From IMG/VR virus record IMGVR_UViG_3300037991_000495, positions 1 to 36,845 of that record: DNA of 36,845 nt. One strand, 5' to 3'. This DNA is from a virus (taxonomy: Duplodnaviria > Caudoviricetes). The notes under the pieces were generated by a model. The model searched no databases and was not told the origin of the DNA. It saw nothing but the letters and a program-made list of their open reading frames with translations. The stretch's first letter is position 1; each line of letters starts with the position of its first letter. A program made the translations under genes and the position numbers. Shown here in pieces: positions 1 through 36,845 of this stretch.

Positions 1-72
1 TGGCACGGTCCTCCTGACTGACGGTAGCGGCGCAAGTCTTACATCACTGAACGCTTCTGAATTAGGCAGCGG
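1..72 (+). repeat. Repeat A, 72 bp identical to 35764..35835
   Basis: Direct base comparison. Identity continues at protein level beyond base 72, mostly with synonymous changes. Confidence 0.95.
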
Positions 73-2707
73 CACCGTCCCTAACGCCAGACTGGACGCA
101 CAGCTTCAAGATGTAGCTGGCCTCGCTGTGACAGACGGCAACTTTATTGTGGGTGATGGCAGTAACTTTGTTGCAGAGTCCGGTGCTACTGCCAGAACAA
201 GTCTGGGGCTTGGTACTTCAGCGGTGTTGGACACGGGCATTTCCAATACCAATGTCCCTAAGTTTACGTCCGGCGTTGCAGACGATGACTTCTTACGAGT
301 AAACGGAACAGATATCGAAGGTCGTTCTGCTTCGGAAGTCTTGTCTGACATAGCGGCCATGCCACTGGCTGGCGGTACGTTTACAGGCGATGTCACACTC
401 AGCAACACTGGTGACGTTACCCTTACTCTTGCGGCGGATACAGATAACGTCACAGAAACGGATAATCCAAGCCTTGTACTAAGCCAAGACGGCGGCAGCA
501 CTGTAAGTAGTTTTTCACTTAACGATAGTAATCGAACAGTCATCCAAGCGCATACTAATGGAGCCTTGATTTTACAAAACAGCGATGGCGACGTTTATTT
601 AAAAGCGACTAACAATGACGCAGTTGATTTGTACTTTAACGACAGCAAGAAGCTGGAGACGACCAGCGGCGGCATAGACGTTACCGGAACAGTCACTGAC
701 GACGGCGCAACGCATGGCGGTGACGTTACCTTCACTGGCGATAGCTACAACGTTGTGTGGGACAAGTCTGACAACGCCTTTGAACTAGCCGACAACGCCA
801 AGCTAAAGTTTGGTGCAGGCGATGACATGGAGATTTTCTCTGACGGCACCTATGGCCGGATAAATGTCAACGACCTGATTATTCGCGGTGACGACACAGA
901 CAACAGACCGCAGATTTACTTCCAAAGCTATAACACAAGCAATGTTGTGGACTATGACACAAGCACAAGCCTTTATTTTCAAGGCCCAAATGATGCTGGT
1001 GAACAAGTCACTTACAACACAATTCATTCGGTAACACGGGACGTAACTGACGGCACTGAAGACGGTAGATTAACAATTAACCAATTAAAGGATGGGGTAA
1101 ATACAAACACCTACATATTTGATAATTGGGCCTTCTACTTAATGGCAGAAAACCAGCTTATCTGGTATCAATACAACGGTAGTTATAACACTACTCTCGT
1201 CCCCACCACGCCAACCGCAAACCGTACCATCACATTACCGGATGCGGCTGGCGAAGTTGTTCTTAAAGACAGCAGCGACGTTGTTACGATTACATCAACG
1301 GCAGACAATGGCCCTACTCTTGATTTAAAATCAGACGACCATAGCGATGCCTCCAATTTTGCCACAGAAGGTAAAATAAGATTTTATGCAGACAATGATG
1401 CTGATGAGCAAGTAGTCTATAATCAAATAACCAGTGTTACAGCAGATGTAACTGACGGCACAGAAGATGGTTGGCTTTATCTTGGCAGTATGGTCAACGG
1501 CACCCTAACAAACGCATTTGCTGCCGCTAATAAAAGTTTATACCTTGTTCAAGACGATAGTACAATTCAGTTTAGAGCGTGGGGTGGCACAGCTTATCAT
1601 GTGGCCATTACACCCTCCACTCCATCAGCAGACCGCACCATCACTCTGCCCGACGCCACTGGCGAGGTTGTTCTTAAAGACAGCAGTGACGTTGTTGCGA
1701 TTACATCAACGGATGCTGGTGCAAGTGCTGCACCCTCCTTACAGCTTTACCGCAATAGCGCGTCTCCTGCCAATCAAGATGATTTAGGCCAAATACAGTT
1801 TCATGGAGAAAATGACGCTGACGAGAAGATTGAGTATGGCCGCATAGACGTAAAAATTGCCGATGCCGCCGATGGCACTGAAGACGGAGAGATTGATTTA
1901 AGTGCAATTCGGAGCGGCTCTTTTCTTACTTATCAACGGATGTCGTATGGTTTAAATCAGTTTTATAAAGATATTTGGCTTTCCGCAGGTAGCGATCTTA
2001 TGTTTGAGGGTGCTACTGGCGACGACTACGAAACCACCGTCACAGTCACAGACCCAACAGCAGACCGCACCATCACGTTTCCCGACGCCACCGGCACAGT
2101 AGCCCTGACCAACGGCAACGCAGTTCTTCTGAACACGACGACGGTCAGCAGCGCAGTGTCAAGCGTTGACTTCGGGTCAAGCCTGATTACTGATACTTAC
2201 AACGATTATCTGCTAGTCGTATCGGGGGCAACAGTTTCGGCATTGACTAGACTGAGGATTCGACTAGGCACAAGCAACGCTCAAGACACAAGCGGTATTT
2301 ATGTAAGTCGTGTGATATCAAGTGGCCGTGCTTTAGATAACACAGCAACCTCTACAGATACCGCAAGTATGTTTAATAACGTAAGTAATGGGAGTGCGTG
2401 GAATATTACCGGAAATAACACATACGAAACAAGCCCTTCTTCTACCGCACAATTCAACGCTGTAATTCGTTTTTCAAACCTACGTTCAACTGCTTTTCAC
2501 AAAACATTCCAGATGGAATCTATGACACACATTGTCCAAGATAGAAGCGGCGGCACAGATGATGGGCAAGATTACTACCAGACTGCTAGAGATTGCGGCG
2601 GCGTTTACAAAAACACAACAGCCGTCAACTTTATCCGTTTTTATGAGCATGATTTTAGCACTCAGATAGATGGCGGCATTTTCAGTTTATACGGATTACC
2701 GGCATGA
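2..2707 (+). CDS. Tail fibre protein, C-terminal part (5'-truncated by the window edge; probably continues the ORF starting at 33827)
   Basis: The frame is open from base 2 (GTVLLTDGSGASLTSLNASELGSG...), upstream of the track's start at 128. It is G/T/D/S-rich with repeated DVTDGTEDG and PTADRTITLPDATG modules shared with 33827..36845, and is followed by a fibre chaperone gene. Confidence 0.88.
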   Translation, partial: GTVLLTDGSGASLTSLNASELGSGTVPNARLDAQLQDVAGLAVTDGNFIVGDGSNFVAESGATARTSLGLGTSAVLDTGISNTNVPKFTSGVADDDFLRVNGTDIEGRSASEVLSDIAAMPLAGGTFTGDVTLSNTGDVTLTLAADTDNVTETDNPSLVLSQDGGSTVSSFSLNDSNRTVIQAHTNGALILQNSDGDVYLKATNNDAVDLYFNDSKKLETTSGGIDVTGTVTDDGATHGGDVTFTGDSYNVVWDKSDNAFELADNAKLKFGAGDDMEIFSDGTYGRINVNDLIIRGDDTDNRPQIYFQSYNTSNVVDYDTSTSLYFQGPNDAGEQVTYNTIHSVTRDVTDGTEDGRLTINQLKDGVNTNTYIFDNWAFYLMAENQLIWYQYNGSYNTTLVPTTPTANRTITLPDAAGEVVLKDSSDVVTITSTADNGPTLDLKSDDHSDASNFATEGKIRFYADNDADEQVVYNQITSVTADVTDGTEDGWLYLGSMVNGTLTNAFAAANKSLYLVQDDSTIQFRAWGGTAYHVAITPSTPSADRTITLPDATGEVVLKDSSDVVAITSTDAGASAAPSLQLYRNSASPANQDDLGQIQFHGENDADEKIEYGRIDVKIADAADGTEDGEIDLSAIRSGSFLTYQRMSYGLNQFYKDIWLSAGSDLMFEGATGDDYETTVTVTDPTADRTITFPDATGTVALTNGNAVLLNTTTVSSAVSSVDFGSSLITDTYNDYLLVVSGATVSALTRLRIRLGTSNAQDTSGIYVSRVISSGRALDNTATSTDTASMFNNVSNGSAWNITGNNTYETSPSSTAQFNAVIRFSNLRSTAFHKTFQMESMTHIVQDRSGGTDDGQDYYQTARDCGGVYKNTTAVNFIRFYEHDFSTQIDGGIFSLYGLPA
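1698..1754 (+). repeat. Repeat B, 57 bp identical to the last 57 bases of the window (36789..36845)
   Basis: cgattacatcaacggatgctggtgcaagtgctgcaccctccttacagctttaccgca is present at both places. Confidence 0.95.
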
Positions 2708-2958
2708 GCAAACGATACTTAGATGGCGTTCTGGTTGACGCGGCAGAGGGCGATACTGCTGATGTGCCTACAGACGCAGAAAAGCTAGATGATATACGTC
2801 AGATGCGTTGGCCTTTGTTAGAAGAGGCCGACATAGAAATTTACAAACTGGAAGATGCTGGCGGCAACACGGCAGCTTGGCGCACTTACAGGCAGCAACT
2901 ACGCGATGTAACCAAGCAACCTGATTTGAACAACATTAGCTGGCCTAGTAAACCATGA
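2704..2958 (+). CDS. Tail fibre assembly chaperone
   Basis: C-terminal WRTYRQQLRDV...WPSKP motif typical of phage tail assembly chaperones; ATGA overlap with the fibre gene. Confidence 0.85.
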   Translation: MSKRYLDGVLVDAAEGDTADVPTDAEKLDDIRQMRWPLLEEADIEIYKLEDAGGNTAAWRTYRQQLRDVTKQPDLNNISWPSKP

Positions 2959-3125
2959 GCAAGTCAACGGTATTATCTGTGCAATCACAGCTAGACACTC
3001 ACGAAGCAGTCTGCGCGGAGAGGTGGAAGGAAACCATTTTGCGCATTAAACGTATTGAACATATCATGATAGGTGCTGCTGGCACGATTATAGTGTTGTT
3101 GCTGGGCATCATAGTGAATGGATGA
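2955..3125 (+). CDS. Small membrane-anchored protein, 56 aa (not in the ORF track)
   Basis: MSKSTVLSVQSQLDTHEAVCAERWKETILRIKRIEHIMIGAAGTIIVLLLGIIVNG; helical segment plus C-terminal TM; ATGA overlaps at both ends. Confidence 0.8.
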   Translation: MSKSTVLSVQSQLDTHEAVCAERWKETILRIKRIEHIMIGAAGTIIVLLLGIIVNG

Positions 3126-3310
3126 TTCATGTGTTCTTGCTTTTTGTATATTTAGGCGTTGGTAAGGATAAGAGCCTAGTTAGTAACGATATGTATTTTC
3201 GCAGCATTGATGACTGCGTATATTTTGCACAACGACTGCACAAACAAGGGCAGAACATCACTGCTTATTGTTTGCCAAAACTGGTAGATGACAAAGTTAG
3301 GGTTTATTGA
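3122..3310 (+). CDS. Hypothetical protein with N-terminal hydrophobic segment
   Basis: Translationally coupled in the lysis region; two Cys. Confidence 0.7.
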   Translation: MIHVFLLFVYLGVGKDKSLVSNDMYFRSIDDCVYFAQRLHKQGQNITAYCLPKLVDDKVRVY

Positions 3311-3756
3311 TGCTTGCGGAACTTGCAGCGGCCAATGCCGCATTCCAAGTTATCAAGACAACCATCCAGAATGGCAAGGAAATTCATTCTGCCGGAAAAG
3401 CTTTGAGCCAATTTCTTGGTGCCAAAGAAGAAATTGAACGTGAGGCAAATAAAAAGCGTGCAAGGGGTGTAGGCGGTGCCGATCTTGAAGAGTTCATGGC
3501 GCTTGAAAAGATTAGAGAGCAAGAGAAACAGTTAAAAGAAATAATGATTTATGCTGGCAGACCTGGCATGTGGAAGGACTACCAGAAATATTGCGAACAA
3601 GCTAAAGATGGCCGTGCTGCTGCTAGGAAAGCTGCCGCAAGAAAGAAAGCAGCTTTGCGTGAAAAGATAGGGCTTGGCCTTGTAGGAATATTGCTTGCCG
3701 CTGCAATCGGTGGTCTGGTTTATATTGTGCTAATAGCTAAAGGTAGTATCAAATGA
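3310..3756 (+). CDS. Hypothetical protein with C-terminal TM helix
   Basis: TGATG overlap; helical/basic body and a hydrophobic C-terminus. Confidence 0.75.
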   Translation: MLAELAAANAAFQVIKTTIQNGKEIHSAGKALSQFLGAKEEIEREANKKRARGVGGADLEEFMALEKIREQEKQLKEIMIYAGRPGMWKDYQKYCEQAKDGRAAARKAAARKKAALREKIGLGLVGILLAAAIGGLVYIVLIAKGSIK

Positions 3757-3950
3757 GTGCTGAACAGATCCTAAAATATAAAATTCTTCCGCGTTTTATG
3801 ATGCTGGTTATGACAATAATGTACATCAGAGTTTTGGAGTGGGGGATGTCTTTGGAAGATTTGTCAACGCAACAAAGCGCAATGATATCAATATGTTCTG
3901 GCGCAATGACAGGCGCGTTTGCAGTCTGGCTTGGCTCAGAGAAGAAATGA
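3753..3950 (+). CDS. Small two-TM membrane protein, holin candidate
   Basis: Two hydrophobic helices, charged C-terminus, upstream of the endolysin. Confidence 0.6.
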   Translation: MSAEQILKYKILPRFMMLVMTIMYIRVLEWGMSLEDLSTQQSAMISICSGAMTGAFAVWLGSEKK

Positions 3951-4126
3951 AAACGGTTTGGGTGGTTATTTTGGTGACTGCCGTGTCACCTTTTAATTAC
4001 AATGTTGCGCCATTGATTGATGCTGATACTTTAGAAGAGTGTCACCGGAAGGCGGTTTACATAGAGCATGATATCCAACGTAGCGACAACCAAGAGATGA
4101 TTTGCATCAAGGTGGATTCCGAATGA
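3947..4126 (+). CDS. Hypothetical protein, 59 aa (start MKTVWVV)
   Basis: ATGA overlaps at both ends; signal-like N-terminus; two Cys, similar in layout to 3122..3310. Confidence 0.7.
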   Translation: MKTVWVVILVTAVSPFNYNVAPLIDADTLEECHRKAVYIEHDIQRSDNQEMICIKVDSE

Positions 4127-4500
4127 TACAAGCATTGATACCAATTGTAGGCGACCTAGCGAGTGGCTGGCTCAAGGGCAAGGCAGATGAAAAGGCTGCG
4201 CAGTCTAGGGTCAAGGTAGCCAAGGCAGAGGCTGAAGCAGAGGTCATGAAAGTTGCCGCCACGCATGAAGCTGGCTGGGAAAAGATCATGGCTGAAGCCA
4301 GCAAAGATAGCTGGAAAGATGAAGCCTGGACGATTTTATTCATAGTAATCATAGCCATGTGCTTCATCCCGCCGCTACAGCCCTATGTAGAACGTGGGTT
4401 TGCGGCGTTAGAAACCACGCCGGATTGGTTTCAGTGGGCCATGTATGCTAGTATAGCTGCATCATTTGGTCTTAGAGGCATAAAGGGATTGAAAAAGTGA
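4123..4500 (+). CDS. Holin-like membrane protein (3TM holin type)
   Basis: MIQALIPIVGDLASGWL... SWKDEAWTILF... two TM segments ...ASFGLRG; located in the lysis cassette. Confidence 0.65.
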   Translation: MIQALIPIVGDLASGWLKGKADEKAAQSRVKVAKAEAEAEVMKVAATHEAGWEKIMAEASKDSWKDEAWTILFIVIIAMCFIPPLQPYVERGFAALETTPDWFQWAMYASIAASFGLRGIKGLKK

Positions 4501-4658
4501 TGGCAAAGAAACCTGGCTTATACGCAAATATCCACGCAAAACGTAAGCGCATTGCTGCTGGCTCTGGAGAAAAAATGCGCAAGGTTGGTAGCAAGGGTGC
4601 GCCTACTGCTAAAGCATTTAAACGATCTGCAAAAACTGCCAAGAAAAAGAAGAAATGA
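4500..4658 (+). CDS. Small very basic protein, 52 aa (not in the ORF track)
   Basis: MAKKPGLYANIHAKRKRIAAGSGEKMRKVGSKGAPTAKAFKRSAKTAKKKKK; coupled to both neighbours. Confidence 0.85.
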   Translation: MAKKPGLYANIHAKRKRIAAGSGEKMRKVGSKGAPTAKAFKRSAKTAKKKKK

Positions 4659-5104
4659 ACAAAGATAAGCTACGAGAAGAACTTGCAGAGGACGAGGGCT
4701 GCAAGTTTGAGATCTACCTAGATCACCTTGGCCTACCTACGTTTGGCATAGGGCATTTGGTAGTTGAGGAAGATATAGAGCATGGTCAGGCTGTCGGCAC
4801 ACCTGTCGATGAAGAGCGTGTGCGGCAAGTGTTTGCCTTGGATATCGCCTCAACGCTAGATGAGTGTCAGGTTCTGTACCCAGACTTTGACGATCTGCCG
4901 GAAGAATGCCAGTTAATCATAGCTAATATGATGTTTAATATGGGCAGACCGCGCCTCTCAAAATTCAAGGGCATGAAGGCTGGCGTTGATGCGAAAGATT
5001 GGAACAGGGCGGCAGACGAGATGGTGGACAGCCGCTGGCACGATCAAGTCCCCAACAGGGCCAAGCGACTTGTCAAACGTATGAGGGCTTTGTCTGATGG
5101 CTAA
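4655..5104 (+). CDS. Endolysin, T4-lysozyme-like (GH24)
   Basis: EDEG...YLDHLGLPTFGIGHL catalytic E-8aa-D-5aa-T motif; NMMFNMG and DSRW...QVPNRA motifs. Confidence 0.92.
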   Translation: MNKDKLREELAEDEGCKFEIYLDHLGLPTFGIGHLVVEEDIEHGQAVGTPVDEERVRQVFALDIASTLDECQVLYPDFDDLPEECQLIIANMMFNMGRPRLSKFKGMKAGVDAKDWNRAADEMVDSRWHDQVPNRAKRLVKRMRALSDG

Positions 5105-5414
5105 GACGCCAGCATGGCAACGTAAGGCTGGCAAGAATCCCAAGGGTGGCTTGAACCGGAAGGGCAGAGCATCTGCCAAGCGGCAGGGCATGAACCTAAA
5201 GGCACCTGTGAGGAAGGGTGACAACCCACGCAGGGCCAGTTTTCTAGCGCGTATGGGTGGCATGAGGGGGCCGGAACGAGATGCGAAGGGCAAACCTACT
5301 AGGCTCCTGCTTAGTCTCAGGGCATGGGGTGCAAGCAGCAAAGCTGACGCAAAGAAGAAGGCTGCTGCTATCTCCAAAAGAAACAAAGCCAAAAAAGGTA
5401 AGTCAAAAAAATAA
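5097..5414 (+). CDS. Basic Lys/Arg-rich phage protein
   Basis: MAKTPAWQRKAGKNPKGGLN...RRASFLARMGG; last gene of the late operon. Confidence 0.8.
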   Translation: MAKTPAWQRKAGKNPKGGLNRKGRASAKRQGMNLKAPVRKGDNPRRASFLARMGGMRGPERDAKGKPTRLLLSLRAWGASSKADAKKKAAAISKRNKAKKGKSKK

Positions 5415-5435
5415 GGGGGCAAAACCCCCCTATTT
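5409..5435. terminator. Probable bidirectional intrinsic terminator between convergent operons
   Basis: aaataa-ggggg-caaaa-cccccc-tattt hairpin with an A-tract before and Ts after; sits between converging stop codons. Confidence 0.65.
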
Positions 5436-5558
5436 ATCCCCCCCATATTTCTCTGGGTGAAGACAGCCAAGGCATATATCCTCACCAGTGCCTAGCGTAA
5501 CCCAGTTGTTTTCGAAGTAATCACATTGCTTGCCGCAGTATGCGCAGTTAAACAACAT
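5430..5558 (-). CDS. Small zinc-finger protein
   Basis: MLFNCAYCGKQ...ICLGC (two CxxC); start reassigned to the internal Met. Confidence 0.6.
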   Translation of the reverse strand: MLFNCAYCGKQCDYFENNWVTLGTGEDICLGCLHPEKYGGDK

Positions 5559-5934
5559 GGATCTTCTTGTAGATTTGTGAGTTTTTGCTTTTGTGGCTTT
5601 GCGGTTCTTCTGGGCCAAATTCACGCTCCTTCAACTCGTCAACAAGATGCTCTGCTTTTTTTAACCAGCTTGTGAATTTTGGTGAAGGTACGCGCTGCGA
5701 CACATGAATCATTGTGGAATGATCTCTGTTCAAAACATGCCCCATCCTGCAATACGACATGGTTGTATGATCTTCACAAAGGCGTACAAACAGTTGCCGT
5801 GCATCCACAAAGTATGCCTTACGGCGCTTGCCGCGTAACTCTGCCAAGCTAAACTTGGTCACTTGTTGCACGATTTCAACAATGTCCAGAGCCTCTAACT
5901 CGCGGCAGTATTTTTTCCACTCACTTTGGGACAT
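5548..5934 (-). CDS. Protein with a DnaA domain IV-like DNA-binding HTH
   Basis: LRGKRRK...ARQL...SY..MG..LNRDHSTMIH matches the DnaA C-terminal signature (R-D-H-S/T-T); no AAA+ domain; start uncertain (5934 or up to 5994). Confidence 0.8.
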   Translation of the reverse strand: MSQSEWKKYCRELEALDIVEIVQQVTKFSLAELRGKRRKAYFVDARQLFVRLCEDHTTMSYCRMGHVLNRDHSTMIHVSQRVPSPKFTSWLKKAEHLVDELKEREFGPEEPQSHKSKNSQIYKKIHVV

Positions 5935-6151
5935 CCTGTTGGCTTTTTGTCTGCCTGATATTACCCTCTCCGACATTGGAATTATCTTTTGCACGTTCTT
6001 CCTCCGTTATCATTTCCATCGCTGCCTCGAAACAACGCTTCGTAAATGTCAACATTTCTTTGCTGTCCATTTTTTTGATGTGGAGGTTGCCATCAACGCT
6101 GACAGCAACCCCATCGTTTCTAGGTATCACTAGGAATGTTTGCTGGTTCAT
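5921..6151 (-). CDS. Hypothetical protein
   Basis: GAAAGGA RBS before the ATG at 6151; operon position. Confidence 0.65.
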   Translation of the reverse strand: MNQQTFLVIPRNDGVAVSVDGNLHIKKMDSKEMLTFTKRCFEAAMEMITEEERAKDNSNVGEGNIRQTKSQQDVPK

Positions 6152-6335
6152 CCGTAATCCTTTCGATTTCGGCTCGTGTAATGTACCAACGCCCACCCAA
6201 ACGCTTGCCCTTGATAATGCCCCTCTGGAGCATCCTGTTGACTATGTTGAGTTGAGCCTTGGTATCCTTGCCAAACAACACTAGAGCGGCCTCTCTGGGC
6301 CTTAGAAGCGCCTTAGAAGGGGATGTCTGGGTCAT
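6120..6335 (-). CDS. Excisionase/MerR-type HTH DNA-binding protein
   Basis: LLRPREAA...VNRMLQRGIIKGKRLGGRWYITRAEIE; GAGGA RBS before the ATG at 6335. Confidence 0.75.
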   Translation of the reverse strand: MTQTSPSKALLRPREAALVLFGKDTKAQLNIVNRMLQRGIIKGKRLGGRWYITRAEIERITDEPANIPSDT

Positions 6336-6660
6336 CGTCCTCTGCCTTTGGTTGTGGTGCCGCATATTTGGTGCTGATTGCGTTGCCGATTGGCTTCATA
6401 GCTGGCTGTGAAATGCCGTCAGCGATACTGTCCTCACCTTCGTACTCAGTAACTCTTGAGATGCGAATAGAGATAGTGCCATCGTCGTTGGGGAACAGCG
6501 ATACTTGGTGGCGTTGTCCATCTCGCAAGGTGATGTCCGCATAAGTCTTCTGTTCAGCGTCGTAAGGCTTCCAGTTGCCATTGCTATACTGCGCCTTGCC
6601 CTTTCCCTCAGTGTTGGGAAACAGCTTGATGTAGGTAAGTGTTTCATAGCGTCTAGCCAT
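6313..6660 (-). CDS. Single-stranded DNA-binding protein (putative)
   Basis: Acidic SSB-type tail EDDDPDIPF; adjacent to the annealing protein gene. Confidence 0.7.
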   Translation of the reverse strand: MARRYETLTYIKLFPNTEGKGKAQYSNGNWKPYDAEQKTYADITLRDGQRHQVSLFPNDDGTISIRISRVTEYEGEDSIADGISQPAMKPIGNAISTKYAAPQPKAEDDDPDIPF

Positions 6661-7288
6661 TCTGTTTTAACTCCTTCTCTTTCAGAACTTTCATGCGTTC
6701 CTGCGATTTGCTTTTGATGTCTTGATAGATCTCAGGAAACTCTTTGTTGGCGATTTCCATGTATTTCTTAGTGAAGTCTGCTTGCACCCATTCCTTGGTT
6801 TGCTTCAGATCAAACTCAGGCAGAAAGTCATTAGCTTGCTGTTGCAACTCTAGCAAACTAGCCGGCGGCTGCTTGGGTGGCGGCATGGACGCTATAGCCT
6901 CCTCTTTTCTGCCCACACCATCCATCTCATTAGCTGACGCATACTCGCCGCCAGCCAAACCAAGCGATGCCAAGGCACGGCCAATGGCAGATGTCTCACA
7001 GTTCTCCAAGGCGCTAGTCTTATTGACGTTGCCCTGTCCTCTGATCTCTTCTGCCATACCAGCACCAATGACAACGCCATCCATGTTGGTGATCTTGGCT
7101 TTGACGACAACGCGCTGGCCATCGTCTACCAGTATGTGTGTGTCTACACCGTACTCAGTGCCGTGCATCTGACGAAATGCTTCCATCCTATGCACCACTT
7201 GGGTGTACTTCTTGCCGCCGCGCTGTGTAACGCCGTGGCTGGCGTTCAACTCAGAGACAAGGGCCATTGTTGGTTTGAGATCAGTCAT
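6653..7288 (-). CDS. Single-strand annealing recombinase, Rad52/Sak-like
   Basis: KKYTQVVHRM...VVVKAKI...TSALENCETSAIGRALASLG motif; lies between the exonuclease and SSB genes. Confidence 0.75.
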   Translation of the reverse strand: MTDLKPTMALVSELNASHGVTQRGGKKYTQVVHRMEAFRQMHGTEYGVDTHILVDDGQRVVVKAKITNMDGVVIGAGMAEEIRGQGNVNKTSALENCETSAIGRALASLGLAGGEYASANEMDGVGRKEEAIASMPPPKQPPASLLELQQQANDFLPEFDLKQTKEWVQADFTKKYMEIANKEFPEIYQDIKSKSQERMKVLKEKELKQNG

Positions 7289-7493
7289 TCATTTCTCCGC
7301 TGGAAACGCCTAGCTTATCAGAGATGAGATGCACAAACAGCGCCAAACTTCTCTCCATGTCAGCTAGTTTATTGTTGTTGTTATAGACTGCTTTGTGCAA
7401 TTCATCCACGCGCACAAACAACTCGTTGATGCTCTCCTGCATGTCCTCACGAGTGACATACGGTGTGCCGATATCCACAGGTTCATTCTGCAT
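7281..7493 (-). CDS. Hypothetical coiled-coil protein
   Basis: AAGGAG RBS; overlaps both neighbours. Confidence 0.7.
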   Translation of the reverse strand: MQNEPVDIGTPYVTREDMQESINELFVRVDELHKAVYNNNNKLADMERSLALFVHLISDKLGVSSGEMND

Positions 7494-7806
7494 TGTAAAA
7501 CTCCTTGTGCCACATAACTAGCTGGCCACGACCTGACACGCCTTTGCGCTTGGTACCATCGACCTTGATAAAGCCTTTCTCTTTTAGCTGTTTGTATCTA
7601 GCCGTAACGGTGCTATAACCGTGCTGCGGCAGGGCTTTCAGCACTTGGTCTGAAATGCACCCTGCTGCACCGAAGAACCAGATTGCATCAGCGACTACGC
7701 TTTCCATCTCCGTTGCGTTGATGCTTTCTGCGGCGTCGTGGCTGGTGGCAGGGTCATCCCTGCGCACCAGCTTGTATGCAGGCGTGTCAAACAAATCACT
7801 CACCAT
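7483..7806 (-). CDS. Putative winged-helix DNA-binding protein
   Basis: RRDDPATSHDAA N-terminal motif and STVTARYKQLKEKGFI...SGRGQLV wHTH-like pattern. Confidence 0.65.
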   Translation of the reverse strand: MVSDLFDTPAYKLVRRDDPATSHDAAESINATEMESVVADAIWFFGAAGCISDQVLKALPQHGYSTVTARYKQLKEKGFIKVDGTKRKGVSGRGQLVMWHKEFYNAE

Positions 7807-8018
7807 CACACTCTCCACATTCTGATTGTGCCATCAGCTTGCTTGCGCGACATCAATTGAATGCCACGCATTTTTGCTGCGCCGTATGCATTATTAGCCA
7901 GCTTGCGCGACGGCATGACAAAGCTATCTCCAGATTGCATTTCTTCGATGAAATGCCATTTGGCATTAATGTCGCCCTTCTCAGGCAGAGGAATGTTTTT
8001 CTCGATTTTAATTTTCAC
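7806..8018 (-). CDS. Small putative DNA-binding protein (GTG start)
   Basis: MKIKIEKNIPLP...MQSGDSF...GTIRMWRV; GGAGG RBS; start overlaps the upstream stop. Confidence 0.7.
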   Translation of the reverse strand: MKIKIEKNIPLPEKGDINAKWHFIEEMQSGDSFVMPSRKLANNAYGAAKMRGIQLMSRKQADGTIRMWRV

Positions 8019-8911
8019 TAGAACCTCCATAGTTGATTGGCTACGTCTACGATTGATGGGCCATGACGACGTGCTATTTCGTTGAAGTCTGGCTGTATGA
8101 GGCCAGCCAGCGTGCGCCATGATCCGTTGGCGGCCTTCAGCAGATTTTGACTTATCTGCCATGACCGCACTGCATCAGCATATGCCCTGTCCAAAGACTC
8201 TGGTTTTAACAAGTCACAGTTGTCAGCGTCCGCTATGTAATAGCCTGACGCGCTGACATATAGAAGTGATGGTGGTTCACCAGTTGCTTTGTAATAGACA
8301 GCTTGCTGAATTTGTTGTTGCGCTGTGGGTGTGATGCCCTGCACCTTTGGTACTCGCCACGAGCGGGTGCCGTCTTTTTTCGGTGGATTGCGCAGAGGCG
8401 GCTTGGCTTTCAGATCTACCTGTTTACCGCCGCCGGAGAAATCTTGGTAAAGCATGATCGGCACATCAATCTTTGGCTCGTCATGCCAGCGTTGATACTC
8501 GCCTTCGATCATGTTGGCGTGTTTGAACGCCTCACGCACACCCTCTACGGCGTGCAGTATCATATCGGGGATGTAGTCTTTGAACGCTTCAAATTCCTCG
8601 GCGTCCTTGCCACCATCCCACTTGCGCGGCTGGTAGCTGTTGTAACGCTCCATAATTTGAGCAATAGCCTTGGCTGGTTCCATACCATCCTGCTGGCCAA
8701 TCAGCGGCTGATACTTATCCAGCCCAAGAATCAGGTTGGCACCATCCTGCACCATGATTCCGCACCACGGCCTAGCTGCCATCGGCATCCTGACTCCAAG
8801 ATGGCGGCAGTACCACTTTAAAACTAACTCCCACTTTTCTTGTGTAGCGCCTGACGAACTGTCATGCTTTGCGCCAATCGGCTCGCGGTAGGTTGGTGTT
8901 TCCTTGCCCAT
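8018..8911 (-). CDS. PD-(D/E)XK exonuclease, RecB/RecE-like
   Basis: E...YQDF...VDLKAK catalytic pattern and a downstream QQAVY (QxxxY) motif; linked to the annealing protein. Confidence 0.75.
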   Translation of the reverse strand: MGKETPTYREPIGAKHDSSSGATQEKWELVLKWYCRHLGVRMPMAARPWCGIMVQDGANLILGLDKYQPLIGQQDGMEPAKAIAQIMERYNSYQPRKWDGGKDAEEFEAFKDYIPDMILHAVEGVREAFKHANMIEGEYQRWHDEPKIDVPIMLYQDFSGGGKQVDLKAKPPLRNPPKKDGTRSWRVPKVQGITPTAQQQIQQAVYYKATGEPPSLLYVSASGYYIADADNCDLLKPESLDRAYADAVRSWQISQNLLKAANGSWRTLAGLIQPDFNEIARRHGPSIVDVANQLWRF

Positions 8912-8912
8912 A

Positions 8913-9194
8913 TCACTCACCACTATCGTGACGGATGGCAATCTGATGCATCAGTTCAGCAATCACCAAAGCAGAAGTGACCTTTGACCTCAAAGGAGCC
9001 TTAGTCGCCCAGCCAAATTCGTCTGTCTTCCTTTTAATATCCAGACCGTAGTGATTGTTTTTGAAACCTGTCCTATCAGGGAGCCAATGCCCCATCCAAG
9101 GCTCACCGTCGATATCTACATGCAACCAATATACCGCTTTGTCGTTGTCGGCTGACTTCCTTGTGTAATCAAGGATGGTAACCTTCTTTGTCAT
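8913..9194 (-). CDS. Hypothetical protein, first gene of the leftward operon
   Basis: AGAAAGG RBS before the ATG at 9194. Confidence 0.7.
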   Translation of the reverse strand: MTKKVTILDYTRKSADNDKAVYWLHVDIDGEPWMGHWLPDRTGFKNNHYGLDIKRKTDEFGWATKAPLRSKVTSALVIAELMHQIAIRHDSGE

Positions 9195-9246
9195 AGTGTG
9201 CCTTTCTGTTCTTTTCTGTGGTTTCTGTAGGGTTATTGCATACGAC

Positions 9247-9261
9247 TTGACAGACTGTCAA
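9247..9261. promoter_or_regulatory. Perfect palindrome TTGACAG-A-CTGTCAA: back-to-back -35 boxes and probable operator
   Basis: Gives TTGACA on both strands between divergent genes 9194 and 9282; the -10 boxes are non-consensus. Confidence 0.7.
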
Positions 9262-9281
9262 TACATTTGTTAGAAAAAGAT

Positions 9282-9485
9282 ATGACGTTATCTGAGTATC
9301 TAAAAGCAAACCGAATTAGTCAGGCCAAGTTTGCACGCCGTTGCAACTTGTCACCGGCTGCTATTTGTCGAATACTTGATGGCAACAGATATCCAACACC
9401 GGAAACTATGCGCCGGATTTTTTTGGCAACAGAAGGGCAGGTGAAACCAAATGACTTTTTTACCCAAAAAATGCGAGGAATGTAA
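9282..9485 (+). CDS. Cro/XRE-family HTH regulator
   Basis: MTLSEYLKANRISQAKFARRCNLSPAAICRILDGNRYP...TEGQVKPNDF. Confidence 0.88.
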   Translation: MTLSEYLKANRISQAKFARRCNLSPAAICRILDGNRYPTPETMRRIFLATEGQVKPNDFFTQKMRGM

Positions 9486-9639
9486 CGGCTCTGGCTGGGT
9501 GCGTGTACGCAGTAACTGGGATGAGGGCGATGTTGTGCCTGATCTCTGCCCTGATTGCCGTGGCACTGGTGAGTTTTATTTACAGCGTCCTGAGTTTTTT
9601 CAAGAGGCTGACATCGATGCGCAAGGCGCATTTAAATAA
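9451..9639 (+). CDS. Small Zn-finger protein (DnaJ-type CxxCxGxG x2)
   Basis: CEECNGSG and CPDCRGTG. Confidence 0.75.
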   Translation: MTFLPKKCEECNGSGWVRVRSNWDEGDVVPDLCPDCRGTGEFYLQRPEFFQEADIDAQGAFK

Positions 9640-9642
9640 ATA

Positions 9643-9734
9643 CTGACGTGAGTATCACCGCTGGGAAGTGGCGAAAGCGTCAGAATAGTGGGGCCAGGAA
9701 TGTACTGCGTCAGCGGCTAAACTTCTGGCCCCAC
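9643..9734 (+). ncRNA. Candidate structured RNA (two long hairpins) flanked by 13-bp direct repeats
   Basis: CTGACGT/GCGTCAG stem and a 12-bp GTGGGGCCAGGA/TTCTGGCCCCAC stem; GCATTTAAATAAA at 9628-9640 and 9745-9757. Confidence 0.5.
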
Positions 9735-9768
9735 GCCTCAAAGAGCATTTAAATAAAGGAGTATAAAT

Positions 9769-9924
9769 ATGTTACAATCCATCATCAGATTGTTTTTCCC
9801 CTCTCTTTCACAGCCTGCGGCAGAGCAACCAAGTGCAACACCACCGCGCATCGTAGAAAAAACAGCGCCAAAGAAAGCTGTTGCTAAAAAGCGTGGGCGT
9901 GGCAGACCTAAGAAAAAAGTGTAG
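9769..9924 (+). CDS. AT-hook protein, 51 aa (not in the ORF track)
   Basis: AAGGAG RBS; MLQSIIRLFFPSL...KKRGRGRPKKKV. Confidence 0.8.
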   Translation: MLQSIIRLFFPSLSQPAAEQPSATPPRIVEKTAPKKAVAKKRGRGRPKKKV

Positions 9925-9928
9925 TTTT

Positions 9929-10099
9929 TTGAAGTGTTTTGTTTGCGACGGTCAAGTAATCCATGGCGGCGATCATAGCTATGAAGATTACGGCATGGAA
10001 GGTGATGGTATAGTCTCAAATTTGCATTGTAGTGATTGTGGCAGGTTTTACTTGATGTACTCGCCAGAGGATGACGATGACCAAGATGCAGCGCAATAA
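9929..10099 (+). CDS. Small Zn-ribbon protein (TTG start)
   Basis: KCFVC...HCSDCG; start uncertain. Confidence 0.65.
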   Translation: MKCFVCDGQVIHGGDHSYEDYGMEGDGIVSNLHCSDCGRFYLMYSPEDDDDQDAAQ

Positions 10100-10463
10100 A
10101 GGCAGTCAGTTTGAACGCTGGTGCTGCAATGAAATCAAGGACCATCTTGGCTATGAGAACGTGCGCAGGAACCTTTCACAATATCAAGAAAAGGGCGGCG
10201 CTGATATCCTGATACCGCATTGGTCTATTGAGTGTAAGCGGTATGCCACAGGGCCACATGGCGGCGCTGACGCATGGTGGCAGCAGGCTGTTAATGCTGC
10301 TGGCGACCTTTCTCCGCTATTAATCTATAAATATGACCGGCATGAGCCAGTGTGTAAGCTGTTTCTCTGCGACGTTAACAAAGAGTTTACCGGCACTGAT
10401 GCAACGGTGCTGGTTTCTCTGCCAACTTGGTTCTACATTGTGCGCGAGGCTATCCCTTTCTGA
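10071..10463 (+). CDS. Holliday junction resolvase, Hjc-like PD-(D/E)XK nuclease
   Basis: RNKGSQFER...GADIL...IECKR...WWQQA motifs; GAGGA RBS. Confidence 0.82.
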   Translation: MTMTKMQRNKGSQFERWCCNEIKDHLGYENVRRNLSQYQEKGGADILIPHWSIECKRYATGPHGGADAWWQQAVNAAGDLSPLLIYKYDRHEPVCKLFLCDVNKEFTGTDATVLVSLPTWFYIVREAIPF

Positions 10464-10468
10464 TGGGG

Positions 10469-10497
10469 TTGCCAGTCAATGCGATTCATGATATTAA
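10469..10497 (+). promoter_or_regulatory. Sigma70-type promoter pointing into a non-coding region
   Basis: TTGCCA-N17-TATTAA with a TG extended -10. Confidence 0.5.
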
Positions 10498-10660
10498 GAA
10501 TTTCTTAGCAAAGCCGCGCAGCATACTGCGCATTGCCGAGAAAGCAGCGCACTGCCTACATGCTTTCCTTTTATTTATATAAAAAAAGGCATGGCTTAGT
10601 GCAACGCACTGCACACATTGCTACGCGCAGCATTGCTAGGGATTTCCTCCCAGTCAAACT

Positions 10661-10690
10661 AAAAGAGGGGCTTACGCCCCTCTCTCTTTC
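10661..10690. terminator. Intrinsic terminator, probably bidirectional
   Basis: AGAGGGGC-TTAC-GCCCCTCT perfect 8-bp stem; T-tract on the minus strand, pyrimidine tract on the plus strand; ends the leftward early operon. Confidence 0.75.
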
Positions 10691-11052
10691 TCTGCATAGT
10701 GATGCTTGGCATGGCAGTTGTGGCATAGCACAAAGCATTTTCGTAACTCTGCCACTATCGTTGACCATTTGTAGTGCGTTGCATTGCCAATGCTGAATAG
10801 CTTGTTGGTCTTGTGATGATGAAAACAAAGGCTTGCCGGATGTTTCTCTGCACACTGACAGCAACCATGCGCTGACTTTGCTAGGTCTAAGAATGCCTGT
10901 CTTTTGATGCGCACTTGTTTGTTGTCTACTGTAATGCGCTTCTTGCATCTGGCAAAGACTTCTGGTGATCTCCAATCCTCGCCGTTTTTGGACTTTTTGT
11001 TGTAGCCCCAAAAGACTTTTCCATCATCTCTGATGTCGCCATGCTTTAGCAT
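10672..11052 (-). CDS. HNH endonuclease
   Basis: CCQC...LCFHH...ELRKCFVLCHNCHAKHH; AAAGGATCAG RBS. Confidence 0.8.
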   Translation of the reverse strand: MLKHGDIRDDGKVFWGYNKKSKNGEDWRSPEVFARCKKRITVDNKQVRIKRQAFLDLAKSAHGCCQCAEKHPASLCFHHHKTNKLFSIGNATHYKWSTIVAELRKCFVLCHNCHAKHHYAEKERGA

Positions 11053-11231
11053 TTGTCTGATCCTTTCTCTGCCGCCTCCTGCCGTGCCACATCTTCAGCG
11101 GTGGAAATTGCACCAGCCATACGCGACCAGCCATCATCAGGTTTGGAACTACCACTTGCACATATGTCGTATAATTTTGTCAGCGCGTCCAAAACTTCTT
11201 TTTTAGTCATAGCCTGTCGTGTGATTTTCAT
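11046..11231 (-). CDS. Hypothetical early protein (start MKITRQ)
   Basis: AAAGGATCAG RBS and ATGA overlap with the upstream HTH gene. Confidence 0.75.
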   Translation of the reverse strand: MKITRQAMTKKEVLDALTKLYDICASGSSKPDDGWSRMAGAISTAEDVARQEAAEKGSDKC

Positions 11232-11407
11232 TTCTCTGATCCTTTCTCTGCTAGGCATCTAAGCAACAGCGCCACCGGTTGCGGTACCTTTCGCTTGCCT
11301 GTTTCATAATACCAAATGGCTTGCTCACTCACTCCAATGCGCTGCGCCATGGCTTTGATGGTAAGGCTTAGTCTCTGCCTTTCCTGTTTGAATTCCTGTG
11401 GTGTCAT
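11228..11407 (-). CDS. XRE-family HTH protein, 59 aa (not in the ORF track)
   Basis: MTPQEFKQERQRLSLTIKAMAQRIGVSEQAIWYYETGKRKVPQPVALLLRCLAEKGSEK; RBS AGAAAGGTATATC. Confidence 0.88.
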   Translation of the reverse strand: MTPQEFKQERQRLSLTIKAMAQRIGVSEQAIWYYETGKRKVPQPVALLLRCLAEKGSEK

Positions 11408-11422
11408 GATATACCTTTCTGG

Positions 11423-11499
11423 CTAGTGAAGGCAGGGGGTTTGCTGATCCTTTCCCCCTGCCTTTTTAGTTGGGGCGGGGCCGTTAGGCCGCCGCCTTT
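11423..11499 (+). ncRNA. Candidate anti-RBS small RNA (hairpin loop UUUGCUGAUCCUUU)
   Basis: 11-bp perfect stem (11429-11439/11454-11464) with a 14-nt loop antisense to the shared early RBS; U-tract; second hairpin at 11472-11498; G-U pairs favour the + strand; possible promoter TTGAAT-N18-TACCTT at 11388-11417. Confidence 0.6.
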
Positions 11500-11786
11500 C
11501 TGAAATAACCGCCGCGCATAACAAGGTGCGGCTCGTATCGTGGGTGCATCGGAAGCCAAGCATAGGTTGCGTACTTCTTGCCGTTCTTCAGCACGTCAAT
11601 CGTCACAAGCTTTTTGCGACGAAATTCGCCAGCCAAGCCCAAGTTCTGACAGTGCCATCTGTCAGCCTTGCTGCTGTAAATATATCTTTCCGCATCGTTC
11701 TTTGCCTCTGTGACCGTCGCAAACCCATCTTTGGTAATCACAACGTCATTGACTAAATCGCGGATTGTCAGGCTGTAGCCCTTCAT
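11484..11786 (-). CDS. Hypothetical early protein
   Basis: AAAGGATCAG RBS. Confidence 0.8.
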   Translation of the reverse strand: MKGYSLTIRDLVNDVVITKDGFATVTEAKNDAERYIYSSKADRWHCQNLGLAGEFRRKKLVTIDVLKNGKKYATYAWLPMHPRYEPHLVMRGGYFRKAAA

Positions 11787-11805
11787 TTTTCTGATCCTTT
11801 CTCTG

Positions 11806-11955
11806 TTAACGCCTGATTAGGTCTAGTGGTGTCATGCAGTCAGGATGCCCCCAGTCGTTTACCAATGCACAGCCTGTAAGCACGTTGTAAAGGCACCACA
11901 TAATCAAGGCGTAGAAGCCTATAAATACCAGTGTTCCGATGATTGCCTTTGTCAT
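11806..11955 (-). CDS. Small membrane protein, 49 aa (not in the ORF track)
   Basis: MTKAIIGTLVFIGFYALIMWCLYNVLTGCALVNDWGHPDCMTPLDLIRR; ATGA overlap with the upstream gene. Confidence 0.75.
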   Translation of the reverse strand: MTKAIIGTLVFIGFYALIMWCLYNVLTGCALVNDWGHPDCMTPLDLIRR

Positions 11956-12158
11956 GTTCTTTCCTCACCGATAATTTCTTTTACTGCATCCAGTCGTTGC
12001 CTTTCTCTCAAACCCTCCTCATAAGCGATAATTTGTTTTACTGCATCTAAAGCATCTTCATAAGCGCTGGTGGCTTCATCCTTCCGATCTACCACCAACA
12101 TCAGCGCCATAAACTCAAGTTTAAACTTGGCCAGCTTGGCCTTTTCAATGGTTGTCAT
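11952..12158 (-). CDS. Hypothetical early protein (start MTTIEK)
   Basis: AAAGGATCAA RBS variant before the ATG at 12158. Confidence 0.75.
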   Translation of the reverse strand: MTTIEKAKLAKFKLEFMALMLVVDRKDEATSAYEDALDAVKQIIAYEEGLRERQRLDAVKEIIGEERT

Positions 12159-12174
12159 TGCTCTTGATCCTTTT

Positions 12175-12942
12175 CTAGTGAGTGATGAAAACAACAGGCT
12201 TTGACGCCTGCCAACACAAGCCACACGCGCCGCAGTCAGGCGCAAGCGTCTCTTCGTCTTTCTTGGCTAGCTTGCCGGTGGCTTTGCTAATTTGTGTGGG
12301 GCATTTGAAAGCCTGTTTATCTGTGACAAGCTGTGCCGACCTAGCGTCGTCATATGACAACGCGGCAAACTCTTGGCTGTAACTGCCAGAGAAACGCACA
12401 GCAAAGCGCATACCGCATTCATTGCGCAGGGTAAGCAAAGCCTGCCCTATGGCACGCTCTTGGCTGTCCGTCGCGTCTGGTTGGTTGGCCGTGTATCCAT
12501 ACACATGCAAGGCAGGAAACATGCCAAGCCATTTGGCCCATTGCGCGACATATGCAACGGAAAAGAAATCACCAAGCACATGCAAGCGCACTAAAAAGCC
12601 CTTTGGATATTTGGCCTGATAGAAAGCTAAATCAGCTTCTATCTGTGTAACCAGTGCATCGTCTGCTGCATAGCGTGTGGCGTTCATCATGTTGTTGCCA
12701 TAGCAGTCTGCCCAATGGATGCAAGAGCGTGGGCAAGTGGCGCGTTCTTCCAGTGTCACGGTAAAGATAGGAAAGCCTGCTAGCTTGCCCTTGGAAACGC
12801 GCTTGCCTAACTTGGTGTTGGTGCTTTTCTTTACGACCCTTTCGCTTGCGGCCATGCCGTCGGCCACACTCTTGGCGCGTAGATCATGATAGACACTACG
12901 CCCAGCCATTACGGCCATTTGTGTTTTTGTCATTTGTTGCAT
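12175..12942 (-). CDS. Gp88-like Cys-rich protein (mycobacteriophage L5 gp88 family; radical-SAM-like)
   Basis: NTKLG, TCPRSCIHWADCY, VRLHVLGDF, YGYT, CP...CGACGLCW...VFITH; start set by the AAAGGATCAG RBS. Confidence 0.75.
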   Translation of the reverse strand: MQQMTKTQMAVMAGRSVYHDLRAKSVADGMAASERVVKKSTNTKLGKRVSKGKLAGFPIFTVTLEERATCPRSCIHWADCYGNNMMNATRYAADDALVTQIEADLAFYQAKYPKGFLVRLHVLGDFFSVAYVAQWAKWLGMFPALHVYGYTANQPDATDSQERAIGQALLTLRNECGMRFAVRFSGSYSQEFAALSYDDARSAQLVTDKQAFKCPTQISKATGKLAKKDEETLAPDCGACGLCWQASKPVVFITH

Positions 12943-12973
12943 TGTTGCTGATCCTTTTTTGTTAGTGTCTGAT

Positions 12974-13036
12974 GGCCTCATCAGTGCCGGCGATACCGGC
13001 AGACATAGCGCGGGATTGCCGCGCCATGTTTCGGCC
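12974..13036 (-). ncRNA. Hammerhead ribozyme, type II
   Basis: Minus strand reads GGCC GAAA CAUGGCGCGG CAAUC CCGCGCUAUG UC/ UGCCGG UAUCG CCGGCA CUGAUGA GGCC: intact CUGAUGA and GAAA core, GUC site, and all three stems pair. Confidence 0.92.
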
Positions 13037-13290
13037 TAAAATTTGAAGATACCGCGCAGCGGGTCAGGCTCGCGATAAAGCGGGTTAGGCTCCCGCTGTA
13101 CTGTCCAGCCCTTTTCCTTCCATCTCTTGATGCACTCTTTATACGCGTAGGCGCCGCCTATATAGCCTTCGCCGGTCAAGCCGTCTTCTTCCGGTGGCAA
13201 AAGCCAGCCCCAGCCTGTACGGTTCGATATCTCTCTTTTTTTACCGTCGCGGATTGCTACCGTAATCGTTTTGTTGCGTGTCTCTTTCAT
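13036..13290 (-). CDS. Hypothetical protein, first gene of the early operon
   Basis: AGAAAGGATCAG RBS. Confidence 0.78.
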   Translation of the reverse strand: MKETRNKTITVAIRDGKKREISNRTGWGWLLPPEEDGLTGEGYIGGAYAYKECIKRWKEKGWTVQREPNPLYREPDPLRGIFKF

Positions 13291-13353
13291 GTTCTGATCC
13301 TTTCTAAAACAGGGACAGTTGAAGCTCGGCGGCTGCCGGTGCTTGTGTAAAGA

Positions 13354-13384
13354 ACCCTACCATTGGTTAGGTATAGACTGTCAA
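13354..13384 (-). promoter_or_regulatory. Probable early leftward promoter
   Basis: TTGACA-N19-TAGGGT with a TG extended -10; the spacing is atypical; shares TTGACAGTCT with the 9261 site. Confidence 0.5.
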
Positions 13385-13709
13385 CCCAAAAAATGATATT
13401 GAATAAATGTTTTTTTGCACGGCACGGCAAAGCACTCGTACAGGCGCATATATATAATGCATCGAATGCTCAAAATGAGGCATTGCAATCCGCCCGAAAT
13501 ATTTAGAATTGCATCTGGTTTTGTCGCTGTTGGGTGTTCCAGCACACACACAGCACAGACGATTACGCGCAGCAATGCCAGCGACACATTGCCAGCGCCG
13601 CACAGCAGCGACCCAGCGGGGGGGCAAAACAAAGGCATCGCCCCCGCGACGCGCGGCCACGGTCTATGTGTGTTAATTGCCCCATACCCACACACAGTCA
13701 GGAGGAAGC

Positions 13710-14099
13710 ATGGCTAGGCTAACGCAGAGCAAGGCAGAGAGCGTTGCTGAGTTAGTGATGCAAGGGCATAGTCTTGTCAGTGCATGCAAAGAGGCGAAGA
13801 TCAGCAGGTCAGTGCTGTATCAGAAGATGGGGGAGGATGCTGAGTTAAGTAATCTTATTCGTACAGCGCAGCAGCAGAGTGCGGAGAAGGCATTGGAGGA
13901 TGTCGAGGTTATGTATCAGGATCAGCTAGAGGGGAAGAAGAAGTATGATCCTAATGTATTAAGGGATTATGCTTTGCATGTCAGGTGGAAGGTAGGCAAG
14001 GTTATGCCGGATCAGTATGGTGATGCGAAGAACCGTGCTGGTGTAGAGGTAAGTGACGGCACGGTGCGCATTGTTTGGGAGAGCGATGGTGCAGGTTAA
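13710..14099 (+). CDS. terS: Terminase small subunit
   Basis: N-terminal HTH (GHSLVSACKEAKISRSVLY), RWKVGKVMPDQYGD motif, AGGAGG RBS, directly upstream of terL. Confidence 0.85.
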   Translation: MARLTQSKAESVAELVMQGHSLVSACKEAKISRSVLYQKMGEDAELSNLIRTAQQQSAEKALEDVEVMYQDQLEGKKKYDPNVLRDYALHVRWKVGKVMPDQYGDAKNRAGVEVSDGTVRIVWESDGAG

Positions 14100-15375
14100 G
14101 ATCCCTTACAAGCCAAGAGACTTACAGGCAGAGATGCACACCAGCGTAAGGCGTTGGAACGTGCTGGTTATGCACCGTAGGTTTGGCAAGACGGTATGGG
14201 CTGTTAACCATCTTATTAGACATGCGCTGACTTGTGAGTTACCAAGGCCGCGGGTTGCGTTTGTGGCACCTACTTTTACGCAGGCCAAGCGTATCGCATG
14301 GGATTATGTGAAGTATTATGCGTCTGTGATCCCTGGCGTTAGTTTTAATGAGACAGAACTGCGTGTAGACTTTCCTAATGGCGGCAGGTTAATGCTGTTG
14401 TCTGCCGAGAATCCGGATAGTTTGAGGGGTATCTATCTTGATTTATGTGTATTCGATGAATTTGGCATGCAGAACCCACGGGTATGGGGGGAGGTTGTAC
14501 GTCCTGCCCTGTCTGATAGGGAGGGTGCGGCTGTATTTCTAGGCACCCCAGCCGGACATAATCATTTTTTTGATCTATTGGAGCAGGCCAAGTCTGAAAC
14601 GGCTAATGGTTCTGACCAGTGGTATCACAAGACCGTCAAAGCCTCTGAAAGCGGTCTGGTTAAGTCAGAGGAGTTAGACGCAGCAAAGGCGCAAATGACG
14701 CCGGAGCAGTACGAACAGGAGTATGAATGTTCGTTCACTGCTGCTATTATTGGCGCTTACTATGGAAAACTGCTGGCTGATGCTGATGATGCTGGAAGGA
14801 TTACAAGGGTTCCGTATGATCCGGCTTATCCTGTGCATACAGCCTGGGATCTGGGTATAAATGATTCAACAGCTATATGGTTTGCTCAAATCTTCCGTGG
14901 CGGTTCTGTTCACATTATTGACTACTATGAGAATGGTGGTGTGGGGCTGGATCACTATGCTGAGATATTACGGCAGAAGGATTATCATTACGGCGATCAC
15001 CTTGCTCCGCACGACATTGAAGTAAGAGAGCTTGGTAGCGGTAAGTCTAGGCTTGAGACTGCGTTTAGTCTCGGCATACGGTTTCGTGTTGTTCCAAAGA
15101 TGAAAGTTGCTGACGGCATCAATGCCGCACGCATGATGATGCCTAAATGCTTATTTGATAGAGATAAGTGTAATGATGGCGTAGAGATGCTTAGACAGTA
15201 TCGGCAGGAATGGGATGAACGCAAAAAAGTTTTCAGAGATCACCCGCGCCATGACTTCACGTCTCATGCTGCGGATGCATTTAGGTATTTGGCTGTTGGG
15301 TTGGAGAATAAACAAAATCTCACAAAGCCTCCGCAACAAATTGCGATGAATGAATACAATCCTTTTACGTTATGA
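14086..15375 (+). CDS. terL: Terminase large subunit
   Basis: PRDLQ, Walker A HRRFGKT, Walker B CVFDE, GTP motif, and RNase H-like nuclease AWDLG...D and SHAADAFRY. Confidence 0.96.
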   Translation: MVQVKIPYKPRDLQAEMHTSVRRWNVLVMHRRFGKTVWAVNHLIRHALTCELPRPRVAFVAPTFTQAKRIAWDYVKYYASVIPGVSFNETELRVDFPNGGRLMLLSAENPDSLRGIYLDLCVFDEFGMQNPRVWGEVVRPALSDREGAAVFLGTPAGHNHFFDLLEQAKSETANGSDQWYHKTVKASESGLVKSEELDAAKAQMTPEQYEQEYECSFTAAIIGAYYGKLLADADDAGRITRVPYDPAYPVHTAWDLGINDSTAIWFAQIFRGGSVHIIDYYENGGVGLDHYAEILRQKDYHYGDHLAPHDIEVRELGSGKSRLETAFSLGIRFRVVPKMKVADGINAARMMMPKCLFDRDKCNDGVEMLRQYRQEWDERKKVFRDHPRHDFTSHAADAFRYLAVGLENKQNLTKPPQQIAMNEYNPFTL

Positions 15376-15788
15376 TAGTTGATCTGAACCATTATAAGAC
15401 AGCTATGGCGATGATGACAGTAAGTGAGTATCATCAGGATTATACTGATAAAGACATTAAAGAGTTTATAGAGCCGCCACTATCATTAGGTAACTATTTG
15501 ATTATACAGGATGAAGATGGGTTTCCGTTTGTTTTTGCGACATGGGCTTTTCCTGAGATGCACCACATTGACAGCTATATGCGTTATAGCAGGTTTCCGG
15601 CATCTGGTTTTCGCGGTTGCGGCGACAGCCCGTGGGTAATTGACTTCATAGCTTTTGGTGGTTTTCAGAGTATAAAAACTGCTTGCCGCTATTTAAAAGA
15701 CACATTTGTTGAAATGGGCTATACTGACTGCTATTGGTTGCGTACAGAAACAGGAAAAGTTGGCTTTCACGCCTTGAAGGAGCATTGA
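15372..15788 (+). CDS. HlyC-like (RTX toxin-activating) acyltransferase
   Basis: SEYH (cf. SxxH catalytic His), PPLSLGNY, GFPFVFATWA, GDSPWVIDFIA. Confidence 0.7.
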   Translation: MIVDLNHYKTAMAMMTVSEYHQDYTDKDIKEFIEPPLSLGNYLIIQDEDGFPFVFATWAFPEMHHIDSYMRYSRFPASGFRGCGDSPWVIDFIAFGGFQSIKTACRYLKDTFVEMGYTDCYWLRTETGKVGFHALKEH

Positions 15789-15789
15789 T

Positions 15790-16518
15790 ATGGGATCAGG
15801 TGGTGGCACATCAGGCGGTTCAGATAATGTAGGGCCAGCTAGAGGTCGGGCAACAAGAACAACGCCGATCAATATAGCCAAACAAAAACGCGCAACAAAC
15901 TTTATGACAGATCCTATTAGAATGCGTACTGGCACCGGTAGATTGCCATCTACGCCGCGTTCTACGGTGTCTGAGAAAGCGCGTGAGGTTGGTGTGCGCT
16001 ACGACTCTGGTGGCAGTGCAACAATTATGAGGACAGCGCCTAGTGGCGAATTGGCTAGGCGTGGCGGGATAAGCCCCAGTGAAGTTTTGGCTACTATTGG
16101 TTCTAGTGGATACGGACAGGATGCCGCTGCAAGGCTGGCTGGCAGAACAGATGTCGATAGGCGGCAGCTTGGAAACTTGGCTATGAGGGCGAATGTTGGT
16201 CAACTTCCTTTTACGCCGCTAAACATTCTGGGCAAGCGCAGAGCAAAAACAATATTGGACACTTTGATTGAGGGCGGCACACCAGTTACAGGTCAGGCTG
16301 GGTTTATTCAAGGCGCTGTTGATACAAAGGGTCGATATGTGGGCAGGTCTGATGTAACGCCTTTGGTTACGCCAGAGGTTACACCAGAGGTTGTGCCTGA
16401 CGATGCTGGCACAAGTGTCATTGGCACGCGTGGTCGCGGTGTGGGTGTTCCCAGACGCTTGCTAAGAGGTTTGCGCCTTGGTCAAGCGGCGCTTACAGAG
16501 CAAACTTTGCTACATTAG
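15790..16518 (+). CDS. Hypothetical Gly/Arg/Thr-rich, probably virion-associated protein
   Basis: Low complexity, begins MGSGGGTSGG; pre-portal position as for T7 gp6.7/7.3. Confidence 0.65.
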   Translation: MGSGGGTSGGSDNVGPARGRATRTTPINIAKQKRATNFMTDPIRMRTGTGRLPSTPRSTVSEKAREVGVRYDSGGSATIMRTAPSGELARRGGISPSEVLATIGSSGYGQDAAARLAGRTDVDRRQLGNLAMRANVGQLPFTPLNILGKRRAKTILDTLIEGGTPVTGQAGFIQGAVDTKGRYVGRSDVTPLVTPEVTPEVVPDDAGTSVIGTRGRGVGVPRRLLRGLRLGQAALTEQTLLH

Positions 16519-16527
16519 GAGTTTAGA

Positions 16528-16737
16528 ATGTCTATGTTTACACCAAGAGTCACTATGCCACCACCACCGCCGCCACCAGAGCCGCCAGCAAGGGTAGACT
16601 ATGCGCGTGCTGATGCTATGGCCTCAGAAGCCTTGAAGCAGGCTACAGGCAGGCGTAAGGGGCGTGGCGCTACAAGAGTAGCTGGTGCGCTGGGGGAAGA
16701 AGCAGTAACCGGACAAACCCCGACATTACTAGGTTAG
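16528..16737 (+). CDS. Small virion protein, T7 gp7.3-like position
   Basis: Poly-Pro tract, RRKGRGAT, C-terminal TLLG; AGGAG RBS; precedes the portal. Confidence 0.7.
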   Translation: MSMFTPRVTMPPPPPPPEPPARVDYARADAMASEALKQATGRRKGRGATRVAGALGEEAVTGQTPTLLG

Positions 16738-16746
16738 GTAGCTGAA

Positions 16747-18345
16747 ATGGACCCCATCAAAGAACTCGTCAATCGTTTCGATGATTTAGAAAGCCGTCGT
16801 GACAACTGGGATACGCATTATCAGGAGTTGGCAGATTATATGCTGCCGCGCAAGGCTGATATTGTGCGTAAACGCAGTCGCGGCGAAAAGCGTATGGAGA
16901 ATATCTTTGATGGCACCGCATTACAGTCGGTAGACCTGCTGTCTGCCTCACTGCATGGCATGCTGACCAGTGGCGCTACGCCGTGGTTCCACCTTGCAAT
17001 GAAAGACCCAGAGGTAGGACGCGATGACATGGTGCAACGCTGGCTGGAAGATAGCAGCAAGCGCATGATTAGAGCGTTTAACCACTCAAATTTTGAGACT
17101 GAAGTACACGAATTGTATGTAGATCTCGTTGTGTTCGGCACAGGTTGCATGTTCGTGGAGATGGATGGCGACAACTTGCGGTTTAGCACGCGCCACATTT
17201 CAGAGTTTTACGTTGCAGAAGACCAGTTTGGCTTGGTTGATACTGTGTTTCGTAAGTATAAGATACCCGCACGGCAAGCTGTGCAACGCTTTGGGCTGGA
17301 AAACGTAGGCAAGTTTATCCAGCGCACATTTGAAAAGAAACCAGATGAAGAGGTAACGCTGCTGCATGCTGTTCTGCCGCGTGATGAACGTGATCCCACG
17401 AAACGCGACAACAAGAACATGCCATTTGCATCGGTGTATATTTGTATGGAAACCAAGATGCCGGTAGCGATCAGCGGCTTCCAAGAGTTTCCGTACATTG
17501 TCCCGCGCTTTCTAAAGGCAACTGGTGAAGTGATGGGACGGTCACCTGCGATGGTGGCGTTGCCTGACGTTAAGATGTTGAATCTTATGTCAAAAACCAT
17601 CATCCAAGCTGCGCAGAAACAAATAGATCCTCCTCTGCTTGTTCCTGACGACGGGTTTCTTCTCCCTATCCGTACCCAGCCAGGTGGCCTTAACTTCTTT
17701 AGGAGTGGCACAAGGGATACCATTACGCCGCTTAACACTGGCGCAAACATCCCTATCGGCTTGCAGATGGAAGACCAGCGTCGTGGCGCTATCCGTTCTG
17801 CGTTCTATGTAGACCAATTACTATCTGCACAGACGCCTAACATGACGGCTACTGAGGTAGTGCAGCGTCAGGAAGAGCGTATGCGCGTTATAGGGCCGGT
17901 TCTGGGGCGTCTGATGAACGAGATGTTACGTCCTATGATAGACCGTGTATTTGCGCTGATGCTGCGCAATGACATGCTTGCGGTGCCACCGGATATATTG
18001 CAGGGCAGGGATGTGGACATTGATTATGTATCGCCACTTGCACGCGCACAGAAGTCTAGCAGTCTGAATGGTACGATGAAGGCTCTTGAGATTTTGCTGC
18101 CGCTTGCGCAATCGCTGCCAGTTGGCGACCACCTTAACCCAGATGGTTTGGTAAATCATGTTGTGGATTCGCTTGGCGTACCAAAGGATGTGCTATTCCC
18201 GCAAGCGCAAGTTGAGCAAACACGTCAGCAACGCGCTACGGCAGAGCAAGAACAGATGCAACGTCAACAGGACACAGAAGACGTTTACACGGCTGCACAG
18301 GCGGCACAGGCGGTAAGGATGGTTAGCGATGGCAGTGGAAGTTAA
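16747..18345 (+). CDS. Portal (head-tail connector), T7 gp8 family
   Basis: FDGTA, PWF, GEVMGRSP, MTATEV..R.EE, LGRL..E, YVSPLARAQ motifs; 532 aa. Confidence 0.95.
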   Translation: MDPIKELVNRFDDLESRRDNWDTHYQELADYMLPRKADIVRKRSRGEKRMENIFDGTALQSVDLLSASLHGMLTSGATPWFHLAMKDPEVGRDDMVQRWLEDSSKRMIRAFNHSNFETEVHELYVDLVVFGTGCMFVEMDGDNLRFSTRHISEFYVAEDQFGLVDTVFRKYKIPARQAVQRFGLENVGKFIQRTFEKKPDEEVTLLHAVLPRDERDPTKRDNKNMPFASVYICMETKMPVAISGFQEFPYIVPRFLKATGEVMGRSPAMVALPDVKMLNLMSKTIIQAAQKQIDPPLLVPDDGFLLPIRTQPGGLNFFRSGTRDTITPLNTGANIPIGLQMEDQRRGAIRSAFYVDQLLSAQTPNMTATEVVQRQEERMRVIGPVLGRLMNEMLRPMIDRVFALMLRNDMLAVPPDILQGRDVDIDYVSPLARAQKSSSLNGTMKALEILLPLAQSLPVGDHLNPDGLVNHVVDSLGVPKDVLFPQAQVEQTRQQRATAEQEQMQRQQDTEDVYTAAQAAQAVRMVSDGSGS

Positions 18346-18532
18346 GAAGCTGCGAGAGATGTACAGAGGCGTCTTTAGCGAACACGCTGGCGAACAGGTA
18401 CTAAGGGATCTTGAGGCACGCTGTAACTGGCGTGCTTCAAGCTATGTGGCGGGAGATGCAAATGCCACAGCGTTTGAGGAAGGGAAACGTGCAGTAATCC
18501 TTCATATTCACAACATGATGAGTGAGGAATAA
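18329..18532 (+). CDS. Conserved small podovirus protein after the portal (Bbp19-like)
   Basis: YRGVFS..GEQVLRDL...TAFEEGKRAVILHI. Confidence 0.75.
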   Translation: MAVEVKKLREMYRGVFSEHAGEQVLRDLEARCNWRASSYVAGDANATAFEEGKRAVILHIHNMMSEE

Positions 18533-19378
18533 ATGTCAGAACAAGTGGCTGAACAGGTAGCCCAGCCTGATGCTGCGCCGATTGAAACACCGGCAGAGGT
18601 AGCACAAGGCGGGTCTGGTAACGACTTCTTGACCATGATACCAGAAGACATCCGTGAACACCCCAGCTTTGGGCCTATCAAGGATGTTGAAAACCTAGCG
18701 CGTTCTTATGTTAACGCACAAAGACTTATTGGTTCGGAAAAAATTCCGTTGCCAATTAACCCAACAGATGAAGATCTTGACAACATTTATGGCAGGCTTG
18801 GTCGCCCAGAAGCGCCAGATGGTTACGAGATCAAAGCAGACGGCAACGTAATTACAGAAGATGTTGCAAGTCAATACGCTGAGATTGCTCACAAATTACG
18901 TCTTACGCCAGATCAGGCGCAGGGCGTTCTTGAGTATTATCGCTCTACTGTGTCCAACTCTGCGGAACAAATGCAGCAGGCGGTGGCAGACCAAGCGTCT
19001 AGCACTGAAGCTGAACTGCGTCGTGAGTGGGGCAACAACTACGATGCCAAGCTGAATGCTGCATCTGGTGTTGCGCGTGAGTTTGCTGGCAGTGATGTCT
19101 TGGACATGCAGTTGTCAGATGGCACGCTTGTTGGCAATCACCCTGCGTTCATCAAGGCTTTTGCAGCTATGGCAGACTTCAAGTCTACCGTGACTAGCGA
19201 AGACAGCATTGATGGTGCGTCAGCAAACTACAACATGACGCCGAAACAAGCACAGGCTGAGATTGACGCAATCATGAATGATAAAAGCCATGCGTATTGG
19301 GACAGTAAGAATGTCACTGCACGGCAGAATGCCATCAATCATGTTCAAGAATTAATGAGCATGATCCATGACAGATGA
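18533..19378 (+). CDS. Capsid scaffolding/assembly protein
   Basis: Acidic and helical; LGRPE.PDGY and LRREWG motifs; between portal and capsid genes. Confidence 0.85.
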   Translation: MSEQVAEQVAQPDAAPIETPAEVAQGGSGNDFLTMIPEDIREHPSFGPIKDVENLARSYVNAQRLIGSEKIPLPINPTDEDLDNIYGRLGRPEAPDGYEIKADGNVITEDVASQYAEIAHKLRLTPDQAQGVLEYYRSTVSNSAEQMQQAVADQASSTEAELRREWGNNYDAKLNAASGVAREFAGSDVLDMQLSDGTLVGNHPAFIKAFAAMADFKSTVTSEDSIDGASANYNMTPKQAQAEIDAIMNDKSHAYWDSKNVTARQNAINHVQELMSMIHDR

Positions 19379-19604
19379 GGAGCGAATTGAACTGCGTTTA
19401 GAGTGTCTTAGGATAGCGATTGAATTTGGCACGCAACGTGATATTATGAATCCATCCCACATGGCACAAATGTACTATGATTGGGTGGTACAGGGTAGCG
19501 GTGAAAGCCGTCCTGATGACAGCCGGAAAGACGGCGGCTTGACGCCAGCCAAAAAGGCTAGGAGTGTCCGCAAGGGTAGCACACCGCAAATTGCCAAAAT
19601 GTAA
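19368..19604 (+). CDS. Hypothetical protein (3' half overlaps a structured RNA)
   Basis: ELRLECLRIA...YYDWV; operon position. Confidence 0.65.
   Translation: MTDEERIELRLECLRIAIEFGTQRDIMNPSHMAQMYYDWVVQGSGESRPDDSRKDGGLTPAKKARSVRKGSTPQIAKM
19491..19582 (+). promoter_or_regulatory. Candidate cis-regulatory RNA structure upstream of the major capsid gene
   Basis: GNRA-capped hairpins with the same GGGUAGC/GUCC internal loop twice, in opposite orientation. Confidence 0.5.
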
Positions 19605-19625
19605 CTGTAGTTAGGAGGTAGGCTA

Positions 19626-20504
19626 ATGTCTACACAAGTCACTACGGCATTTGTGCAACAGTATTCTGCAAACGTGCAGATGCTTTCACAGCAGATGGGT
19701 TCCCGTTTGCGTGATGCGGTTCGCGTTGAGAATGTTGTTGGTAAAAATGCCTTTATCGACCAGATCGGTTCGGCTACTGCTGCCTTGCGCACCAGCCGCC
19801 ATGCCGATACTCCCCAGATGGACACGCCCCATGACAGGCGTCGTCTGAGCCTTGCGGACTATGAGTACGCAGATCTCGTTGACGACCAAGACAAGGTGCG
19901 GATGCTCATCGATCCGACTTCTTCTTATGCACGCGCTGCTGCCGCAGCAATGGGTCGTGCAATGGATGATGTCATCATCACTGCTGCAACAGGCACTGCA
20001 AGTACCGGCGAAACTGGTTCTGGCAGCGCATCGCTTGACGCAACAGCAAACTCGGTTGGTTCCGCATCGTCTAACGATGGCCTGACCCTTGCCAAGCTGC
20101 GTGAAGCAAAGCGTAAGATGGATCTCAACGACGTTGATCCGTCCATCCCGCGTTACATTGCAGTAGGCCCGAAACAGATTGAAGATCTTCTTGGCGACAC
20201 AACAGTCACCAGCAGCGACTTCAACACTGTCAAGGCACTCGTACAAGGTGAACTGGATACTTTCATGGGCTTCCGCTTCATCATGTCCAACCGTCTGTCC
20301 GTAGACTCTAACGATATTCGTAAGTGTTTTGCTTGGGCAGAAGATGGTCTGACTCTTGGTATTGGCAAGGACATCAGCGCACGCATTGATGAACGCGCCG
20401 ACAAGGGATACGCAACTCAAGTCTATTACTGCATGAGCATCGGATCGGTGCGCATGGAGGAAGACAAGGTTGTTCAGATCTTCTGTGACGAAACCCCAGA
20501 CTAA
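19626..20504 (+). CDS. Major capsid protein
   Basis: AGGAGG RBS; FVQQYSANV..LSQQMGSRLR, AMGRAMDD.II, FMGFRFI.SNRL; follows the scaffold gene. Confidence 0.93.
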   Translation: MSTQVTTAFVQQYSANVQMLSQQMGSRLRDAVRVENVVGKNAFIDQIGSATAALRTSRHADTPQMDTPHDRRRLSLADYEYADLVDDQDKVRMLIDPTSSYARAAAAAMGRAMDDVIITAATGTASTGETGSGSASLDATANSVGSASSNDGLTLAKLREAKRKMDLNDVDPSIPRYIAVGPKQIEDLLGDTTVTSSDFNTVKALVQGELDTFMGFRFIMSNRLSVDSNDIRKCFAWAEDGLTLGIGKDISARIDERADKGYATQVYYCMSIGSVRMEEDKVVQIFCDETPD

Positions 20505-20519
20505 GAGGAGAGATGAATC

Positions 20520-21002
20520 ATGACGACCAAAAACTCGACTCTTGTAGCTAACTTTGAAGCTTCACCACAGGTCTTCAGTGACTCGCATGAGTTGCATGGC
20601 GTCCTGCGTGTGGCACAGGGTTCAATCGCGCTTGCAGCAGGTGACAGCACTGACGATGATATCGTGATGCTGACGCCTTTGCCAACCAACTCATCCATCA
20701 CCGCCTTGCAGGTGGCGACTGATGCTTTGGGCGGTAGTTGCACGTTCAACGTAGGTTTGTACCAGACAGACGGCACAGTTATAGATGAAGATCTATATGC
20801 AACGTCCGTTGCTGATGGCACAACTGCTGTTGCGGATGTCCGCACTGAGGCTGCTGATATTAACACTATTGGTCAGCAGCTTTGGCAAGACGCTGGCGCT
20901 AGTAGCGATCCAGGTGGATACTACTATGTAGCTGCAACTTTCAATGCAACTGGTGGCACTGGCGGCGATATGTCGTTCATCATCCACTATGTTGTGAACT
21001 AA
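20520..21002 (+). CDS. Minor capsid/decoration-type structural protein
   Basis: Beta-rich, acidic 160 aa directly after the major capsid gene and before the terminator; GAGGAG RBS. Confidence 0.65.
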   Translation: MTTKNSTLVANFEASPQVFSDSHELHGVLRVAQGSIALAAGDSTDDDIVMLTPLPTNSSITALQVATDALGGSCTFNVGLYQTDGTVIDEDLYATSVADGTTAVADVRTEAADINTIGQQLWQDAGASSDPGGYYYVAATFNATGGTGGDMSFIIHYVVN

Positions 21003-21005
21003 CAT

Positions 21006-21038
21006 AGAGGGGGCGGTGCGCCGCCCCTTCTACTTATT
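21006..21038 (+). terminator. Post-capsid terminator/attenuator hairpin
   Basis: AGAGGGGGCGG-TGCG-CCGCCCCTTCT 11-bp stem with a weak U-tract; position analogous to T7 T-phi. Confidence 0.7.
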
Positions 21039-21050
21039 GAGAGGTGTGTG

Positions 21051-21647
21051 ATGCCGTCTGTCGTTGATATCTGTAACGAAGCTATGGATCTGCTCGGTGC
21101 AGATACGATTACGTCACTCACTGAAAATTCCAAAGAAGCACGTTTGTGTAACAGGCGGTTTGATACAGTAAGAGATACTGTTTTACGTTCACATAACTGG
21201 AACTGTGCTATTTCAAGGGCAACACTTGCACAAGATGCAACTGCGCCATCTTTTGGTTTTACATACCAGTATACGCTGCCAACCAATCCTTTTTGTTTGC
21301 GTGTCATTTCCTTCTGGAATGCAGAGGTAAACAATGAAGTGGCGGCTTATAACAGTAATAAGATGTTTAAGATCGAAGGCCGCAAAGTGCTTTCCAACGA
21401 AAGTTCATGCAGCATTATTTATGTAGCTAGAGTTACGGATACGGAAACCTTAGATAGCCTTTGTTCAAGCGTCATAGCGCATAGATTGGCTAGTGAAACT
21501 GCGTATGCAATCACTGGCAGCAATAGCGTTGCGCAAGCAACATTTCAGTTATACCAGCAACGCCTTAACGAAGCGCGTGGTATGGATGCCGTAGAAGGTT
21601 ATCCAGAAAGAATCGAAGCTGACGAGTTTGTAGATGTAAGGCTATAA
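21051..21647 (+). CDS. Tail tubular protein A (adaptor, T7 gp11-like)
   Basis: VDICNEAM.LLG...I.SL, HNWN.A, Y.LP...LRV motifs; synteny. Confidence 0.88.
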   Translation: MPSVVDICNEAMDLLGADTITSLTENSKEARLCNRRFDTVRDTVLRSHNWNCAISRATLAQDATAPSFGFTYQYTLPTNPFCLRVISFWNAEVNNEVAAYNSNKMFKIEGRKVLSNESSCSIIYVARVTDTETLDSLCSSVIAHRLASETAYAITGSNSVAQATFQLYQQRLNEARGMDAVEGYPERIEADEFVDVRL

Positions 21648-21648
21648 C

Positions 21649-24051
21649 ATGGCGCGTGTTTCTACTATTATAACCAACTTTCGCGCCGGAGAGTTTTCGC
21701 CCCGTCTTGAAGGTCGTATAGACCTACAGAAATACAATGAGGCGGCAAAAGAACTAACCAACATGGTAAGTTTTCCGCAGGGTGGCATCACACGCCGCCC
21801 TGGATCTTACTACGCGGGTGCATCAAAGGATGGCGGCAAAGTCAGGCTGGTAAACTTTGAGTACAGCGACGAACAGGCGTATGTGCTGGAGTTTGGTGCC
21901 AACTACATCCGGTTCTTCAAAGATGGCGGCATTCTAACAGAAGCTACCAAAACCATTACGGGAGCAACGGCGGCAAACCCTGTTGTGGTAACGGCAAGTT
22001 CTCACGGGTATGACAACGGGGATCGTGTCTTTATCAAAGATGTTGTTGGGATGACCCAACTAAACAATCGTGAATTTACAGTAGCCAACAAAACTACTAA
22101 CACTTTTGAGTTATCAGGAATTAATGGCAGTGGTTTTACAGCATACAGTAGCGCAGGAACATCTGGTAAAATTGTAGAAGTAACAACCACTTACTCGGTT
22201 ACAGAAATTTTTGAGTTAAATCATGTGCAGTCTGCTGATGTGCTGTATCTTGCGCACAAAGACCATGAGCCAGCCAAGCTGACACGCACAACGGCTACTA
22301 GCTTTACTTTGGCTGATATAGATTTTATCGACGGGCCATACCTAGATGAAAACACAACGACAACCACTATTTATGCGTCAGCTAATACTGGCAGTGGCAT
22401 TACCATAACGGCGTCTGCAAGTGTGTTTGCATCTGCTGATGTGGGGCGTTTGATCAGGTTGCGTGAGGTTATTGAGGTTCAGCACGACGAATGGGCGGCA
22501 AGCACCAGTTACGCGCAAAATGATTTAGTTCGATTTGGCAATAATGTTTATAAAAAAACAGATAGTGGCTCAGATACTTCTGGGTCTTCACCGCCTGTAC
22601 ACCTTTCTGGCTCTGAAACATATGGCGCGATAACTTGGGCATATCAGCATAGCGGTTCTGGTTATTTGCAAATCACAGGCTATACCAGCGCAACAGTTGT
22701 AACAGCTACTTTTAAAAATGCCGATGGCGTTTTGCCAGCAAGTGTCGTTGGCAGCGGCACACCGACAACCCGTTGGTCATTAGGCGCGTTTGATGGCGAC
22801 CAAAAGTTCCCGCGTGCTGTAGCATTTTATGAAGAGCGTCTGTACTTTGCTGGCACCATAGGTCAGCCACAGACCATCTTTGGGTCGGTAAGTGCTGACT
22901 TTGAGAACCACACACCAGGCACTAATGATGACGATGCTATTAACATTACTATTGCCTCAGATCGTGTCAATGTAATCAAGCACTTACTGCCAGCGCGGTT
23001 TCTTCAGATCCTAACTACAAGTTCTGAGTTTACGCTGTCTGGTGGCACTGGCGCAGAGCCTGTAACGCCTACTAACGTAAACGTCTTGCGTGAGACTACG
23101 TTTGGCACATCTAACATTCGGCCAGTGCGTGCTGGCAATAGCACAATCTTGTTGCAGAAGGGTTCTGAACGGGTCAAAGAGATCACGTTTGATCTGGATA
23201 CTGATGGCTTGCTGGGCGTGGATTTAACTATTCTGGCAGAGCATGTGGCTAGTGGTGGCCTAACAGACATGGTTTGGCAGCAGGAGCCAGAGTTAATTTT
23301 GTGGTTTGTGCATAGTGATGGCACCCTTGTAGGGCTTACCTATGACCGCGCTAATGGCGCTGTAGGCTGGCATCAGCATCCGTTAGGCAGTAGTGGTATT
23401 GTTGAAAGCATCACGTCAATCCCAAGCGGTGCAGAAGATCAGGTGTATGTTTCTGTAAAGAGGACAATCAACAGTTCTGTTGTGCGCCACATCTGTTATT
23501 TGAAGCCCATTGATTTTGGTTCTGATATCGAAGATGCGTTTTTTGTAGATAGTGGCCTTACCTATACTGGCTCTGACACAACAAGCATTACTGGTCTAAA
23601 TCACCTAGAGGGTGAAACTGTGCAGATACTGGCAGATGGGTCTACACATCCAGATAAAACTGTTTCTGGTGGCGCAATCACTCTTGAGCGTAGTGCTGGC
23701 AAAGTGCATGTAGGTTACAATTACAATTCATTTGTTGAAACCTTGCGCTTAGAAGCTGGCGCAGAAGATGGTGTTTCCCAAGGTAAAATTAAAAGAATAC
23801 ATGGTGTTACGGTAAGGTTGCTTAATAGCGTGGGCGTTGAACTTGGCCCCGACACAAATAATCTTGACCGTATACCGTTCCGCGACAGCAGTATGGCAAT
23901 GGATACAGCCGTGCCTATGTTTACAGGCGATAAAGAAATTTCGTTTCCATCAGGTTACGACAATGATGCGCGGGTGGTGGTACAGCAGTCCCAGCCATTG
24001 CCCATGACTATCCTTGCAGTTATGAGGAGGTCAAACACGTTTGATGCTTAG
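21649..24051 (+). CDS. Tail tubular protein B (nozzle, T7 gp12-like)
   Basis: NF.AGE.SP, GG..RRPG, FYEERLYFAG, GWHQH, FVDSG; 800 aa; synteny. Confidence 0.9.
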   Translation: MARVSTIITNFRAGEFSPRLEGRIDLQKYNEAAKELTNMVSFPQGGITRRPGSYYAGASKDGGKVRLVNFEYSDEQAYVLEFGANYIRFFKDGGILTEATKTITGATAANPVVVTASSHGYDNGDRVFIKDVVGMTQLNNREFTVANKTTNTFELSGINGSGFTAYSSAGTSGKIVEVTTTYSVTEIFELNHVQSADVLYLAHKDHEPAKLTRTTATSFTLADIDFIDGPYLDENTTTTTIYASANTGSGITITASASVFASADVGRLIRLREVIEVQHDEWAASTSYAQNDLVRFGNNVYKKTDSGSDTSGSSPPVHLSGSETYGAITWAYQHSGSGYLQITGYTSATVVTATFKNADGVLPASVVGSGTPTTRWSLGAFDGDQKFPRAVAFYEERLYFAGTIGQPQTIFGSVSADFENHTPGTNDDDAINITIASDRVNVIKHLLPARFLQILTTSSEFTLSGGTGAEPVTPTNVNVLRETTFGTSNIRPVRAGNSTILLQKGSERVKEITFDLDTDGLLGVDLTILAEHVASGGLTDMVWQQEPELILWFVHSDGTLVGLTYDRANGAVGWHQHPLGSSGIVESITSIPSGAEDQVYVSVKRTINSSVVRHICYLKPIDFGSDIEDAFFVDSGLTYTGSDTTSITGLNHLEGETVQILADGSTHPDKTVSGGAITLERSAGKVHVGYNYNSFVETLRLEAGAEDGVSQGKIKRIHGVTVRLLNSVGVELGPDTNNLDRIPFRDSSMAMDTAVPMFTGDKEISFPSGYDNDARVVVQQSQPLPMTILAVMRRSNTFDA

Positions 24052-24466
24052 ATTTTTGCCGTTTGCTCAAGATCATGTGCAGCATATTAAGTTAATGTTT
24101 GATCTTTCTGAGGATGGTCGAAAAGCATTAGTTGAGCATAAAGATATAAGGGGCTACACACTTTTTGAGGAAGATGTTGTGCTTGGAATTGGTGGCGTAC
24201 ACAACATATGGCAGGGCGTAGGTGAAGCGTGGTTGTTGCTAGGCAGGGAAGCGTTTGCGCGGCCCAAGACTGTAGCGCGACATACGGTATATATGTTTGC
24301 GCATATGCAGGAAGAGTATGAGTATCAGCGCATTCAAGCAAGCATCGCAGTAAAGGATGTAAAGGCCAAAAGGTTTGCAGAATGGCTTGGTTTTGAAAAT
24401 GAGGGTATAATGAGGAAATATGGGCCTGATGGCTCAGATTACTATCGTTATGCAAGGGTGATGTGA
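24044..24466 (+). CDS. GNAT-fold protein, T7 gp13-like
   Basis: IGG...WQGVGEAW, KRFAEWLGFENEG.MRKYG; follows the nozzle gene. Confidence 0.78.
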   Translation: MLRFLPFAQDHVQHIKLMFDLSEDGRKALVEHKDIRGYTLFEEDVVLGIGGVHNIWQGVGEAWLLLGREAFARPKTVARHTVYMFAHMQEEYEYQRIQASIAVKDVKAKRFAEWLGFENEGIMRKYGPDGSDYYRYARVM

Positions 24467-24975
24467 TGAATCCAATGACGATTGCAGCAGGGGCGTCAGC
24501 AGCCAGCGCATTCCTTGGGTTCAAGGGCAACCAAGCATCAGCGCGTGCAGCGGAGCAAACAGCAGAATACAACGCAAAGCTGCGTGAAAATGAAGCTGTT
24601 TTGTTGCAGCGTGCAAAAATTGACCAAGAGGCTAATCTGCGTCGGTCAAATGACCGCCTCACTGCCTCCCAGACAGTGGCTACGGCAAAGTCTGGCATTG
24701 AAATGTCGGGCAGCCCGTATCTTGCTTTGGCCGATAGTTACTTTGCTATGGAGCGTGATGCACTGCGCATCCAATACGCATCTGACATCGAACAAGCCGA
24801 TGCAATGGCAGAGGCGGCTATGAGCCGCGCCAGTGGCGCAGCGCGTGCATCAGGCTTTAGAACAGCGTCTTATGTAAGTTTGCTAAACGGCGCTAGTGCA
24901 GTGGCTGGAATGCAGCAACAACAAGATTTCTTTGCACTGCAAGATCAATACAGACAGAAAACATTATCGAGTTAG
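24466..24975 (+). CDS. Internal virion (ejection) protein, gp14-like
   Basis: Ala/Gln-rich; AKSGI.MSGSP motif; synteny. Confidence 0.78.
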   Translation: MNPMTIAAGASAASAFLGFKGNQASARAAEQTAEYNAKLRENEAVLLQRAKIDQEANLRRSNDRLTASQTVATAKSGIEMSGSPYLALADSYFAMERDALRIQYASDIEQADAMAEAAMSRASGAARASGFRTASYVSLLNGASAVAGMQQQQDFFALQDQYRQKTLSS

Positions 24976-24977
24976 AC

Positions 24978-27620
24978 ATGCCAAAAATCCCGTTGTACGC
25001 ACAAGGCCAAGGAACCGCAGTAGAGCTTGCCACAGGGCGGCTTGGGCCTAAAGCGACTAGCGCAGCGTTTGAAGCGCCTGGGCAGGCTGTAGCGCGTGCT
25101 GGAGAGGCTTTAGGCAAGGCTGGCACCTCTTACGCTCAAAACGCTATGAGGTTTGAAGACGCGCGTAAAAAACTGGAATTTGATTTCCAGATGAAACAAA
25201 AGCAAGAGCAAACTCGGAATTTAATTAAGAAATATGAGGCGGCGGTGTTTGCTCAAAGCCAAGATTATATTTTGAGGAATACTGAATCGGATCCTTTCAA
25301 AGCAGCAGAGAATCTTGCAAGAGATATTTACACCCCTTTGACTTCTGAAATAGATACTCTTGATGTAACGGACAGTCAAAAAACGGCAATTAAAGGCGCT
25401 GTTTTTAGTAAGTTTGCTTATCAACATGCCGACATAAAAAAGTCTGCGCACAATCTTGGCACTTTGCAAGGTGGGCAAACCACAAACGATAGTCTTGAGG
25501 TTGGCCTTACAGAAGCTGGCACTGCATCAGAGGTAAGCGATTTGTTTGGCATTGTGTCGCGTATGAAGCAAGAAATCCGCGAAGGAAACATTGCGGGACA
25601 GCGCGGTATTGCTTACTCCGAAAAAACCATACAGAAAGAGGCGTATCTGCGTTTTTTTTCTAACGGCATAGCTAACTCTGACAGTTTTACAACCTTGCAA
25701 AAACAACGCGACTTAATTGACTCGGTGCCAGACATGGCAGAGTCCACCAAAAAGACGCTTGAGGGTTTGATCTCTGGCAGAGAGGCTGACATTAAGGCGG
25801 GCATACAAGACAACATTCTCGGCACGTTGCTGACCGCTAATCTTACAGCGGAAGAAGCAGAAGCGGCTTTGCAACAGTTGCGCACCGAAGGCAGTCAAAT
25901 GATTACGATTGCGCGTGCCGATGGCGAAGACGACATCATCATCGACTACGCTGGTGCCGGTAACAAATTTCTTACAGGTGTAGCTAGCAAGTTTGAGCAG
26001 CAGTACAAAACGCTGCAAGCGCAAGCTAACAAGGATCTCGTTGATGAGATTTATCCAACTATTGCTGAGATGGATCGTGAAGATTTGACCACACTAAAAA
26101 GTGAAGCCGAAACTTTAACCGGCAGGTTTTCTGGCGCAGATCGCACGGTAGCACAAATCTTGCTGGGTGATGTAACAAGGCGTCTTGATGTCATGGACGC
26201 AGAACTTTCTGCGGGAATAAAGGCAGACACTGACGCAATCGAAAGAAAGATAGTCAGTGGCGGCGGTGTGATTGATGAGTCAACGCAAAGTATGATTGAT
26301 AGCGTTGATACAAGGTTGCAGCTACTTAGCCCAGAAAATGACGTTCCTCGACAGGCATTTAACGAGACAATGGATGGCCTGAGACAAGCTGGCGTTTTGT
26401 ATTCATCTGTGAAGTATGGCAGCCCAGCCGACCTTGCCGCAGTAAGAAGATCAATTAAGGATGAAATGAGTGCCGCTGATACGCCAGAGGCAGTGCGGAT
26501 AATTGAAACAAAGCGCAAGCATTTTGAAGCTATGGTGGACGCAAGAGCATCGCAGCTTGCAAGCGACCCTGTGAAGTTTATACAAGAAGATCGCGCAGAC
26601 CAAAATTTGGAAGCAGCCAGCACTGCACAACTTATTGATTTGCAACGCAAAATGGGCATTGCTGATGTAGACATTCGTGTTGCATCTAACGATCAAATTG
26701 ATGCTTTCCAGGGGCAGTTCAAAGACCCTAGCTTGTCTTACAATGACAAATCTAAGTTGGGCATATCGTTCATTACATCGTTTGGCGTTGAGAACGAAGG
26801 CCGCGTCATGCGCAACCTTATGAGCCAAGGCGTCCTGACGCTGGCTGATACATGGATTATTGCCAACCCCGGCAACGCTGGTGGCTTTGATATTGAGGCT
26901 GCAAACCGTCCCGGCATTGTGAAAGAACTGAAGGCTGCTATCGGCACCTCTAGATACAATGAAATTATGCAAGAGGTCATGGTTCAGAACGCTGAGTATT
27001 CCGGCAGCATTGTGGGTGGTGCCTCTGATACCTTTATGTCTCGCGGTGCTACTGGCTCTCGCATGCTGCATGTGACAGCTATGAATACCATGATCCAAAA
27101 CACCGCTGCTTACTACATGAGTACAGGTGAAGAAGACGTATCTGCGGCAGTTGAAAGGGCAGTCAATACTGTTGTGAACACTCAATTTGCTTTTGATGAG
27201 GTCAATGGCAAACCGTTTAGAATGCTCAAAGGATTAGAGGGCGTGGCATCTGAGGTTGGAGATGTTTTACAATTTTTTGTAGACGACGATCAAATCAGAA
27301 GCCAAATCGTTGGGTTCGCCGAAATACCGCCAACTGGCGACCCTAGCATTGATGGCAAACAAAAATACAAAGAGGATTTAGCTAATGCGTATTGGGTGAC
27401 GACATCAGATCACAAAAGCGTGTACTTAGTTGATCAGACCGGCAACATGGTAAAGCGTCGGATTGACCCCGGCCCAACAGCCATCTCGCCTTCTGAGGCG
27501 TTTGTCACAGTCAAGTTGTCTGATTTGGTGCCTGTTATCAAAAGTATTGAAAGCGTTACTAATTTGCTTGGCGGGACACAACATAAAGATAAGGGCATTA
27601 TGAGAAGGGCGTTTAAGTAG
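24978..27620 (+). CDS. Internal virion (ejection) protein, gp15-like
   Basis: MPKIPLY start, 880 aa, helical; synteny. Confidence 0.72.
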   Translation: MPKIPLYAQGQGTAVELATGRLGPKATSAAFEAPGQAVARAGEALGKAGTSYAQNAMRFEDARKKLEFDFQMKQKQEQTRNLIKKYEAAVFAQSQDYILRNTESDPFKAAENLARDIYTPLTSEIDTLDVTDSQKTAIKGAVFSKFAYQHADIKKSAHNLGTLQGGQTTNDSLEVGLTEAGTASEVSDLFGIVSRMKQEIREGNIAGQRGIAYSEKTIQKEAYLRFFSNGIANSDSFTTLQKQRDLIDSVPDMAESTKKTLEGLISGREADIKAGIQDNILGTLLTANLTAEEAEAALQQLRTEGSQMITIARADGEDDIIIDYAGAGNKFLTGVASKFEQQYKTLQAQANKDLVDEIYPTIAEMDREDLTTLKSEAETLTGRFSGADRTVAQILLGDVTRRLDVMDAELSAGIKADTDAIERKIVSGGGVIDESTQSMIDSVDTRLQLLSPENDVPRQAFNETMDGLRQAGVLYSSVKYGSPADLAAVRRSIKDEMSAADTPEAVRIIETKRKHFEAMVDARASQLASDPVKFIQEDRADQNLEAASTAQLIDLQRKMGIADVDIRVASNDQIDAFQGQFKDPSLSYNDKSKLGISFITSFGVENEGRVMRNLMSQGVLTLADTWIIANPGNAGGFDIEAANRPGIVKELKAAIGTSRYNEIMQEVMVQNAEYSGSIVGGASDTFMSRGATGSRMLHVTAMNTMIQNTAAYYMSTGEEDVSAAVERAVNTVVNTQFAFDEVNGKPFRMLKGLEGVASEVGDVLQFFVDDDQIRSQIVGFAEIPPTGDPSIDGKQKYKEDLANAYWVTTSDHKSVYLVDQTGNMVKRRIDPGPTAISPSEAFVTVKLSDLVPVIKSIESVTNLLGGTQHKDKGIMRRAFK

Positions 27621-29392
27621 TGGTAGACTTCTACGTTCCAGAACAACAGTACGACCAAAGTGCTTTCGATAGCTATTTCGACATATCGAAGGCCGGCACC
27701 CTTGATGTGCTTGGCGCTACGCTGGACGAGACGCTGTACTACAACCCTCTCAGCGCACTTAATCGCACGTTTGACCAGTATTTAGGGCCAGGTGCCAACG
27801 GCAAGCGTCTATCTACTGACGAGTATCGTGATAGCCAATACTACCGTGAAGGCATTGAGGTAGATGAAAACGGCATCACTGAAGGCTTGGCTAAATTATT
27901 TGCAGAACGCCATGATCGTCGCGCTAACTTTAGGTTTACGTTGAATAGATCACGCGGAGGCTTTGGCCTCGGCGCAGCGCAGTTTGGCACTATGTTGGCT
28001 GGCTCTGTGCTTGACCCTCTCAATATTGCGTCAGCCTTTATACCGGCTGTTGGTCAGGCGCGTATGGCGACTATGGCAGCTAGATTTGGCAAAAGCGGAA
28101 GCAGATTGATGGCCGGCGCCATAGACGGCGCTGTAGGCGCGGTTGCGATTGAGCCATTTGTTATTGGTCAGGCGTATCTTGAGCAAGATGCTGACTACGG
28201 CCTGATGGACAGTTTCTTAAATGTCACTTTCGGATCTATTCTGGGTGGCGGATTGCATGTCGGCTTTGGCAAGATTTCGGATCGAATTGAAAAAAGCGCA
28301 GTCAGCCAAGAGGCTTTGGCGCGTGCAGTAGCGCAAGCAGTGACTGACCAACCTATTACGGCAGGTCGCCTAGTTGAGCAGCAAGAAGCCGCGCTAGACG
28401 CAGACATCATCGCTAAGGCAAACGAAAGGCTGGCAAAAGATCGAACTGTTAGGGCGGTAGAGCGTAGGTTTGACCCTAAGACTGGAGACATGATTGAGGA
28501 GTCGGTAACTCGCGTAGAGGAGCCGCCTACACAGGCACGCCGTAAGGGCAAGTCTCGTCCACCGCAACTGCGTGTGAAAGAGCCTAAAACGCTTATACAA
28601 TGGATTAGGGCCAATGGCGGGATAGACCCAGAAAGTCAGGGTGCCACTGATCTCAAAGAAGTAATACCTGCGGCAAAAGCTGGCAAGTTTTATGTAAGCG
28701 CCGCAAAAGGCGGCAAATCTGTAGATGATATGCTCACGGCTGCGCGTGAGGAAGGTTATCTGCCATCAGAAATTGAGGGTGTGCCTGACGAAATCGGCAT
28801 CAATGATCTGATTGACGCTGTGCGCGAAGATAAAGCTGGCAACAAACAATATTCTGCGGCAGATCAGGAAGCCGTAGATGAGTTTCGTGCAGCGCAAGAA
28901 ACCATAGATTTTTTAGATCGTCGCGGTATTGACCCTACTGGCATGACAGATCAAGAACTTGATCGTGTTATAGCAGATAGCGAGTTGCTTGAGTATAACC
29001 AGAACGCAAGCGTTGGTGAGGTGAGGCGTGACGTTGAGCCGTCTTCACTAGAAGGTTCACCGCTTACACAACAAGAGTCCCTAAACGCTCAGAATGAGGC
29101 GCAGATCCAAAACTACAATCTTGGCGTTGATGCTGACCAAAAAGCCAAACTAGACGAGATGGATGAAGCTGGCATGGATCTTACGATCCAAGAGTTTCAA
29201 GAAACGGTAGATGAGATTGCGTTGCTTGAGCAAGATATTGAAACATTGCGTGCTGACATAGACATCCCCGCTGACATGGATGAGGACATTAGAATTGCAG
29301 ATGAGGCCATGCGCCGCGCATCAGACTATATGGAAGAGGCAGCAAGAACAGCAGCAGTCTGCGTCAATAGAAATGGCAGAGGTGTGGCATGA
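27620..29392 (+). CDS. Internal virion protein
   Basis: Gly/Ala-rich hydrophobic segment (DPLN...GAIDGAVGA...GSILGGGL) then an acidic helical region; GTG start overlapping the upstream stop. Confidence 0.68.
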   Translation: MVDFYVPEQQYDQSAFDSYFDISKAGTLDVLGATLDETLYYNPLSALNRTFDQYLGPGANGKRLSTDEYRDSQYYREGIEVDENGITEGLAKLFAERHDRRANFRFTLNRSRGGFGLGAAQFGTMLAGSVLDPLNIASAFIPAVGQARMATMAARFGKSGSRLMAGAIDGAVGAVAIEPFVIGQAYLEQDADYGLMDSFLNVTFGSILGGGLHVGFGKISDRIEKSAVSQEALARAVAQAVTDQPITAGRLVEQQEAALDADIIAKANERLAKDRTVRAVERRFDPKTGDMIEESVTRVEEPPTQARRKGKSRPPQLRVKEPKTLIQWIRANGGIDPESQGATDLKEVIPAAKAGKFYVSAAKGGKSVDDMLTAAREEGYLPSEIEGVPDEIGINDLIDAVREDKAGNKQYSAADQEAVDEFRAAQETIDFLDRRGIDPTGMTDQELDRVIADSELLEYNQNASVGEVRRDVEPSSLEGSPLTQQESLNAQNEAQIQNYNLGVDADQKAKLDEMDEAGMDLTIQEFQETVDEIALLEQDIETLRADIDIPADMDEDIRIADEAMRRASDYMEEAARTAAVCVNRNGRGVA

Positions 29393-31887
29393 GCATTAAA
29401 GTTTGCGCGGCAGAACTACGCAAGATTGCCCAAGATAAAGATATCGCAGTTGCGCAGGATGAGATTGATTCCATTCTCAAGATTATGCAGGACAAGATTG
29501 ATCGTCGTGGCGGTGTTTACGGCGATAGTGAACTTGGCGAACTTATTAAAGAAGCGAAAGATCTTGCGCAAAGGGCAAAGATTGAAGCCGCAATACAGAA
29601 GCGCAACCGCCTCATTAACGCTCGTGCTTACGCTACCGTTATGACTGCGCTACGTCAGGAGCCTAATGATCCCGGCAAGGCTTTGTCTGCCATACTGGTG
29701 GGTGACGCTAGGCGTGGGCTGTACAGCGTAGATGCAAAACAGCGTTCTATCTTCCTTGACCACAGCGGTGCTTTGGTAGCTGAGTTGAAGCGCAACGATT
29801 TGTTAGACATCTTCCGCTCTAACGAACTTGACGAAAAGATCTATCAAGAAATGTTTGACGGCCTCGGCACCAGTGGCAGCGTAGAGGCAAGGCAGATTGC
29901 CGAAGCTATCAAGAAAGTGCAAAAGCGGCTGCTTGATCGTAAGAACCGCAACGGCGCTAACATTGGTGAGTTAGAAAACTATGTAGTGCGTCAGCACCAT
30001 GATCCTTTGTTGATACGCGGCAAAGGCACAGAAGAAGACAAGCAAGAGTGGATTACTTTTGTGTCTGAGAATATGGACATCGAAAAAACATTGGCTAACA
30101 AGCCCGATGACATGACAGAGGTAGAGTTTCTTGGCTCTATGTATGACAATCTCGTCAGCGGGAATCACATGAAAGCTGATGGCGTTGGTGGTGTTGGGGG
30201 TGCGCAGCCAGAGTTTAAGGGGCCGATGAACCTTGCCAAGCGCCTTAGTGCGCAGCGTATCATTCATTTCAAAAACGGTCAGTCTGCACTGGCGTATGCT
30301 AACAAATACAGCCGCATGAAGCTGTCAGAAGCTGTGTATCAAGGCATCTCGCATGATGCACAGGCTATTGGCTTGCTTGAGACTTTTGGCACGAACCCCA
30401 AGGCAATGTTTGACAAGATTGTGTCAGAGATTAAGCCAAAGGGAGTGGCAAAGCCTATCAAGGAGGGCAGGTTGCGCAACCAGTTTGCAGAACTGGACGG
30501 CACTACTCGCGCGTTAGGTGCCACTCAGCCCATCCTCAACACCAGCGTTACTTACGCTGGCATTGCTGCTGGCTTTCGCATGGTGCAATCTATGGCAAAG
30601 CTAGGATTTGCTACTATTTCGTCGTTTTCTGACATTGCGACTAAGGCAGCATTTATCAACGCCAACACGCAGCGCAACGTCTTTGGCTCTTACGCTGTGG
30701 CTTTGCGTGATACGTTCCGCATGTTCAACAGCGATCAACAGAAAGAACTGGCCTACCTGCTTAGTGTGGGTGTCGAAAACGAGTTAGCTGACGTTCATGC
30801 TAGGTTTGGCGCTAACGATAGCGGCCCCGGCATGATATCCAAAGCACACCAGTTGTATTTTAAATTGAACGGCATGCAGTGGTGGAACAGCACCCAAAAG
30901 GTTGGCATTGCTCGTATGCTTTCGGCTGATCTTGCCAACTACTCAGGAAAAGCCTTTGACCAAATACCTGCGGAAACCCGCAGACTGCTTAGTCTGTATA
31001 ACATAAATGAAGCTGAATGGTCGTTGTTCCGTGGCATGGACATGAAAGCTGTTGATGGCCGCAACTATTTGGTGCCGGACATTGCTGATGAGATCCCTGT
31101 TGAAAAGATTGACCCTTTGATTGCAGAGCGTACAGGTCAGCTTGATGTAACTGATAAGATGCGTCAGCAGTTTCGGGATGATCTGCGTAGCAGGATTGCA
31201 GCATATTATGCAGACAGTGCGGATGTAGCGATTCCAACGCCGGGTGCTAGAGAACGTGCGATTATGAACCAAGGGTTGCCACGCGGCACAATAGCTGGTG
31301 AGGCAATTCGTATGATTATGCAGCTCAAAGGTTTCCCAATTACCTATGTGACCAAGGGATTGGGCCGACAAAAAGCTATGTCAGGTTATTATGGCATTGC
31401 CAAAATGATGGTAGGCACCACGATGATGGGCTACTTATCTGTGTCTCTCAAAGACATTCTTAAAGGCAAAGAGCCTATGGAGGTTTTCAGCGACGACTAC
31501 ACTCTGAACAAGGATCTTTTGTTCCGTGCGTTTACGCAGGGTGGCGGCGCTGGCATCTACGGTGATTTTATTTTTGGCGAGTTTAACAGGTACGGGCAAG
31601 GCCCACTGGAAACGCTTGCTGGCCCAACTTTCGGAACAGCGGCAGATGTACTTAAAATATACGGCAAATTTAGAAGCGGTGACGATGCCGCGGCTGAAAC
31701 TGTGCGTTTGGCTTTCCGCAACATACCCGGCGCAAACCTATTCTATGCCAAACTGGCTATAGACTATTTGTTTATGTACGAACTTACAGAGTTCGCAAAC
31801 CCAGGTTACTTCAAGCGCTTGGAACGCCGCATGAAAAAAGACACTGGGCAGGAGTTTTACTTTCCGCCATCGCAGTATGTACGATAG
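29389..31887 (+). CDS. Internal virion protein, gp16-like C-terminal type
   Basis: 832 aa; GT..GE..R...QLKGFP, GGGAGIYGDF, P.ANLFY motifs seen in podovirus ejection proteins. Confidence 0.72.
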   Translation: MSIKVCAAELRKIAQDKDIAVAQDEIDSILKIMQDKIDRRGGVYGDSELGELIKEAKDLAQRAKIEAAIQKRNRLINARAYATVMTALRQEPNDPGKALSAILVGDARRGLYSVDAKQRSIFLDHSGALVAELKRNDLLDIFRSNELDEKIYQEMFDGLGTSGSVEARQIAEAIKKVQKRLLDRKNRNGANIGELENYVVRQHHDPLLIRGKGTEEDKQEWITFVSENMDIEKTLANKPDDMTEVEFLGSMYDNLVSGNHMKADGVGGVGGAQPEFKGPMNLAKRLSAQRIIHFKNGQSALAYANKYSRMKLSEAVYQGISHDAQAIGLLETFGTNPKAMFDKIVSEIKPKGVAKPIKEGRLRNQFAELDGTTRALGATQPILNTSVTYAGIAAGFRMVQSMAKLGFATISSFSDIATKAAFINANTQRNVFGSYAVALRDTFRMFNSDQQKELAYLLSVGVENELADVHARFGANDSGPGMISKAHQLYFKLNGMQWWNSTQKVGIARMLSADLANYSGKAFDQIPAETRRLLSLYNINEAEWSLFRGMDMKAVDGRNYLVPDIADEIPVEKIDPLIAERTGQLDVTDKMRQQFRDDLRSRIAAYYADSADVAIPTPGARERAIMNQGLPRGTIAGEAIRMIMQLKGFPITYVTKGLGRQKAMSGYYGIAKMMVGTTMMGYLSVSLKDILKGKEPMEVFSDDYTLNKDLLFRAFTQGGGAGIYGDFIFGEFNRYGQGPLETLAGPTFGTAADVLKIYGKFRSGDDAAAETVRLAFRNIPGANLFYAKLAIDYLFMYELTEFANPGYFKRLERRMKKDTGQEFYFPPSQYVR

Positions 31888-31925
31888 TGTGAAAATAGGG
31901 TATAAATACCTCAAGGAGCAAGGGC

Positions 31926-33806
31926 ATGACGGTTAGCAGCACCACTACAAAAAGTTCGCATTCGGGAAATGGTGTTCTCGACACCTTTGCCTATGCCTTC
32001 AAAATCTTTGCAGACGATGACTTGGTTGTTATCATCCGCACCAACTCTACTGGTGCTGAAGCCACTAAGACAAAGACAACGCATTATACGGTTACAGGTG
32101 TTGGCAGCGCGTCTGGTGGCAACGTCGTATTTACCAGCGGCAACATTCCGGCGTCAGGCGAAACTGTTGTTATCAAAAGAAATTTAACCCTTACGCAAGC
32201 TACCGATTATGTAGCCAATGACCCGTTCCCTGCCGATAGTCACGAAGATGCGCTTGATCGTTTGACCATGATTGCGCAACAGCAACAAGAGGTGTTTGAC
32301 CGTGCTGTTGTTTTGCCGGAGACAGATACGGCGTCAACAACAATTCCAGACTCTGTAACCCGTGCTAGCAAATATCTGGCTTTCAATTCTAGTGGCGATT
32401 TTATAGCGGCGGCAGGAACGGCTGATGTAACGCCCATTAGTTCTGCGATGGAACCAGTAGTAGAAGCATCTACTTTAGCGGCTGGGCGAACCGCATTGTT
32501 AAGCGGCACAAACTTGTCAGTGAACACGTCCAACACTATTACCACAACTAACACCAACGGCGACTTAACTTTGACGCCTAACGGCACTGGAACCGTGATT
32601 GTCAGCACTGACCTAGATGTCGATAACATTAATATCAATGCCAATACTATCAGCAGCACTAACACCAACGGCGATATAACGCTAGACCCCAACGGCACTG
32701 GCAATGTTGCGATCGCAGGACCAATTACTTGTGGTTATATTGCGTCAACCATATCTGACCACACCAACCTTACACTTATATCTACAAACGCAGATGCAGC
32801 CGCTGGACCTAGAATGGAGTTTAAAAGAAACTCTGCTAGTCCAGCCGATTCAGATGTTTGTGGCGAAATCTCATTTCAGGCCAAAAATGATGCTGATGAA
32901 TATGTAGTGATCAATAATATCAAAGCCTCTATTGCCGATGTAACTGACGGCACAGAAGATGGCTTACTTAAAATACGCACAATGCAAAACGGCACGATGG
33001 TTGAGTCAATAAGTATGTACGATTACCAAACAGTCTTCAATGGCGATGGTAAAGACATAGACTTCCGTATCGACGGCAGCAATGCAATCGGCACCCACGT
33101 TTTCTTTATGCAAGCAAGTGATGGCCATATCGGAATACAAACCGACACGCCGCAGCATCCGTTAGATGTGCGTGCAAGTTTTGACGGTTATATGATGCAG
33201 ATTTTTAACGATGGCAATCATGTTAACCGCTATGGTTTGAAAATACAATGTGGCGCAGATAGTGGCAACCAAGTATTTGCAGCCTTTGAGGATGGTGACG
33301 GCAATTCTCATGGTAGCATACAAGGTTCTAGCGGCACAGTTTCATACAATACATTTACGGCTGGCCACCCCGCTACCTTGCCATCAAGCGATACTGCTGC
33401 GGGATATCCCTACGGCACACTGGTTGAAACAGTAGGCATTTCATATGCTACTAATTCAAGTGGTGACGCCCTTCGTAGCGCAATTATTTACAACGTACAG
33501 AAATCATCCTCTGCAAATAGTAAGTCTGTCTTGGGGGCTTACGCATCAAAAGACAATGTAAACGACGGTCAGCATATCATTTATGTGCTGGGCGACGGCC
33601 ACATCCTTTGCAACAACTCCGGTGGTAACATTGCAGTCGGTGACGGTATATGCACATCCGCAACGGCTGGCATTGGCCAAAAGGCAACTGCAAGTCCAAG
33701 TATGATCATCGGTATCGCGCAAGAAGCTGTGACCTTCGCCAGCGGCAGCGAAACAAAGTTGGTTGCAGTGCAGTATGGCCTGCAACAATTTACTCCTTGG
33801 TCTTAA
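31926..33806 (+). CDS. Tail fibre protein 1 with a T7 gp17-like N-terminal attachment domain
   Basis: MTVS...GNG....FAYAF.IF...DL.V, FPADSHEDALDRLT; NTNGD.TL.PNGTG repeats; AAGGAG RBS. Confidence 0.87.
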   Translation: MTVSSTTTKSSHSGNGVLDTFAYAFKIFADDDLVVIIRTNSTGAEATKTKTTHYTVTGVGSASGGNVVFTSGNIPASGETVVIKRNLTLTQATDYVANDPFPADSHEDALDRLTMIAQQQQEVFDRAVVLPETDTASTTIPDSVTRASKYLAFNSSGDFIAAAGTADVTPISSAMEPVVEASTLAAGRTALLSGTNLSVNTSNTITTTNTNGDLTLTPNGTGTVIVSTDLDVDNININANTISSTNTNGDITLDPNGTGNVAIAGPITCGYIASTISDHTNLTLISTNADAAAGPRMEFKRNSASPADSDVCGEISFQAKNDADEYVVINNIKASIADVTDGTEDGLLKIRTMQNGTMVESISMYDYQTVFNGDGKDIDFRIDGSNAIGTHVFFMQASDGHIGIQTDTPQHPLDVRASFDGYMMQIFNDGNHVNRYGLKIQCGADSGNQVFAAFEDGDGNSHGSIQGSSGTVSYNTFTAGHPATLPSSDTAAGYPYGTLVETVGISYATNSSGDALRSAIIYNVQKSSSANSKSVLGAYASKDNVNDGQHIIYVLGDGHILCNNSGGNIAVGDGICTSATAGIGQKATASPSMIIGIAQEAVTFASGSETKLVAVQYGLQQFTPWS

Positions 33807-33826
33807 AATAGCCGGTTAGATAAACT

Positions 33827-36800
33827 ATGACTGTTAGTGCAGGCTCTGCAACGTACAAACTTTACACGGGCGACGGCAGCACGCATGTTTTTGCTTACAC
33901 GTTTCGTATTTTTAAAGAGACAGAACTACTTGTTTTAATTAGAAATAATACAACCGGCGCTATACATATAGCAACAGACAATGCGCGTAGCGGCAGCTAT
34001 GATCCTGACACGCATGTCGGTGGCCAAGGTTTGAATACAGCTTATATTCTGTCTGGCGTAGATTCGGCTAGTGGCGGCAATGTAACATTCAAGTACGATA
34101 CGGGCAGCCCATCAGACGCGCATTATAGTGGCACAGATTACAGGCCGCAATCTGGTGAAAGCGTCATTATTATCAGGTTGCCAACGGTAAGCCAGGAAAC
34201 AGATTATGTAGTGGGCGGTGCCTTTCCTGCCGAGTCGCATGAAGATGCACTTGATAAGCTGACATTCCATGTGCAACGTTTAGAAGACAAGGTAAACAAA
34301 AGCATTCAAAGGTCAGAGGCCGACACTGGCGTTGTTGGTAGCAGCATAGATAAATCTTTATCAGTATTGCCTGACCACGCTACCCTAAAGGGCAAAGTTC
34401 TATCCTTTAATTCAAGCACTGGGGCAACAGAGGCAACTATAAGTGCAGCGGATGTCACGTTGCTAACAAGTTCTCAAACATTAACAAACAAAAGTTTATC
34501 AGCACCCATTCTTAGCGGCTCTTCCAGTTCGGCTGGATCTATCCTGTTTAAAGAAGACACAGACAACGGCACTAATGCAGTTACATTAATTGGGCCAGCG
34601 TCTACAGCAGACATTACAATAACGCTGCCAGCTAACGCAGGCACTATTGCCTTAACGTCTGACATACCTACAAGCGGCATATCTAGTGGCAATATTGCAA
34701 CATTTACAAGTGGTGTAGTTGACGATGATTTCCTGCGCATAAATGGCACTGCTGTAGAAGGCCGATCAGCGTCTGAGGTTTTATCAGATATTGGCGCACA
34801 GGCTAGTTTGACCTTTGGCATTGGTGATGCGAATGCTGTCAAAATTGACAGTGCTTCAGTAGCAGATGATGAGTATGCACGCTTTACATCCAGCGGTTTG
34901 GAAAGCCGATCAACATCAGAGGTTCTGTCTGACATTGGCGCTATAAGCACGTCAAGCACTGACACTCTTACAAATAAAACGCTAACCAGTGCAGTGTTGA
35001 ACGACACTATTTCCGGCACCAGCATCAAAGATGAAGACAACATGGCGTCTGACAGCGCCAGTCATTTGGCCACACAACAGTCCATTAAGGCTTATGTAGA
35101 TACGCAGGTAGCTACCGTACCAACAGGCGATATAACTGCTGTTACGGCTGGCACAGGGCTGTCTGGCGGCGGTTCTTCTGGTGATGTTACGCTTAATGTT
35201 GACACTGGTATATCAAACGGCCAGATAGCGGCCTTTACCAGCGGTGCTGTAGACAACGATTTCCTCAGAATAGATGGCACAGCCATCGAAGGCCGCTCTG
35301 CTTCTGAAGTGCTGTCTGACATAGCGGCTATGCCATTGGCTGGTGGCACGTTTACAGGCGATGTTACGCTCTTGTCTACGGATGCGGGTGCTGGCACTAG
35401 CCCTATTATTAAGTTGCACCGCCAAAGTGTAAGCCCCGCCGATGGTGACAACATAGGATCAGTTCAATACATTGCTAGAAATGACGCTGACGAGGACATT
35501 GTTTATGGGGAGATACGGGGAGATGCCGCAGATGTAAGTGATGGCACAGAAGACGGCAAAATATTTGTGTACATCAAAGATGGCGGGTCAGACCGTTTGG
35601 TCACAGAGTTTACATCCTATGGCGTTCAGTTTCACGAAAACGTAAACATTCAAAGTGGTAAAACTTTACGATTTGAAGGTGCAACCGCAGACGATTACGA
35701 AATTACTTTGACTGTGGCTGACCCGCAGGATAGCGACAAGACCATCACCCTACCGGATGCTACTGGCACGGTCCTCCTGACTGACGGTAGCGGCGCAAGT
35801 CTTACATCACTGAACGCTTCTGAATTAGGCAGCGGAACTGTACCCAATGCTAGGTTAGACGCACAGCTACAGGATGTGGCTGGCCTTGCTGTCACCAACG
35901 GTAATTTTATCGTAGGTGACGGTAGTAACTTTGTAGCAGAGTCCGGCGCGACGGCCAGAACCAGCCTTGGCCTTGGCACCATAGCCACACAAGCCGCCGA
36001 CAGCGTAAACATCGACGGCGGTGCTATCGACGCCGTTACGCTCGGCACAAACAGTGCGGTTACCGAAGCGCAGATTGATAATATCAATATCGATGGCAAC
36101 ACAATTAGCATCACAAATACAAACGGGAATATTGGAATTACCCCAAACGGCACTGGCGATGTTCACCTAAACACAGATAACGTCCGTATTGGCGACCTTA
36201 ACGCCGACGCATCTATAACTACGAGAGGCACCGGCGACCTAACACTCAATACGAACGGCGGCACCAACTCCGGTTCTATCGTCATTGCAGATGGCGCAAA
36301 CGGAAACATCAGCATTACGCCAGATGGCACAGGCGTCTTAGATGTTATCTCAACGGATGACGGGAGCAGCATTGGTCCAAAGCTGCATCTTTACCGTAAC
36401 AGCGCAAGCCCCGCAGACTTCGATGATTTAGGCGCGTTGTACTTTACGGGCAACGACGACGCAGGAAATCGTCAGGAATACGCCTTTATTCGCGGAGACG
36501 CTGCTGATGTTTCAAGCGGCAGTGAAGATGCAGCTATACGTTATTTTACGAATGTCGGCGGCTCAACCGTTGAACATATGCAGCACTCTTTCGGGACAAC
36601 TACTATTTACGGAAGAATATACCTAGCTAGTAACGCCATCCACTCTGATCCACATATTCGGTTTGAGGGCAGCAGTGCTAATAACTTTGAGACTGACCTA
36701 AAAGTAACAGACCCAACCGCCGACAGAACGATCACCTTCCCTGACGCCACCGGCGAAGTTGTTACCAAGGACAGCAGTGACGTTGTTACGATTACATCAA

Positions 36801-36845
36801 CGGATGCTGGTGCAAGTGCTGCACCCTCCTTACAGCTTTACCGCA
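33827..36845 (+). CDS. Tail fibre protein 2 (>1000 aa, runs off the window end; absent from the ORF track because it has no stop)
   Basis: ATG at 33827, MTVSAGSATYKLYTGDGSTHVFAYTFRIF...FPAESHEDALDKLT; open to the end; shares modules with 2..2707. Confidence 0.88.
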   Translation, partial: MTVSAGSATYKLYTGDGSTHVFAYTFRIFKETELLVLIRNNTTGAIHIATDNARSGSYDPDTHVGGQGLNTAYILSGVDSASGGNVTFKYDTGSPSDAHYSGTDYRPQSGESVIIIRLPTVSQETDYVVGGAFPAESHEDALDKLTFHVQRLEDKVNKSIQRSEADTGVVGSSIDKSLSVLPDHATLKGKVLSFNSSTGATEATISAADVTLLTSSQTLTNKSLSAPILSGSSSSAGSILFKEDTDNGTNAVTLIGPASTADITITLPANAGTIALTSDIPTSGISSGNIATFTSGVVDDDFLRINGTAVEGRSASEVLSDIGAQASLTFGIGDANAVKIDSASVADDEYARFTSSGLESRSTSEVLSDIGAISTSSTDTLTNKTLTSAVLNDTISGTSIKDEDNMASDSASHLATQQSIKAYVDTQVATVPTGDITAVTAGTGLSGGGSSGDVTLNVDTGISNGQIAAFTSGAVDNDFLRIDGTAIEGRSASEVLSDIAAMPLAGGTFTGDVTLLSTDAGAGTSPIIKLHRQSVSPADGDNIGSVQYIARNDADEDIVYGEIRGDAADVSDGTEDGKIFVYIKDGGSDRLVTEFTSYGVQFHENVNIQSGKTLRFEGATADDYEITLTVADPQDSDKTITLPDATGTVLLTDGSGASLTSLNASELGSGTVPNARLDAQLQDVAGLAVTNGNFIVGDGSNFVAESGATARTSLGLGTIATQAADSVNIDGGAIDAVTLGTNSAVTEAQIDNINIDGNTISITNTNGNIGITPNGTGDVHLNTDNVRIGDLNADASITTRGTGDLTLNTNGGTNSGSIVIADGANGNISITPDGTGVLDVISTDDGSSIGPKLHLYRNSASPADFDDLGALYFTGNDDAGNRQEYAFIRGDAADVSSGSEDAAIRYFTNVGGSTVEHMQHSFGTTTIYGRIYLASNAIHSDPHIRFEGSSANNFETDLKVTDPTADRTITFPDATGEVVTKDSSDVVTITSTDAGASAAPSLQLYR

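Follow-up and report, generated by a model that had tools for sequence, protein, structure and literature searches.

The C4 RNAs of P1/P7 and the CI RNA of P4 are small phage RNAs that repress genes of their own phage through short loop pairing; their sequences are lineage-specific, and each is cut out of the transcript that also carries its one or two target regions. Lambda OOP, P22 Sar and plasmid R1 CopA are short cis-encoded antisense RNAs, each transcribed opposite an operon from its own promoter to its own terminator and each with one fully complementary target. RNase P processing of the C4 and CI RNAs has been described (PMC5499578). The Cuckoo sRNAs of Alphaproteobacteria, whose loops carry CCUCCUCCC, are chromosomal and comprise two to four hairpins (PMC4615179).

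Start-Associated Sequences (SAS) have been known since 2011, when the first paper left open whether their reader is an RNA or a protein (PMC3203893), and a 2024 paper still calls their role unknown (PMC11373665). SAS occur in Cluster K mycobacteriophages and in Cluster EF Microbacterium phages, and four K1 phages carry one copy each in the opposite orientation (PMC3203893, PMC7302621, PMC11373665).

Here we describe a repeated ribosome-site tag and a hairpin loop that mirrors it in an uncultured HTVC010P-like podovirus, of a group related to ocean Pelagibacter phages. The window, meaning the whole stretch of DNA that was analysed, is the 36,845-nucleotide IMG/VR record IMGVR_UViG_3300037991_000495. 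Its tag works like an SAS and is not homologous to the Cluster K SAS. Both are asymmetric ribosome-site motifs a few nucleotides before the ATG of non-structural genes only, conserved beyond 16S pairing, whereas sequence and host group differ (Cluster K consensus GGGATAGGAGCCC, tag AAAGGATCAG). The extra copy here has the orientation of the tag, with reading from the other strand, and it changes when the tag does; the Cluster K loop showed no such co-variation in the phages examined. By inspection of the listed 32-nt leaders, no ESAS-like 17-bp inverted repeats were evident. In 3 of the 11 phages examined, the Cluster K reverse copy sits in an open loop; the fold z is only -1.25 to -1.57, and the loop differs in 8 of the 11, the SAS being unchanged in the three of those checked; given the weak fold and loop changes without SAS change, the parallel was not counted as support.

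Like C4 and CI, the predicted RNA is small and would repress genes of its own phage by short loop pairing, but as a primary transcript it would come from the opposite strand and act on six ribosome-site targets; neither the c4 nor the CI family of Rfam matched positions 9000-13800 up to E=5. Like OOP, Sar and CopA it would be a short RNA made opposite an operon, with a candidate promoter and terminator of its own, and it differs in that its seed also matches many separate gene starts. With the Cuckoo RNAs it shares a constant pyrimidine-rich motif in loops of variable stems; here, however, there is one loop with a UGAUCC core, in single copy, which matches a phage-private tag, and no set of CCUCCUCCC hairpins. 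A full-text literature search, with most subscription papers beyond its reach, found no description of such a system.

A tag shared by gene starts of the leftward operon

The minus strand of the window holds six exact copies of AAAGGATCAG (at 11057, 11236, 11444, 11791, 12948 and 13294) against 0.04 expected, and six or more were seen in none of 100 shuffles. With one mismatch allowed there are 13 matches against 2.0 expected, including the one at 12164 and six scattered sites without an evident gene start. Five exact copies and the 12164 copy are followed by an ATG after 3-5 nt, on the minus strand only. The first-pass annotation had reported these positions, the mismatch at 12164 and this spacing; all were recovered. 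The gene starts and genes concerned, all on the minus strand, are:

13294..13303, minus strand: tag before an 84-aa gene (13036-13290) of no family; exact copy
12948..12957, minus strand: tag before the gp88-like gene (12175-12942; Pfam GP88); 13-bp match to the loop
12164..12173, minus strand: tag with one mismatch, AAAGGATCAA, before gene 11952-12158
11806..11955, minus strand: untagged small hydrophobic gene of the same operon; 1 of 11 class A/B members tagged
11791..11800, minus strand: tag before a 100-aa gene (11484-11786) of no family; exact copy
11228..11407, minus strand: XRE-type HTH gene (Pfam HTH_31/HTH_3), anchor of the element in all classes
11236..11245, minus strand: tag before a 61-aa gene (11046-11231); exact copy
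11057..11066, minus strand: tag before an HNH endonuclease gene (10672-11052); exact copy

Six of the eight leftward-operon genes thus carry the tag, because the 11806-11955 gene and the HTH gene lack it. It is absent at all 28 late and 9 middle starts of the window, a restriction to non-structural genes. As had been suggested, ribosomal pairing does not account for its TCAG portion: pairing with the alphaproteobacterial 16S tail GGAUCACCUCCUUUCU does not continue into it (the tail is that of Roseivivax and may not be the host's). In bacteria the tag is rare: four alphaproteobacterial genomes, none demonstrated as host, have it at 6 of their 540 AAAGGA-type starts. The operon is mosaic in gene content, with AGAGAAAGG common to its junctions, and the XRE-HTH gene, which encodes a DNA-binding protein, is the only one conserved across it. 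No integrase was found among 55 ORFs scanned in the window, and no close prophage among 44 genome loci, where the best terminase identity was 58%.

A hairpin loop antisense to the tag

The remaining exact copy, 11444-11453, has no start codon beside it and lies in the loop of a hairpin, for which a small RNA is predicted from the plus strand:

11422..11467, plus strand: predicted small RNA of about 46 nt with putative ends; free 5' GCUAGU, stem of 11-12 bp, 14-nt loop and U-tract; fold z -3.56
11422..11428, plus strand: second seed GCUAGUG, antisense to a CACUAGC tag that lies upstream of many early ribosome sites in relatives
11429..11464, plus strand: perfect 11-bp stem (11429-11439 with 11454-11464), then TTTTT (11463-11467); z -4.15
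11440..11453, plus strand: loop UUUGCUGAUCCUUU, antisense to the tag; mean unpaired probability 0.93
11472..11498, plus strand: second hairpin, then TTTCT; a possible back-up terminator, absent from the other class A rows and not conserved

The 14-nt loop in a perfect 11-bp hairpin and the 13-nt match to the gp88-like gene, both noted earlier from the letters, are real, and Pfam confirms GP88. A further extension of the hairpin through G-U pairs, also proposed, rests on bases specific to the window, and relatives keep the 5' GCUAGU free. The same layout recurs in 21 distinct class A elements (structural classes A-G are introduced below), in all 21 of which the loop copy has no start codon within 13 nt. 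Thirteen of the 14 loop columns are invariant in class A, and the loop is more conserved than the stem. The outer class A stem has changes on both sides in relatives (e.g. L196); the inner G5/C5 stem is invariant save for one G-U, and therefore yields no covariation evidence. The 11-bp stem with TTTTT is likely also the terminator.

The element has an accessible, conserved seed complementary to several ribosome sites, as in multi-target base-pairing sRNAs. Mean net pairing between RNA and gene start in the window is -9.8 kcal/mol for the 8 operon starts, -2.9 for the 9 middle starts (two of these nine windows did not end on the start codon) and -2.2 for the 28 late starts. An Rfam scan of positions 9000-13800 gave three weak matches, and none of the families describes the hairpin; STnc390 (E 0.6) and suhB/mmgR (E 0.81, 10623-10698) are probably chance hits. 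At least some A and B relatives have a terminator as their mmgR-like stretch, beside a GGGAGG-type ribosome site.

Loop and tag change together in relatives

The element lies directly upstream of the XRE-HTH gene in 47 distinct relatives and takes seven structural forms, classes A-G. The motif scan comprised 35 loci, and 12 without similarity to the window were dropped as chance. Three unrelated stems, those of classes A, B and C (35 elements), display the UGAUCC loop; in classes B and C it has a hairpin to itself, with the terminator following downstream, and in the class C stems 5 of 19 pairs have changed on both sides, three of these pairs being in the loop-bearing stem.

GGATC occurs at 158 of 255 gene starts accompanied by a GATC-loop RNA and at 0 of 95 without one; by class, called early starts with GGATC number 84/145 in A, 23/44 in B and 51/66 in C, against 0/95 in D-G, which have no such loop. 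Within 21 gene families common to both groups, the motif is present in 59 of 78 starts with the loop and 0 of 36 without. At finer scale, C or U in the loop tracks the ratio of GGATCAG to GGATCAA (50:31 in A, 8:60 in B and C), with 31 of 81 class A tags ending in A and so mismatching the loop C. GCUAG, the second seed, has a matching second tag. In class B the RNA lacks a free GCUAG, and CTAGCA is found in 0 of 44 class B starts; in class D, an RNA with GCUAG-UU is accompanied by CAA-CTAG in 11 of 12 starts; in class F and in L069 the second-seed flanks match poorly. The cognate pairing of classes ranks first among 5040 class permutations, though a class is its own best partner in only 5 of 7 rows, and p-values overstate independence because the seven classes are related.

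Tag and RNA travel as one block across the terminase tree, and common descent of a repeat would yield some loop-tag co-variation. A sister lineage (L074, L081, L085, L090, L092) has repeated leaders and keeps a terminator-like hairpin; no mirror copy of the leaders was found in it, and by eye no such HTH-hairpin unit was seen in positions 32199-34892 of the HTVC010P record. A comparison of loop and tag in relatives had been proposed as a check on the sRNA interpretation of the first-pass annotation. Relatives retain the loop, and it shifts in step with the tag, both between lineages and inside shared gene families; that interpretation is partly supported, its comparative part holding while the regulation itself is a prediction from sequence.

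Predicted strand, promoter and RNA ends

The promoter first proposed for the small RNA, with -10 TACCTT, is not conserved. The conserved register lies elsewhere:

11407..11415, plus strand: predicted extended -10 box TG-A-TATACC, overlapping the HTH start codon and the spacer

All 47 elements have its TA; of 349 other early gene starts, 11 do at that position. The T at -7 is found in only 22 of 47, which fits the frequent lack of a -7 T in alphaproteobacterial promoters (PMC8407463). A promoter consensus scan found neither the TG-A-TATACC nor the TACCTT register, and the -35 match is under coding constraint and misplaced in class C. On the coding strand the conserved TA reads TAA or TAG in 40 of 47 elements, and a stop codon does explain it in class C; as a general cause this was rejected, since TAT or TAC stands there in 7 of 47 and classes B, E and G have no open frame.

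Among 39 stems there are 27 G-T against 8 A-C wobbles, compared with 220:317 in background stems, a bias that falls short of significance (p=0.22) when the base composition of the element itself is the reference. The plus strand folds better in 32 of 37 cases. Its T-tails are the complement of purine-rich leaders common in the operon. Taken together, the -10 box, G-U pairs and T-tails favour a plus-strand RNA of about 46 nt that would start near 11422.

Proposed mechanism and alternatives

What is observed comprises the tags, a hairpin that keeps one place ahead of the HTH gene, and a loop and tag that vary jointly from lineage to lineage. Since the loop mirrors the tag and changes with it, an RNA likely turns the tagged genes down together, and we consider it probable, on balance, that a phage sRNA blocks translation of the tagged genes. 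Six of the eight genes in the likely early operon carry a private Shine-Dalgarno extension (AAAGGA plus UCAG). Transcription would start at about 11422 from a host sigma70-type promoter that overlaps the start codon of the HTH gene, and the stem and U-tract would terminate the opposite-strand RNA of about 46 nt. Its open loop would form 9-13 bp with the tag, covering the Shine-Dalgarno site and likely blocking ribosome loading on all tagged genes, and the 5' GCUAGU may provide a second contact on genes with CUAGC. Most speculatively, the RNA may accumulate after entry and bring about a delayed shut-off of small variable genes, with timing set by the HTH protein and convergent transcription; as a side effect, a superinfecting relative with the same tag might be blocked.

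Alternatively, the RNA could be a cis-antisense regulator of the HTH gene only, acting via an HTH leader hairpin, with a loop descended from a gene start. Plasmid R1 CopA/CopT, with its leader peptide, offers a parallel for this arrangement. The element always lies directly upstream of the HTH gene, whose ribosome site lacks GGATC (0 of 47 in the last 18 nt). The gene had been expected to escape the RNA; this is doubtful, for the stretch of mRNA immediately before that ribosome site has full complementarity to the predicted RNA, and in class C a 4-codon frame follows the loop copy (start codon 6 nt after the copy in 8 of 9 elements, frame ending at the HTH start in 7 of 9). No such frame exists in the window, nor consistently in classes A, B, E, F and G, and regulation of the HTH gene alone leaves unexplained why unrelated genes gain and lose GGATC with the loop (59/78 vs 0/36). 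We regard this account as unlikely.

Quite unlikely is a protein-based alternative, in which the mRNA is the working strand, the tags bind a translational repressor or activator protein comparable to RegA or CsrA, and the hairpin copy is a high-affinity site or decoy; the first-pass annotation had named a binding site or decoy for a repressor. This alternative predicts loop-tag co-variation as well, the minus strand also forms the perfect stem, with an open loop (openness 0.89 vs 0.93 on the plus strand), and the GGA in that loop is a CsrA-type site. It is weakened by wobble pairs, folding energy, T-tails and -10 box, all of which indicate the plus strand, by frequent changes of tag specificity with no candidate RNA-binding protein seen, and by the DNA-binding nature of the operon's only conserved gene.

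The tags might also be strong leaders spread by cassette shuffling, and the hairpin a mere terminator of rightward read-through that grew around a relic gene start. Mosaic gene content, the shared AGAGAAAGG junctions and the sister lineage without a mirror copy are all in keeping with this, yet a 14-nt loop more conserved than its stem is atypical of a terminator, and the loop hairpin of classes B and C stands apart from the terminator downstream; this explanation is very unlikely. That the tags are DNA operators bound by the linked XRE-HTH protein, one of them placed close to the HTH gene in a cruciform or leader, is extremely improbable: both tags have palindromic 4-bp cores (GATC, CTAG), but they are asymmetric, in a single orientation and fixed 3-5 nt from start codons, and the stems contain RNA-type G-U pairs.

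Returning to repression by the sRNA, a candidate reader of the SAS-like tag sits in the same operon and changes with the motif across seven forms, and the class-specific loop-tag pairs amount to natural specificity swaps. If true, a whole gene class would be governed by one 46-nt master switch in phages related to one of the most abundant ocean groups, and tag and RNA would form a compact orthogonal tag-and-silence system. A broader idea, which we put forward tentatively and with more doubt than confidence, is an all-RNA address-code regulon, in which incoming cassettes would be tagged to match the resident sRNA, the drifting tag-seed pair would define exclusion groups, and the same logic would be the missing function of phage SAS generally.

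A hammerhead-like RNA in the operon

A separate conserved structure lies in the same operon:

12970..13036, minus strand: type II hammerhead-like ribozyme carried by the early transcript, with cleavage predicted after C13002; fold z -3.96

The sRNA model does not need this element, and its self-cleavage is a prediction. The match to Rfam RF02276 (E=0.044, 25.8 bits) is below the gathering score of 37. The element has the core CUGAnGA, GAAA and NUH and three stems, with stem II open, and 27 other loci carry it with compensated stems.

Results

A tag at early gene starts and its copy in a hairpin loop

Here we show that the minus strand of the window carries six exact copies of AAAGGATCAG, against 0.04 expected. 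Five of them, together with a one-mismatch copy at 12164, are followed by an ATG 3-5 nt downstream, and the remaining exact copy falls within a 14-nt loop closed by a perfect 11-bp stem, which bears out the first-pass annotation's description of a repeated tag before start codons with an extra copy in a hairpin. Its further claim, that 16S pairing does not account for TCAG, also holds with an alphaproteobacterial 16S tail, which pairs with AGAAAGGA and does not continue into those bases. Only 6 of 540 AAAGGA-type starts in four alphaproteobacterial genomes carry AAAGGATCA, which sets the tag apart from generic ribosome sites.

11444-11453, minus strand: exact tag copy in the hairpin loop
11422-11467, plus strand: predicted small RNA (the element)
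11228-11407, minus strand: XRE-HTH gene directly downstream of the element

Seven forms of the element in related phages

Loci were collected by motif (35, with 12 proving unrelated), large terminase (best 80 of 590), HTH gene (14), small terminase (best 80 of 104) and pattern search in metagenomes (13). Scanning 195 sequences with an HTH profile gave 109 matches, which have 59 distinct upstream regions. Of these regions, 47 were kept as elements and sort into seven forms, and 12 were left out: eight belonged to HTH genes that are unrelated, one was a truncated duplicate and three came from a sister lineage that lacks the element. The motif search does not account for the conservation of the loop, since among 79 redundant loci from protein scans alone the window's loop was present in 32, another GATC loop in 22, GCTAG only in 13 and none of these in 12. 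In class C, 5 of 19 pairs are altered on both sides.

Table. Structural classes of the element.
Class A (n = 21, including the window): free GCUAGUG, single stem, loop UUUGCUGAUCCUUU
Class B (n = 5): different stem, loop UUUUGUUGAUCCUU, then a separate terminator
Class C (n = 9): third stem, loop CUUGAUCC, then UUUGCUAGU, then a terminator
Classes D-G (n = 12): GATC loop absent; UUGCUAG ahead of a terminator

Loop and tag change together

With gene starts from a simple in-house caller that is blind to the tag and makes some false calls, GGATC was found in 84/145 distinct early starts of class A, 23/44 of class B, 51/66 of class C and 0/95 of classes D-G. The first-pass annotation had proposed comparing loop and tag across relatives, and the two do change together: within 21 protein families common to both groups, GGATC occurs in 59/78 starts of classes A-C vs 0/36 of D-G, the switch being visible in 18 of the families. 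The base after GGATCA also tracks the loop, with G:A at 50:31 in class A (loop C) and 8:60 in B and C combined (loop U).

A second tag, of CTAGC type, matches a second seed, GCUAG. CTAGCA is absent from all 44 starts of class B, where the RNA lacks a free GCUAG, and is found in every other class; CAA-CTAG accompanies the GCUAG-UU RNAs of class D in 11 of 12 starts, and GCUAG-UG RNAs (classes A, E and G and the fetched locus L107) are mostly paired with CA-CTAGC starts. The fit of this second seed is poor in class F and at locus L069. The cognate assignment of RNAs to classes ranked first of 5040 permutations when energies came from a simple helix-plus-opening model, with the own class being the best partner for only 5 of the 7 RNAs. 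A terminase tree of 39 rows splits classes B and C each over two supported clades: RNA and tag move as a block, and the independent changes are few, perhaps four or five.

Strand and predicted transcript

Read on the plus strand, 39 distinct stems contain 27 G-T and 8 A-C oppositions vs 220:317 in background stems of the same operons (Fisher p 3e-5), a bias that has p = 0.22 against the element's own base composition. The plus strand gives the better fold in 32 of 37 elements and carries the T-rich tails, which are equally what the purine-rich leaders of the operon give when read as their complement. After the HTH start codon, a plus-strand n-TA-nnnn is present in 47/47 elements (preceding TG in 43/47, T at -7 in 22/47), and a pattern of this type occurs at just 11 of 349 other early starts; the excerpted text of PMC8407463 describes the -7 T as absent from most alphaproteobacterial promoters. 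Since the structured part starts 6-7 nt past the -10-like hexamer, we predict a +1 near 11422 and an RNA of about 46 nt in the window, the spacing alone being no proof of a start site because the gap doubles as the HTH Shine-Dalgarno site. The first-pass annotation's claim that the hairpin produces a phage sRNA shutting off tagged early genes is partly supported: a loop that tracks the tag has strong comparative support, and a plus-strand RNA, favoured short of proof by wobble, folding, tails and -10 box together, has moderate support.

Proposed mode of action

The window's loop has an unpaired probability of 0.93 and could form 9-13 bp across the Shine-Dalgarno site of six genes. At operon starts the mean net pairing energy is -9.8 kcal/mol, at middle starts -2.9 and at late starts -2.2, with one late start reaching -7.6. 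RNA pairing over a Shine-Dalgarno site excludes the 30S subunit, an established sRNA logic, and the loop would shut it out of tagged genes in this way. Genes preceded by an intergenic gap of their own carry a tag more often (120/169) than translationally coupled genes do (22/73), which is what action of the tag at initiation would predict. Accumulation of the RNA would then bring about a delayed shut-off of variable early genes, the reading we lean towards; its timing, the role of the HTH and any exclusion effect are what we infer.

The RNA might instead, or in addition, control the HTH gene in cis. The HTH leader is fully complementary to it, and a 4-codon frame separates loop copy and HTH in 7 of 9 elements of class C. 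GGATC is missing from the HTH ribosome site in 47/47. As a replacement for delayed shut-off of the early genes we consider cis control a real rival but an unlikely one. The class C frame (L097:871-890, L177, L178, L183, L185, L186, L191) stops one base ahead of the HTH start, with the loop copy upstream at normal ribosome-site spacing, and a 5-codon frame in class D (L061, L080) stops likewise.

Comparison with known systems

C4 and CI RNAs (PMC5499578, in excerpt, for their RNase P processing) and cuckoo RNAs (PMC4615179, in excerpt) work alike in part, and the element falls outside both groups. The tag behaves like the Start-Associated Sequences (SAS) of Cluster K mycobacteriophages, for which the excerpted description (PMC3203893) leaves the choice between an RNA and a protein reader undecided and reports that four K1 phages have one copy in reverse orientation; excerpts of later papers mention a similar motif in Cluster EF Microbacterium phages (PMC7302621) and call the SAS role still unknown in 2024 (PMC11373665). 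In Anaya (59870-59882; L208:31871-31883) and loci L209 and L211, the single reverse copy sits in an open hairpin loop, with a conserved TTTTAGACT box upstream of the K1 hairpin, and in Anaya, Angelica and Shaobing its interval corresponds, by gene order, to the reported late-transcription start of Adephagia. Of the 11 phages of Cluster K that were examined, 3 have this open loop and 8 have a different loop or none. SAS is unchanged in three checked phages of the latter kind, so that there is no co-variation in those checked, and the reverse copy serves as a lead, not as support. Titles and abstract openings yielded no account of phage sRNAs directed at a ribosome-site tag that several genes share, and the words "sRNA" and "antisense" are absent from a pelagiphage transcriptome paper covering other phage types (PMC12753301).

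Genomic setting and neighbouring elements

The window, a single contig of 36,845 bp and 48% G+C, is the entire record. Its products include head, tail-tube and internal virion proteins of podovirus type as well as terminase and RusA, and one ORF has the size of an exonuclease; neither an integrase nor a DNA polymerase was found among 55 ORFs scanned. HTVC010P-type pelagiphages are its best terminase matches among cultured phages (50-52% identity); as their G+C is given as 31-33% in the excerpted PMC8477408, the host is probably another alphaproteobacterium. A search for a close prophage found none. Element and tags sit among eight consecutive small leftward genes between the small terminase gene and RusA, termed early from position and gene type.

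5548-5994: protein with DnaA C-terminal HTH
6120-6365: excisionase-like HTH, no integrase being among the ORFs scanned
9194-9485: divergent control region, leftward gene starting at 9194 opposite a 67-aa Cro-like HTH (9282-9485)
10480-10640: long imperfect palindrome, AT-rich at its centre (TTTTATTTATATAAAAAAA), placed between RusA and the point where the leftward operon ends (z -2.6)
10623-10698, plus strand: weak suhB/mmgR-like match (E 0.81), TTTCCTCCC then a GC-rich terminator hairpin
12970-13036, minus strand: type II hammerhead-like ribozyme, located between the stop codon of the first gene and the gp88-like ribosome site
13354-13384, minus strand: candidate early promoter TTGACA ... TAGGGT, whose 19-nt spacer is atypical, its flanking stretch kept in several relatives

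A similar palindrome occurs in classes A-E and G and is a possible replication origin or bidirectional terminator. The sister lineage (L074, L081, L085, L090, L092) has repeated leaders, CAACGCAA..GGGAGC and ATAGGAGGG, and a terminator-like plus-strand hairpin that lies upstream of the HTH by one or two genes; no mirror copy of the leaders was found in these five loci, so repeated leaders can exist without a mirror RNA. Among 129 loci searched, 27 others also carry the hammerhead-like RNA, its stems compensated and its core intact, ahead of differing genes; it is present in the sister lineage too, where the sRNA element is absent. Its predicted cut would divide the early transcript some 45 nt ahead of a ribosome site.
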